From Nitrosopumilus maritimus SCM1 (GTDB lineage: Archaea > Thermoproteota > Nitrososphaeria > Nitrososphaerales > Nitrosopumilaceae): a stretch of DNA of 32,000 nt. This document shows, one piece after another, positions 1 to 32,000 of this stretch. The DNA is taken from contig NC_010085.1 of the NCBI RefSeq assembly GCF_000018465.1, positions 1-32,000 on the forward strand. Direction: 5' to 3'. Position 1 is the stretch's first letter; every line of letters begins with the position of its first letter. Under the pieces are notes generated by a model, which did no database searches, had not been told where the DNA came from, and saw nothing but the letters and a program-made list of their open reading frames with translations. A program made the position numbers and the translations under genes.

Positions 1-139
1 TTTTTTCTATTTTTTTTTTGAGAAAAAACAAAAACTAACTAAAAATAATTAATTACAAACTAAACTAGAATTACTATTCTATTCTATACTCTCTTAATTG
101 AGATATGGTTAAGATGAAATTGATAGGAAACAAAGGTGT

Positions 140-1348
140 GTGAGTATGTCTGATCCGATTGATAGATTATTAGATGCAGCTGAATCTGGCAAATCAATTA
201 TCAAAAACAGGGAGATCCTACATTTTACCTATATTCCAAAAACCATCCAACATAGGAATACTGAACAAGAACAAGTTACCCAATCACTCTTACCAATTCT
301 CAAACAATCAAGACCTTCCAATCTTTTGGTATATGGTAAACCTGGTACTGGCAAAACACTTGTCGTCAAAAAAGTTATCTCAAAAATCCAAGAGAGGGTA
401 GAGAAATCAAATTTCCCGATAAAACTAATCTACTCAAACGCAAAAAAAGAGACCACATTATACGGTTTATTGGTCAGTTTTGGGCGTCAATTAGGGCTAT
501 CTGACAAAGAATTACCCTCAACTGGTCTTGCCATCAGTGAGGTGTTCAAACGTATCCTGAATAATATTGATCAGGAAAAAACCAATGTTGTCTTTGTAAT
601 TGATGAGATAGATTACCTAGCAGAACTAGTATCAAAGACTGGAAAGGACATCCTTTACCAACTAACCAGAGCAAACGAAAACCTCAATTCTGGATCATTG
701 ACTTTGATTGGAATTTCAAATGACTTGACCTTCAAAGAAAAACTAGACCCTAGGGTAATCAGCAGTCTGGGAGAGGAGGAGATTGTCTTTACAAATTATG
801 ATGTTGAACAAATAAAAAAAATTCTAGAGGAGAGGATATCTGAAGCCTTTGAGGCCGAATCTGTGGATGAATCTGCTCTAAACTTATGCGCTGCTCTGGC
901 AGGAGGAGAACACGGTGATGCAAGACGGGCAATAGATCTGATTAGAGTTGCAGGCGAACTTGCTGAAAGACAACAATCAGACAAAGTCACTGAAACCCAT
1001 GTCAGAGATGCATCTCAAAAAATTGAAGAAAACAAAGAAGAGACATCCCTCAAATCATACCCACTTCACGAAAAACTAGTCATACTTGCTATAATGAAGG
1101 CCAATGGCTCTTCTACTGGAGAAATATACTCTTCATACAAAAACCTCTGTAAAGTTGTAGGACGAGATGAGCTTACCCAAAGAAGAATCACACAAATGCT
1201 AAGTGAAATTGAACTTTCTGGAATAATCTCTGGAAGATTGGTCCATCAAGGAATTCATGGTAGGACAAAAAAATACAAACTAACAATATCATCTGAAATG
1301 GTAAAAAAGACCTTCAAAGATGATTTAACTTTGCAAGATATTGTCTAG
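140..1348 (+). CDS. cdc6: Orc1/Cdc6 replication initiator (AAA+ ATPase with C-terminal winged helix)
   Basis: 402-aa ORF. Walker A GKPGTGKT, Walker B VFVIDEID and a GDARRAIDL sensor region are typical of archaeal Orc1/Cdc6. GTG at 140; first ATG at 146 is an alternative start. Confidence 0.93.
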   Translation: MSMSDPIDRLLDAAESGKSIIKNREILHFTYIPKTIQHRNTEQEQVTQSLLPILKQSRPSNLLVYGKPGTGKTLVVKKVISKIQERVEKSNFPIKLIYSNAKKETTLYGLLVSFGRQLGLSDKELPSTGLAISEVFKRILNNIDQEKTNVVFVIDEIDYLAELVSKTGKDILYQLTRANENLNSGSLTLIGISNDLTFKEKLDPRVISSLGEEEIVFTNYDVEQIKKILEERISEAFEAESVDESALNLCAALAGGEHGDARRAIDLIRVAGELAERQQSDKVTETHVRDASQKIEENKEETSLKSYPLHEKLVILAIMKANGSSTGEIYSSYKNLCKVVGRDELTQRRITQMLSEIELSGIISGRLVHQGIHGRTKKYKLTISSEMVKKTFKDDLTLQDIV

Positions 1349-2770
1349 ATTAGAATTGTAATTTTGGTGGAAAACCTGAAAGGTCTTTAAATTAACCAGT
1401 AAAGCAATACCTGGATTTGGAGTCATCCCAACACTTGCTTGAAATGGTGTCTGTTTCTGCCAAGAGCCTGAATTAACCAACAATATACCCTTGTACATAT
1501 CCAACTGAGCCTTGTGGACGTGGCCTACATGAAAGATATCTGGAATATCTTCAATTACCATAAGATCCTGCATCTCAGGAGCAATTGGCGTCTGGCTGCC
1601 ATAAATTGGACTTAGATGTCTGGCCCTAAGTAGGTGCTTCATCACATTTGTTGGCTTGTCATAACTTAGCCCTGGGGTAGTCTTTACAATATCATCAATA
1701 CTTTGCCCATGAAACATCATCACTTTCACACCATTTAATGAGACTACAGCAGGGTTTCCAACCATTATGACATTTTCCCTATCCCATAATCCAGAATTAT
1801 ACTTCTTTGGAATTGCTGGTTGAGGGAGTGCCCTTCTACCCGGATCATGGTTTCCAGGCATTATGATTATCTTGATATTTTTTGGAATCTGATCAATCAA
1901 ACTTTCAACTTTTTTAAGCTGTTCCTCTATGGTTTGACAAACTAATTCCTTGTTCTGATTTGGGTAAATTCCAACCCCATCAACCATATCTCCTCCAATC
2001 AAAATAAATCGGATTTTTTTTGCTGTAGGATCGGGACTAGATATCCAAGAGAAAAACTCTGTTAACTCTTCTTCCATGAAATATTTACTTCCAATATGTA
2101 AATCAGACAAAAATACGGCATAGGCTTCAGATTCTGACTTGTTTGTGGCCTGATCAGGAATATCCGGAAAAATCAAATCCTTTATGATGAATCCAGAGTT
2201 CTTTCCTACACTAACTCTTGCCATAACAAATTGGTCTACTAGGAGAGTATCTGCCGTCTTTTGAAGTTCAGTATCAAAAATAATCCCCTCAAATGAGCCT
2301 GAAGGATCCTCTAAAACCAACTTTGTTACATTTCTCTCACTATTTCTTGAAGTTACCAAACCACAGACATACATGTCATCTTCAGATCTTTCATTTTTAA
2401 CAAAAGTCAGAGATTTTAACATTCGAGCCTCTGGTCTGTCTGAAATTATTCGTTTTAGTTTGTTAAACCTACTAGAAAACAATGCATTGTATCCCTTTAC
2501 TCCTTCTCCCGTGGTTATCTTGTCTGTAGGATCCAGCAAAACCTTGACCTCATTTTCTAAGGATGGATCATCTTTGATTCCAAGATATGTTTCTAAATCA
2601 TCTTGATTGATTTGAAATAATTTCTGTTTGGTTTTTTCTCTGACAATTTCCTTTATTATTTTCTCTAGTTTTTTCACATCGACATTTTCTAAAATTTTAA
2701 AAGCATTTGGATGAATCTGGAATCCTTTGTTTAATGCATAGTTTAATGCAAAGGACAGTTCCTTTTTCAT
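1325..2770 (-). CDS. DNA polymerase II (PolD) small subunit DP1 (Mre11-like phosphoesterase / proofreading exonuclease)
   Basis: 481-aa ORF. Calcineurin-type phosphoesterase motifs DLHIGS, GGDMVDG, PGNHD and GHVH lie in the C-terminal half. Its 3' end overlaps the cdc6 3' end by 24 nt (convergent). Confidence 0.9.
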   Translation of the reverse strand: MKKELSFALNYALNKGFQIHPNAFKILENVDVKKLEKIIKEIVREKTKQKLFQINQDDLETYLGIKDDPSLENEVKVLLDPTDKITTGEGVKGYNALFSSRFNKLKRIISDRPEARMLKSLTFVKNERSEDDMYVCGLVTSRNSERNVTKLVLEDPSGSFEGIIFDTELQKTADTLLVDQFVMARVSVGKNSGFIIKDLIFPDIPDQATNKSESEAYAVFLSDLHIGSKYFMEEELTEFFSWISSPDPTAKKIRFILIGGDMVDGVGIYPNQNKELVCQTIEEQLKKVESLIDQIPKNIKIIIMPGNHDPGRRALPQPAIPKKYNSGLWDRENVIMVGNPAVVSLNGVKVMMFHGQSIDDIVKTTPGLSYDKPTNVMKHLLRARHLSPIYGSQTPIAPEMQDLMVIEDIPDIFHVGHVHKAQLDMYKGILLVNSGSWQKQTPFQASVGMTPNPGIALLVNLKTFQVFHQNYNSNLDNILQS

Positions 2771-2844
2771 ATCAAAAAATATAATGTGGTTTAATTAAAT
2801 CTGCGCCTACCAACCCTCAAATATTGTTCTAATGGTATTGTGTT

Positions 2845-3387
2845 GTGAATAAACTCCGAATTTCTTTATTTTTCATATTCATGGCAATCTTTACTGGTAC
2901 ATATCAAATTGGTTCAATGTCTACTGTGAGCCAGGAAGAAGCTGATATTTTCATGTCAGAATTTGAGGAATTAGTTTTGGATATTGATGGATTTGGGATA
3001 TTTACTCATAACACATCATTAGCACTTCCAATGTTTATTCCAGGATTTGGTGTTGCTTGGGGTTTGTTTTCAGCATGGTCAACAGGATTTGCATTTGCAG
3101 CAATAACTACAACTGCTCCAATTTTAGAAAAAGTCCCCCCCTTAGCAATTTTATTTTTATCTCCATTTGGCTTGATGGAGTTAACTGCATATTCTTTAGC
3201 AACATCTAGGAGTTTTATCCTGATTAGAGCAATAACGAAAAAAATCAATCTTAGAACCTTCATCAAACCAACTGTAATCGAGATTGGTGTTGTAGTTGGG
3301 TTGCTTTTGGCAGGAGGGTATCTAGAATTTTACATGATAGAAATGGCTCAAGAACAAGGCCTCCAAATACCTGGAATTGATATCTGA
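2845..3387 (+). CDS. polytopic membrane protein, SpoIIM/DUF95-like
   Basis: 180 aa with a GTG start and several hydrophobic helices. The family call rests on overall pattern and the LMELTAYSLA segment only. Confidence 0.6.
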   Translation: MNKLRISLFFIFMAIFTGTYQIGSMSTVSQEEADIFMSEFEELVLDIDGFGIFTHNTSLALPMFIPGFGVAWGLFSAWSTGFAFAAITTTAPILEKVPPLAILFLSPFGLMELTAYSLATSRSFILIRAITKKINLRTFIKPTVIEIGVVVGLLLAGGYLEFYMIEMAQEQGLQIPGIDI

Positions 3388-3462
3388 TCCCTTAGGATTT
3401 GCCTATTGAGTCTAAAATAATTTAGTAGCAAATTATAAACCAAATTAGAAGACAAATCTATT

Positions 3463-4359
3463 GTGAAGTTAACAATAACATTACTAGCATTATTCATATT
3501 TTCCTCAGGATATATTCTCAATGAATCGTTTGCAGAAGTTTCTGAAAACCAAGTATTTCTCCTAGAGGGCTCTGGTTTTGCTGTAACTGAAGAACAAATC
3601 AAATTTTCAGAAATTGATTTTGGTTTATCATCTCAAGACCAACGAGGTAGTACCATTAATTTTGTAATAGAGGATGGCTTTATCACACTTGATGAAGAAG
3701 AATTTATCATTTCAGAATTAGAAGGAAAATTTTTGCGTGAAGGCCGTTATATTCGAATTAATGGAGATATAGAAAGTTCTAGTGGTTTTGATACTACAAT
3801 CAGCTTCTTTGGAAGATTAGTTGCAGAAAGTAAAGATGCTGCAGTTTATGGTTTTACTGGTAGAATTACAACAACTGATGATACCTACAAAATAATTTAC
3901 ACTACAAAATTATCTTCATTATCAAAAATTGATGTAACCCCAACAATTGAAGAATCACAAGAACTTTCAATTCGTATTCTTAAAGGTGCTTCCTCTCAAG
4001 GAGTTTCGGATAGCTATGTCGGACTAACAACAAGTGGCTCAATTAGGTTAGGATATTTTTCTGATGATAGGATATCAATTGAACCAGGAACTACTATTAC
4101 AATCATAAATGATGATAATGTTTCTCATAGTATTCTTAGTGGAAAAGAAAATTATGGTGATAGACATGATCCATTTGATCCAGATGGTAGAATCTCAACT
4201 GGCGATATTGCCCCTGGCAAATCTGTTAACATTACATTTGATGAAGCAGGATTTTACAGATTATATGATCCAGACTACCCTTGGATGAAAATTGTAGCAT
4301 ATGTATTCCCCAATTCTGATAATCTAATTCTTAGACAAGGCCAAAATCTAGGAAACTAA
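3463..4359 (+). CDS. secreted protein with C-terminal cupredoxin-like domain lacking the Cys ligand
   Basis: 298 aa with a GTG start and an N-terminal signal-like hydrophobic segment. The C-terminal approx. 115 aa follow the plastocyanin/amicyanin pattern (EPGTTITIINDDNVSHS ... GFYRLYDPDYPWMKIVAYV). Confidence 0.7.
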   Translation: MKLTITLLALFIFSSGYILNESFAEVSENQVFLLEGSGFAVTEEQIKFSEIDFGLSSQDQRGSTINFVIEDGFITLDEEEFIISELEGKFLREGRYIRINGDIESSSGFDTTISFFGRLVAESKDAAVYGFTGRITTTDDTYKIIYTTKLSSLSKIDVTPTIEESQELSIRILKGASSQGVSDSYVGLTTSGSIRLGYFSDDRISIEPGTTITIINDDNVSHSILSGKENYGDRHDPFDPDGRISTGDIAPGKSVNITFDEAGFYRLYDPDYPWMKIVAYVFPNSDNLILRQGQNLGN

Positions 4360-5072
4360 TTTTCCCATTGCCATCTGTAATTCATGTAAGAATCTAAACT
4401 TGTTTGATTAAACACCATTACTGACAAATCTGAAAACTCTTTTCCTTCCAAATCTTTTACAGTTCCTTCAAAACTAGTTTCATTTTCAGTGGTTATGGCT
4501 TCAAAAACATGAACTTTAATCCTTGTAGTATCAAAACCACATTCACGAAGATAAACTGCAATTTCTGATGGCATAAAATGCTTGTCTGGTTGTTTTGGCC
4601 ATGGTCTTGGAACTAACACCACACTAAATCCATCAATCAATGCCTTTTGCAGCTCTAATTTCTTATCTTCAATTGGAGTTGTTACATGCATTGTAATCAC
4701 TCTAGATTTATCAAGCGGTACTTGTGCTCTGGATGCTGCTACTTGTATAGAACTAATTCCTGGAACTATTTCTACCTCACCAAAAATTTCTATTAATCTA
4801 TCTACCACTTCAGATTCTGAAAAATTTACATCTCCAGTAAATGGAATTACTAGAGTTTTATCTCCTAATCTTGGAAAAACTTCTTGATAGGATTCTTCTT
4901 GATTATTCATTGTAATTTCATGAATTTCTTTGCCCTCAAGAAGGTGTTCGATTGTTTTTAAAGTGTATTTGTACCCAATCACAATATCACAATTTTGAAC
5001 TATATCTTTGACAACTTCTGTTACATATTTTGGTGAACCTGGACCTACACCTACGGCAATAACTTTTCCCAA
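4356..5072 (-). CDS. tetrapyrrole (corrin/porphyrin) methylase family protein, CbiE/CbiH-like
   Basis: 238 aa. The N-terminal VIAVGVGPGSPKYVT, DIVIGYKYTL and VPGISSIQVAASR match the class III SAM methyltransferase pattern. Which corrin step it serves cannot be decided by eye. Confidence 0.7.
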   Translation of the reverse strand: MGKVIAVGVGPGSPKYVTEVVKDIVQNCDIVIGYKYTLKTIEHLLEGKEIHEITMNNQEESYQEVFPRLGDKTLVIPFTGDVNFSESEVVDRLIEIFGEVEIVPGISSIQVAASRAQVPLDKSRVITMHVTTPIEDKKLELQKALIDGFSVVLVPRPWPKQPDKHFMPSEIAVYLRECGFDTTRIKVHVFEAITTENETSFEGTVKDLEGKEFSDLSVMVFNQTSLDSYMNYRWQWEN

Positions 5073-5074
5073 TT

Positions 5075-5566
5075 TTACTTTGTAAATTTCTGTCTGTCTT
5101 TAATATATTGCACAAATGGTGCCCAATCTACTTTCATGTATTTTGTGGGCTCTTTTGCTGGATATTTTACCCAATCTTGGGCAATAGAATATTGAAATTT
5201 CTCTTTTTTACCGTCTTGTTCATATTCTAATTCTAAAACACTTCCCCACGTCTTTTCTTCAAAACTAATATTGGAAATATCATCAAATGATAATTCTGTG
5301 TTTCTTTTATCTTCAACATCATTCATCAAATCTTCTTCATCATAACCATCATGACGTATCATGGTATTTTTTGATCTGATAAAATTAATTACCTGTCTTT
5401 GAGTAATTGCCTTCCACCATTTCATTTTGGCTTCAGTTTTATGAATAAACATTAGATGCTTATCAGTTAAAACCAACATTCCTTCTTTACCTCCAATTGA
5501 TAGAAATTTTTTTGATTCTCTCCATATTGAAACAACATGTGCCTGAATCTTCTCATCAGGTTGCAT
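5075..5566 (-). CDS. hypothetical cytosolic protein, possibly PH/GRAM-like fold
   Basis: 163-aa ORF ending 2 nt upstream of the methylase gene on the same strand. GMLVLTDKHLMFIHK resembles bacterial PH/GRAM-type domains (weak). Confidence 0.5.
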   Translation of the reverse strand: MQPDEKIQAHVVSIWRESKKFLSIGGKEGMLVLTDKHLMFIHKTEAKMKWWKAITQRQVINFIRSKNTMIRHDGYDEEDLMNDVEDKRNTELSFDDISNISFEEKTWGSVLELEYEQDGKKEKFQYSIAQDWVKYPAKEPTKYMKVDWAPFVQYIKDRQKFTK

Positions 5567-5638
5567 AGGAGTAATCTGTTTGGCTTTGTTAAAAACTAAT
5601 ACAATTGGCTTTTAAGTGAGATTTATTGCAGAAAAATA

Positions 5639-7168
5639 TTGAAGAAAATAATTCTTGCAATCACATTTTCATTATTGTTTATGGGAATTGTAAATCAAAC
5701 AACTGCCCAATCTGTAGAGGTTAATCCAATTAAGATAATGGATCCTGTTGTAATCATTGAAACTAGTTTGGGAAATATCACAATTGGCTTTTTCCCAAAT
5801 GATGCACCTAAACATGTAGAAAATTTTCTTAAACTATCAACCTCTGGATTTTACGATGGAACTCTTTTTCATAGAATAATTCCAGGCTTCATGATTCAGG
5901 GCGGTGATCCAAATACAATTGATGGCGATTCAAGTACCTGGGGGACTGGTGGTCCAGATGAAAGATTAGATGCAGAGTTTAACAATATCAAACATAATCG
6001 TGGAATAGTTTCAATGGCAAGATCAGCTGATCCAAATAGCGGTGGCTCACAATTCTTTATCGTACATCAAAATTCCAACTTTCTTGATGAACAATACACT
6101 GTATTTGGTAGAATTATAACTGAAGAAAGTTTTGAAACACTTGATAAAATTGCATCAGTTTCCACTGGAAGTAGAGATGAACCTATAAATCCTGAACAAG
6201 TAAGAATTATCAAAGTTTCAGTTGTTCCACGTGCAGATATTCCTGATTTAATTGAATTAACAGAACCTGATCGAATCCAAACAAACGTAGAGCCATCTAC
6301 TGGGAGTCAACTATTTGAAAGCGAAGAACATGATATAGCATTTAGTGCTCCTGCAGGCTGGCTTTTACAACAACCTGAGAAAACTCAAGAAAACACTCCT
6401 GATGTTGTAGCAGTTGGACCAAAGGTTGGCACAGTAAATCCTGTAATTTCACTTACAATACTTCCTACAAATGGAAAAATCATTGATGATATAATTTCAG
6501 AAAAAAATGAAGAATTACAACCACTTGCAGAATCAAGAGGATTGAATATAATTTCTCAAGAACAAATTACCATTAATGATAAGGATGCATATGTAACTAA
6601 CGCACAAGGAGTTTTTTCTGCTAATGGTCAGGATTATGATGTAAAATTCAAAGAGGTTATAATTTATGGTTCAGATAACTATTACACTTTTTCGTACAGT
6701 AACGGTGTAGACGACTTTGATTCTCAAATAGAAAGATTTAACGAAACAATAGATTCTTTTAAAAAATTATCTGAAGACTCTGCAAATTCTGAAGAAAATG
6801 GTGGATGTTTAATTGCAACTGCAACATTTGGCTCTGAACTTGCACCTCAAGTACAACAATTAAGAGAATTAAGAGATAACACTATTCTTGAAACAGAATC
6901 TGGAACTGCTTTTATGAGTGGATTTAATCAATTGTATTATTCATTCTCCCCAACAATTGCTGATTTAGAACGTGAGTCTCCCCTCTTCAAAGAAATTGTG
7001 AAACTAACAATCACTCCGATGTTGTCTTCACTTTCAATTCTAAAGTATGCTGAAATAAATTCAGAAGAAGAAATGATCTCTTATGGTGTAGGAATAATTC
7101 TAATGAATATTGGAATGTATTTTGTAGCTCCAACTATTATCATCTATAAAATTAGAAAACTAAACTAG
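5639..7168 (+). CDS. secreted cyclophilin-type peptidyl-prolyl isomerase fused to a PsbP-like middle domain and a CFI-box-like C-terminal anchor
   Basis: 509 aa with a TTG start and a signal peptide. Cyclophilin signatures FHRIIPGFMIQGGD and SMARSADPNSGGSQFFI. C-terminal GGCLIATATFGSELAPQVQQLRELRDN...YYSFSPTIA followed by a TM helix and the basic tail KIRKLN. Confidence 0.85.
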   Translation: MKKIILAITFSLLFMGIVNQTTAQSVEVNPIKIMDPVVIIETSLGNITIGFFPNDAPKHVENFLKLSTSGFYDGTLFHRIIPGFMIQGGDPNTIDGDSSTWGTGGPDERLDAEFNNIKHNRGIVSMARSADPNSGGSQFFIVHQNSNFLDEQYTVFGRIITEESFETLDKIASVSTGSRDEPINPEQVRIIKVSVVPRADIPDLIELTEPDRIQTNVEPSTGSQLFESEEHDIAFSAPAGWLLQQPEKTQENTPDVVAVGPKVGTVNPVISLTILPTNGKIIDDIISEKNEELQPLAESRGLNIISQEQITINDKDAYVTNAQGVFSANGQDYDVKFKEVIIYGSDNYYTFSYSNGVDDFDSQIERFNETIDSFKKLSEDSANSEENGGCLIATATFGSELAPQVQQLRELRDNTILETESGTAFMSGFNQLYYSFSPTIADLERESPLFKEIVKLTITPMLSSLSILKYAEINSEEEMISYGVGIILMNIGMYFVAPTIIIYKIRKLN

Positions 7169-8524
7169 TTACCAAACATCATCTACTTCATCAAGAACCT
7201 TGTATTCTTTTTCTGGTTCACGTCTCATGAATTTGAGTCTTGAAATGTCTCTATCAAAAATCGCATCAGCTGTCCAATCAAGAAAAACTCTAAATCGCTT
7301 ATCCCACGTTGGGATTTTTGATAGGTAAATATTTCTCCAAAGAAACCATGCAAAAATTCCATGAATATTCATTCCTAAAAATGATGCAATACCTGTTCTC
7401 TTTCCGATAATTGCCATCTGGCCTTTTGATTCATACGTAAATTCTGTTTTTTCTTCATTTCTAATCAAAGCATGAAGGTTTTTTGCAGCAATTTTGGCTT
7501 GAGCCTCTGCAATTTGAGCAGTTGGTGGAAATGGTCTTTGACTATTAGGATCCATAAACAGCGCACAGTCTCCAATTGCAAAAACACCTGGAAAATCATT
7601 TACTTCTAAATTCTTGTCTACAATGATTTTTCCTTTGTCTGTTTTGAATAACGATCTCTTGATTGTATTGACTGGTGTTACACCTGCAGTCCAAATTACA
7701 GTCTTTGTTTGGATTGAACTAATAACTGAATCATCTGATGCATCTTTGTCAACATCCAATCTCTTTATCATGACTTCATCTCCATCAAAACTAGTTACAG
7801 CTGTTTGTAGTTTGATCTCAATTCCATGTTCTGTTAATTTTTCTTGTGCAAACTTTGCAAGGCTTTCAGAAAAACCTGGTAAAATATTTGGTAATGCTTC
7901 TAATACGACAACTCTAATATCTTCTTTTTTGATATTAGGGTAGTACTTTCTAACATCCAATAGGAGATCCATTATCTCTCCTGCTGTCTCGATTCCTGCA
8001 AATCCTCCTCCAACTACAACAAAAGTTAGAAGACTATGTTTTAGAATTGGATTTGTCTCATTTTCTGCTTGTTCTAACATGTCTATCATTCTATTTCTAA
8101 CCATAACTGCATCATTGAGTGTCTTCATTTGATAGGCATTTTTCTCAAGATCATTCATTCCAAAAAAGTTAGTTTCACTTCCCAATGCTACAACAAGAAA
8201 ATCATAATGAAGTGAAATTCCTCTCTTGTTTCCACTCCCCCAAAGATTTACAATTTTTCCGTAAGGATCTATATTTTTGACTCTACCTTCGTAAAATGTT
8301 GCTTTTTTTGTAATTGTTCTAATTGGCATTACAATGTGTCTTGTCTCAATCATTCCGGAAGCCACTTGGGGTAGCATTGGAGTAAACAACAGAAAATTAT
8401 CCTCACTAACTAAAACAATTTCAATTTCTGAATCATTTTTGAAATATTCTTCTAGTTTCCTAGTACACTCTAATCCTGCAAAACCGCCTCCTAAAACGAC
8501 AATTTTCTTCTTATTTCGAGCCAT
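7169..8524 (-). CDS. ndh: type II NADH dehydrogenase (NDH-2) / FAD-dependent pyridine nucleotide-disulfide oxidoreductase
   Basis: 451 aa. Two dinucleotide-binding folds (KKIVVLGGGFAGLE and FVVVGGGFAGIETAGE) and a FAIGDCA motif. Confidence 0.85.
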   Translation of the reverse strand: MARNKKKIVVLGGGFAGLECTRKLEEYFKNDSEIEIVLVSEDNFLLFTPMLPQVASGMIETRHIVMPIRTITKKATFYEGRVKNIDPYGKIVNLWGSGNKRGISLHYDFLVVALGSETNFFGMNDLEKNAYQMKTLNDAVMVRNRMIDMLEQAENETNPILKHSLLTFVVVGGGFAGIETAGEIMDLLLDVRKYYPNIKKEDIRVVVLEALPNILPGFSESLAKFAQEKLTEHGIEIKLQTAVTSFDGDEVMIKRLDVDKDASDDSVISSIQTKTVIWTAGVTPVNTIKRSLFKTDKGKIIVDKNLEVNDFPGVFAIGDCALFMDPNSQRPFPPTAQIAEAQAKIAAKNLHALIRNEEKTEFTYESKGQMAIIGKRTGIASFLGMNIHGIFAWFLWRNIYLSKIPTWDKRFRVFLDWTADAIFDRDISRLKFMRREPEKEYKVLDEVDDVW

Positions 8525-8593
8525 TTGCTTACCCCAGAAAAAGACGAAATATATCCCTATGAGTTTATTTTCGGAAATTATGCGTGCCTATTC

Positions 8594-9259
8594 TCAGGCT
8601 CTCATTATATCAGAGTGTAAAATCTCATATGCCCTTGATGCATCCTTTTCATTTAGAAAAATTACGATATTATCCTGACTGAAAAACGCATTAACTAGTT
8701 CAATTCCGTTTGCATGTAATACCTCTGCAACATAGGAAACCACATCTGATTGATTTTGTGAATTTGGTATTGTAATTTTGATCTTTGCAAGACCCGTACT
8801 AAATACATCCTCTCTATCTGAAACATTACCAAAAATCTGCCTAATGTCTTCCATGTCTTCAGTAAGGAATCTAAAGGAATCGGACATTCTAAAAAATTCA
8901 TAGTTATTTGTAATCTTTGAGAACTTATCCAAAATTGCCATAGGATCAATTTGGTTAGAATCTTTGATTGAAAATTTAATATCCATAATTCCATCAGTCA
9001 AAGCCAATCTTGCATTCTTCAAAACTGGTTCTTCCTTTACTTCCTCTTTAATCTCAAATGAATCTGCATATCTCTTGATTGCCACAACTATGGTATTGAG
9101 ATTAACACTGTTACCCAAAATTCTTTCAACTTCTGGCTGAATCTTTACTGCTAATGCTGTATAGTTTATCAAATCCATCTTCATGCAGTCATAAATCGAA
9201 CGATTTCTTGTGATCATCTCTCTGACTATCTCAGGCACGGACATGCTTGCTACCCTCAT
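8594..9259 (-). CDS. conserved archaeal regulatory-type protein (COG2150-like, N-terminal HTH-like segment plus ACT-like C-terminus)
   Basis: 221-aa ORF. SVPEIVREMI...LINYTALAVKI resembles the N-terminus of archaeal ACT-domain regulators. The palindromic TATA box at 9268-9275 suggests the real start is the ATG at 9244 (MSVPEIV...). Confidence 0.55.
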   Translation of the reverse strand: MRVASMSVPEIVREMITRNRSIYDCMKMDLINYTALAVKIQPEVERILGNSVNLNTIVVAIKRYADSFEIKEEVKEEPVLKNARLALTDGIMDIKFSIKDSNQIDPMAILDKFSKITNNYEFFRMSDSFRFLTEDMEDIRQIFGNVSDREDVFSTGLAKIKITIPNSQNQSDVVSYVAEVLHANGIELVNAFFSQDNIVIFLNEKDASRAYEILHSDIMRA

Positions 9260-9267
9260 TAAGATTA

Positions 9268-9280
9268 TTATATAATGTCA
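9268..9280. promoter_or_regulatory. TATA-box module TTATATAATGTCA, copy 1
   Basis: Consensus-like archaeal TATA (TTATATAA, self-complementary), centred about 27 nt from the ATG at 9244 on the minus strand. Identical 13-mer to 9326-9338. Confidence 0.5.
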
Positions 9281-9325
9281 GTTATAATAGGCTTATGTAA
9301 GAAATCAAAGAAAATCCAATAATCT

Positions 9326-9338
9326 TTATATAATGTCA
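9326..9338 (+). promoter_or_regulatory. TATA-box module TTATATAATGTCA, copy 2 (hsp20 promoter)
   Basis: TTATATAA centred about 27 nt upstream of the GTG at 9358 and ATG at 9364 of hsp20. This implies a leaderless or near-leaderless mRNA. Confidence 0.55.
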
Positions 9339-9357
9339 TAGATATTACATACTATAG

Positions 9358-9861
9358 GTGAATATGACAATGTTCTTTGATAGCGAATTTGATAGAATCT
9401 TCAAACAGATGTCTAGATCTTTTTTCAATACAGATGACATCTTTGAGGGATTCAAGGGAAATGGTTCTGAATCTGGCCCATTTTATTATGGTTATACAAT
9501 GACCGTGGGTCCTGATGGGAAACCTGTTGTAAAAGAATATGGAAACGTCAAACCAGGCCAACTTCCAGCTTCTGATACACGAGAACCAATAGTAGACACA
9601 ATTGTTGATGAAAAAGAAAAAGTTGTAAAACTCATAGCTGAGATGCCAGGAGTTGAAAAGACTGATGTCAAAATTATTGTTGACAACAAAGTTGTAGATT
9701 TGTCCGCAGAACGTGGTGATAAAAAATATCATGTCAAAGTTCCAGTACAACACAAAGTTGATGAAAACTCTGCAAAGGCTTCCTACAAAAACGGAATTTT
9801 GCAACTTGTCTTCAAGTTAGTTGAAGAAAAACCAACTGGCAAACAGGTGGAGGTTGAATAA
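9358..9861 (+). CDS. hsp20: small heat-shock protein, Hsp20/alpha-crystallin family
   Basis: 167 aa. Alpha-crystallin domain pattern KVVKLIAEMPGVEKTDVKIIVDNKVVDLSAER...ASYKNGILQLVF. Alternative ATG at 9364. Confidence 0.88.
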   Translation: MNMTMFFDSEFDRIFKQMSRSFFNTDDIFEGFKGNGSESGPFYYGYTMTVGPDGKPVVKEYGNVKPGQLPASDTREPIVDTIVDEKEKVVKLIAEMPGVEKTDVKIIVDNKVVDLSAERGDKKYHVKVPVQHKVDENSAKASYKNGILQLVFKLVEEKPTGKQVEVE

Positions 9862-9888
9862 ACCCCCCTTTATTTTTGAGGTGAAAAA

Positions 9889-12030
9889 ATGAGTGAAATT
9901 ATTTTAAAAGTTGATGAAATTCCGCAACAACATGTTGGAAGAGGAAGAGCAATAATTGATCCTAAAATTATTGAAGATAACAAATGGAATACTGGCCAAA
10001 TCTTAGAATTAACATATAACAAAAAAACACATGTAAAACTTTGGCCAGGAAATCCTGAAGAATATGGTACAGGAATTATCAAAATTGATGGAATGGCAAG
10101 ACAAAACATTGGAGCAGGAATTGGTGATAAAATTTCTTTAAAATCCGTTGAAGCTGCAAACGCAGAACAGATTGTTTTGTCTCCTACTGAGAAAATATCT
10201 GCTGAAGGATTACAAGAATACATGACCTATAACTATCTTAATCATGTATTTACAACTGGAGATACATTATCTCTTAACACTCAGATGGGTGGACGAGTTC
10301 AATTCATTGTAACTAGCACAAAACCTTCAAAACCAGTAATTGTTACTGAAAATACAATTTTCAAACTTGGCACAATGACAAAATCAGTTGATGCTTCTGT
10401 TCCAAGAATAACATATGATGAACTAGGTGGTCTCAAAAACGAAGTCCAAAAAATTCGTGAGATGGTAGAATTACCAATGAGGCATCCAGAGCTATTTGAT
10501 AAAATTGGTGTAGAAGCTCCAAAAGGAGTTTTATTATATGGCCCTCCAGGTACAGGAAAAACTCTTCTTGCAAAGGCAGTAGCTGGTGAAACTAATGCCC
10601 ACTTTATCTCACTTAGTGGTCCTGAAATCATGGGCAAGTACTATGGTGAAAGTGAAGAAAAAATTAGAGAGATCTTCAATCAAGCTGAAGAGAATTCTCC
10701 AAGCATAATCTTCATTGATGAGATAGATTCCATTGCTCCAAAAAGAGACGAAGTTTCAGGAGAAGTTGAAAAGAGAATTGTTTCGCAACTTTTGACTTTG
10801 ATGGATGGAATGAAATCTAGAGGTAAAGTTGTAGTTATTGCAGCTACCAATAGACCAGACTCTATTGATCCTGCACTTAGAAGACCTGGAAGATTTGATA
10901 GAGAAATTGAAATTGGAATTCCTGATGATGAAGGAAGATTTGAAATTCTTTCAATCCACACACGTGGAATGCCGATAGATGAAAAGGTAGATCTCAAACA
11001 AATCTCAAAGACAACACATGGATTTGTTGGAGCTGACTTGGAAGTCTTGTCAAAAGAAGCTGCAATGAGATCACTGCGTAGAATTCTTCCTGAGATAGAT
11101 CTTGATGAAGATAAGATATCTGCAGAAATTCTACAAAAAATAGAGATAACAAGTGAAGACTTTAGAGATGCACTAAAAGAAGTCAGACCAAGTGCATTAC
11201 GTGAAGTCCAAGTACAGATTCCTAACGTAAGTTGGGATGATGTTGGTGGTCTTGATGAACTAAAAGAAGAATTACGTGAGGCAGTTGAATGGCCTATCAA
11301 ACACAAAGAAGCATTTGACTATGTTGATGTTGAAACACCAAAAGGAATCCTATTACATGGTCCACCTGGAACTGGTAAGACATTGATTGCAAAAGCTCTT
11401 GCAAAAATGACAGAGTCTAATTTTATCAGCATAAAGGGACCAGAATTACTCTCAAAATGGGTCGGCGAATCTGAAAAAGGAGTCAGAGAAATCTTCAGAA
11501 AAGCACGACAAGCAGCACCTTGTATAATCTTCTTAGATGAAGTAGATGCACTAGTACCCAGAAGAGGCAGTGGTGGTTCAGAATCACATGTAACAGAGAG
11601 TGTGGTATCTCAAATTCTAACTGAGATAGATGGACTAGAAGAACTACACAATGTGTTGATAGTTGGTGCAACAAATCGATTAGACATTGTAGATGATGCA
11701 CTGCTTAGACCTGGAAGATTTGATAGAATCATCGAAGTTCCAAATCCAGATGCAAAAGGAAGACGAAACATATTTGAGATTCATACAAAAAAGAAACCAC
11801 TTGCAAGTGATGTGGATATTGCAAAACTTGTAGAGTTGACTGATGGATTTAGTGGAGCTGAAATTGCAGCAGTTGCAAACAGAGCAGCAATAGCAGCTCT
11901 TAAAAAATATGTTAGCGGCAAAGCACAAAATGTCAAAGACATCAAGATATCTCAACAAGAACTAGTTGATGCAATTGACAAGGTAAAGCCTCGCAAAAAA
12001 GAGATTCCACTTGCTCAGTCCATAAAATAG
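9889..12030 (+). CDS. cdc48: CDC48/VCP-like AAA+ ATPase (two AAA domains plus CDC48 N-domain)
   Basis: 713 aa. Walker A GPPGTGKT occurs twice, Walker B as IIFIDEIDS and IIFLDEVDA, and second-region-of-homology arginines (PALRRPGRFDR, DALLRPGRFDR). Confidence 0.95.
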   Translation: MSEIILKVDEIPQQHVGRGRAIIDPKIIEDNKWNTGQILELTYNKKTHVKLWPGNPEEYGTGIIKIDGMARQNIGAGIGDKISLKSVEAANAEQIVLSPTEKISAEGLQEYMTYNYLNHVFTTGDTLSLNTQMGGRVQFIVTSTKPSKPVIVTENTIFKLGTMTKSVDASVPRITYDELGGLKNEVQKIREMVELPMRHPELFDKIGVEAPKGVLLYGPPGTGKTLLAKAVAGETNAHFISLSGPEIMGKYYGESEEKIREIFNQAEENSPSIIFIDEIDSIAPKRDEVSGEVEKRIVSQLLTLMDGMKSRGKVVVIAATNRPDSIDPALRRPGRFDREIEIGIPDDEGRFEILSIHTRGMPIDEKVDLKQISKTTHGFVGADLEVLSKEAAMRSLRRILPEIDLDEDKISAEILQKIEITSEDFRDALKEVRPSALREVQVQIPNVSWDDVGGLDELKEELREAVEWPIKHKEAFDYVDVETPKGILLHGPPGTGKTLIAKALAKMTESNFISIKGPELLSKWVGESEKGVREIFRKARQAAPCIIFLDEVDALVPRRGSGGSESHVTESVVSQILTEIDGLEELHNVLIVGATNRLDIVDDALLRPGRFDRIIEVPNPDAKGRRNIFEIHTKKKPLASDVDIAKLVELTDGFSGAEIAAVANRAAIAALKKYVSGKAQNVKDIKISQQELVDAIDKVKPRKKEIPLAQSIK

Positions 12031-12047
12031 TCTAAATACTAAGGAAA

Positions 12048-12278
12048 ATGAGACAAAACATGAAACTGTATCTTGACTTTGACCCCTGCCAAGAATGTAA
12101 TACTATGATGGCAGAACTTAGTAGCCCTGAGATGCTATTTGCTGATGAAAAGACACGAGCAGATGAATCTGCAAAGTTTCTCAGGCACTTGACATACAAT
12201 CACAACGAAGTAGTTCAAGCTGTTATGGATGATCTTCCAAAACAAAAAAGAGATCAAGAACCTGATTTCTACAAATAA
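12048..12278 (+). CDS. hypothetical small protein (76 aa)
   Basis: ORF starting 17 nt after the cdc48 stop on the same strand, with coding-like composition. No recognisable domain. Confidence 0.45.
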   Translation: MRQNMKLYLDFDPCQECNTMMAELSSPEMLFADEKTRADESAKFLRHLTYNHNEVVQAVMDDLPKQKRDQEPDFYK

Positions 12279-12339
12279 CTTTCTTTTTCATTCTTAACAA
12301 TCAATAATCATATTCATATACAAAATTGTCTTAAATTGT

Positions 12340-12783
12340 ATGGATAAAATGAAAATTAGTTTTTTATTTAGTTTAACTGTAATAGCTATTTTGATTAGCT
12401 TAACACCTTCATTTGCACAAGAAACTGAACAAGAACCAGAACCTCCAGGACTTCCTGAACCTTCTCCTGAACCTGAACCAATTCCATTACCTGAACCTGA
12501 ACCTGTTCCTGAACCATTTCCTGAAGAGACTGAATCAGAAAAAATCCAGAGACTAACTGAAGAAAATGAACAATTAAAGCAACAAAACAAAAACCTTCAA
12601 GGTCAAATATCTACTTTAAAGAATGAAAAATCAGGATTACAATCACAAATATCACAATTGAATGAAAGAATCAAAGACTTGGAAGAAATCACAATAGAAC
12701 AACTTCGTGTAATTATGGAATTGGTAAATAGACTAAAAGATGTATTTTATGAAAAAATAATTTCTCCTACATTCACCATGTAG
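12340..12783 (+). CDS. secreted protein: signal peptide, Pro/Glu-rich linker, coiled coil
   Basis: 147 aa. Signal peptide ending SFAQE, an (E/P)-rich tract, then a heptad-like region QLKQQNKNLQGQISTLKNEKSGLQSQISQLNERIKDLEE. Confidence 0.6.
   Translation: MDKMKISFLFSLTVIAILISLTPSFAQETEQEPEPPGLPEPSPEPEPIPLPEPEPVPEPFPEETESEKIQRLTEENEQLKQQNKNLQGQISTLKNEKSGLQSQISQLNERIKDLEEITIEQLRVIMELVNRLKDVFYEKIISPTFTM
12421..12537 (+). repeat. low-complexity CCTGAACC-type repeat encoding the PE-rich linker
   Basis: Reiterated cctgaacc / cctgaa units are visible in the DNA. The opposite strand reads as a Gly/Ser-rich shadow ORF. Confidence 0.7.
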
Positions 12784-12799
12784 GATTTTTTTGGATTTT

Positions 12800-13720
12800 T
12801 TACTCATCAAGCTTTAGTATCTTCTTAATCAAAACAGTCCTGTTTCTTATTGTTACGTCACTGACTCCTGCTTCAACTGAGACTCTTTTTTGACTGACTC
12901 TCTCGCCATTCAGTACACATGAAATGTATAATGAAGCAGCCGCTTGTGCTACTGGGTGTTTTCCAGCAGTAATTCCTTCTTCTTCACAGCGTTTTAGTAT
13001 ATCAAATGCTCCTCGTTTTGTCGTTTCTTTCAAATTCATATTGTTTGAAATTTTGGAGATAAACGAGGCAGTGTCGTACTGATTAAGATTTAATCCAAGC
13101 TTTTTGATTATGGTTCTCAAATCTCGGGAAAGTATTCTTCTCTCAACATTACCAGCTTTTGCAATATCATCTAATGTTCTTGGAATATTATTTTCTCTAC
13201 ATGCTGCATACAACGAGGCTGAAATCAATGATGCCATAGTTCTTCCTCGTGTCAATTTTGCACTAACAATTTTTCTGTAGATATAGGCAGCATTTTCTAC
13301 CACATTATCTGGCACGCTTAACTTTGTCTTCATTGAATGAAGTAAAGTAAAGGCTTTGCTCAAAGTAGCAGTCTTTCTTGATTTGCTTCTTTGATCCCAT
13401 GTTCGAAGTCTATTGAATTCATATTTTGTTTTGCTTGGTAATGCATTTCCTGAAGAATCTTTATTGCTTCCAATTACAGTTGATAGTCCCTTGTCAAACA
13501 TCGTTAGAGATGTTGCAGGACCTGTTCTTGCTTGCTTCATAAAGTCTTCCTGAGTGTAACCGTTGTTTTCATATGATGCGTCAGCTAAGTTTTGCACTAG
13601 AATAAGACCGCAACCCCCACAAACAATTTCTCCTCGTTCAGAATCTGTTATTGCAGGGTAGGTTTTGCAAGCGTCTAGTTTACACTTGACATCATAATCG
13701 TTTGAATAATTTTCTACCAC
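12800..13720 (-). CDS. tfb: transcription initiation factor B (TFB/TFIIB), paralog 1
   Basis: 306 aa with a GTG start. N-terminal Zn-ribbon (CKLDAC...CGGCG) and two cyclin-fold repeats (AAYIYRKIV...SLYAACR and AAASLYISC...VTIRNR). Confidence 0.92.
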   Translation of the reverse strand: MVENYSNDYDVKCKLDACKTYPAITDSERGEIVCGGCGLILVQNLADASYENNGYTQEDFMKQARTGPATSLTMFDKGLSTVIGSNKDSSGNALPSKTKYEFNRLRTWDQRSKSRKTATLSKAFTLLHSMKTKLSVPDNVVENAAYIYRKIVSAKLTRGRTMASLISASLYAACRENNIPRTLDDIAKAGNVERRILSRDLRTIIKKLGLNLNQYDTASFISKISNNMNLKETTKRGAFDILKRCEEEGITAGKHPVAQAAASLYISCVLNGERVSQKRVSVEAGVSDVTIRNRTVLIKKILKLDE

Positions 13721-13722
13721 TA

Positions 13723-13740
13723 TTAACTATACTTAGTTAA
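13723..13740. promoter_or_regulatory. 18-nt palindrome TTAACTA-tact-TAGTTAA abutting the TFB paralog 1 start
   Basis: Perfect 7-bp arms with a 4-nt spacer, 3-20 nt upstream of the GTG at 13720 and downstream of the T/A-rich TATA region. Confidence 0.35.
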
Positions 13741-13896
13741 CATAAAATAAAAATAAATTGTTATAGGAAATTTTGTAATCAAAACTATACTTTACAAACA
13801 AAAAATTCCTAATCTTTTTAGAAAAATTTGTTTTACAAAACCAATACAACATACATTGTATTAAATGTTAAAAATGAAAAAAGAATTTTTAAAAAA

Positions 13897-14085
13897 TTAT
13901 TGCTTCATTGATTCTAAAGAATGTCCGCGATTTGTAAACATCTGAATTACTGCTTCTTTTGAATAATCAATTCCGTGTTTTTCTTCCATGTGAGATCTGA
14001 ATTTCTCAATTACTTCGTTTGCTTCACCAGTAATTTCAAGATCATCTTCAAATCCATAGTCGCTGACTTTTATTTTGAGGGTCAT
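13897..14085 (-). CDS. DUF1059-like small protein (Cys-less variant)
   Basis: The track ORF is 89 aa. I prefer the internal ATG at 14085 (MTLKIKVSDYGFEDDLEITGEANEVIEKFRSHMEEKHGI...), which aligns by eye with the DUF1059 pattern xxCxDxGxDCDFxxxGETEEEVxxxxxxHxxxxHG. Confidence 0.5.
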   Translation of the reverse strand: MTLKIKVSDYGFEDDLEITGEANEVIEKFRSHMEEKHGIDYSKEAVIQMFTNRGHSLESMKQ

Positions 14086-14211
14086 CTGCCATGGACAAAA
14101 AATCAAACCTATAAAAATCATAAACCTGCATTTCATCAAATGCGAAATTAGGCTTTTTGAACCCAAAATGTCTCAAATAGCACTAATAACGTCTGTTTCT
14201 ATGAACCAAAT

Positions 14212-14592
14212 ATGAAAGGATTAGAGTTTGTTTTTCTTGCAGCCGGATCAGTTCTTGGGGCTTTTCTAAGATACAAAATTACAGAATCTCCTTTGATTTT
14301 CAACACATTACCGCTAAACGTTTTGATAGTTAATGTAATTGGTGCATTCATTCTTGGTGTGTTTATTGTTCTATCACAACAATGGAATCTTGATGGAAGA
14401 TATTCTCTATTTGCCGCAATAGGATTTTGTGGTTCTCTAACAACAATGTCCTCATTTGCACTTGATTCTAGTAATCTACTAGAGAATAATCAATATGGTG
14501 CACTGGCAGCCAACATTATTGTCAATGTTGGCCTCTCTATTGGAGCTCTAATAGGAGGAAAATCCTTAATGAGTACGATAATATCTAACTGA
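14212..14592 (+). CDS. crcB: fluoride ion channel CrcB/FluC
   Basis: 126 aa with four hydrophobic helices and the signature GFCGSLTTMSSF. Confidence 0.88.
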   Translation: MKGLEFVFLAAGSVLGAFLRYKITESPLIFNTLPLNVLIVNVIGAFILGVFIVLSQQWNLDGRYSLFAAIGFCGSLTTMSSFALDSSNLLENNQYGALAANIIVNVGLSIGALIGGKSLMSTIISN

Positions 14593-14598
14593 TTAGAA

Positions 14599-14826
14599 AT
14601 GGTCTACTCTTATCAGGTTGTAAAGTTTCAAACAATATCATTTGTACAAGGAACTCATTGGTCTCAATCTGTAGGTGATAAAGGAATACTATACAAATCA
14701 TTGAAAGATCCATTTTCAAAACTAATCGTTCAGACAAATGATTCGAAAAAATTATTCCGTGTACCAAAAGATAGAACTGTAATTGTTACAAATGATACAG
14801 TTCATTTTCTAGGCGAACTAGCCTAA
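14599..14826 (+). CDS. hypothetical small protein (75 aa)
   Basis: Starts 7 nt after the crcB stop on the same strand. It competes with a 60-aa minus-strand ORF; the plus-strand reading is preferred from position and composition. Confidence 0.4.
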   Translation: MVYSYQVVKFQTISFVQGTHWSQSVGDKGILYKSLKDPFSKLIVQTNDSKKLFRVPKDRTVIVTNDTVHFLGELA

Positions 14827-15099
14827 TCATATAAAGAATTGATCAACTTGATCTCTGTACTTTAGCGCAATCTTTCCAAAATCTGCAAAATCTTCAACAG
14901 TTGGATTTTTCATTCTCATTGCATACTGATTCACAAATACAGACAAAGCACTACCTATGATTAGATTGTAGACACCATCAGATACATTGTTTGAATATGG
15001 AAATGCAACTTTGATAAAAGGAAGATAAGATTCTGTTTGAGATATCATCAACTTGATATGTTTTTCAACAAAATCTTCAATGTCTGATGGTATTGCCAT
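14827..15099 (-). CDS. hypothetical protein (90 aa)
   Basis: ORF with coding-like composition. No recognisable domain. Confidence 0.45.
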   Translation of the reverse strand: MAIPSDIEDFVEKHIKLMISQTESYLPFIKVAFPYSNNVSDGVYNLIIGSALSVFVNQYAMRMKNPTVEDFADFGKIALKYRDQVDQFFI

Positions 15100-15195
15100 G
15101 TTTATACTAGTATTGATTTCTTATAAGTAGATCTTTAACTGTAGGTACTATTTTCAAAATTGATAATATTTTTAGAATTTGTTTCTAAAATTTTG

Positions 15196-15426
15196 TTAGT
15201 TCAATAATTGTTTTTTAATGACAATTTGAGATAGGTACTTTTCTTTTCCTTTTCTACTTCTAGGCAAACACCTTAGCTGTCTATTACAACATGGACAAGC
15301 CAACCCATCATATTCTACAAAAACTTCACAATAATTACATCTCTTTTGTCCTGCGGCATATCTTCCAATTTGTGATGGCTTTAATGCCTTGTACTCTTTG
15401 CATTTGCCAATACAATAAGTCATCAT
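15196..15426 (-). CDS. small zinc-ribbon protein (76 aa) with basic C-terminus
   Basis: Cys pairs CIGKC ... CNYC ... CPCC, followed by RCLPRSRKGKEKY. Confidence 0.6.
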   Translation of the reverse strand: MMTYCIGKCKEYKALKPSQIGRYAAGQKRCNYCEVFVEYDGLACPCCNRQLRCLPRSRKGKEKYLSQIVIKKQLLN

Positions 15427-15429
15427 TAG

Positions 15430-15529
15430 AGCCAGAAATTATTCAAAGATAAAAGATTTGGTTGCACTGCAACGCACTTTTTACATTTCTTCCAAATTGA
15501 ATTTATAATACTAGTCTCCATTTCTGGCT
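15430..15529. promoter_or_regulatory. divergent promoter region bounded by a 10-nt inverted repeat, with a central palindrome
   Basis: AGCCAGAAAT (15430-15439) and ATTTCTGGCT (15520-15529) are reverse complements, each abutting one of the divergent start codons. GTTGCA-c-TGCAAC palindrome at 15461-15473. Confidence 0.4.
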
Positions 15530-15530
15530 A

Positions 15531-15830
15531 TTGCATTATTTAGACGAAAAAGTATTTGGAAAAATTACTACAAAAGAGATCATAGGTGCTGAACCTCCTG
15601 AAATTCCTGACACTAAAGATATCTTAGAAAATGAACTTGCAACTCTAGTTTCAGAACTAGAATCACAATCAAAAGAGAATCTTGAGAAACTCTTAGAACA
15701 ACAGCAAGCTGCTGAAGCTCATGTAAATAGTAGACCTGGAGCTATGGCTCTATCTCAACCTAAAATTCAATTATTTACAAAGTATAGTCAGAAATACATT
15801 CAAAGTATCAAAGAAAAATTAGATTCTTAG
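15531..15830 (+). CDS. hypothetical protein (99 aa), helical/acidic
   Basis: TTG-start ORF. It is convergent with the next gene and overlaps it by 4 nt. No recognisable domain. Confidence 0.4.
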   Translation: MHYLDEKVFGKITTKEIIGAEPPEIPDTKDILENELATLVSELESQSKENLEKLLEQQQAAEAHVNSRPGAMALSQPKIQLFTKYSQKYIQSIKEKLDS

Positions 15831-16771
15831 ACTTTTTTCTTTCTGGTGCGTTTCTTTGGAGATGTCTTTCTTCTTACCAATAATGAAATGATTGCTCCAG
15901 CTGGAATTCCTATGATTGTTCCAAGGCTAACATAAGGTGCAATAAAGAAATCTCCTACCCAAATCCCACCATCAGTTGTTAATTCCATAAAGGTTCTAGG
16001 TCGTAATACCACTGAGACAGTTTGTGAATCTTCCTTCTCATCTCCAACATCATCAGTATATTGTACAATAATCTCAAATGGTAACTTGTATTCTGTATTT
16101 ACTTCTTCAGTTGGGGTAATGATCCGTGATGTGATTCCAACTGGAGTGTTTTTTTCAATTTTAGAAAATGAATGCATTGTCTCTCCTCTAAATTCAATAT
16201 CTTTCGGTGGAATGATTTTGATTCTAACATCGGTAATGTCAATATCTTTAGATATCACTTCAACTTCAATTGGAAATTCTGCATTTGCAAAAATTGATTC
16301 AGGCATTTTTGTGTGGATTGTAACATTTGGGTCTTCTTTTATTGTAATTGGAATCGCAATGTCGTGATAAAACGGATCTTGTGGTGTCTCGTTATTTGAA
16401 ACTAGAATCTGAGAATATTTTATGTTAAGAAAATGAATTCCTGGACTTGCATCATTTGTAATATTTAGACTGACATTTTCACCATATGAACCACCTTCAG
16501 TAAGTTTCTCAATTGTTACGCTGTTTGGTTCTACAATTAATCCTGGTACATCAGATAATGAAAATTCAAATGAAATATCTTGTTTTTCTTCCCATCCATT
16601 ATTTTTTATTAAAATTGAGATGATTCCTTCCCTACCGACTACTATTTCATCAGGATGAGTGATCTTAATATCCATTCCTCCCTCTAGATTCTGAACTAGA
16701 GTTTCTCCATGAATGTTAGGGATCATAAAGAACAATCCTACAAGAAAAGGTGCAATCCAGAACCGATTCAT
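15827..16771 (-). CDS. cell-surface protein: signal peptide, beta-rich ectodomain, C-terminal TM anchor with polybasic tail
   Basis: 314 aa. N-terminal hydrophobic signal; C-terminal GTIIGIPAGAIISLLV followed by RRKTSPKKRTRKKKV. Confidence 0.65.
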   Translation of the reverse strand: MNRFWIAPFLVGLFFMIPNIHGETLVQNLEGGMDIKITHPDEIVVGREGIISILIKNNGWEEKQDISFEFSLSDVPGLIVEPNSVTIEKLTEGGSYGENVSLNITNDASPGIHFLNIKYSQILVSNNETPQDPFYHDIAIPITIKEDPNVTIHTKMPESIFANAEFPIEVEVISKDIDITDVRIKIIPPKDIEFRGETMHSFSKIEKNTPVGITSRIITPTEEVNTEYKLPFEIIVQYTDDVGDEKEDSQTVSVVLRPRTFMELTTDGGIWVGDFFIAPYVSLGTIIGIPAGAIISLLVRRKTSPKKRTRKKKV

Positions 16772-16864
16772 GCTTTTTTATTATCACAACTGCATTATGA
16801 CTATTCTGGGCAATTACAGGCTCAAAAATCCCAAAAAATAACTTGTTGATTCATAAATACCACC

Positions 16865-16876
16865 AATCCTAGGATT
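16865..16876. promoter_or_regulatory. 12-bp perfect palindrome AATCCTAGGATT between the TATA box and start of TFB paralog 2
   Basis: Lies between the TATA-like TCATAAATAC (16851-16860) and the ATG at 16889. Confidence 0.35.
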
Positions 16877-16888
16877 CCAGAATCAATT

Positions 16889-17794
16889 ATGGTAAGTAAA
16901 ACAAAAGAACTCTGTCCAAGATGTGCACAGGGAAAATTAGTAACTGATAATGAATCTGGAGAAATGTTTTGCTCCAAATGTGGTTTTGTAATTACTGAAA
17001 AATTACAAGAGGCAGGTCCAGAATGGCGTTCTTTTACACAAGATGAACATGGAGATCGAGCAAGAGCAGGAGCTCCTACTTCATTAACAATGCATGATAT
17101 GGGTCTTGCAACAATTATCAATCCAGTAAACAAGGATGCATCTGGTAGACCACTTACAGCTTCAATGAAAAGTACCATTGAGAGATTAAGGACCTGGGAT
17201 AGTAGAAGTCAGGTTCATGAACCAGTTGACAGAAACTTTAGACAAGCATTTAGTGAATTAAACAGACTAAAAGATAAACTAGCAATTTCTGATGCAGTAA
17301 TTGAAAAGGCAGCTTACATTTACAGAAAAGCCCTTGACAAAGGACTTGTTAGAGGCCGTTCTATTTCAGCACTAATGGCATCAGCACTTTATGCTGCATG
17401 TCGTGATACTGAAACTCCAAGAAATCTCAAAGATGTAGAGCAAGCAGCAAATATCAAAAGAAAAGATATCGCAAGATGTTACAGATTACTCGTTAAAGAA
17501 CTTGATTTGAAGATGCCAGTTACAGATTCAATTCAATGTGTTGCAAGAATTGCAAGTAGAATTGGAATTGCAGAGAAAACAAAAAGATACGCAGTCAAAG
17601 TTCTCAAAAAAGCACAAGAAAATGAGGTTTCTGCAGGAAAAGATCCTATGGGATTAGCTGCTGCAGCATTATACCTATCATGTGTCAAAAATGGTGAGGA
17701 TAAGACTCAAAGAGACATTGCAGAGGCTGCAAATGTAACTGAAGTTACTATCAGAAACAGGTACAAAGGACTCAAAGAGTCACTTGAACTATAA
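16889..17794 (+). CDS. tfb: transcription initiation factor B (TFB/TFIIB), paralog 2
   Basis: 301 aa. Canonical Zn-ribbon CPRC...CSKCG, a B-finger/linker region and two cyclin repeats (AAYIYRKAL...ALYAACR and AAAALYLSC...VTIRNR). Confidence 0.95.
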   Translation: MVSKTKELCPRCAQGKLVTDNESGEMFCSKCGFVITEKLQEAGPEWRSFTQDEHGDRARAGAPTSLTMHDMGLATIINPVNKDASGRPLTASMKSTIERLRTWDSRSQVHEPVDRNFRQAFSELNRLKDKLAISDAVIEKAAYIYRKALDKGLVRGRSISALMASALYAACRDTETPRNLKDVEQAANIKRKDIARCYRLLVKELDLKMPVTDSIQCVARIASRIGIAEKTKRYAVKVLKKAQENEVSAGKDPMGLAAAALYLSCVKNGEDKTQRDIAEAANVTEVTIRNRYKGLKESLEL

Positions 17795-19249
17795 TCATTC
17801 TTGAGAATTTACTTTTTTTACAAATCCACCTTCTTTTGACTCATCAACAATTTCTTCTGATTCATCATTAGATGTATCATCAGGATCTTCTGGCGGTTTT
17901 ACGAATCCACCCTTTACAGGTTCAGGTGGTGGAATATTTTTTGATCTTCCCATTCCAATTGTTGTAATAATTACAGACGATAAAATAATGAAAAATATTA
18001 TTTGTGGATATGCTTCAGCATTAGGCAGACCCATTGTTATTGGATATGTTGCAAGTACTGCAGCAGCTAACCCTCTAGGAATCATAGCATTTGTAACAGC
18101 TTTATCTAATTTGGAAAATCTTTTCGTTAATGTTATTCTTGCAACAATTCCTCTTCCAAAGAAAACAGCAATTGTAATCAAAATTCCAAATATCATGTAT
18201 TCTATTTGTCCAAAACTTGCCATCAATCCAACAAACACAAAGAAAAATGCTCTTACCAAAAATGTGAGTTGATTGTGAGTTGGGTCATCCATCTCAATTT
18301 TTGGAAGTTTGAATCTAAGAATACGCGCAAGATGATTCTTGTTTCCTAACATCAAACCAAATACTAGGGCAGTCAAAGCACCTGACTCTCCAAATGAGTT
18401 TGCCAAGAAGAATAATACAAACAAAATTCCTAATGTGAGCATATATCCATGTTGAGCGTTTCCAAGCTTTGTTGATACATACATCCAAGGGATTCCTACA
18501 CCAAATCCAAGAACAAGACCTACTACAACTGCTCTTCCAATAGTTTCTTGTAGTATTTGTAAATCAAATGTTCCTGCAAGTACTGCCTCAAATAGAATGA
18601 ATGCTACTATTGTAGCCAAAATATCAGTTAATGCTGATTCAAAACTAAGCATTGACTTTGTTTCATCTGAAATTTTGACATTTCTGACTAATCCAAATAC
18701 AATTGCAGAGCTACTTCCTCCTACGATAGACCCTAGCAGTATACTCTCTAACCAAAGCCATCCTAACGCATAATGAGCTGCAATTGAAATCATTGCAACT
18801 GACAAAATAAAACCCAGAATAGCTAACGTTGATGAAAAATGTGCTGTCCTTATCACATGTTTGATATCTAAATTCAATCCACCATCAAACATGATTATTA
18901 TCAGTGCAAGAGCTGCAAAGTATGGGACCACTTGAAGTACAGCTTCCGGTTGAATCAGACCAAGTACTGGACCTAAAATGACTCCTAAAACCATTAAAAA
19001 TGCGACATCAGGAATTCCTGTTCTTTTGAAAAACGCCTCACCTGCAACTCCAAGAAAGATAACTACTCCTGCCGCAAGTAAAATCACATGAGCTGGAGCA
19101 ATGAAACCGTCTTGAGAAGATAATGTTCCAACTGAATTCTCTATCTCTGTAAGTTTTTCAAAAATAAAACTTGAATCAAAATTAGATAATGGAATTTCAC
19201 CACTTTGCCCTCTGATCAAATTCAAAATAGACAAAATTATCGGATTCAT
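17795..19249 (-). CDS. cation:proton (Na+/H+) antiporter, CPA1/NhaP-like, with acidic cytoplasmic tail
   Basis: 484 aa, about 11-12 hydrophobic helices, glycine-rich membrane segments. The C-terminal tail is PPEDPDDTSNDESEEIVDE. Confidence 0.75.
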   Translation of the reverse strand: MNPIILSILNLIRGQSGEIPLSNFDSSFIFEKLTEIENSVGTLSSQDGFIAPAHVILLAAGVVIFLGVAGEAFFKRTGIPDVAFLMVLGVILGPVLGLIQPEAVLQVVPYFAALALIIIMFDGGLNLDIKHVIRTAHFSSTLAILGFILSVAMISIAAHYALGWLWLESILLGSIVGGSSSAIVFGLVRNVKISDETKSMLSFESALTDILATIVAFILFEAVLAGTFDLQILQETIGRAVVVGLVLGFGVGIPWMYVSTKLGNAQHGYMLTLGILFVLFFLANSFGESGALTALVFGLMLGNKNHLARILRFKLPKIEMDDPTHNQLTFLVRAFFFVFVGLMASFGQIEYMIFGILITIAVFFGRGIVARITLTKRFSKLDKAVTNAMIPRGLAAAVLATYPITMGLPNAEAYPQIIFFIILSSVIITTIGMGRSKNIPPPEPVKGGFVKPPEDPDDTSNDESEEIVDESKEGGFVKKVNSQE

Positions 19250-19364
19250 TTATGACTGCATCTACATACCTTCGGATAAAAATTAAACTAGATTTAGTTG
19301 ATGATTTTAGGCTCAGTGGTGATTTTAGATACACATTAAATCAACCATAATGTAATTTTCTTAC

Positions 19365-19907
19365 TTGAGTGGTACTGAGACATTACGTGAAGATCATAAA
19401 CAGATTCGACGATTAGAAAAAGTCATCATAAAATGCTATACTGAACTTTATGCAGGAAAAAACATTCCTTTTTCTGATATTGACAAAATTACATTAATTA
19501 TTGAAGAATTTTTGGACTCTATTCACTATTCTAGAGAAGAAGACTCGTATTTTCCATGTGTTGCAACATATGATCACCTAAAACAAGAGATCAGAGGACT
19601 GTTAATTGAGCACGAATTTTCTAGAAGAATTGCTTTACAAATCAAAAAACATCTCAAAAGATGGAAAGAAGGTGAAGATGCAAGAGAACCTGTTGCAAGA
19701 TATCTGAAAACATATTCTGTGTATCTCATGGATCATATGAATAAAGAAGAAGACTTTTTTGATAAGGCAGAAACCGAAGTTTTGTCAAAAGAAGAAGAAT
19801 TAGACATGTATGAGCAATTTAGATCGGTCATGACAATTTCAAAAAAAATGGAAGACATGATTAAAGAAATTGAATATCTTGAAAATCAACCCTGGGTTCA
19901 AAATTAA
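19365..19907 (+). CDS. hemerythrin HHE cation-binding domain protein
   Basis: 180 aa with a TTG start. Spaced His/Glu motifs (REDHKQI, IHYSREED, LIEHEFSRR, LMDHMNKEEDFF) are characteristic of hemerythrin-like four-helix bundles. Confidence 0.6.
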   Translation: MSGTETLREDHKQIRRLEKVIIKCYTELYAGKNIPFSDIDKITLIIEEFLDSIHYSREEDSYFPCVATYDHLKQEIRGLLIEHEFSRRIALQIKKHLKRWKEGEDAREPVARYLKTYSVYLMDHMNKEEDFFDKAETEVLSKEEELDMYEQFRSVMTISKKMEDMIKEIEYLENQPWVQN

Positions 19908-19919
19908 CGTAAGCTCTTT

Positions 19920-20459
19920 ATGGGTAAATCAGAAATTTTTTGCATGAAACCTTTTGTTCTTTGGATGACTGGTCTTCCATGTTCTGGAAAGACTACCATC
20001 GTAAAAGACTTGCAAAAAGACATTCCTAATTTGGCAATGCTTGACGGAGATGAATTAAGAGAATGGTTTTCTCCAAAAGATTTCTCAAAAGCAGGACGTG
20101 ATGAACACAACAAAAAAGTTGCACACTTGGCAAAACTATTGCTAAAACATGGTGTTCCAAGTGCAGTATCTCTAGTCTCACCATATCTTGAAAACCGAGA
20201 AAATGCCAGAACTATTGTCGATGCAGGTGATCAGTTTGCAGAATGCTATGTCAAATGTTCACTAGAAGAATGTGAGAAAAGAGATGTCAAAGGCATGTAT
20301 GCTAAAGCAAGAAAAGGAGAAATCAAAGGATTTACAGGAATTGACGATCCTTATGAGGCTCCTGAAAAAGCAGATCTCATAGTTGACACAGAAAATGAGT
20401 CACTTGGTGATAGTGCAAACAAAGTAAAGGAATTTCTTAAATCAAGAAACCTACTCTAA
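19920..20459 (+). CDS. cysC: adenylylsulfate (APS) kinase
   Basis: 179 aa. P-loop LWMTGLPCSGKTT, LDGDELR and SLVSPY motifs. The start may be the internal MKPF. Confidence 0.88.
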   Translation: MGKSEIFCMKPFVLWMTGLPCSGKTTIVKDLQKDIPNLAMLDGDELREWFSPKDFSKAGRDEHNKKVAHLAKLLLKHGVPSAVSLVSPYLENRENARTIVDAGDQFAECYVKCSLEECEKRDVKGMYAKARKGEIKGFTGIDDPYEAPEKADLIVDTENESLGDSANKVKEFLKSRNLL

Positions 20460-21266
20460 TTTTTTAAATTCATCAACTATTGTTTGATGAATAATTCCAT
20501 TTGTAACTAGAATTCCATTTTGATGATGAACTTCCCTGTTGTTATATGAAATGTTGTTTCCAAGCATATCTGTCATCTTTCCACCTGCCTCAGAAATTAT
20601 GCAATGTGATGCAGCTGAATCCCATTCTTTCATTTTATCTGTAGTAGTGATGTATGCTTCAGCTTCACCTGATGCAATTTTTCCAACCTTTAATGAACTA
20701 CCAATACTTGTAAAATCTTCAATTCCTAATTTTTTGATAAAGGCTTTTTCTTTTTCTGATAGATGATGTCTTGAACCAACAGTTCTACATTCTGAAAGTT
20801 CTTTAGTTGTAGTAACTGAGATTTTTTTCCATTCTTCATTAGAATATCTAAACGCACCTTTTCCTTCTTGCGCTACAAATAATGTTTTTTCAGTTGGCCA
20901 ACCTATAACTCCAAGAATAGGTTTTTTATTTTTTACAAGAGCAATCATTACAGTAAACTCTCCAGTTTTGTCAATAAAATCGGAAGTACCGTCTAACGGA
21001 TCAACTATCCAAATTACTTCTTCAGATAATCTACTTTGATCATCTTTGTCTTCCTCAGACAAAATACAAAATTTTGTCTGAGACAAAATCCCTTTGATTA
21101 TCTCGTTACTTTTTAGATCTGCTTCTGTTATTGGGGAATCATCTTTTTTTGTAAATTCTTCAAATTTTCCCTTGTAAATCTCTAAAATTGCACTTCCAGC
21201 TTCTTGCGCTGCTTTGATTGCAATGTCTAATTCTGGAATTTTATCTAAAATTGGTAAATTCTTCAA
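20451..21266 (-). CDS. cysQ: 3'(2'),5'-bisphosphate nucleotidase / inositol monophosphatase family
   Basis: 271 aa. WIVDPLDGTSDF and WDSAA motifs of the IMPase/CysQ family. Convergent with cysC and overlapping it by 9 nt. Confidence 0.8.
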   Translation of the reverse strand: MKNLPILDKIPELDIAIKAAQEAGSAILEIYKGKFEEFTKKDDSPITEADLKSNEIIKGILSQTKFCILSEEDKDDQSRLSEEVIWIVDPLDGTSDFIDKTGEFTVMIALVKNKKPILGVIGWPTEKTLFVAQEGKGAFRYSNEEWKKISVTTTKELSECRTVGSRHHLSEKEKAFIKKLGIEDFTSIGSSLKVGKIASGEAEAYITTTDKMKEWDSAASHCIISEAGGKMTDMLGNNISYNNREVHHQNGILVTNGIIHQTIVDEFKKLE

Positions 21267-21274
21267 ATTTTCTC

Positions 21275-21484
21275 CTATGTTGTAAGTTCAGGCTTTAATG
21301 TCCATACTACTCCGAGTGCAATAAACGGAATCGAAATAATTCCAATGATTCCAAGAATTGTGAAAAATTGAGATTCTGAAACTAGAGGATTGTTTATGAT
21401 CCAAGGAAGTGGTAAAGATACGATTATCCAAATAATTCCTAATAATATAATCAACTTTGCTTTTGCTTTTCTATCTTTCATCAC
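21275..21484 (-). CDS. small membrane protein (69 aa, two TM helices)
   Basis: Basic N-terminus followed by two hydrophobic helices. Ends 8 nt upstream of cysQ on the same strand. Confidence 0.45.
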   Translation of the reverse strand: MMKDRKAKAKLIILLGIIWIIVSLPLPWIINNPLVSESQFFTILGIIGIISIPFIALGVVWTLKPELTT

Positions 21485-21521
21485 TGTTTACTCCTTCAGG
21501 TGCTATTAAATTCATATGAAT

Positions 21522-22331
21522 TTACTTAGTTGATTCTCCCCCATCTACTGCTAAAATTGCACCTGTAGTCCATGCTGCATCATCTGAGGCAAAATATAGT
21601 ACAGCTTTTGCCACTTCTTCAGGTTCACCTATTCTTCCTAATGGGTGCTCTGCATTCATGAAATCTCTATCTTTTTGGGTTTTCACAAATGGTTTTGTCA
21701 TATCAGTATCTACTACTCCTGGACAAATACAATTAACTCTGATTTTATCTTTAGAATATTCAAGTGCCCAACATTTTGTGAGTACAATAAGTGCTGCTTT
21801 TGTTGCAGAATATGCATCTGCATTAAATCCTTGATATGCTTTTAGTCCTGCATCTGATGAAATATTAATTATTGAACCTGATGTTTTTTGTAAATGAGGA
21901 ATTGCTTCTTTAGTAACTCTAAACTGTCCTGTAAGATTTACATCTAAAACTTCATTCCATTCTTCATCATCAATTTCATGTAATTTTTTTATTTTTGGGA
22001 AAACTCCTGCATTGTTTACAAGAATGTCCAATCTGCCAAATTTTTCAACGATTTTTTTTATTGCATTTTTTACATCCTCTGTTTTTCTTACATCAGCTAC
22101 AATTGCAAATGAATTAGAAATTTCAGAAGATACTTTTTCTAACCGCTCCTGAACTTTCCCGGTAATTGCTACATTAGCTCCATTTTCTGACAAAACCTTT
22201 GCAGTAGCAAATCCGATGCCCCTACTTCCACCAGTTACTAGAGCTACTTTTCCTGATAAACTCAATATCTTTAACAAAAAAATTCGTAATTTATAGATCG
22301 ATTTTTTTAAAATAGGAATAAAATATTTCAA
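21522..22331 (-). CDS. short-chain dehydrogenase/reductase (FabG-like)
   Basis: 269-aa ORF. TGGSRGIG cofactor motif, NNAG, and the catalytic YSATK. The N-terminal 22 aa look non-native. A TATA-like TCTATAAATT (22286-22296, minus strand) would place the start near the TTG at 22265 (MSLSGKVALVTGG). Confidence 0.88.
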   Translation of the reverse strand: MKYFIPILKKSIYKLRIFLLKILSLSGKVALVTGGSRGIGFATAKVLSENGANVAITGKVQERLEKVSSEISNSFAIVADVRKTEDVKNAIKKIVEKFGRLDILVNNAGVFPKIKKLHEIDDEEWNEVLDVNLTGQFRVTKEAIPHLQKTSGSIINISSDAGLKAYQGFNADAYSATKAALIVLTKCWALEYSKDKIRVNCICPGVVDTDMTKPFVKTQKDRDFMNAEHPLGRIGEPEEVAKAVLYFASDDAAWTTGAILAVDGGESTK

Positions 22332-22431
22332 TAATTCTAAAATTATTTGTAATTTATTAGATAAACTGTTAAATAGTTGAAGTTCCTATAATAATTAATG
22401 CCGAAGGATATAATTCCTATCGACTAAAATC

Positions 22432-22526
22432 GCGTAACCCCGCAGAACGATATAGGCAATCAAGCGCTGAAGTCGTTTGACAACGAGAGGGAATCTCTCA
22501 TAGTTCTGCAATGAAGGGGATTACGC
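22432..22526. ncRNA. unassigned structured-RNA candidate (long closing helix plus two hairpins)
   Basis: GCGTAA/TTACGC, CCCC/GGGG and GCAGAAC/GTTCTGC are nested pairings enclosing hairpins at 22461-22479 and 22485-22499. By hand count the element is about half G+C, inside an AT-rich 200-nt spacer. The strand is not resolved. Confidence 0.4.
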
Positions 22527-22531
22527 CTCTT

Positions 22532-22960
22532 TTAATTTTGTAAAATACTAACAGATACCGAACCCATCACATTTCCATTTGGATTGATACTGATCTTTAC
22601 TTGCTGTTTTTCTGAAATCATAATTTGATTTTCTCCAAGATATTCCCATGTATAATATTCAGAAATTCCTGTTTCATGTAGAGTGTTTTCTAATTTGAAA
22701 TCTTCAGAAAATTCTATACTATAACCATCTAATGAAATTGATAAAATTTCTGGACTACTTCCATTTGGAACAAATCTAAAATAATATTCACCGCTTTCTA
22801 TTTCAAAAGTTTCTGTATATTCTCCATTTACATACAATTGTGGGTCTGCTAGTGTCACATGAAAAACAATACCATCATCTTTCTCAGATGAATCCAAAGA
22901 CAACACCATAACAAATCCTACAATTATTGCAATAGGAACGATGATGATTTTTTTGTTCAT
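22532..22960 (-). CDS. membrane-anchored or secreted beta-rich protein (142 aa)
   Basis: N-terminal hydrophobic anchor IIIVPIAIIVGFVMVLSL followed by a beta-strand-like sequence. It has its own TATA-like element in the 37-nt spacer upstream. Confidence 0.6.
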   Translation of the reverse strand: MNKKIIIVPIAIIVGFVMVLSLDSSEKDDGIVFHVTLADPQLYVNGEYTETFEIESGEYYFRFVPNGSSPEILSISLDGYSIEFSEDFKLENTLHETGISEYYTWEYLGENQIMISEKQQVKISINPNGNVMGSVSVSILQN

Positions 22961-22997
22961 AAAATTATTTTGAAAATCCCATTATAAAAATAAATTT

Positions 22998-23549
22998 CTA
23001 GTTTTCTCTTATTTTTTTGGTTAGTGCTTCTATTTTTTCAAGTTGTTCTAAAATCCATGGGTCATTTATCAAATCCATAATTTCTTCCATTTTGAATAAT
23101 TTCGGTGTAGTCATACCTTCTTCAAAATCATATAATTTGATAATTCTATTTTTTATATTTTCAGATTCGATCTTTTTGTTCTGTGCAAAATTATGTGCAA
23201 AATCATTTCTAATTTCTCTAATTTCATTTAGTTTTTGTTGAATCTTTATTCTTGTTTTTTCCTCAATTTCTTTTTTGAATTCTTGATGATTTTTCATTAT
23301 TCTTGATATCCAAACTATTTTTGTTCCAAAAGATGCGGTTCTATCCTCATCAAATACAGTTTTTGCCCACAACGGAAAATCATTTTTGTCACGTAAAAAT
23401 AAGTCTGAAATAATTACCGTTAGTGTTGAATCTAAAACTGAAACATAGCTAAGAAAATTACCTCTAATTCGATTTACCAAATTGACATATTCTTTATCTG
23501 TTAATTCTTTGGAATTATCTGGCAAATCAAAACCAAATGGCTCACTCAT
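22998..23549 (-). CDS. HEPN-superfamily protein (MtlR/DUF4145/Abi-like) with Rx4H motif
   Basis: 183 aa and all-helical in character. EIRNDFAHN (R114-H119, nt 23193-23210) fits the HEPN R-N-x3-H signature and is preceded by the SFGTKIVWISRI helix, as in DUF4145/MtlR-type HEPN domains. Confidence 0.6.
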   Translation of the reverse strand: MSEPFGFDLPDNSKELTDKEYVNLVNRIRGNFLSYVSVLDSTLTVIISDLFLRDKNDFPLWAKTVFDEDRTASFGTKIVWISRIMKNHQEFKKEIEEKTRIKIQQKLNEIREIRNDFAHNFAQNKKIESENIKNRIIKLYDFEEGMTTPKLFKMEEIMDLINDPWILEQLEKIEALTKKIREN

Positions 23550-23674
23550 GAGTTATGCCTAGAAAAATGGTAAATAGATTTTTGGATTGATTTTTCATCT
23601 TTGTTAGTGAAGTTACACACGCTGTGAATCATTCTTTACACCTGAAATTAAGTACATTTTCCTAAACCTAAACC

Positions 23675-24322
23675 ATGGCTAATTTGAGTAACAAGTGGAC
23701 TAAACCACCTACTACTAGTATTACTGAAAAAATTGGTGATACTGTCAAGCCTAAAGGTGCTCTAAAACCACGTGTTCAAGAAGGAGTCAAAAGATTACGA
23801 TTACAGATTCAAAAATTAGACAAAATGCTATCTGGATTGAAAGAACGTGATGAGCAATTATTTGCAAGAATTGTAGAGGCAACCCAGAAACATGATACTC
23901 AAACAAGCAAGGTTCTAGGAAATGAACTAGCAGAAATTAGAAAAGTTATCAAAATTATGAGCAGTGCCAGAGTTGCTCTAGAACAAATTGAATTACGATT
24001 AACAACATTTAGTGATTTAGGAGATACAGTAGTAGCTATCATGCCAACAATGGGATTGATGAAGAATCTCAAATCCTCTCTTGGAAAAGTAATGCCTGGA
24101 GCAGAAGCTGAAATTGGTCAGATGGCAGAAATGTTAGGTGGATTTATGACTGAAAGTTTCTCAGGTGATGCTGCATTTGGAATGGATGAGACAACAAACG
24201 CAGAATCTGATGCAATTCTTAAAGAAGCAGCAGCTGTTGCAGAAAGCTCTGCAGGACAAATGTTCCCATCAGTTCCTACTGAATCAGCAGCATCTACAGA
24301 ATCAACTTCAAAGTTTTACTAA
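23675..24322 (+). CDS. cdvB: ESCRT-III / Snf7-family cell-division protein, CdvB paralog
   Basis: 215 aa. A basic N-terminus and a long helical hairpin (LRLQIQKLDKML...ELAEIRKVIKIMSSARVALEQIELRLTT) are similar to crenarchaeal/thaumarchaeal CdvB. The acidic/Ser-rich tail contains FPSVP. Confidence 0.82.
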   Translation: MANLSNKWTKPPTTSITEKIGDTVKPKGALKPRVQEGVKRLRLQIQKLDKMLSGLKERDEQLFARIVEATQKHDTQTSKVLGNELAEIRKVIKIMSSARVALEQIELRLTTFSDLGDTVVAIMPTMGLMKNLKSSLGKVMPGAEAEIGQMAEMLGGFMTESFSGDAAFGMDETTNAESDAILKEAAAVAESSAGQMFPSVPTESAASTESTSKFY

Positions 24323-24465
24323 AAATTATTTTTCAAAAATTCTCTTGTTATGTTATAATATTTACTACTGATCAAACCTATTTTCTTATATTCAATTTTT
24401 GTCGTTTTGTTCTTGAGAGTATTTTGACTGAGAATCTAAATAATACTATGCCGTGAGGATTAAAG

Positions 24466-25470
24466 TTGAATAATTATCTAATATTTGGCTTTATTCTGTC
24501 AGCCATTTTCATCCCTATCACTTCTTATGCAGACAATGTTGAATTAGAAATATCTGCACCAAAAATTGTTGATAGTACTGGTAATACTGTAAACGAGATT
24601 TTTGCTCCACTAAATGGGGTACCTTTTGCCTATCAACCATCTGCAATACTGCAAAATACTGGAACATCTCCAATAGATTTTACCTTTTATGCTATGGTTG
24701 ATGATGGAAATGAACTATTGGAACTTAGTTCCTTTTCAGCATCAATAAATCCTAATCAAGACTTTACACTTGCTTTGACATGGAATCCACAAAAAGAAGG
24801 CAAACATACACTCATTTTTGGAGTGTGGAATAATCTTGGAGAAAAAAATGATCTAATTACGCCAATTGAATTAGATGTAAATGTATTATCAAAAGATTCT
24901 TCAACCAATTCTATTCAAATCGCATCATTTGTTGATCCTACCAAAGATCCACAAAGCTACATTGACAGATACAACAATGAAGAATCATACAAAGAATGGT
25001 TTGATGAAAATTATTCGCAATATGATTCCATAGAGCAGGCAGTAGGGTTGCCGGAAGCATTAAAAGAAAAAGTACCGACATGGGTAAAAAATAACGCAAA
25101 ATGGTGGTCTGAAGGAAATATTGATGATGACACATTTGTTAGTGGTGTCCAATTCTTAATGAAAGAAAAAATTGTAAATATTCCTGACTTACCTGAACAA
25201 TCTTCAGAAAAAACAAAACCAACTTTTGTAGATGAAACCAAAGATCCACAAAGCTACATTGACAGATACAACAATGAAGAATCATACAAAGAATGGTTTG
25301 ATGAAAATTATCCTGACTATACTATTGAGGAAGCAGTTGGAATATCAAAACCAATTCCTGGATGGATAAAAAATAACGCTGATTGGTGGTCTGAAGGATT
25401 AATTTCTGAAGATGAATTTGTTAAAGGAATTGAATTTCTAGTAGAAAATAGAATTTTAATTGTAAACTAG
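24466..25470 (+). CDS. secreted protein with N-terminal beta domain and two approx. 99-aa C-terminal repeats (WWSEG...F..G..FL motif)
   Basis: 334 aa with a TTG start and a signal peptide ending SYADN. Duplicated module DPTKDPQSYIDRYNNEESYKEWFDENY...W(V/I)KNNA(K/D)WWSEG.I..D.FV.G..FL. Confidence 0.7.
   Translation: MNNYLIFGFILSAIFIPITSYADNVELEISAPKIVDSTGNTVNEIFAPLNGVPFAYQPSAILQNTGTSPIDFTFYAMVDDGNELLELSSFSASINPNQDFTLALTWNPQKEGKHTLIFGVWNNLGEKNDLITPIELDVNVLSKDSSTNSIQIASFVDPTKDPQSYIDRYNNEESYKEWFDENYSQYDSIEQAVGLPEALKEKVPTWVKNNAKWWSEGNIDDDTFVSGVQFLMKEKIVNIPDLPEQSSEKTKPTFVDETKDPQSYIDRYNNEESYKEWFDENYPDYTIEEAVGISKPIPGWIKNNADWWSEGLISEDEFVKGIEFLVENRILIVN
24940..25014 (+). repeat. 75-nt perfect direct repeat, copy 1 (intragenic)
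   Basis: Compared base by base, it is identical to 25237-25311. The offset is 297 nt (99 codons). Confidence 0.95.
25237..25311 (+). repeat. 75-nt perfect direct repeat, copy 2 (intragenic)
   Basis: Identical to 24940-25014. Confidence 0.95.
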
Positions 25471-25472
25471 AA

Positions 25473-25946
25473 CTATTCTGATGCTTCTCGAGATTCTTTG
25501 ATTTTTCTAACTCGACTACCTTCATCATCAATAATTCTATCAACACCAGATAATTTCTCTCGTAAATTATTGATAATGGTGCCTACCTCATCAGCTTCTG
25601 CTTCAACTTGCTTTCTCTTTTCGGCAAGTTCTGAAATTCCTCTGTTTTCCTCCTCTATGTACTCGTTGACCTTTTGGAGTTTCTCTTTGAGATTCTTGAT
25701 ATCTACTGATTCTTCTTCAATATCTTTTTCAAGTAAAGTTCGCTTGTCTTTGAGATTCTTAATCATTAAACCAACATAATCAATTGCCTCTTCAAGCTGA
25801 GCACGTTTTCCCATTAATTCCCCAATTCCAATCTGACTTGGAGTCTCTGAAACTGTAGATTCTGGAGCAGCCTCTTGTTCAGTATTATCTTCAGGTCTCT
25901 CTTCTACCATTTCTCCGCCCTCTTCTTTCTTGAATTTATCAAACAT
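25473..25946 (-). CDS. acidic coiled-coil protein (157 aa)
   Basis: A disordered acidic N-terminus is followed by about 110 aa of heptad-like sequence rich in E/K/L/I. No enzymatic motif. Confidence 0.55.
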   Translation of the reverse strand: MFDKFKKEEGGEMVEERPEDNTEQEAAPESTVSETPSQIGIGELMGKRAQLEEAIDYVGLMIKNLKDKRTLLEKDIEEESVDIKNLKEKLQKVNEYIEEENRGISELAEKRKQVEAEADEVGTIINNLREKLSGVDRIIDDEGSRVRKIKESREASE

Positions 25947-26046
25947 TTTATGATTTACTTTCTAAAATGGGAATAAAAAGTTACTATGAATCTCAAAGCT
26001 GACAAGGTGAATGATTTTTACTCAAAAAAAGGAAAAATGTGGTGAA

Positions 26047-26688
26047 TTATTTCACCGAAATTGAATTTCTGAACTCTTGGTTAAAATCAACTGATTTTTC
26101 AAAACTGGTATCTCCAATCTGAAGAAATTTGATATTTTGACCCATCTCAGGATTTACTGCTGAATTAAAGAAAATTTCAAAGACATTCTCATTGTCTGAA
26201 AACTTACCAGAAAATACAACTTTGTAACTGAGATCCTCTTCTGAGGCAGTTCCATGCAGTTCTACATGGGAACCATTGGATTTTCCACTTAATTCTATGT
26301 CAAACTCTCTTTCTCCAAGACTTAGGACTCCGTTAGTTGAAATCTCCCACAAGTCTTGCCCGACTTTTACTGCTTTTCCATCAAAGAGAGTAATTCCAGC
26401 ATTATAGGCCTTGTAATTCATTATTGCCCATCCTGATATGTCAGATGACATCATTCTCTGCATATCTTCTTTCGAAGTATCAGATGGCAAGGCATAACGT
26501 TGGACTTTGAGCTTTCCATCAACCATTTTTTCGGTTAGGATTACTCCTAGTCCCTCATTTTTGGAACTTCCTTTTGGCTCATAAACTCCAGTATTGTCTG
26601 CAAACGAGTAGGTTACAGTAATTGGAGATGCACCAAGCATCAAAAGGACAGCAATAACACCAATAGTTCTGTTTTGGGGTTTTACCAT
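26047..26688 (-). CDS. secreted or membrane-anchored hypothetical protein (213 aa)
   Basis: N-terminal hydrophobic segment IGVIAVLLMLGASPITV followed by a beta-rich sequence. Divergent from the wHTH operon. Confidence 0.6.
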   Translation of the reverse strand: MVKPQNRTIGVIAVLLMLGASPITVTYSFADNTGVYEPKGSSKNEGLGVILTEKMVDGKLKVQRYALPSDTSKEDMQRMMSSDISGWAIMNYKAYNAGITLFDGKAVKVGQDLWEISTNGVLSLGEREFDIELSGKSNGSHVELHGTASEEDLSYKVVFSGKFSDNENVFEIFFNSAVNPEMGQNIKFLQIGDTSFEKSVDFNQEFRNSISVK

Positions 26689-26932
26689 GAATAGTACACT
26701 TCAAAATTATACATTAGGAACAGACAGGAATCGTTCTGTTCTTTATATAGTAAATTTCAGCAAAAACTTCTAAAATCTATCAATTTCAGACATTTTTTCT
26801 CAATTTGTCAAAAAGTATGTTTTTTGCAAGAAATCTAGTATTTTTCATACAAAAAACTAGGCACAGAATTTCTAGGAATTTTCTCCTCCGCAACGATTTT
26901 GCCAAAAATTGACAATTTTTTCTGTTCAAAAT

Positions 26933-26965
26933 GGTGTTCCGCTACGTGTTCCGCTATGGTGTTTC
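26933..26965 (+). promoter_or_regulatory. 12-nt-periodic direct repeat GGTGTTCCGCTA / CGTGTTCCGCTA / TGGTGTTTC upstream of the wHTH operon
   Basis: Two full copies and one partial copy read directly from the sequence, 40-70 nt upstream of the ATG at 27005. A 17-nt palindrome AAAAATTG-a-CAATTTTT lies at 26904-26920. Confidence 0.5.
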
Positions 26966-27004
26966 AAAACATTCCTCAATAACTAATTGATTGTATACTA
27001 TACC

Positions 27005-27292
27005 ATGTCAAAACAACAATACAGGTCCGAAATGGGCATCATGGGTGATATCCTAAACGTTACTGCTGATGGCGGTCGTGAAGGAATCATTGTATCTGCA
27101 ATATCTCGCAAAGCCAACCTATCTCACTATGCAGTACTAGACAAATGTGAGAAACTGGTAGAAGCAGGCTTAGTCGAGTCTGTCAAAAACGACAGAAATA
27201 GAGTCTTTCAAATCACTGAAAAAGGACTTCAATTTTTCCAAGAATTCAAGAGATTTCAGGGACTCGTGGAGAGCATGAACCTAAGGTATTAG
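27005..27292 (+). CDS. small winged-helix DNA-binding protein (COG3432-like)
   Basis: The track ORF starts at TTG 26987; the ATG at 27005 is preferred. GIMGDILNV...ISRKANLSHYAVLDKCEKLVEAGLVES...RVFQITEKG fits a wHTH of the archaeal COG3432 type. Confidence 0.7.
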   Translation: MSKQQYRSEMGIMGDILNVTADGGREGIIVSAISRKANLSHYAVLDKCEKLVEAGLVESVKNDRNRVFQITEKGLQFFQEFKRFQGLVESMNLRY

Positions 27293-27295
27293 CCA

Positions 27296-28303
27296 ATGAA
27301 TCCCCAAATCGTACCAATTCATAGGACAGAGTCTCGAGAAGATGGAATGCTTTTTGTAAGGACTGATGGTATCATCGATACAATGGTTAATGCACCTCTG
27401 ATAGTTGCAGGATTGCTGGTTGTAGCACTAACGATACCTTTGCAGACCTCATTTGCCACTACTCGAACTCTTGATCTAATCATCAATTCAGATGGTTCTA
27501 CACATATCTCCTCTCAAATTGATGTGGATTCCTCAAACTTTGAGTTAAGTCTCTTTGGCCCATCTATTGACAACTTTGTTGCAATTGGGTCAGATGGTAC
27601 GACATTATCTGGTGAAGTCATTGAAGATAAAGCGATGATTCAGACGAGTGATCATTCTTCTATCACCGTAAACTATGATATCCACGACTTAATTTCTAAA
27701 GAAGGTAGGATCTGGACATTTTCATTTGATTCTCCTACAAATTATTCCCTCCTAATGCCAGAAAACTCTGTCATTGTTGGAATGAATATTCTACCTGAAA
27801 ACATGGAACAACTTGATTCTCAAATTAAATTAGATATATCTCCTGGTTCTGCACAAATTGATTACATCTTTAGTACTCCTGTAGAAACACCTACAACTCC
27901 ACCTGAATTTTCATTTGATTCAGTAACTATTGGTTTGATAGTTGGCCCAATTGCAGCAGCTATAATTGCTTCAGTAATTGTGGTAAAAAAGAGACAATCA
28001 AAACCTCAATTACAAACTGAGATAATCCAGGATATTCCTAAACCCACAACTGATTCACTAACTCCTGATACAATCTTTAATCTCAGACCAGATATGAGAG
28101 AAGATGATAAAGAGATTGTAAAATTCATCTCTGAGAATGGTGGTGAAGTCTTTGAAAGTGAGCTAAGAAAGAAGTTCCTTCAACCAAGAACCACAATGTG
28201 GAGAGCCGTAAAAAGACTAGAAAGATTAGGTGTAGTTGAAATTTACAAAAAAGATCTTCTAAATATGGTCAAATTACGAAACGATTTGGAGGAAGAGAAT
28301 TGA
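27296..28303 (+). CDS. bitopic membrane protein: extracellular beta domain, PEFS + TM + KKRQ segment, cytoplasmic winged-helix domain
   Basis: 335 aa. TM1 is about aa 31-49 and the ectodomain about aa 50-200. PPEFS is at aa 202-206, TM2 at aa 211-230 and KKRQ at aa 231-234. The C-terminal EIVKFISENGGEVFESELRKKFLQPRTTMWRAVKRLERLGVVE is MarR/TrmB-like wHTH. Confidence 0.7.
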   Translation: MNPQIVPIHRTESREDGMLFVRTDGIIDTMVNAPLIVAGLLVVALTIPLQTSFATTRTLDLIINSDGSTHISSQIDVDSSNFELSLFGPSIDNFVAIGSDGTTLSGEVIEDKAMIQTSDHSSITVNYDIHDLISKEGRIWTFSFDSPTNYSLLMPENSVIVGMNILPENMEQLDSQIKLDISPGSAQIDYIFSTPVETPTTPPEFSFDSVTIGLIVGPIAAAIIASVIVVKKRQSKPQLQTEIIQDIPKPTTDSLTPDTIFNLRPDMREDDKEIVKFISENGGEVFESELRKKFLQPRTTMWRAVKRLERLGVVEIYKKDLLNMVKLRNDLEEEN

Positions 28304-28650
28304 AGAGCCTAACGTTACTTGCACTATTGGTATTGACAGTAGGCATCATTTCTACAAACCAAGCATTTGCAGAACCACTAGATTCTGTTAGCACCTCTGT
28401 TTCAAACTATGATGGAGATTCTGCAACTGTAGAGATTACCTGGAATAACGATGATTCAGTGAAAAATTACAAAGTTGGCTGTGTTAGTTGTACTCCAAAT
28501 ATTGTAGAATTCACAACTGGTAATAGTATGACCATAGATAATGTTACACCATTCCCTAATGGCTCATCTGCATTACTTTATGTGATTAGCTATGATTCCG
28601 AAAACAACATCATAACTGCAAAACAACTCATAGTCAATCTTAATCAGTAA
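28300..28650 (+). CDS. secreted small protein (116 aa), Ig/FN3-like
   Basis: The TTG start overlaps the preceding stop (TTGA). Signal peptide ending QAFAEP, then a beta-rich sequence with a single CVSC pair. Confidence 0.6.
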   Translation: MKSLTLLALLVLTVGIISTNQAFAEPLDSVSTSVSNYDGDSATVEITWNNDDSVKNYKVGCVSCTPNIVEFTTGNSMTIDNVTPFPNGSSALLYVISYDSENNIITAKQLIVNLNQ

Positions 28651-28703
28651 TTTTCAAACTCCCAAAAATTATCATAAACTTATTATACATTTTCCAAACA
28701 GGA

Positions 28704-28904
28704 TTGAGCATGGCATCTAAAGCAATTACTGTTGGTGTGGGAATTCCAATGATTGTGGTTGGCGCTTTGATGGCATGGTTATGGGCTCCAATGGAAGGAG
28801 ATCTTCAAAATCAAGTAGAACTAATTGGAAGTACAATTGGCATTCTAGGCATAGTGTTCTTTATTTCTGGATTGTTCTACACAAAAGAACCAGTGATGCA
28901 TTAG
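28704..28904 (+). CDS. small membrane protein (66 aa, two TM helices)
   Basis: Two hydrophobic helices. TTG at 28704 or ATG at 28710. Confidence 0.45.
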   Translation: MSMASKAITVGVGIPMIVVGALMAWLWAPMEGDLQNQVELIGSTIGILGIVFFISGLFYTKEPVMH

Positions 28905-28945
28905 AAACTCACTGAATAAATAATGAAAAAAATTACCATTATTAC

Positions 28946-29659
28946 TTGAAAGTTAGATTATTTGAGATATTTACATCCGTAGAAGGGGAAGGCATTCTTT
29001 ATGGAACAAAGACACTTTTTGTAAGACTAGCAGGTTGTCCATTTACTTGTTTTTATTGTGATACAAAAGAATCTCTTCCACTTGATTCTGGAACAGAATA
29101 CTCTATTGAGGATGCAAATCAACTAATTGACTCTAACCTAAAAAATCAAACATACAAAGTAAATTTCACAGGAGGTGATCCTCTTATTCAACATCAAGCA
29201 GTTGCATTACTTGCAAAACACATTCAGGAGAAAAAAATCCCAACATATCTAGAATCATCATGTTTTGATATTGATAGATTCAATCACGTCTTGCCATTTA
29301 TTGACATTGTAAAAATTGAATTCAAAACAAAGGATTCAGATTTTGTAGACTCTCAACACTATGAGAAACTAATTGGCCATACCATGAAATGCTTGGAATC
29401 ATCAGTCTCTGCAAAAAAGATAACCTACATCAAAGTAGTTGTCAGCTCAAAAACAAAGCCTGATGATTTTACACAACTAGTCAATCAAATCTTTGATATT
29501 GTATCAAAAGATGACATTGATGGATTCATCATCCAACCAACTTATGGTGTTGCAGAACCTTCACTTGATTTGTTGTTGAGTTTGTATGATATTGTTTTTC
29601 CACACTACAACGAAGTCAAGGTTGTTCCTCAACTGCACAAATTCATTGGCGCACCATAG
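28946..29659 (+). CDS. queE: 7-carboxy-7-deazaguanine synthase (radical SAM)
   Basis: 237 aa with a TTG start. N-terminal EIFTSVEGEG and the radical-SAM cluster motif GCPFTCFYCDT (Cx3Cx2C). Confidence 0.82.
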   Translation: MKVRLFEIFTSVEGEGILYGTKTLFVRLAGCPFTCFYCDTKESLPLDSGTEYSIEDANQLIDSNLKNQTYKVNFTGGDPLIQHQAVALLAKHIQEKKIPTYLESSCFDIDRFNHVLPFIDIVKIEFKTKDSDFVDSQHYEKLIGHTMKCLESSVSAKKITYIKVVVSSKTKPDDFTQLVNQIFDIVSKDDIDGFIIQPTYGVAEPSLDLLLSLYDIVFPHYNEVKVVPQLHKFIGAP

Positions 29660-29722
29660 TTACCACCAACCTAAAAATCCGATTACGTTCAAATACTAGA
29701 AAAATCGTCTCAAATCATCAAA

Positions 29723-30280
29723 ATGGATGAAGAACGTGTAAAGAAACTTGTCAGAGAATTGATAATCGAAGTTGGCGAAGATCCTACCCGTGAGGGCTTG
29801 CGTGAAACACCTGAAAGAATCGCAAACATGTATCAGGAAATCTTTTCTGGATATGACTCTGATTCAGAATTAGCTGTTCAATTCTCAGAAGATTCTGACG
29901 TAGTTGTAGCACGTGATATTCAGTTTTACTCAATGTGTGAGCACCATATGCTTCCATTCTTTGGTAAAATCCACATTGCATATTCTCCAAATGGCAGAGT
30001 CTTTGGAATCTCAAAACTAGTAAGACTAGTTGAAAAGTACTCTAAACGACTCCAGATTCAAGAACGCCTAACCAAAAACATTGCAGATGAACTATACTCT
30101 CAAGGTGTCAAGGGAGTAGTTGTTTTAGCTGATGCAGAGCACCTATGTATGAAAATGCGTGGTGTCAGAAATGATGCAACACTATCATCATCAGCATTTA
30201 GAGGAATTTATGAAAATAAAGAGGATAAAGAGAGCATTATGACTCTAATTCGAAAACGTGCTTCAGATTCTGCATATTAG
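29723..30280 (+). CDS. folE: GTP cyclohydrolase I (type IA)
   Basis: 185 aa. REGLRETPERIA, the zinc/active-site segment FYSMCEHHMLPFFGK, and KYSKRLQIQERLT. Confidence 0.92.
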   Translation: MDEERVKKLVRELIIEVGEDPTREGLRETPERIANMYQEIFSGYDSDSELAVQFSEDSDVVVARDIQFYSMCEHHMLPFFGKIHIAYSPNGRVFGISKLVRLVEKYSKRLQIQERLTKNIADELYSQGVKGVVVLADAEHLCMKMRGVRNDATLSSSAFRGIYENKEDKESIMTLIRKRASDSAY

Positions 30281-30320
30281 ATACTCAAAAATTAAATACC
30301 GATTCTATTTCAAAAAACTC

Positions 30321-30575
30321 ATGGATGACGGAAGAAAGATTGCATATATCCCAAAAGAAGGATGGCCAAAATTTACTTGGTATGCAATTGAATTTGCAAT
30401 AGTCCTTGCAGTCTGTATGTTGATTGCAAGAGAAGTTGTTGCAACTCTATCCGAATTGTCTCCAGACCTTCAGAACTATATCTGGTGGGGAATCACTGGA
30501 TTGATTTTCTTGGCATGGTATATTGGAATAAGAGGATTTATTCTAAAAAAGAAAATTCTAAACAACAGATACTAG
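30321..30575 (+). CDS. small membrane protein (84 aa, two TM helices)
   Basis: The track ORF begins at 30258 inside folE. The ATG at 30321 (MDDGRKIAYIPKEGW...) is preferred. Two hydrophobic helices. Confidence 0.5.
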   Translation: MDDGRKIAYIPKEGWPKFTWYAIEFAIVLAVCMLIAREVVATLSELSPDLQNYIWWGITGLIFLAWYIGIRGFILKKKILNNRY

Positions 30576-30577
30576 AA

Positions 30578-31252
30578 TTATTTTAGATATTTTGTTTTGT
30601 CTGTAACTCCTGCTTTCTCAAATGCAATCTTTCTATTATTGCAAGACTCACAAACACCACAATGCAGTTTTTTGTTTGAATAACAACTCCAAGTTCTAAA
30701 GATGGAATCACCTAACACTTTCTTTCCTTTCTTTAACAAGTCACTTTTTGATAACCCTTCTCTGTATGGAGACCAAATCTTTATCTTTTTTCTTATTTTT
30801 GAATTAATCCCATCAATCTCGCCTTGATTGAATGCTGATTCTAGTTTCTTTGCAAAGGCAGGTCTGCAATCCGGATAGTACTTGTCTCCTGTATGTGCAC
30901 CATAAACGACTAGGGATGCGTTTAGGGTATATGCCCATGCAGATGCAACTGAGAGAAACACTGCATTTCTAATTGGTACTACTATAGAGTACTCAAATTT
31001 GCTTGGAATCTTTCTTTTTGAGCTAGTCAAGACATTAGAGTCACCGTACAACTCTTTCATAAAACCAATATCGATAATCTTGTGCTGTTTTAGTCCTAAT
31101 TTCTTTGCAAATGATTTTGTAGCAGAAATCTCCATGTTTGCTTTCTGACCATATGAAAAAGTAATTCCATACAACTCGTACTTTGATTTTAGAAATGATA
31201 CTGCACAAACAGAGTCAACTCCTCCACTAAAAACAACTACTGCTTTTTTCAT
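30578..31252 (-). CDS. queC: 7-cyano-7-deazaguanine (preQ0) synthase
   Basis: 224 aa. PP-loop VVFSGGVDS and the C-terminal zinc motif CYSNKKLHCGVCESCNNR. Confidence 0.9.
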   Translation of the reverse strand: MKKAVVVFSGGVDSVCAVSFLKSKYELYGITFSYGQKANMEISATKSFAKKLGLKQHKIIDIGFMKELYGDSNVLTSSKRKIPSKFEYSIVVPIRNAVFLSVASAWAYTLNASLVVYGAHTGDKYYPDCRPAFAKKLESAFNQGEIDGINSKIRKKIKIWSPYREGLSKSDLLKKGKKVLGDSIFRTWSCYSNKKLHCGVCESCNNRKIAFEKAGVTDKTKYLK

Positions 31253-31255
31253 GAC

Positions 31256-32000
31256 TCATCTTCTTTTGTCTGCAGCACCTTTACTTGGTTTGCAGATTAC
31301 TGTCTGACATTCTGTTTTTGCTGATGCAAATCCTCTTGACATTGCAGAACTGATCTTTTTCAAATCAGCTGAACTTTTAGAAAATGCAATTACTGAAGGT
31401 CCTGCTCCACTGATTGTTACGCCTAATGCCCCTGCTTTTAGGGCATTTTCTTTTACCTTGTCAAATCCTGGAATCATATGCTTTCTTGCAGGTTCTACAA
31501 TTACATCTTTGATTGAGTTTCCGATTAATTCTGGATCTTTTTTCATAAATCCTGCAACAATTGCAGATGCGTTTGATAAATTCAAAATACTGTCTGTTAG
31601 TTTCACTTTCTTTGGAATTACTCCTCTTGAAACCTTGGTCTTCTTTTTTGGAACCTCAAGTTTTGGAACAGCAACACACATTCTAAGATTTGTTGGAGGA
31701 TCTACTCTGGTTACTTGCAATGGATTTGTTTTAACAATTACAAATCCTCCTAATACGGAAGCTGCAACATTATCATAATGAACTGATCCTGCACTTGCTT
31801 TTTCACCAGATCCTGCAAACTCTACTAGAGAATTTCCATCTAACTTTAATCCAAATAATTTGTCAAATGCTACTGCTGTAGCAGCAGCTGATGCGGCACT
31901 ACTTCCCATTCCAAATCCTGCAGGAACGCCTTTCTTGATTTTAATCTCTACTCCACTTTTTATCTTGAATTTTTTTTTCATATTTTTTACAACTAGTCCT
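31256..32000 (-). CDS. thrB: homoserine kinase (GHMP family), 5' end beyond the window edge
   Basis: GHMP motif PAGFGMGSSAASAAA, HYDNVAASVLGG (ThrB-type) and ISGAGPSV. The frame stays open upstream of the ATG at 31981 to nt 32000, and the GHMP motif sits too close to that ATG for a full-length enzyme. Confidence 0.78.
   Translation of the reverse strand, partial: GLVVKNMKKKFKIKSGVEIKIKKGVPAGFGMGSSAASAAATAVAFDKLFGLKLDGNSLVEFAGSGEKASAGSVHYDNVAASVLGGFVIVKTNPLQVTRVDPPTNLRMCVAVPKLEVPKKKTKVSRGVIPKKVKLTDSILNLSNASAIVAGFMKKDPELIGNSIKDVIVEPARKHMIPGFDKVKENALKAGALGVTISGAGPSVIAFSKSSADLKKISSAMSRGFASAKTECQTVICKPSKGAADKRR

What the first reader, a model, noticed from the sequence alone, without database searches (positions are those of the whole stretch)
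22385..22539. Unassigned GC-enriched structured RNA candidate in a 200-nt spacer
The core 22432-22526 is about half G+C by my hand count, while the flanks are strongly AT-rich.

Nested complementarity:
- GCGTAA (22432-37) pairs with TTACGC (22521-26).
- CCCC (22438-41) pairs with GGGG (22516-19), leaving A22520 bulged.
- GCAGAAC (22442-48) pairs with GTTCTGC (22503-09), leaving AATGAA (22510-15) as a one-sided internal loop.

Inside this 17-bp closing helix are two hairpins. CAAGCG/CGTTTG (22461-66 / 22474-79) has the loop CTGAAGT and one G-U pair on the plus strand. GAGAG/CTCTC (22485-89 / 22495-99) has the loop GGAAT. On the minus strand this second stem extends by a U-G and an A-U pair.

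On the plus strand there is a TATA-like CCTATAATAATT (22385-96) upstream and T-runs CTCTTTTAATTTT (22527-39) downstream. On the minus strand the element begins 5 nt after the stop of the 22532-22960 gene and is followed by GATTTT.

I could not fit it to other RNA classes. It has no tRNA T-arm. It is too short for 5S and lacks loop-E/CCGAAC-type motifs. C/D box order is wrong, and it does not resemble SRP or RNase P RNA.
Basis: seen in the sequence. Interest (0 to 1): 0.7.

Follow-up and report, generated by a model that had tools for sequence, protein, structure and literature searches.

The report
New small structured RNA in Nitrosopumilus
The GC-rich island is a real, independently transcribed, about 135-base structured RNA gene of the marine ammonia-oxidising archaeon Nitrosopumilus maritimus; it is conserved across its family, matches no described RNA family, and its function is unknown.

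Summary
The element is not chance: a covariance model finds it in every related locus with enough sequence, about 200 loci in all.

It is larger than reported. An invariant TTAAATA box (22369-75) sits 29 nt before an invariant ATG (22398). Then come a 5' hairpin capped by an NNAA tetraloop (22400-24), the three-way junction (22432-22526) and an oligo-T stop (22530-39).

Fourteen base pairs covary (157 double-change cells against 43 in shuffles, 0/500). G·U pairs favour the + strand 62 to 5.

The flanking genes differ between clades. One genome carries two diverged copies and two lineages carry decayed copies, so this is a free-standing RNA gene family.

Rfam 15, ARAGORN and literature searches found no match.

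Most likely it is a compactly folded trans-acting RNA, probably protein-bound. Its helices P2b and P4 are sequence-invariant, whereas the junction strands vary.

One open oddity: the transcript should start at an AUG that opens a 9-codon frame, kept in 161 of 162 variants, although the peptide itself is not under selection. Function is untested.

The parts
22362..22375 (+). Promoter: an A-rich BRE-like stretch followed by the TATA box TTAAATA (22369-75)
   Evidence: TTAAATA is about 99% conserved and sits, without gaps, 29 nt before the ATG in 167 unique upstream sequences from all clades. Long ORFs in these genomes show a peak of TATA-like motifs at the same -27 to -31 distance from their ATG.
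22385..22394 (+).
   Evidence: Conserved at -16 to -11 from the ATG in all clades. It is too close to the hairpin to serve as the TATA box.
22398..22427 (+). Predicted 5' end at an invariant AUG, opening a 9-codon frame (MPKDIIPID) with stop TAA at 22425-27
   Evidence: 161 of 162 genuine unique variants keep ATG + 8 codons + stop (TAA 119, TAG 38, TGA 4). There are no gaps in alignment columns 1-30. The amino-acid sequence is not under selection. The transcription start is inferred from the TATA spacing, not measured.
22400..22424 (+). P1, the 5' hairpin, with apical tetraloop ATAA at 22410-13
   Evidence: Pair 9-25 is A-U in 58 sequences, U·G in 25 and U-A in 11. Pair 7-27 changes from C-G to U-A in L141. 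Pair 13-20 switches between A-U and U-A. The loop is NNAA or GNRA (GUAA, GCAA, GGAA, GAAA, AUAA) across clades. The hairpin is present in the minimum-free-energy fold.
22425..22431 (+). A-rich single-stranded linker (UAAAAUC)
   Evidence: It tolerates 1-2 nt indels, unlike P1.
22432..22441 (+). P2a 5' strand (GCGTAA CCCC); pairs with 22516-22526
   Evidence: Covarying pairs: 40-146 U-A in 70 and C-G in 11; 41-145 varies among A-U, U-A and G-C; 46-141 C-G in 84 and U-A in 6; 47-140 C-G in 83 and U-A in 3.
22442..22448 (+). P2b 5' strand GCAGAAC; pairs with 22503-09
   Evidence: 99% paired and sequence-invariant in the protein-anchored set. The only variation is G-C to G·U at the outer pair, in 13 of 72 sequences.
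22449..22460 (+). J2/3 junction strand
   Evidence: It differs between clades: GAUAUAGGCAAU, GAAAAAGGCAAU, AUAAGUGAAUG.
22461..22479 (+). P3 hairpin with a variable loop
   Evidence: 5 of its 6 pairs show changes on both sides. The loop varies in length and sequence.
22485..22499 (+). P4 hairpin GAGAG/CTCTC with a G-N-A-A-U loop
   Evidence: 99% paired. The closing pair changes from G-C to A-U in 4 sequences. The loop is GGAAU, GAAAU or GUAAU, and AAA in one paralogue.
22503..22509 (+). P2b 3' strand GTTCTGC
   Evidence: See the P2b 5' strand.
22510..22515 (+). One-sided 6-nt bulge (AATGAA)
   Evidence: Always present, but variable in sequence and by 1-2 nt in length.
22516..22526 (+). P2a 3' strand (GGGG A TTACGC)
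   Evidence: See the P2a 5' strand.
22530..22539 (+). Oligo-T termination signal TTTTAATTTT; it overlaps the stop codon (22532-34) of the convergent gene 22532-22960
   Evidence: A run of at least 4 T follows P2a directly in nearly all copies of all three types. Its role as a terminator is inferred from what is known of archaeal termination at oligo-T.

Best explanation
Window 22398 to about 22535, + strand, is a free-standing gene for a structured non-coding RNA of about 135 nt. It represents a family not in Rfam. The organism is Nitrosopumilus maritimus SCM1.

Transcription would start about 29 nt after an invariant TTAAATA box and stop at an oligo-U run.

The RNA folds into two parts:
- a 5' hairpin (P1) capped by an NNAA/GNRA-type tetraloop;
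- a 17-bp bipartite closing helix (P2a/P2b, with a one-sided bulge) that closes a three-way junction carrying a variable hairpin (P3) and an invariant hairpin (P4) with a G-N-A-A-U loop.

Shown here: conservation, covariation, strand, promoter motif, independence from the neighbouring genes, and paralogy.

Inferred: it acts in trans as a compactly folded, stable RNA, most probably as the RNA part of a protein complex or as a protein-binding regulator. The sequence-invariant helices P2b and P4, together with the two GNRA-type loops, would form the recognition and tertiary-contact surface.
For: **Source.** The adjacent 142-aa protein is 100% identical to N. maritimus ABX11927.1 on a 1,645,259-bp contig.

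**Conservation.**
- 80 loci were fetched through the flanking SDR protein, so they were not selected on the RNA. A covariance model finds one copy in all 77 that include the region, always at the same place and on the strand opposite to SDR. The 72 full-length, non-duplicate matches at E<=1e-9 score 62-168 bits, and all but L065 reach 115 or more.
- 118 of 120 metagenome loci found by a DNA pattern carry it.
- 8 of 8 loci fetched through divergent homologues of the 142-aa protein carry it.

**Structure.**
- In the 72 SDR-anchored sequences, 93.6% of cells are paired and 70 cells show changes on both sides, against 19.9 in shuffles (0/500).
- In 95 sequences from all clades, 14 of 35 pairs show changes on both sides, in 157 cells against 43.4 in shuffles (0/500). 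When the partners are slid by 1-3 columns, only 36-53% of cells pair.
- All helices except P2b show at least one pair changed on both sides.

**Strand.** In the junction helices, 62 cells are G·U on the + strand against 5 on the - strand. P1 of the second clade uses U·G pairs, which read as pairs only on the + strand.

**Promoter and end.** TTAAATA lies at a fixed -29 from the ATG in all clades. Protein genes in these genomes show the same TATA-to-ATG spacing. A T-run follows P2a.

**Free-standing gene.**
- The neighbours are SDR and the 142-aa gene in one type.
- They are a GtrA-like gene and the 142-aa gene in a second type.
- They are an 86-aa zinc-ribbon gene and purP in a third.
- They are purE and purK in L141.
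- Genome OZ242220.1 has both the SDR-locus copy (L026, 148 bits) and a purP-locus copy (L202, 115 bits).

**Arguments for a protein-bound or tertiary-folded RNA rather than a base-pairing or ligand-sensing one.**
- The longest invariant stretches (CCCCGCAGAAC, GAGAGGAAAUCUCUC, GUUCUGC) lie inside helices.
- The junction strands, bulge and linker differ between clades.
- Two loops are of GNRA type.
Against: - No transcript data could be consulted, so the 5' and 3' ends and even expression itself are inferred.
- No protein partner is known, and no protein gene co-occurs consistently.
- Copies have decayed in two lineages (L014, L065), so this locus at least is dispensable there.
- The invariant AUG at the predicted 5' end, the conserved in-frame stop and the indel-free 27 nt between them are not explained by a purely non-coding model.
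- The invariance of P2b and P4 in the metagenome set is partly forced by the search pattern. Only the protein-anchored sets count for it.
- A mutual-information scan found no long-range tertiary pairs.
Confidence: 0.6

Rival explanations
1. Dual-function or translation-coupled RNA. The transcript is a leaderless mini-mRNA. Ribosomes start at the 5'-terminal AUG, read 9 codons through P1 and stop at UAA, 4 nt (22428-31) before P2a. This transiently unfolds P1 and the closing helix. The act of translation, not the peptide, would control the activity or stability of the three-way-junction domain.
For: - ATG + 8 codons + stop is kept in 161 of 162 unique variants, in all three types and both paralogues. 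The stop varies only among TAA, TAG and TGA.
- All 9 one-step changes seen in the stop codon keep it a stop, against 19% expected at random.
- There are no indels in alignment columns 1-30, whereas the linker, the P3 loop, the bulge and the tail all have them.
- A and U of the AUG are unpaired yet invariant, while positions -1 and -2 vary.
- TATA-to-ATG spacing is the same as for the leaderless-type protein genes of these genomes.
Against: - The peptide is not conserved (MPKDIIPID, MSLVVKSGD, MRKDANPID...).
- One-step changes in codons 2-9 are 21% synonymous against 22% expected at random, and are spread evenly over the three codon positions.
- A 10-bp stem plus tetraloop has a fixed length for structural reasons, which alone could explain the absence of indels.
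- Frame 3 is also open in 50 of 70 variants.
- L141 has lost the ATG but keeps the hairpin through a compensatory change and an intact core.
- The decayed copy L014 still has the open frame.
- The G of the AUG is already paired in P1.
Confidence: 0.2
2. Trans-acting antisense regulator that pairs with target mRNAs through a conserved seed.
For: It is a stand-alone small RNA with its own promoter and terminator, and some genomes hold paralogous copies, as for many regulatory small RNAs.
Against: No conserved unpaired stretch is longer than about 6 nt. The junction strands, the P3 loop, the bulge and the linker differ between clades, whereas the invariant stretches are locked in helices. No target search was possible beyond the fetched loci.
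Confidence: 0.1
3. Ligand-sensing (riboswitch-like) three-way junction. It would decide between stopping at the oligo-U run and reading through as antisense RNA into the convergent downstream gene.
For: It has a purine-riboswitch-like topology. It always lies tail-to-tail with a gene. The purP, purE and purK neighbours of some copies hint at purines. A-rich J2/3 can pair with the GCCUUUU tail in many sequences (read directly from the alignment).
Against: - The junction strands that would form the pocket are not conserved between clades.
- The convergent gene differs between types (the 142-aa gene versus purP).
- In L141, purK has its own TATA box 33 nt before its ATG.
- The J2/3-tail pairing shows no compensation and is broken in L027, L030 and L031.
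- No loop-loop covariation was found.
Confidence: 0.04
4. A - strand element: the 3' UTR or terminator hairpin of the 142-aa gene (22532-22960), which begins 5 nt after its stop and is followed by TTTT.
For: The - strand folds slightly better in the single sequence. The element abuts the stop codon, and the complement of the conserved UAAAA linker is a T-run.
Against: - G·U asymmetry is 62 to 5 in favour of the + strand.
- An invariant TATA box is placed for + strand transcription.
- The element also occurs without the 142-aa gene, next to purP or purK.
- P1 U·G pairs would be C·A mismatches on the - strand.
Confidence: 0.03
5. A DNA-level palindrome (a protein operator), or a chance GC-rich inverted repeat.
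For: GCAGAAC...GTTCTGC and CCCC...GGGG are sequence-invariant inverted repeats.
Against: Compensatory changes preserve pairing rather than sequence in P1, P2a, P3 and P4. G·U pairs would have no meaning in duplex DNA. The arms lie 54-80 nt apart.
Confidence: 0.01

Closest known systems
Purine-type riboswitch aptamers (three-way-junction sensors)
   Same: A closing helix plus two hairpins around a three-way junction; similar size of the junction domain.
   Different: The junction strands are not conserved. P3's loop is variable, so no kissing loops. There is no gene downstream on the same strand. There is an extra 5' hairpin. No Rfam hit.
Small RNP RNAs with a long terminal stem and oligo-U tail (Y RNA, vault RNA type)
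   Same: About 100-135 nt. A long bulged stem. A 3' U-run. One to two diverged paralogues per genome. Sequence-invariant stem segments of the kind a protein reads.
   Different: Here the long stem is not formed by the two ends of the RNA, because a 5' hairpin precedes it. No Ro/TROVE or vault protein is known in these archaea (my own knowledge, not tested). No sequence or Rfam similarity.
5S rRNA
   Same: A three-way junction RNA of about 120-135 nt that is GC-enriched in an AT-rich genome.
   Different: No RF00001 hit even at E<=10. The arms are 19 and 15 nt instead of about 35 nt with loops B, C, D and E. There is an extra 5' hairpin. It decays in some genomes.
Bacterial dual-function small RNAs and leaderless small ORFs (SgrS/SgrT, RNAIII/hld, mycobacterial leaderless uORFs)
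   Same: A short ORF on a structured regulatory RNA. An AUG at the predicted 5' end.
   Different: There are only 9 codons, with no amino-acid conservation. The ORF coincides with a covarying hairpin. Translation is untested. The comparison with the bacterial examples is from my own knowledge.
Archaeal guide sRNAs (box C/D, H/ACA)
   Same: Small, independently transcribed, structured archaeal RNAs.
   Different: There is no RUGAUGA/CUGA box pair, no kink-turn, no two-sided pseudouridylation pocket and no ACA at the 3' end (sequence read directly).

Membership tests
Any Rfam 15 family | Covariance-model score at or above the family's gathering threshold | tested here: not met
   No hit on the element at gathering thresholds in the window or in 10 related loci. 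At E<=10 there is no hit on the element in the window, and in the L132 stretch only a 14-bit match (gathering score 90, E 3.3) to a fission-yeast snoRNA model, which I take as chance.
tRNA (including intron-containing) | Cloverleaf with a T-arm and an anticodon arm | tested here: not met
   ARAGORN found nothing in the window, with or without the intron option. The only hit at a relaxed threshold lies at 22542-22660 on the - strand, inside the 142-aa gene and not on the element.
5S rRNA | RF00001 match; helices II-III and IV-V with loops B, C, E and D | tested here: not met
   No hit at E<=10. The arms are simple hairpins of 19 and 15 nt.
Box C/D sRNA | C box RUGAUGA near the 5' end and D box CUGA near the 3' end, forming a kink-turn | tested here: not met
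   There is no TGATGA anywhere in 22398-22539. The only CTGA lies in the non-conserved P3 loop (alignment).
H/ACA sRNA | Hairpin with a two-sided pseudouridylation pocket, and ACA about 3 nt from the 3' end | tested here: not met
   The internal loop is one-sided. The 3' end is GCCUCUUUU.
Hammerhead ribozyme | CUGANGA and GAA core strands between the three stems | tested here: not met
   The junction strands are GAUAUAGGCAAU, ACAAC and AUA, and they vary between clades.
Riboswitch (cis-acting ligand sensor) | A conserved ligand pocket | tested here: not met
   The junction strands differ between clades.
Riboswitch (cis-acting ligand sensor) | A regulated gene downstream on the same strand | tested here: not met
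   The downstream gene is convergent in all three recurrent gene contexts. In L141, purK has its own TATA box.
Riboswitch (cis-acting ligand sensor) | Ligand binding | not testable with these tools
   Needs in-line probing or calorimetry.
Leaderless small-ORF mRNA / dual-function RNA | AUG at the 5' end of the transcript | tested here: inconclusive
   The TATA spacing predicts a start at the A of the ATG, but the 5' end was not measured.
Leaderless small-ORF mRNA / dual-function RNA | Reading frame conserved | tested here: met
   161 of 162 variants keep ATG + 8 codons + stop.
Leaderless small-ORF mRNA / dual-function RNA | Purifying selection on the peptide | tested here: not met
   The synonymous fraction is 21% against 22% expected at random, and changes show no bias by codon position.
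Independently transcribed archaeal ncRNA gene | Own BRE/TATA promoter at a fixed distance, and an oligo-T terminator | tested here: met
   These are sequence motifs only; no transcript data were available.
Independently transcribed archaeal ncRNA gene | Structure conserved by compensatory change on the transcribed strand | tested here: met

The most novel reading that the evidence does not exclude
The RNA is a translation-sensing riboregulator unique to ammonia-oxidising archaea. A leaderless 9-codon frame, whose peptide is irrelevant, is read by ribosomes that thereby open P1 and the closing helix of a protein-binding three-way-junction domain. This would couple the activity of an as yet unknown ribonucleoprotein to the cell's translational status.
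Probability: 0.15. Interest if true: 0.85.

Novelty: categorically new. Interest (0 to 1): 0.62.

Why it matters
Nitrosopumilus and its relatives are among the most abundant microbes in the ocean and drive marine nitrification. Apart from rRNA, tRNA, SRP RNA and RNase P RNA, almost nothing is known of their non-coding RNAs.

This RNA is about as conserved as the neighbouring enzyme gene (median 78% against 80% nucleotide identity). It has its own strong-looking promoter. It sits in the cultivated model strain SCM1, so it can be tested directly.

A new compactly folded RNA with sequence-invariant helices usually points to an unknown protein partner or activity. The conserved leaderless mini-frame adds a mechanistic question that can be tested.

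Tried and rejected
- **Rfam.** Searched at gathering thresholds and at E<=10, on the window and on related loci. No family matched the element; the hits near it were weak and looked like chance: greA leader and SNORD121A inside the 142-aa gene, and a 14-bit (E 3.3) fission-yeast snoRNA model over the L132 copy.
- **ARAGORN.** Run with introns and at a relaxed threshold. The only hit was spurious and lay off the element.
- **Viral link.** One pattern match in IMG/VR (L081) and one metagenome locus (L157) were not confirmed by the covariance model, so they are chance matches.
- **Pseudoknot or tertiary pairs.** A corrected mutual-information scan gave only P1-internal, clade-level signals.
- **Alternative pairing of J2/3 (AAAAGGC) with the 3' tail (GCCUUUU).** No compensation; broken in L027, L030 and L031.
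- **L4 (GGAAU) pairing with AUUCC in P1.** Perfect only in the N. maritimus group; no covariation.
- **Kink-turn, loop E, bulge-helix-bulge splice motif, GAAA 11-nt receptor in P1, and Shine-Dalgarno mimicry by P4.** Examined by eye. None fits or is conserved.
- **cis-leader of purK in L141.** Rejected, because purK has its own TATA box at -33.
- **Link to the HEPN-like 183-aa gene.** Rejected, because that gene is present in only a minority of loci.
- **Literature.** Eight full-text searches (Nitrosopumilus with ncRNA, small RNA, leaderless, SCM1 transcriptome, and Nmar_0029-0032) found no description of this RNA.

Full report
**Observation**

The single sequence folds into the described three-way junction on either strand. 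The + strand gives -35.4 kcal/mol, z -3.5; the - strand gives z -4.0.

The core has 47-50% G+C. The flanking spacer has 14-17% and the window as a whole 34%.

Rfam 15 gives no hit on the element, either at gathering thresholds or at E<=10. ARAGORN finds no tRNA, also when introns are allowed.

**Source**

The adjacent 142-aa protein is 100% identical to ABX11927.1 of Nitrosopumilus maritimus SCM1, on a 1,645,259-bp contig.

By accession order, and from the CdvB paralogue Nmar_0029 named in PMC3684127, the RNA should lie between Nmar_0031 (the 142-aa gene) and Nmar_0032 (the SDR gene). This assignment is an inference.

**Conservation**

Eighty Nitrosopumilus and Nitrosarchaeum loci were fetched through the flanking SDR protein, so they were not selected on the RNA.
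- nhmmer, and then a covariance model (R1), find exactly one copy in each of the 77 loci that include the region.
- The copy is always just upstream of SDR and on the opposite strand.
- The other three loci end before the site.

It runs from a TTAAATA box, through an ATG and a 25-nt hairpin, to the junction domain and a T-run.

**Structure and strand**

On the 72 SDR-anchored sequences:
- 93.6% of cells form pairs.
- 70 cells show changes on both sides of a pair, against 19.9 in column shuffles (0/500).

On 95 sequences from all clades:
- 14 of 35 pairs have changes on both sides, in 157 cells, against 43.4 in shuffles (0/500).
- Sliding the partners by 1-3 columns drops pairing to 36-53%.

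By helix:
- P3 covaries at 5 of 6 pairs.
- P2a covaries at 4 pairs.
- P1 covaries at 9-25 (A-U 58, U·G 25, U-A 11), at 7-27 and at 13-20.
- P4 covaries at its closing pair.
- P2b never changes, except G-C to G·U at its outer pair.

In the junction helices, 62 cells are G·U on the + strand against 5 on the - strand. The RNA is therefore read from the window's + strand.

The full 136-nt sequence, and a diverged paralogue, both fold into P1 plus the three-way junction as their minimum-free-energy structure.

**Promoter and ends**

TTAAATA, preceded by an A-rich stretch, sits 29 nt before the ATG without gaps in 167 unique upstream sequences of all clades.

In archaea the TATA box is centred about 26-27 nt before the start site (established knowledge). 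That places the start at or next to the A of the ATG (22398).

Long ORFs in the same set of sequences show a peak of TATA-like motifs 27-31 nt before their ATG. This is the leaderless arrangement, and the RNA shares it.

A run of at least four T follows P2a in nearly all copies. Oligo-T is the archaeal termination signal (established knowledge).

The ends themselves were not measured.

**A free-standing gene family**

A metagenome scan with a DNA pattern returned 120 loci. Of these, 118 carry the RNA. Forty-five of the 118 have neither SDR nor the 142-aa gene nearby.

Reading the neighbours gives three recurrent contexts and one single-locus arrangement:
- Between SDR and the 142-aa gene.
- Between a GtrA-like gene and the 142-aa gene. 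This was confirmed in 8 of 8 loci fetched through divergent 142-aa homologues, so without selecting on the RNA.
- Between an 86-aa zinc-ribbon gene and purP.
- L141 alone places it between purE and purK, where purK keeps its own TATA box.

Genome OZ242220.1 holds both the SDR-locus copy (L026, 148 bits) and a purP-locus copy (L202, 115 bits). These two types are therefore paralogues. Five other purP loci have no copy.

The copies in L014 and L065 have lost the P2 helices.

The one viral-contig match was a chance match.

**What it most likely is**

The longest invariant stretches (CCCCGCAGAAC, GAGAGGAAAUCUCUC, GUUCUGC) are inside helices. The junction strands, bulge, linker and P3 loop differ between clades.
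- This argues against a seed-type antisense RNA.
- It also argues against a ligand pocket or catalytic core at the junction.
- It fits helices that are read by a protein or used as tertiary receptors.

P1 ends in an NNAA tetraloop, often GNRA. P4 ends in G-N-A-A-U. Such loops commonly dock into helices. This docking is an inference; no covariation supports a specific contact.

I therefore favour a compactly folded, trans-acting RNA that is probably protein-bound.

**The open oddity**

The predicted 5' end is an invariant AUG. It opens a frame of exactly 9 codons.
- 161 of 162 genuine unique variants, across all types, keep this frame closed by TAA, TAG or TGA.
- There are no indels in that stretch.

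Against a coding role:
- The peptide differs freely between copies.
- One-step changes are 21% synonymous against 22% expected at random, with no bias by codon position.
- L141 lost the ATG while keeping the hairpin.
- A stem plus tetraloop has a fixed length anyway.

I rate at about 0.2 the reading that translation as such matters, by opening P1 and P2a.

**Limits**

- No transcriptome data and no protein partner.
- Distribution outside Nitrosopumilaceae is untested.
- The invariance of P2b and P4 in the pattern-derived loci is partly imposed by the pattern.
- No description of this RNA was found in eight literature searches, but subscription journals are not covered.

Noticed in passing
L204:4085-4290, L203:5340-5600, and the purP-downstream spacers of L205 and L206 (strand opposite to purP): A different conserved element of about 105 nt. 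It has a 10-bp closing stem GTCAATTGGC/GCCAATTGAC, with a compensatory GTTAATTGGC/GCCAATTAAC in L206. It also has a large internal loop and an upper stem, and ACA follows the stem directly. This looks like an archaeal H/ACA guide RNA. Rfam gives no hit at E<=10 that fits it.
   Followed up: partly
window 22998-23549 (-): The 183-aa protein next to the 142-aa gene has weak, sub-threshold Pfam matches to Abi_2 and HEPN_RiboL-PSP. It carries an R-N-D-F-A-H (Rx4H) motif, so it may be a HEPN-type RNase. It is present in only a minority of related loci.
   Followed up: partly
L014:5732-5871 and L065:5741-5870 (- strand): These are decayed copies of the RNA at the SDR locus. L014 has drifted to 26% G+C and lost P2. 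L065 has lost the 5' strands of P2a and P2b but keeps the 3' strands. Whether these genomes keep a functional copy elsewhere, for example next to purP, was not tested.
   Followed up: partly
L141:10200-10260: After the RNA, L141 keeps a relic (accatcaaatttccattttgatt) of the 3' end of the 142-aa gene, although the gene itself is gone and purK follows. This indicates that the purE/purK context arose by rearrangement of the ancestral 142-aa locus.
   Followed up: no
window and 60 long loci, upstream of long ORFs: TATA-like motifs peak 27-31 nt before the first ATG of long ORFs. This is consistent with mostly leaderless mRNAs in these genomes.
   Followed up: partly
window 842-931 and 30857-30946: Two other 90-nt stretches have 50-53% G+C in this 34% G+C window. 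I did not check whether they are coding or RNA.
   Followed up: no
L206:4085-4415 (strand opposite to purP): The spacer holds what reads as a tRNA-Phe gene (GGTGCCATGGTAGCTCAGCC...TTCAAATCCCGCCCGTGGCAC). I saw this by eye only.
   Followed up: no

Follow-up and report, generated by a model that had tools for sequence, protein, structure and literature searches.

The window analysed here, a 32,000-nucleotide stretch of Nitrosopumilus maritimus SCM1 DNA, contains a compact gene group that probably constitutes a trans-envelope regulatory cassette. A small soluble winged-helix protein (g1) would serve as an operator-binding autoregulator, and a membrane-tethered winged-helix protein (g2) would act with a secreted partner as the sensor. 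The genes of the locus are as follows.

26047..26688, minus strand: g0, a divergent gene for a 213-aa secreted protein
27005..27292, plus strand: g1, a soluble 95-aa HTH_45 winged-helix protein with an ATG start
27296..28303, plus strand: g2, a 335-aa membrane-tethered winged-helix protein
28300..28650, plus strand: g3, a 116-aa secreted FN3/Ig-like protein
28704-28904: g4, a micro-protein with two transmembrane (TM) segments

Gene packing and distribution

The first-pass annotation of this DNA had described 27005-27292, 27296-28303 and 28300-28650 as tightly packed genes, and open reading frames were indeed found at these coordinates, with a 3-nt gap between g1 and g2 and a 4-nt ATGA overlap between g2 and g3. 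An alternative TTG for g1 at 26987 is also open. Almost every locus inspected shows the 4-nt ATGA overlap between g2 and the gene after it, whichever type of partner follows, and in more than 100 genomes of 20 genera the top-scoring g1 match directly precedes g2 on the same strand. Because this adjacency is retained and the overlap recurs, the packing of g1, g2 and g3 is not due to chance, and the synteny proposed as a check on the g1-g2 pair holds. Translation of g3 is predicted to be coupled to that of g2. The locus tags are presumably Nmar_0032 to Nmar_0035; a literature search on these tags, DUF7343 or COG3432 returned nothing relevant.

Comparison across Nitrosopumilaceae placed the cassette in 20 of the 25 genera sampled. 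Identity of g1 is 92-99% across the genus loci compared, except L029 (49%), and the g2-adjacent copy retains 69-100% identity in most other genera and 56-63% in a divergent genus (g38). Genomes without g2, within-genus losses included, contain only weak g1 paralogs (E 1e-11 to 1e-16). Other g1-family paralogs are present elsewhere in the N. maritimus SCM1 genome. A total of 421 representative clusters match g2 at E<=1e-30, and its homologs extend to Nitrososphaera, Nitrosomirales and Bathyarchaeia/Hecatellales, and the pair of g2 and its partner also occurs in Hecatellales; g1 was found only in Nitrosopumilaceae. These sequence comparisons suggest that the g2-partner pair is old, reaching Bathyarchaeia, and that g1 is a Nitrosopumilaceae addition to this much older pair. 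The lineage restriction of g1 had been missed in the first-pass annotation. A recent duplication of the g2 winged helix as the source of g1 was considered and rejected (BLASTP E=0.33).

The two-TM micro-protein annotated downstream is a real open reading frame, but its assignment to the module was not sustained, since a neighbourhood comparison demonstrated that g4 stays beside queE in genomes without g1 and g2, and a promoter-like BRE/TATA of its own is present at 28674-28690. It belongs with queE, outside the g1-g2-g3 module.

The membrane-tethered protein and its secreted partner

The predicted organization of g2 is given below.

aa 1-30: cytoplasmic tail with a G-M-L-F-V-R motif
aa 33-52, nt 27392-27451: first TM segment (TM1) or signal peptide (AlphaFold2 helix, aa 33-45)
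aa 56-192, nt 27461-27871: beta-sandwich ectodomain (AlphaFold2, pLDDT ~90)
between ectodomain and TM2: Pro/Thr stalk
aa 212-232, nt 27929-27991: second TM segment (TM2; AlphaFold2 helix)
between TM2 and winged helix: linker of ~35 aa
aa 265-327, nt 28088-28276: winged helix (AlphaFold2, aa 269-327, pLDDT ~90)

The modelled winged helix displays the element order H-S-H-H-S-S and encloses the interval 28106-28255 to which this domain had originally been assigned. TM2 has a hydropathy of 2.72 over 19 residues, and the TM helix is conserved family-wide; the long stalk before it and the linker after it are both disordered in the AlphaFold2 model. The net charge of the flanks in the g2 family is +3.7 after TM2 versus -1.0 before it, from which the winged helix is predicted to be cytoplasmic. 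The earlier description of an outside beta domain, a TM segment and an inside winged helix therefore stands, with the charge asymmetry agreeing on topology and the AlphaFold2 fold and family Pfam matches agreeing on the identity of the C-terminal domain.

Analysis of the winged helix by profile gave a sub-threshold MarR_2 match for N. maritimus g2 itself (E=0.006, 17.2 bits against a cut-off of 27, residues 277-315 only). Across the family, MarR_2/HTH_24 matches were obtained for 44 of 46 members and DUF7343 matches for 37 of 46 at E<=1 (best 1.2e-8). Two distant relatives scored 29.4 and 30.4 bits against DUF7343 (PF24034; cut-off 27.6 bits), for which N. maritimus g2 has no reported match. 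Relatives of g2 exceed the cut-offs of DNA-binding HTH families (DUF7343, MarR_2/HTH_24), and the N. maritimus protein itself is sub-threshold. NCBI names the g2 homologs 'MarR family / helix-turn-helix transcriptional regulator'. The 'MarR family' part of this label is loose, because the MarR_2, HTH_24 and DUF7343 models match only ~40-60 residues of the g2-type domain, without MarR dimerisation helices, and the AlphaFold2 model of g2 likewise lacks the flanking dimerisation helices of the MarR family proper (PF01047/PF12802). In distant g2 members the winged helix retains 49% identity versus 26% for the ectodomain. As far out as Bathyarchaeia, the recognition helix, P(K/R)TTxWRxVxRLxR, hardly varies, and the invariant residues (R291, T299, W302, R303, R307, R310, K318 and N323) map to helix 2, the wing and the recognition helix.

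A Foldseek search with the g2 ectodomain returned as top matches a lumenal chain of yeast oligosaccharyltransferase (OST) and the peptide-binding N-domain of M1 aminopeptidases (E ~1e-5, TM score ~0.3). Homology to Ribophorin I/Ost1 (PF04597) was rejected, and the modest fold match is kept only as a fold analogy; the PF04597 profile matched none of the 46 g2 members, nor the six-frame translated genome at E<=10. A PDB sequence search with the g2 profile gave nothing significant. In the N. maritimus genome, a surface protein ending in a PEF-CTERM-like tail carries a paralog of the ectodomain. A PEF-CTERM/archaeosortase signal in the middle of g2 was also considered and was rejected because family members do not share the motif before TM2: PPEF is found only in N. 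maritimus g2, close relatives have PSEF or TSGF, and other genus members have unrelated residues. The segment is moreover internal, with ~100 residues after it.

The annotation of g3 as a secreted Ig-like protein agrees with its model, in which a signal peptide precedes a 7-strand FN3/Ig-like sandwich (AlphaFold2, pLDDT 87); Foldseek matched FN3-type domains and monobodies (TM score 0.5-0.65). No Pfam match above cut-off was obtained for g3, and neither the partner families nor the g2 ectodomain family have a Pfam model. An invariant CxxC (C61, C64) is present in g3. This protein is not the general partner of g2, since it is limited to a few lineages (75 clusters, all Nitrosopumilus-type, plus one other genus, L111) and in most relatives the slot overlapping the g2 stop is occupied by a secreted helical protein. 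Comparison of these loci suggests that the helical protein is the ancestral partner and g3 a lineage-specific replacement; a tblastn search for the helical partner elsewhere in the N. maritimus genome gave no match. In some lineages helical repeats are located within the ectodomain itself, and one lineage has the helical partner joined in a single protein to a zinc protease domain of the matrixin type, bearing the motif HEFGHALGLEH (Peptidase_M10 E=1.5e-9).

The proposed soluble regulator and conserved cis-elements

The protein encoded by g1 is a clear member of HTH_45 (PF14947, COG3432), with 39.2 bits and E=7.2e-10 over residues 6-86 against a cut-off of 25.5 bits, in agreement with its initial description as a soluble COG3432-type winged-helix protein. 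Among Sso10a-like small archaeal winged-helix proteins it remains below the cut-off of the Sso10a chromatin proteins (NCBIfam NF053610, 37.3 bits against 60), and its closest solved relatives are generic (AF_1382, PadR and the MarR protein ST1710). The following elements lie between g0 and g1.

26717..26741: inverted repeat GGAACAG-N11-CTGTTC, just downstream of the g0 TATA box; candidate repressor site
26742-26749, minus strand: g0 TATA box, TATATAA
26936..26977, plus strand: candidate operator upstream of g1, with a period of ~12 nt
26936-43 and 26948-55: operator direct repeats, each GTTCCGCT
26961-65: operator part GTTTC
26972-77: operator part TTCCTC
26978-88: TATA-like AATAACTAATT, abutting the candidate operator ~20 nt before the g1 ATG

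The candidate operator barely changes across 23 genus loci and 10 further genera, GC-rich genomes included. The tandem GTTCCGCT site is unique in the 1.65-Mb genome even with up to 2 mismatches allowed, and single GTTCCGCT octamers occur at chance frequency (12 observed versus 3-12 simulated). A wider GTTCC regulon was considered and dropped, the tandem and palindromic patterns each occurring once in the N. maritimus genome with no further targets found. A search for GTTCC sites in front of g2 homologs outside the family yielded none, and no conserved DNA motif was seen ahead of the homologs without g1. The operator thus accompanies g1 and is not seen where g2 stands without it, a link overlooked in the first-pass annotation, and it is g1 rather than g2 that appears to track the conserved operator. 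Genus g38 offers a case of apparent covariation, restricted to this one clade: the half-site shifts from GTTCCGCT to a GTTCCA type, helix 2, the recognition helix and the wing of g1 differ, and the g2 recognition helix is unchanged.

On the g0 side, an alignment of 13 upstream regions revealed a near-invariant TATATAA(R)GAACAGGAYGNTTCCTNNCYGTTCCTAAWCTAT. The GTTCC palindrome occurs once in the genome and also once in a reversed-genome control, so its weight comes from conservation. The gene itself is present in at least 13 genus loci and absent in several relatives, and it gave no match to Pfam or any other family. From its upstream elements we infer that g0 is likely a co-regulated target.

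Proposed mechanism, alternatives and known systems

In the probable cassette, g1 would bind the GTTCC sites and thereby autoregulate the g1-g2-partner transcript as well as g0, and the g2 ectodomain, together with a secreted partner made in stoichiometric amounts, would detect an extracytoplasmic or envelope cue. Output might follow either of two routes: the g2 winged helix may itself act on DNA, either still at the membrane or once freed by proteolysis, or g2 may control g1, for example by sequestration. The overall logic would be that of a co-component transmembrane transcription regulator to which a soluble relay or autoregulator has been added. A candidate contact is the conserved tail at the cytoplasmic N-terminus of g2; genus g38 has g1 but no such tail, which weakens the idea of a contact between the tail and g1. 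Counted against the cassette reading are the sub-threshold Pfam match, the lack of MarR dimerisation helices, the lack of a motif at g1-less g2 homologs, the absence of g0 from several relatives and the single-clade covariation of operator and g1. A more specific and rather doubtful version is a three-protein sequestration relay, in which the outside sensor would govern capture of g1 by the g2 tail or winged helix on the cytoplasmic side, and the promoters under GTTCC control would be switched by this capture. If true, such a relay would be one not yet described in archaea, and the ancient, Thermoproteota-wide family of membrane winged-helix proteins would represent a general substitute for two-component systems in ammonia-oxidising archaea.

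An unlikely alternative holds that g2 is not a transcription factor, that its ectodomain and the helical protein serve envelope or surface-protein biogenesis, that the winged helix docks protein or RNA, and that g1 is no more than the local regulator of such an envelope operon. The top fold matches to the yeast OST lumenal chain and M1 aminopeptidase N-domains would suit such a role, as would the presence of an ectodomain paralog in a surface protein whose tail is PEF-CTERM-like, the extracytoplasmic nature of all the co-encoded proteins and the lack of a DNA motif tracking g2 outside the family; a protein or RNA partner that is itself conserved could likewise account for the extreme degree to which the winged helix is preserved from class to class. 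These fold matches are modest, however (E ~1e-5, TM score ~0.3), with no Ribophorin_I sequence signal, the invariant residues are placed as in winged helices that bind DNA (helix 2, recognition helix, wing), and relatives exceed the cut-offs of DNA-binding HTH families.

Activation of a latent g2 by proteolysis, a sub-variant of the cassette reading, seems decidedly improbable. A cut on the outside by the partner or an associated protease, followed by an intramembrane cut, would free the winged helix in the manner of bacterial RseA or TcpP or of eukaryotic SREBP or Notch. Proteolytic control of TTRs is documented (PMC10269533), and the disordered stalk and linker flanking TM2 and the partner fused to a matrixin-type protease domain are compatible with it, but this fusion occurs in one lineage only, no site-2 protease is linked to the locus, and the sequence bears no cleavage-site mark, the 'PEF' before TM2 not being conserved. 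That the neighbours share no function at all, and that g1 is a small regulator working independently beside an unrelated membrane protein (g2) and a random secreted one (g3), is hardly credible. The variability of g3 and g0 and the g1-family paralogs elsewhere in the genome would allow it, but strict g1-g2 adjacency and joint loss across 20 genera, the conserved spacing (a 3-nt gap, then a 4-nt overlap) and a conserved cis-element dedicated to the locus argue against it.

Ammonia-oxidising archaea rank with the ocean's most abundant microbes, have few two-component systems, and sense their environment in ways that are poorly understood. The cassette provides a testable way into their envelope or environmental signalling, offering as handles two short DNA sites, two small predicted DNA-binding domains and two outside proteins. 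Its candidate operator is clear and unusually well conserved, its core pair traces back to Bathyarchaeia, and the database labelling of g2 is corrected by the comparisons above.

The first-pass annotation had regarded the module as undescribed. This could not be upheld, as membrane-tethered one-component regulators form a catalogued class in archaea and bacteria, TTRs being defined by a predicted TM region plus a predicted DNA-binding domain (PMC10269533), co-component systems that pair such a regulator with an outside partner are published for bacteria (PMC10269533), ArnR/ArnR1 is a characterised archaeal membrane-bound regulator (PMC6396743), and NCBI already labels g2 homologs as HTH regulators. 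The kind of system is known, and only this g1-g2-partner family is uncharacterised. Like TTRs, g2 combines a TM region with a predicted DNA-binding domain on the cytoplasmic side, and, as in co-component systems, an extracytoplasmic partner is co-encoded, a signal-peptide protein overlapping the g2 stop in nearly all loci.

The bacterial pairs ToxR/ToxS, TcpP/TcpH and VtrA/VtrC (PMC10269533) likewise combine a membrane-held winged helix and an extracytoplasmic domain with a co-encoded modulating outside partner, and follow the same one-component logic without phosphotransfer. No sequence homology of the cassette to these pairs was detected. In contrast to the ToxR type, g2 has the reverse orientation, its N-terminal part being the outside sensor and its C-terminal part the winged helix; the latter domain is MarR/DUF7343-like rather than OmpR-type; the partner is helical or FN3-like rather than lipocalin-like; and the cassette has an extra soluble winged-helix protein, g1, with its own candidate operator. 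ArnR and ArnR1 of Sulfolobus acidocaldarius are also archaeal membrane-bound one-component HTH regulators, acting at promoters with conserved boxes (PMC6396743). Unlike g2, ArnR carries its HTH at the N-terminus and two TM helices at the C-terminus, has a HAMP-like and sensor region in the cytoplasm, and lacks an ectodomain. Against the ArnR model g1 scored 23.8 bits (cut-off 400) and g2 gave no match.

In the BlaI/BlaR1, MecI/MecR1 and SdpR/SdpI systems, a small soluble winged-helix regulator is co-transcribed with an outside-sensing membrane protein that controls it by cleavage or sequestration, and the operons are autoregulated through repeats at their own promoters. To our knowledge, the membrane partners in these systems have no DNA-binding domain and no homology to the cassette; g2, in contrast to BlaR1, MecR1 and SdpI, carries a winged helix of its own that is much older.

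Gene layout and architecture of the candidate tethered regulator

The four open reading frames reported in the first-pass annotation lie where it placed them in the window, which forms the first 32 kb of a genome of 1,645,259 bp in one contig. The soluble winged-helix gene g1 (27005-27292) is separated by 3 nt from the membrane-tethered winged-helix gene g2 (27296-28303), and g2 overlaps the secreted-protein gene g3 (28300-28650) by 4 nt. The analysis bears the observation out, while the interpretation that accompanied it is supported in part. The g1 product (95 aa) had been described as a COG3432-type winged helix, in agreement with its above cut-off match to Pfam HTH_45 (E=7.2e-10); against the Sso10a and ArnR models its score stays below cut-off.

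The outer beta domain, transmembrane helix and inner winged helix proposed for g2 are borne out by flank charge and by an AlphaFold2 model built from an alignment of 46 sequences, in which a confident all-beta ectodomain (residues 56-192) is followed by a transmembrane helix (212-232) and a winged helix (269-327) of classic H1-S1-H2-H3-S2-S3 order with a pLDDT of about 90. The window g2 (335 aa) alone matched Pfam MarR_2 (E=0.006) and HTH_24 (E=0.025) below threshold, both over residues 271-315. MarR_2 and HTH_24 are matched by 44 of the 46 members of the family alignment and DUF7343 by 37 of them, while distant relatives exceed the cut-offs of DUF7343, MarR_2 and HTH_IclR. Judged by profiles and predicted structure, the claimed C-terminal winged helix is solid at the family level. 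Net charge across the family is +3.7 over the 12 residues after the transmembrane helix versus -1.0 before it, and the winged helix is therefore placed in the cytoplasm, as first proposed.

In most g2-bearing Nitrosopumilaceae genera the g2 N-terminus forms a cytoplasmic tail marked by G-(M/I)-L-F-V-R; one g2-bearing genus, g38, lacks this tail although g1 is present there; outside the Nitrosopumilaceae g2 lacks the tail and begins with an ordinary signal peptide. An SFA/SFS motif follows the first transmembrane segment of the window g2, which may either stay as an anchor or be cut off as a signal peptide. The best Foldseek matches of the ectodomain were a lumenal chain of yeast oligosaccharyltransferase (8agb_E, 7oci_A; E ~6e-6, TM score 0.33) and, in M1 aminopeptidases, the beta-saddle at the N-terminus. 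No Ribophorin_I sequence signal was found in any aligned g2 member or in the genome, and we read the modelled likeness as an analogy of fold with beta sandwiches that face peptides or glycans. A weak ectodomain paralog (E=1.4e-8) in the same genome, a 298-aa surface protein at ~1,594,923-1,595,819 (L031:3024-3920), ends in a PEF-CTERM-like tail (VVPEFS, transmembrane helix, KKFNLR); the 'PEF' preceding the second transmembrane helix of g2 is not conserved across its family.

Spread of the gene pair and its secreted partners

Searching 1.84 billion representatives with a g2 profile returned 421 clusters at E<=1e-30, a number that rose to 901 at E<=1e-10. Among the named genomes that carry a homolog are Nitrososphaera, Nitrosomirales, further Nitrososphaeria, and Bathyarchaeia with Hecatellales among them. 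Distant members retain 49% identity in the winged helix versus 26% in the ectodomain, and the recognition helix, P(K/R)TTxWRxVxRLxR, hardly varies across the family. Among 151 Nitrosopumilaceae genomes of 25 genera, g2 was present in 126 (20 genera), and the predicted synteny holds: in every coordinate-checked case except G199, a fragmented assembly, g2 is immediately preceded on its own strand by the best g1 match. Genomes of this family without g2, including single genomes within genera otherwise carrying both genes, hold only weak g1 paralogs (E 1e-11 to 1e-16), and the pair has therefore been gained and lost together. Adjacency of g1 and g2 was not found outside the Nitrosopumilaceae, and sequence comparison of the two winged helices (E=0.33) indicates that they are not recent duplicates. 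On these genomic sequences, g1 is a Nitrosopumilaceae-level addition tightly linked to g2. One genome of the family shows two inverted g1-g2 copies with identical match scores about 24 kb apart on the same contig (G126:C17:2193-3659 and 27168-28634), which could be a real duplication or an assembly artefact.

The secreted partner had been proposed to be g3, a signal-peptide Ig-like protein. The gene is real, and its model (pLDDT 87) has a seven-strand sandwich behind the signal peptide and matches FN3-type domains (Foldseek TM score up to 0.65), so that 'Ig-like' is a fair label, but g3 is not the general partner. At the remaining loci, the 4-nt overlap with the g2 stop involves a gene for an alpha-helical, signal-peptide-bearing protein of 222-528 aa. 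Within the genus, g3 occurs only in the five closest genomes, and it is also found in one other genus (L111); its entire family comprises 75 clusters, all 'hypothetical proteins'. The helical partner has no copy anywhere in the window's genome, and g3 has therefore replaced it. A G-C-V-S-C (CxxC) motif in g3 (C61-C64, window 28480-28491) is invariant in 33/33 aligned homologs and could be a disulfide, metal or redox site.

Outside the Nitrosopumilaceae, a large secreted helical protein is the recurring g2 neighbour, and several lineages have helical repeats inserted between the g2 ectodomain and its transmembrane helix. In one Nitrososphaeria lineage (L022:1276-2880, minus strand) the partner has at its C-terminus a zinc protease domain of matrixin type (HEFGHALGLEH; Peptidase_M10 E=1.5e-9). 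In Candidatus Hecatella orcuttiae (L050:3974-5662) the g2 homolog and helical partner are followed by a third gene, whose product (562 aa) shares the N-terminal ectodomain and has Ig-like repeats, with a multi-spanning C-terminus replacing the winged helix.

The two-helix micro-protein gene g4 (28704-28904), formerly counted with the module, is instead tied to queE, which it adjoins in every locus, including five genomes without g1 and g2; in one of these five it abuts the coiled-coil gene otherwise upstream of the cassette (g1, g2 and partner). It is preceded at 28674-28690 by AAACTTATTATA, which resembles the AAAACTTATATC promoter motif before Nitrososphaera genes and looks like an independent BRE/TATA. 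Its position ~25 nt ahead of an ATG (28710) suggests an independent leaderless g4 transcript, and translation probably starts at this ATG (MASKAIT..., 64 aa), not at TTG 28704. A recurring AAAACTTATATC(G) located 40-90 nt upstream of g2 homologs at Nitrososphaera-type loci (L047, L048, L049, L054, L061, L065, L094) is most likely the BRE/TATA consensus of that lineage.

Upstream elements and their candidate reader

Two elements were located near the operon and near g0, a divergent 213-aa secreted-protein gene (26047-26688, minus strand).

Upstream elements in the window
26936-26977: g1 upstream element, GTTCCGCT-N4-GTTCCGCT-N5-GTTTC-N6-TTCCTC, read directly from the sequence
26717-26741: g0 promoter inverted repeat, (G)GAACAG-N11-CYGTTCC, same half-site as the g1 element, conserved in 13/13 g0 loci

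The g1 element abuts the TATA-like AATAACTAATT ~20 nt before the g1 ATG, scarcely varies among 23 genus loci and is recognisable in ten more genera, GC-rich genomes among them. Its tandem repeat is unique in the genome with up to 2 mismatches allowed, and single GTTCCGCT octamers are no more frequent there than by chance. The g0 repeat, an unexpected find, lies immediately downstream of a TATATAA box (window 26717-26749); it occurs once in the genome, as does a control pattern, and its weight therefore comes from conservation. The repeat suggests co-regulation of g0 and the winged-helix operon. A site downstream of the g0 TATA box suggests repression. At g1, where the direct repeats come shortly before the TATA box, either activation or BRE occlusion would fit.

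Where g2 homologs occur without g1, their upstream regions lack the GTTCC element. In g38 the half-site shifts from GTTCCGCT to a GTTCCA type, and g1 is altered in helix 2, the recognition helix (LSHYAVLDKC to LSHY(V/A)(T/A)L(A/T)KC) and the wing, with the g2 recognition helix essentially unaltered. Together, the absence of the element without g1 and this covariation, which comes from one clade, point to g1 as the probable reader of the GTTCC elements.

Proposed function and relation to known systems

The analysis shows the architecture, topology, synteny, co-loss and cis-elements of these genes, and we consider a trans-envelope regulatory cassette their most likely reading, with moderate confidence. 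In this scheme g1 would bind the GTTCC sites and regulate its own gene, and g2, together with the secreted partner to which its translation is coupled, would sense a presumed external signal. The output of g2 would pass either through the winged helix that it tethers or through control over g1; we infer DNA binding, signal and regulatory direction alike.

The module had been called undescribed, which does not hold for its class. Membrane-tethered one-component regulators are catalogued, with 1,384 archaeal examples, about 4 per genome and enriched in Thermoproteota, and 'co-component' systems pair such a regulator with an outside protein that modulates it (PMC10269533). ArnR and ArnR1 are characterised archaeal members (PMC6396743). 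Homologs of g2 are already named HTH or MarR-family regulators at NCBI. The claim appears to stand for the particular family, on which our literature search found no paper. In ArnR and ArnR1, unlike g2, the HTH is N-terminal and is accompanied by a HAMP-like region and by two transmembrane helices at the C-terminus (PMC6396743), and it is the g2 family, with its reversed orientation, secreted helical or FN3 partner and added soluble winged helix with its own operator, that appears to be undescribed.
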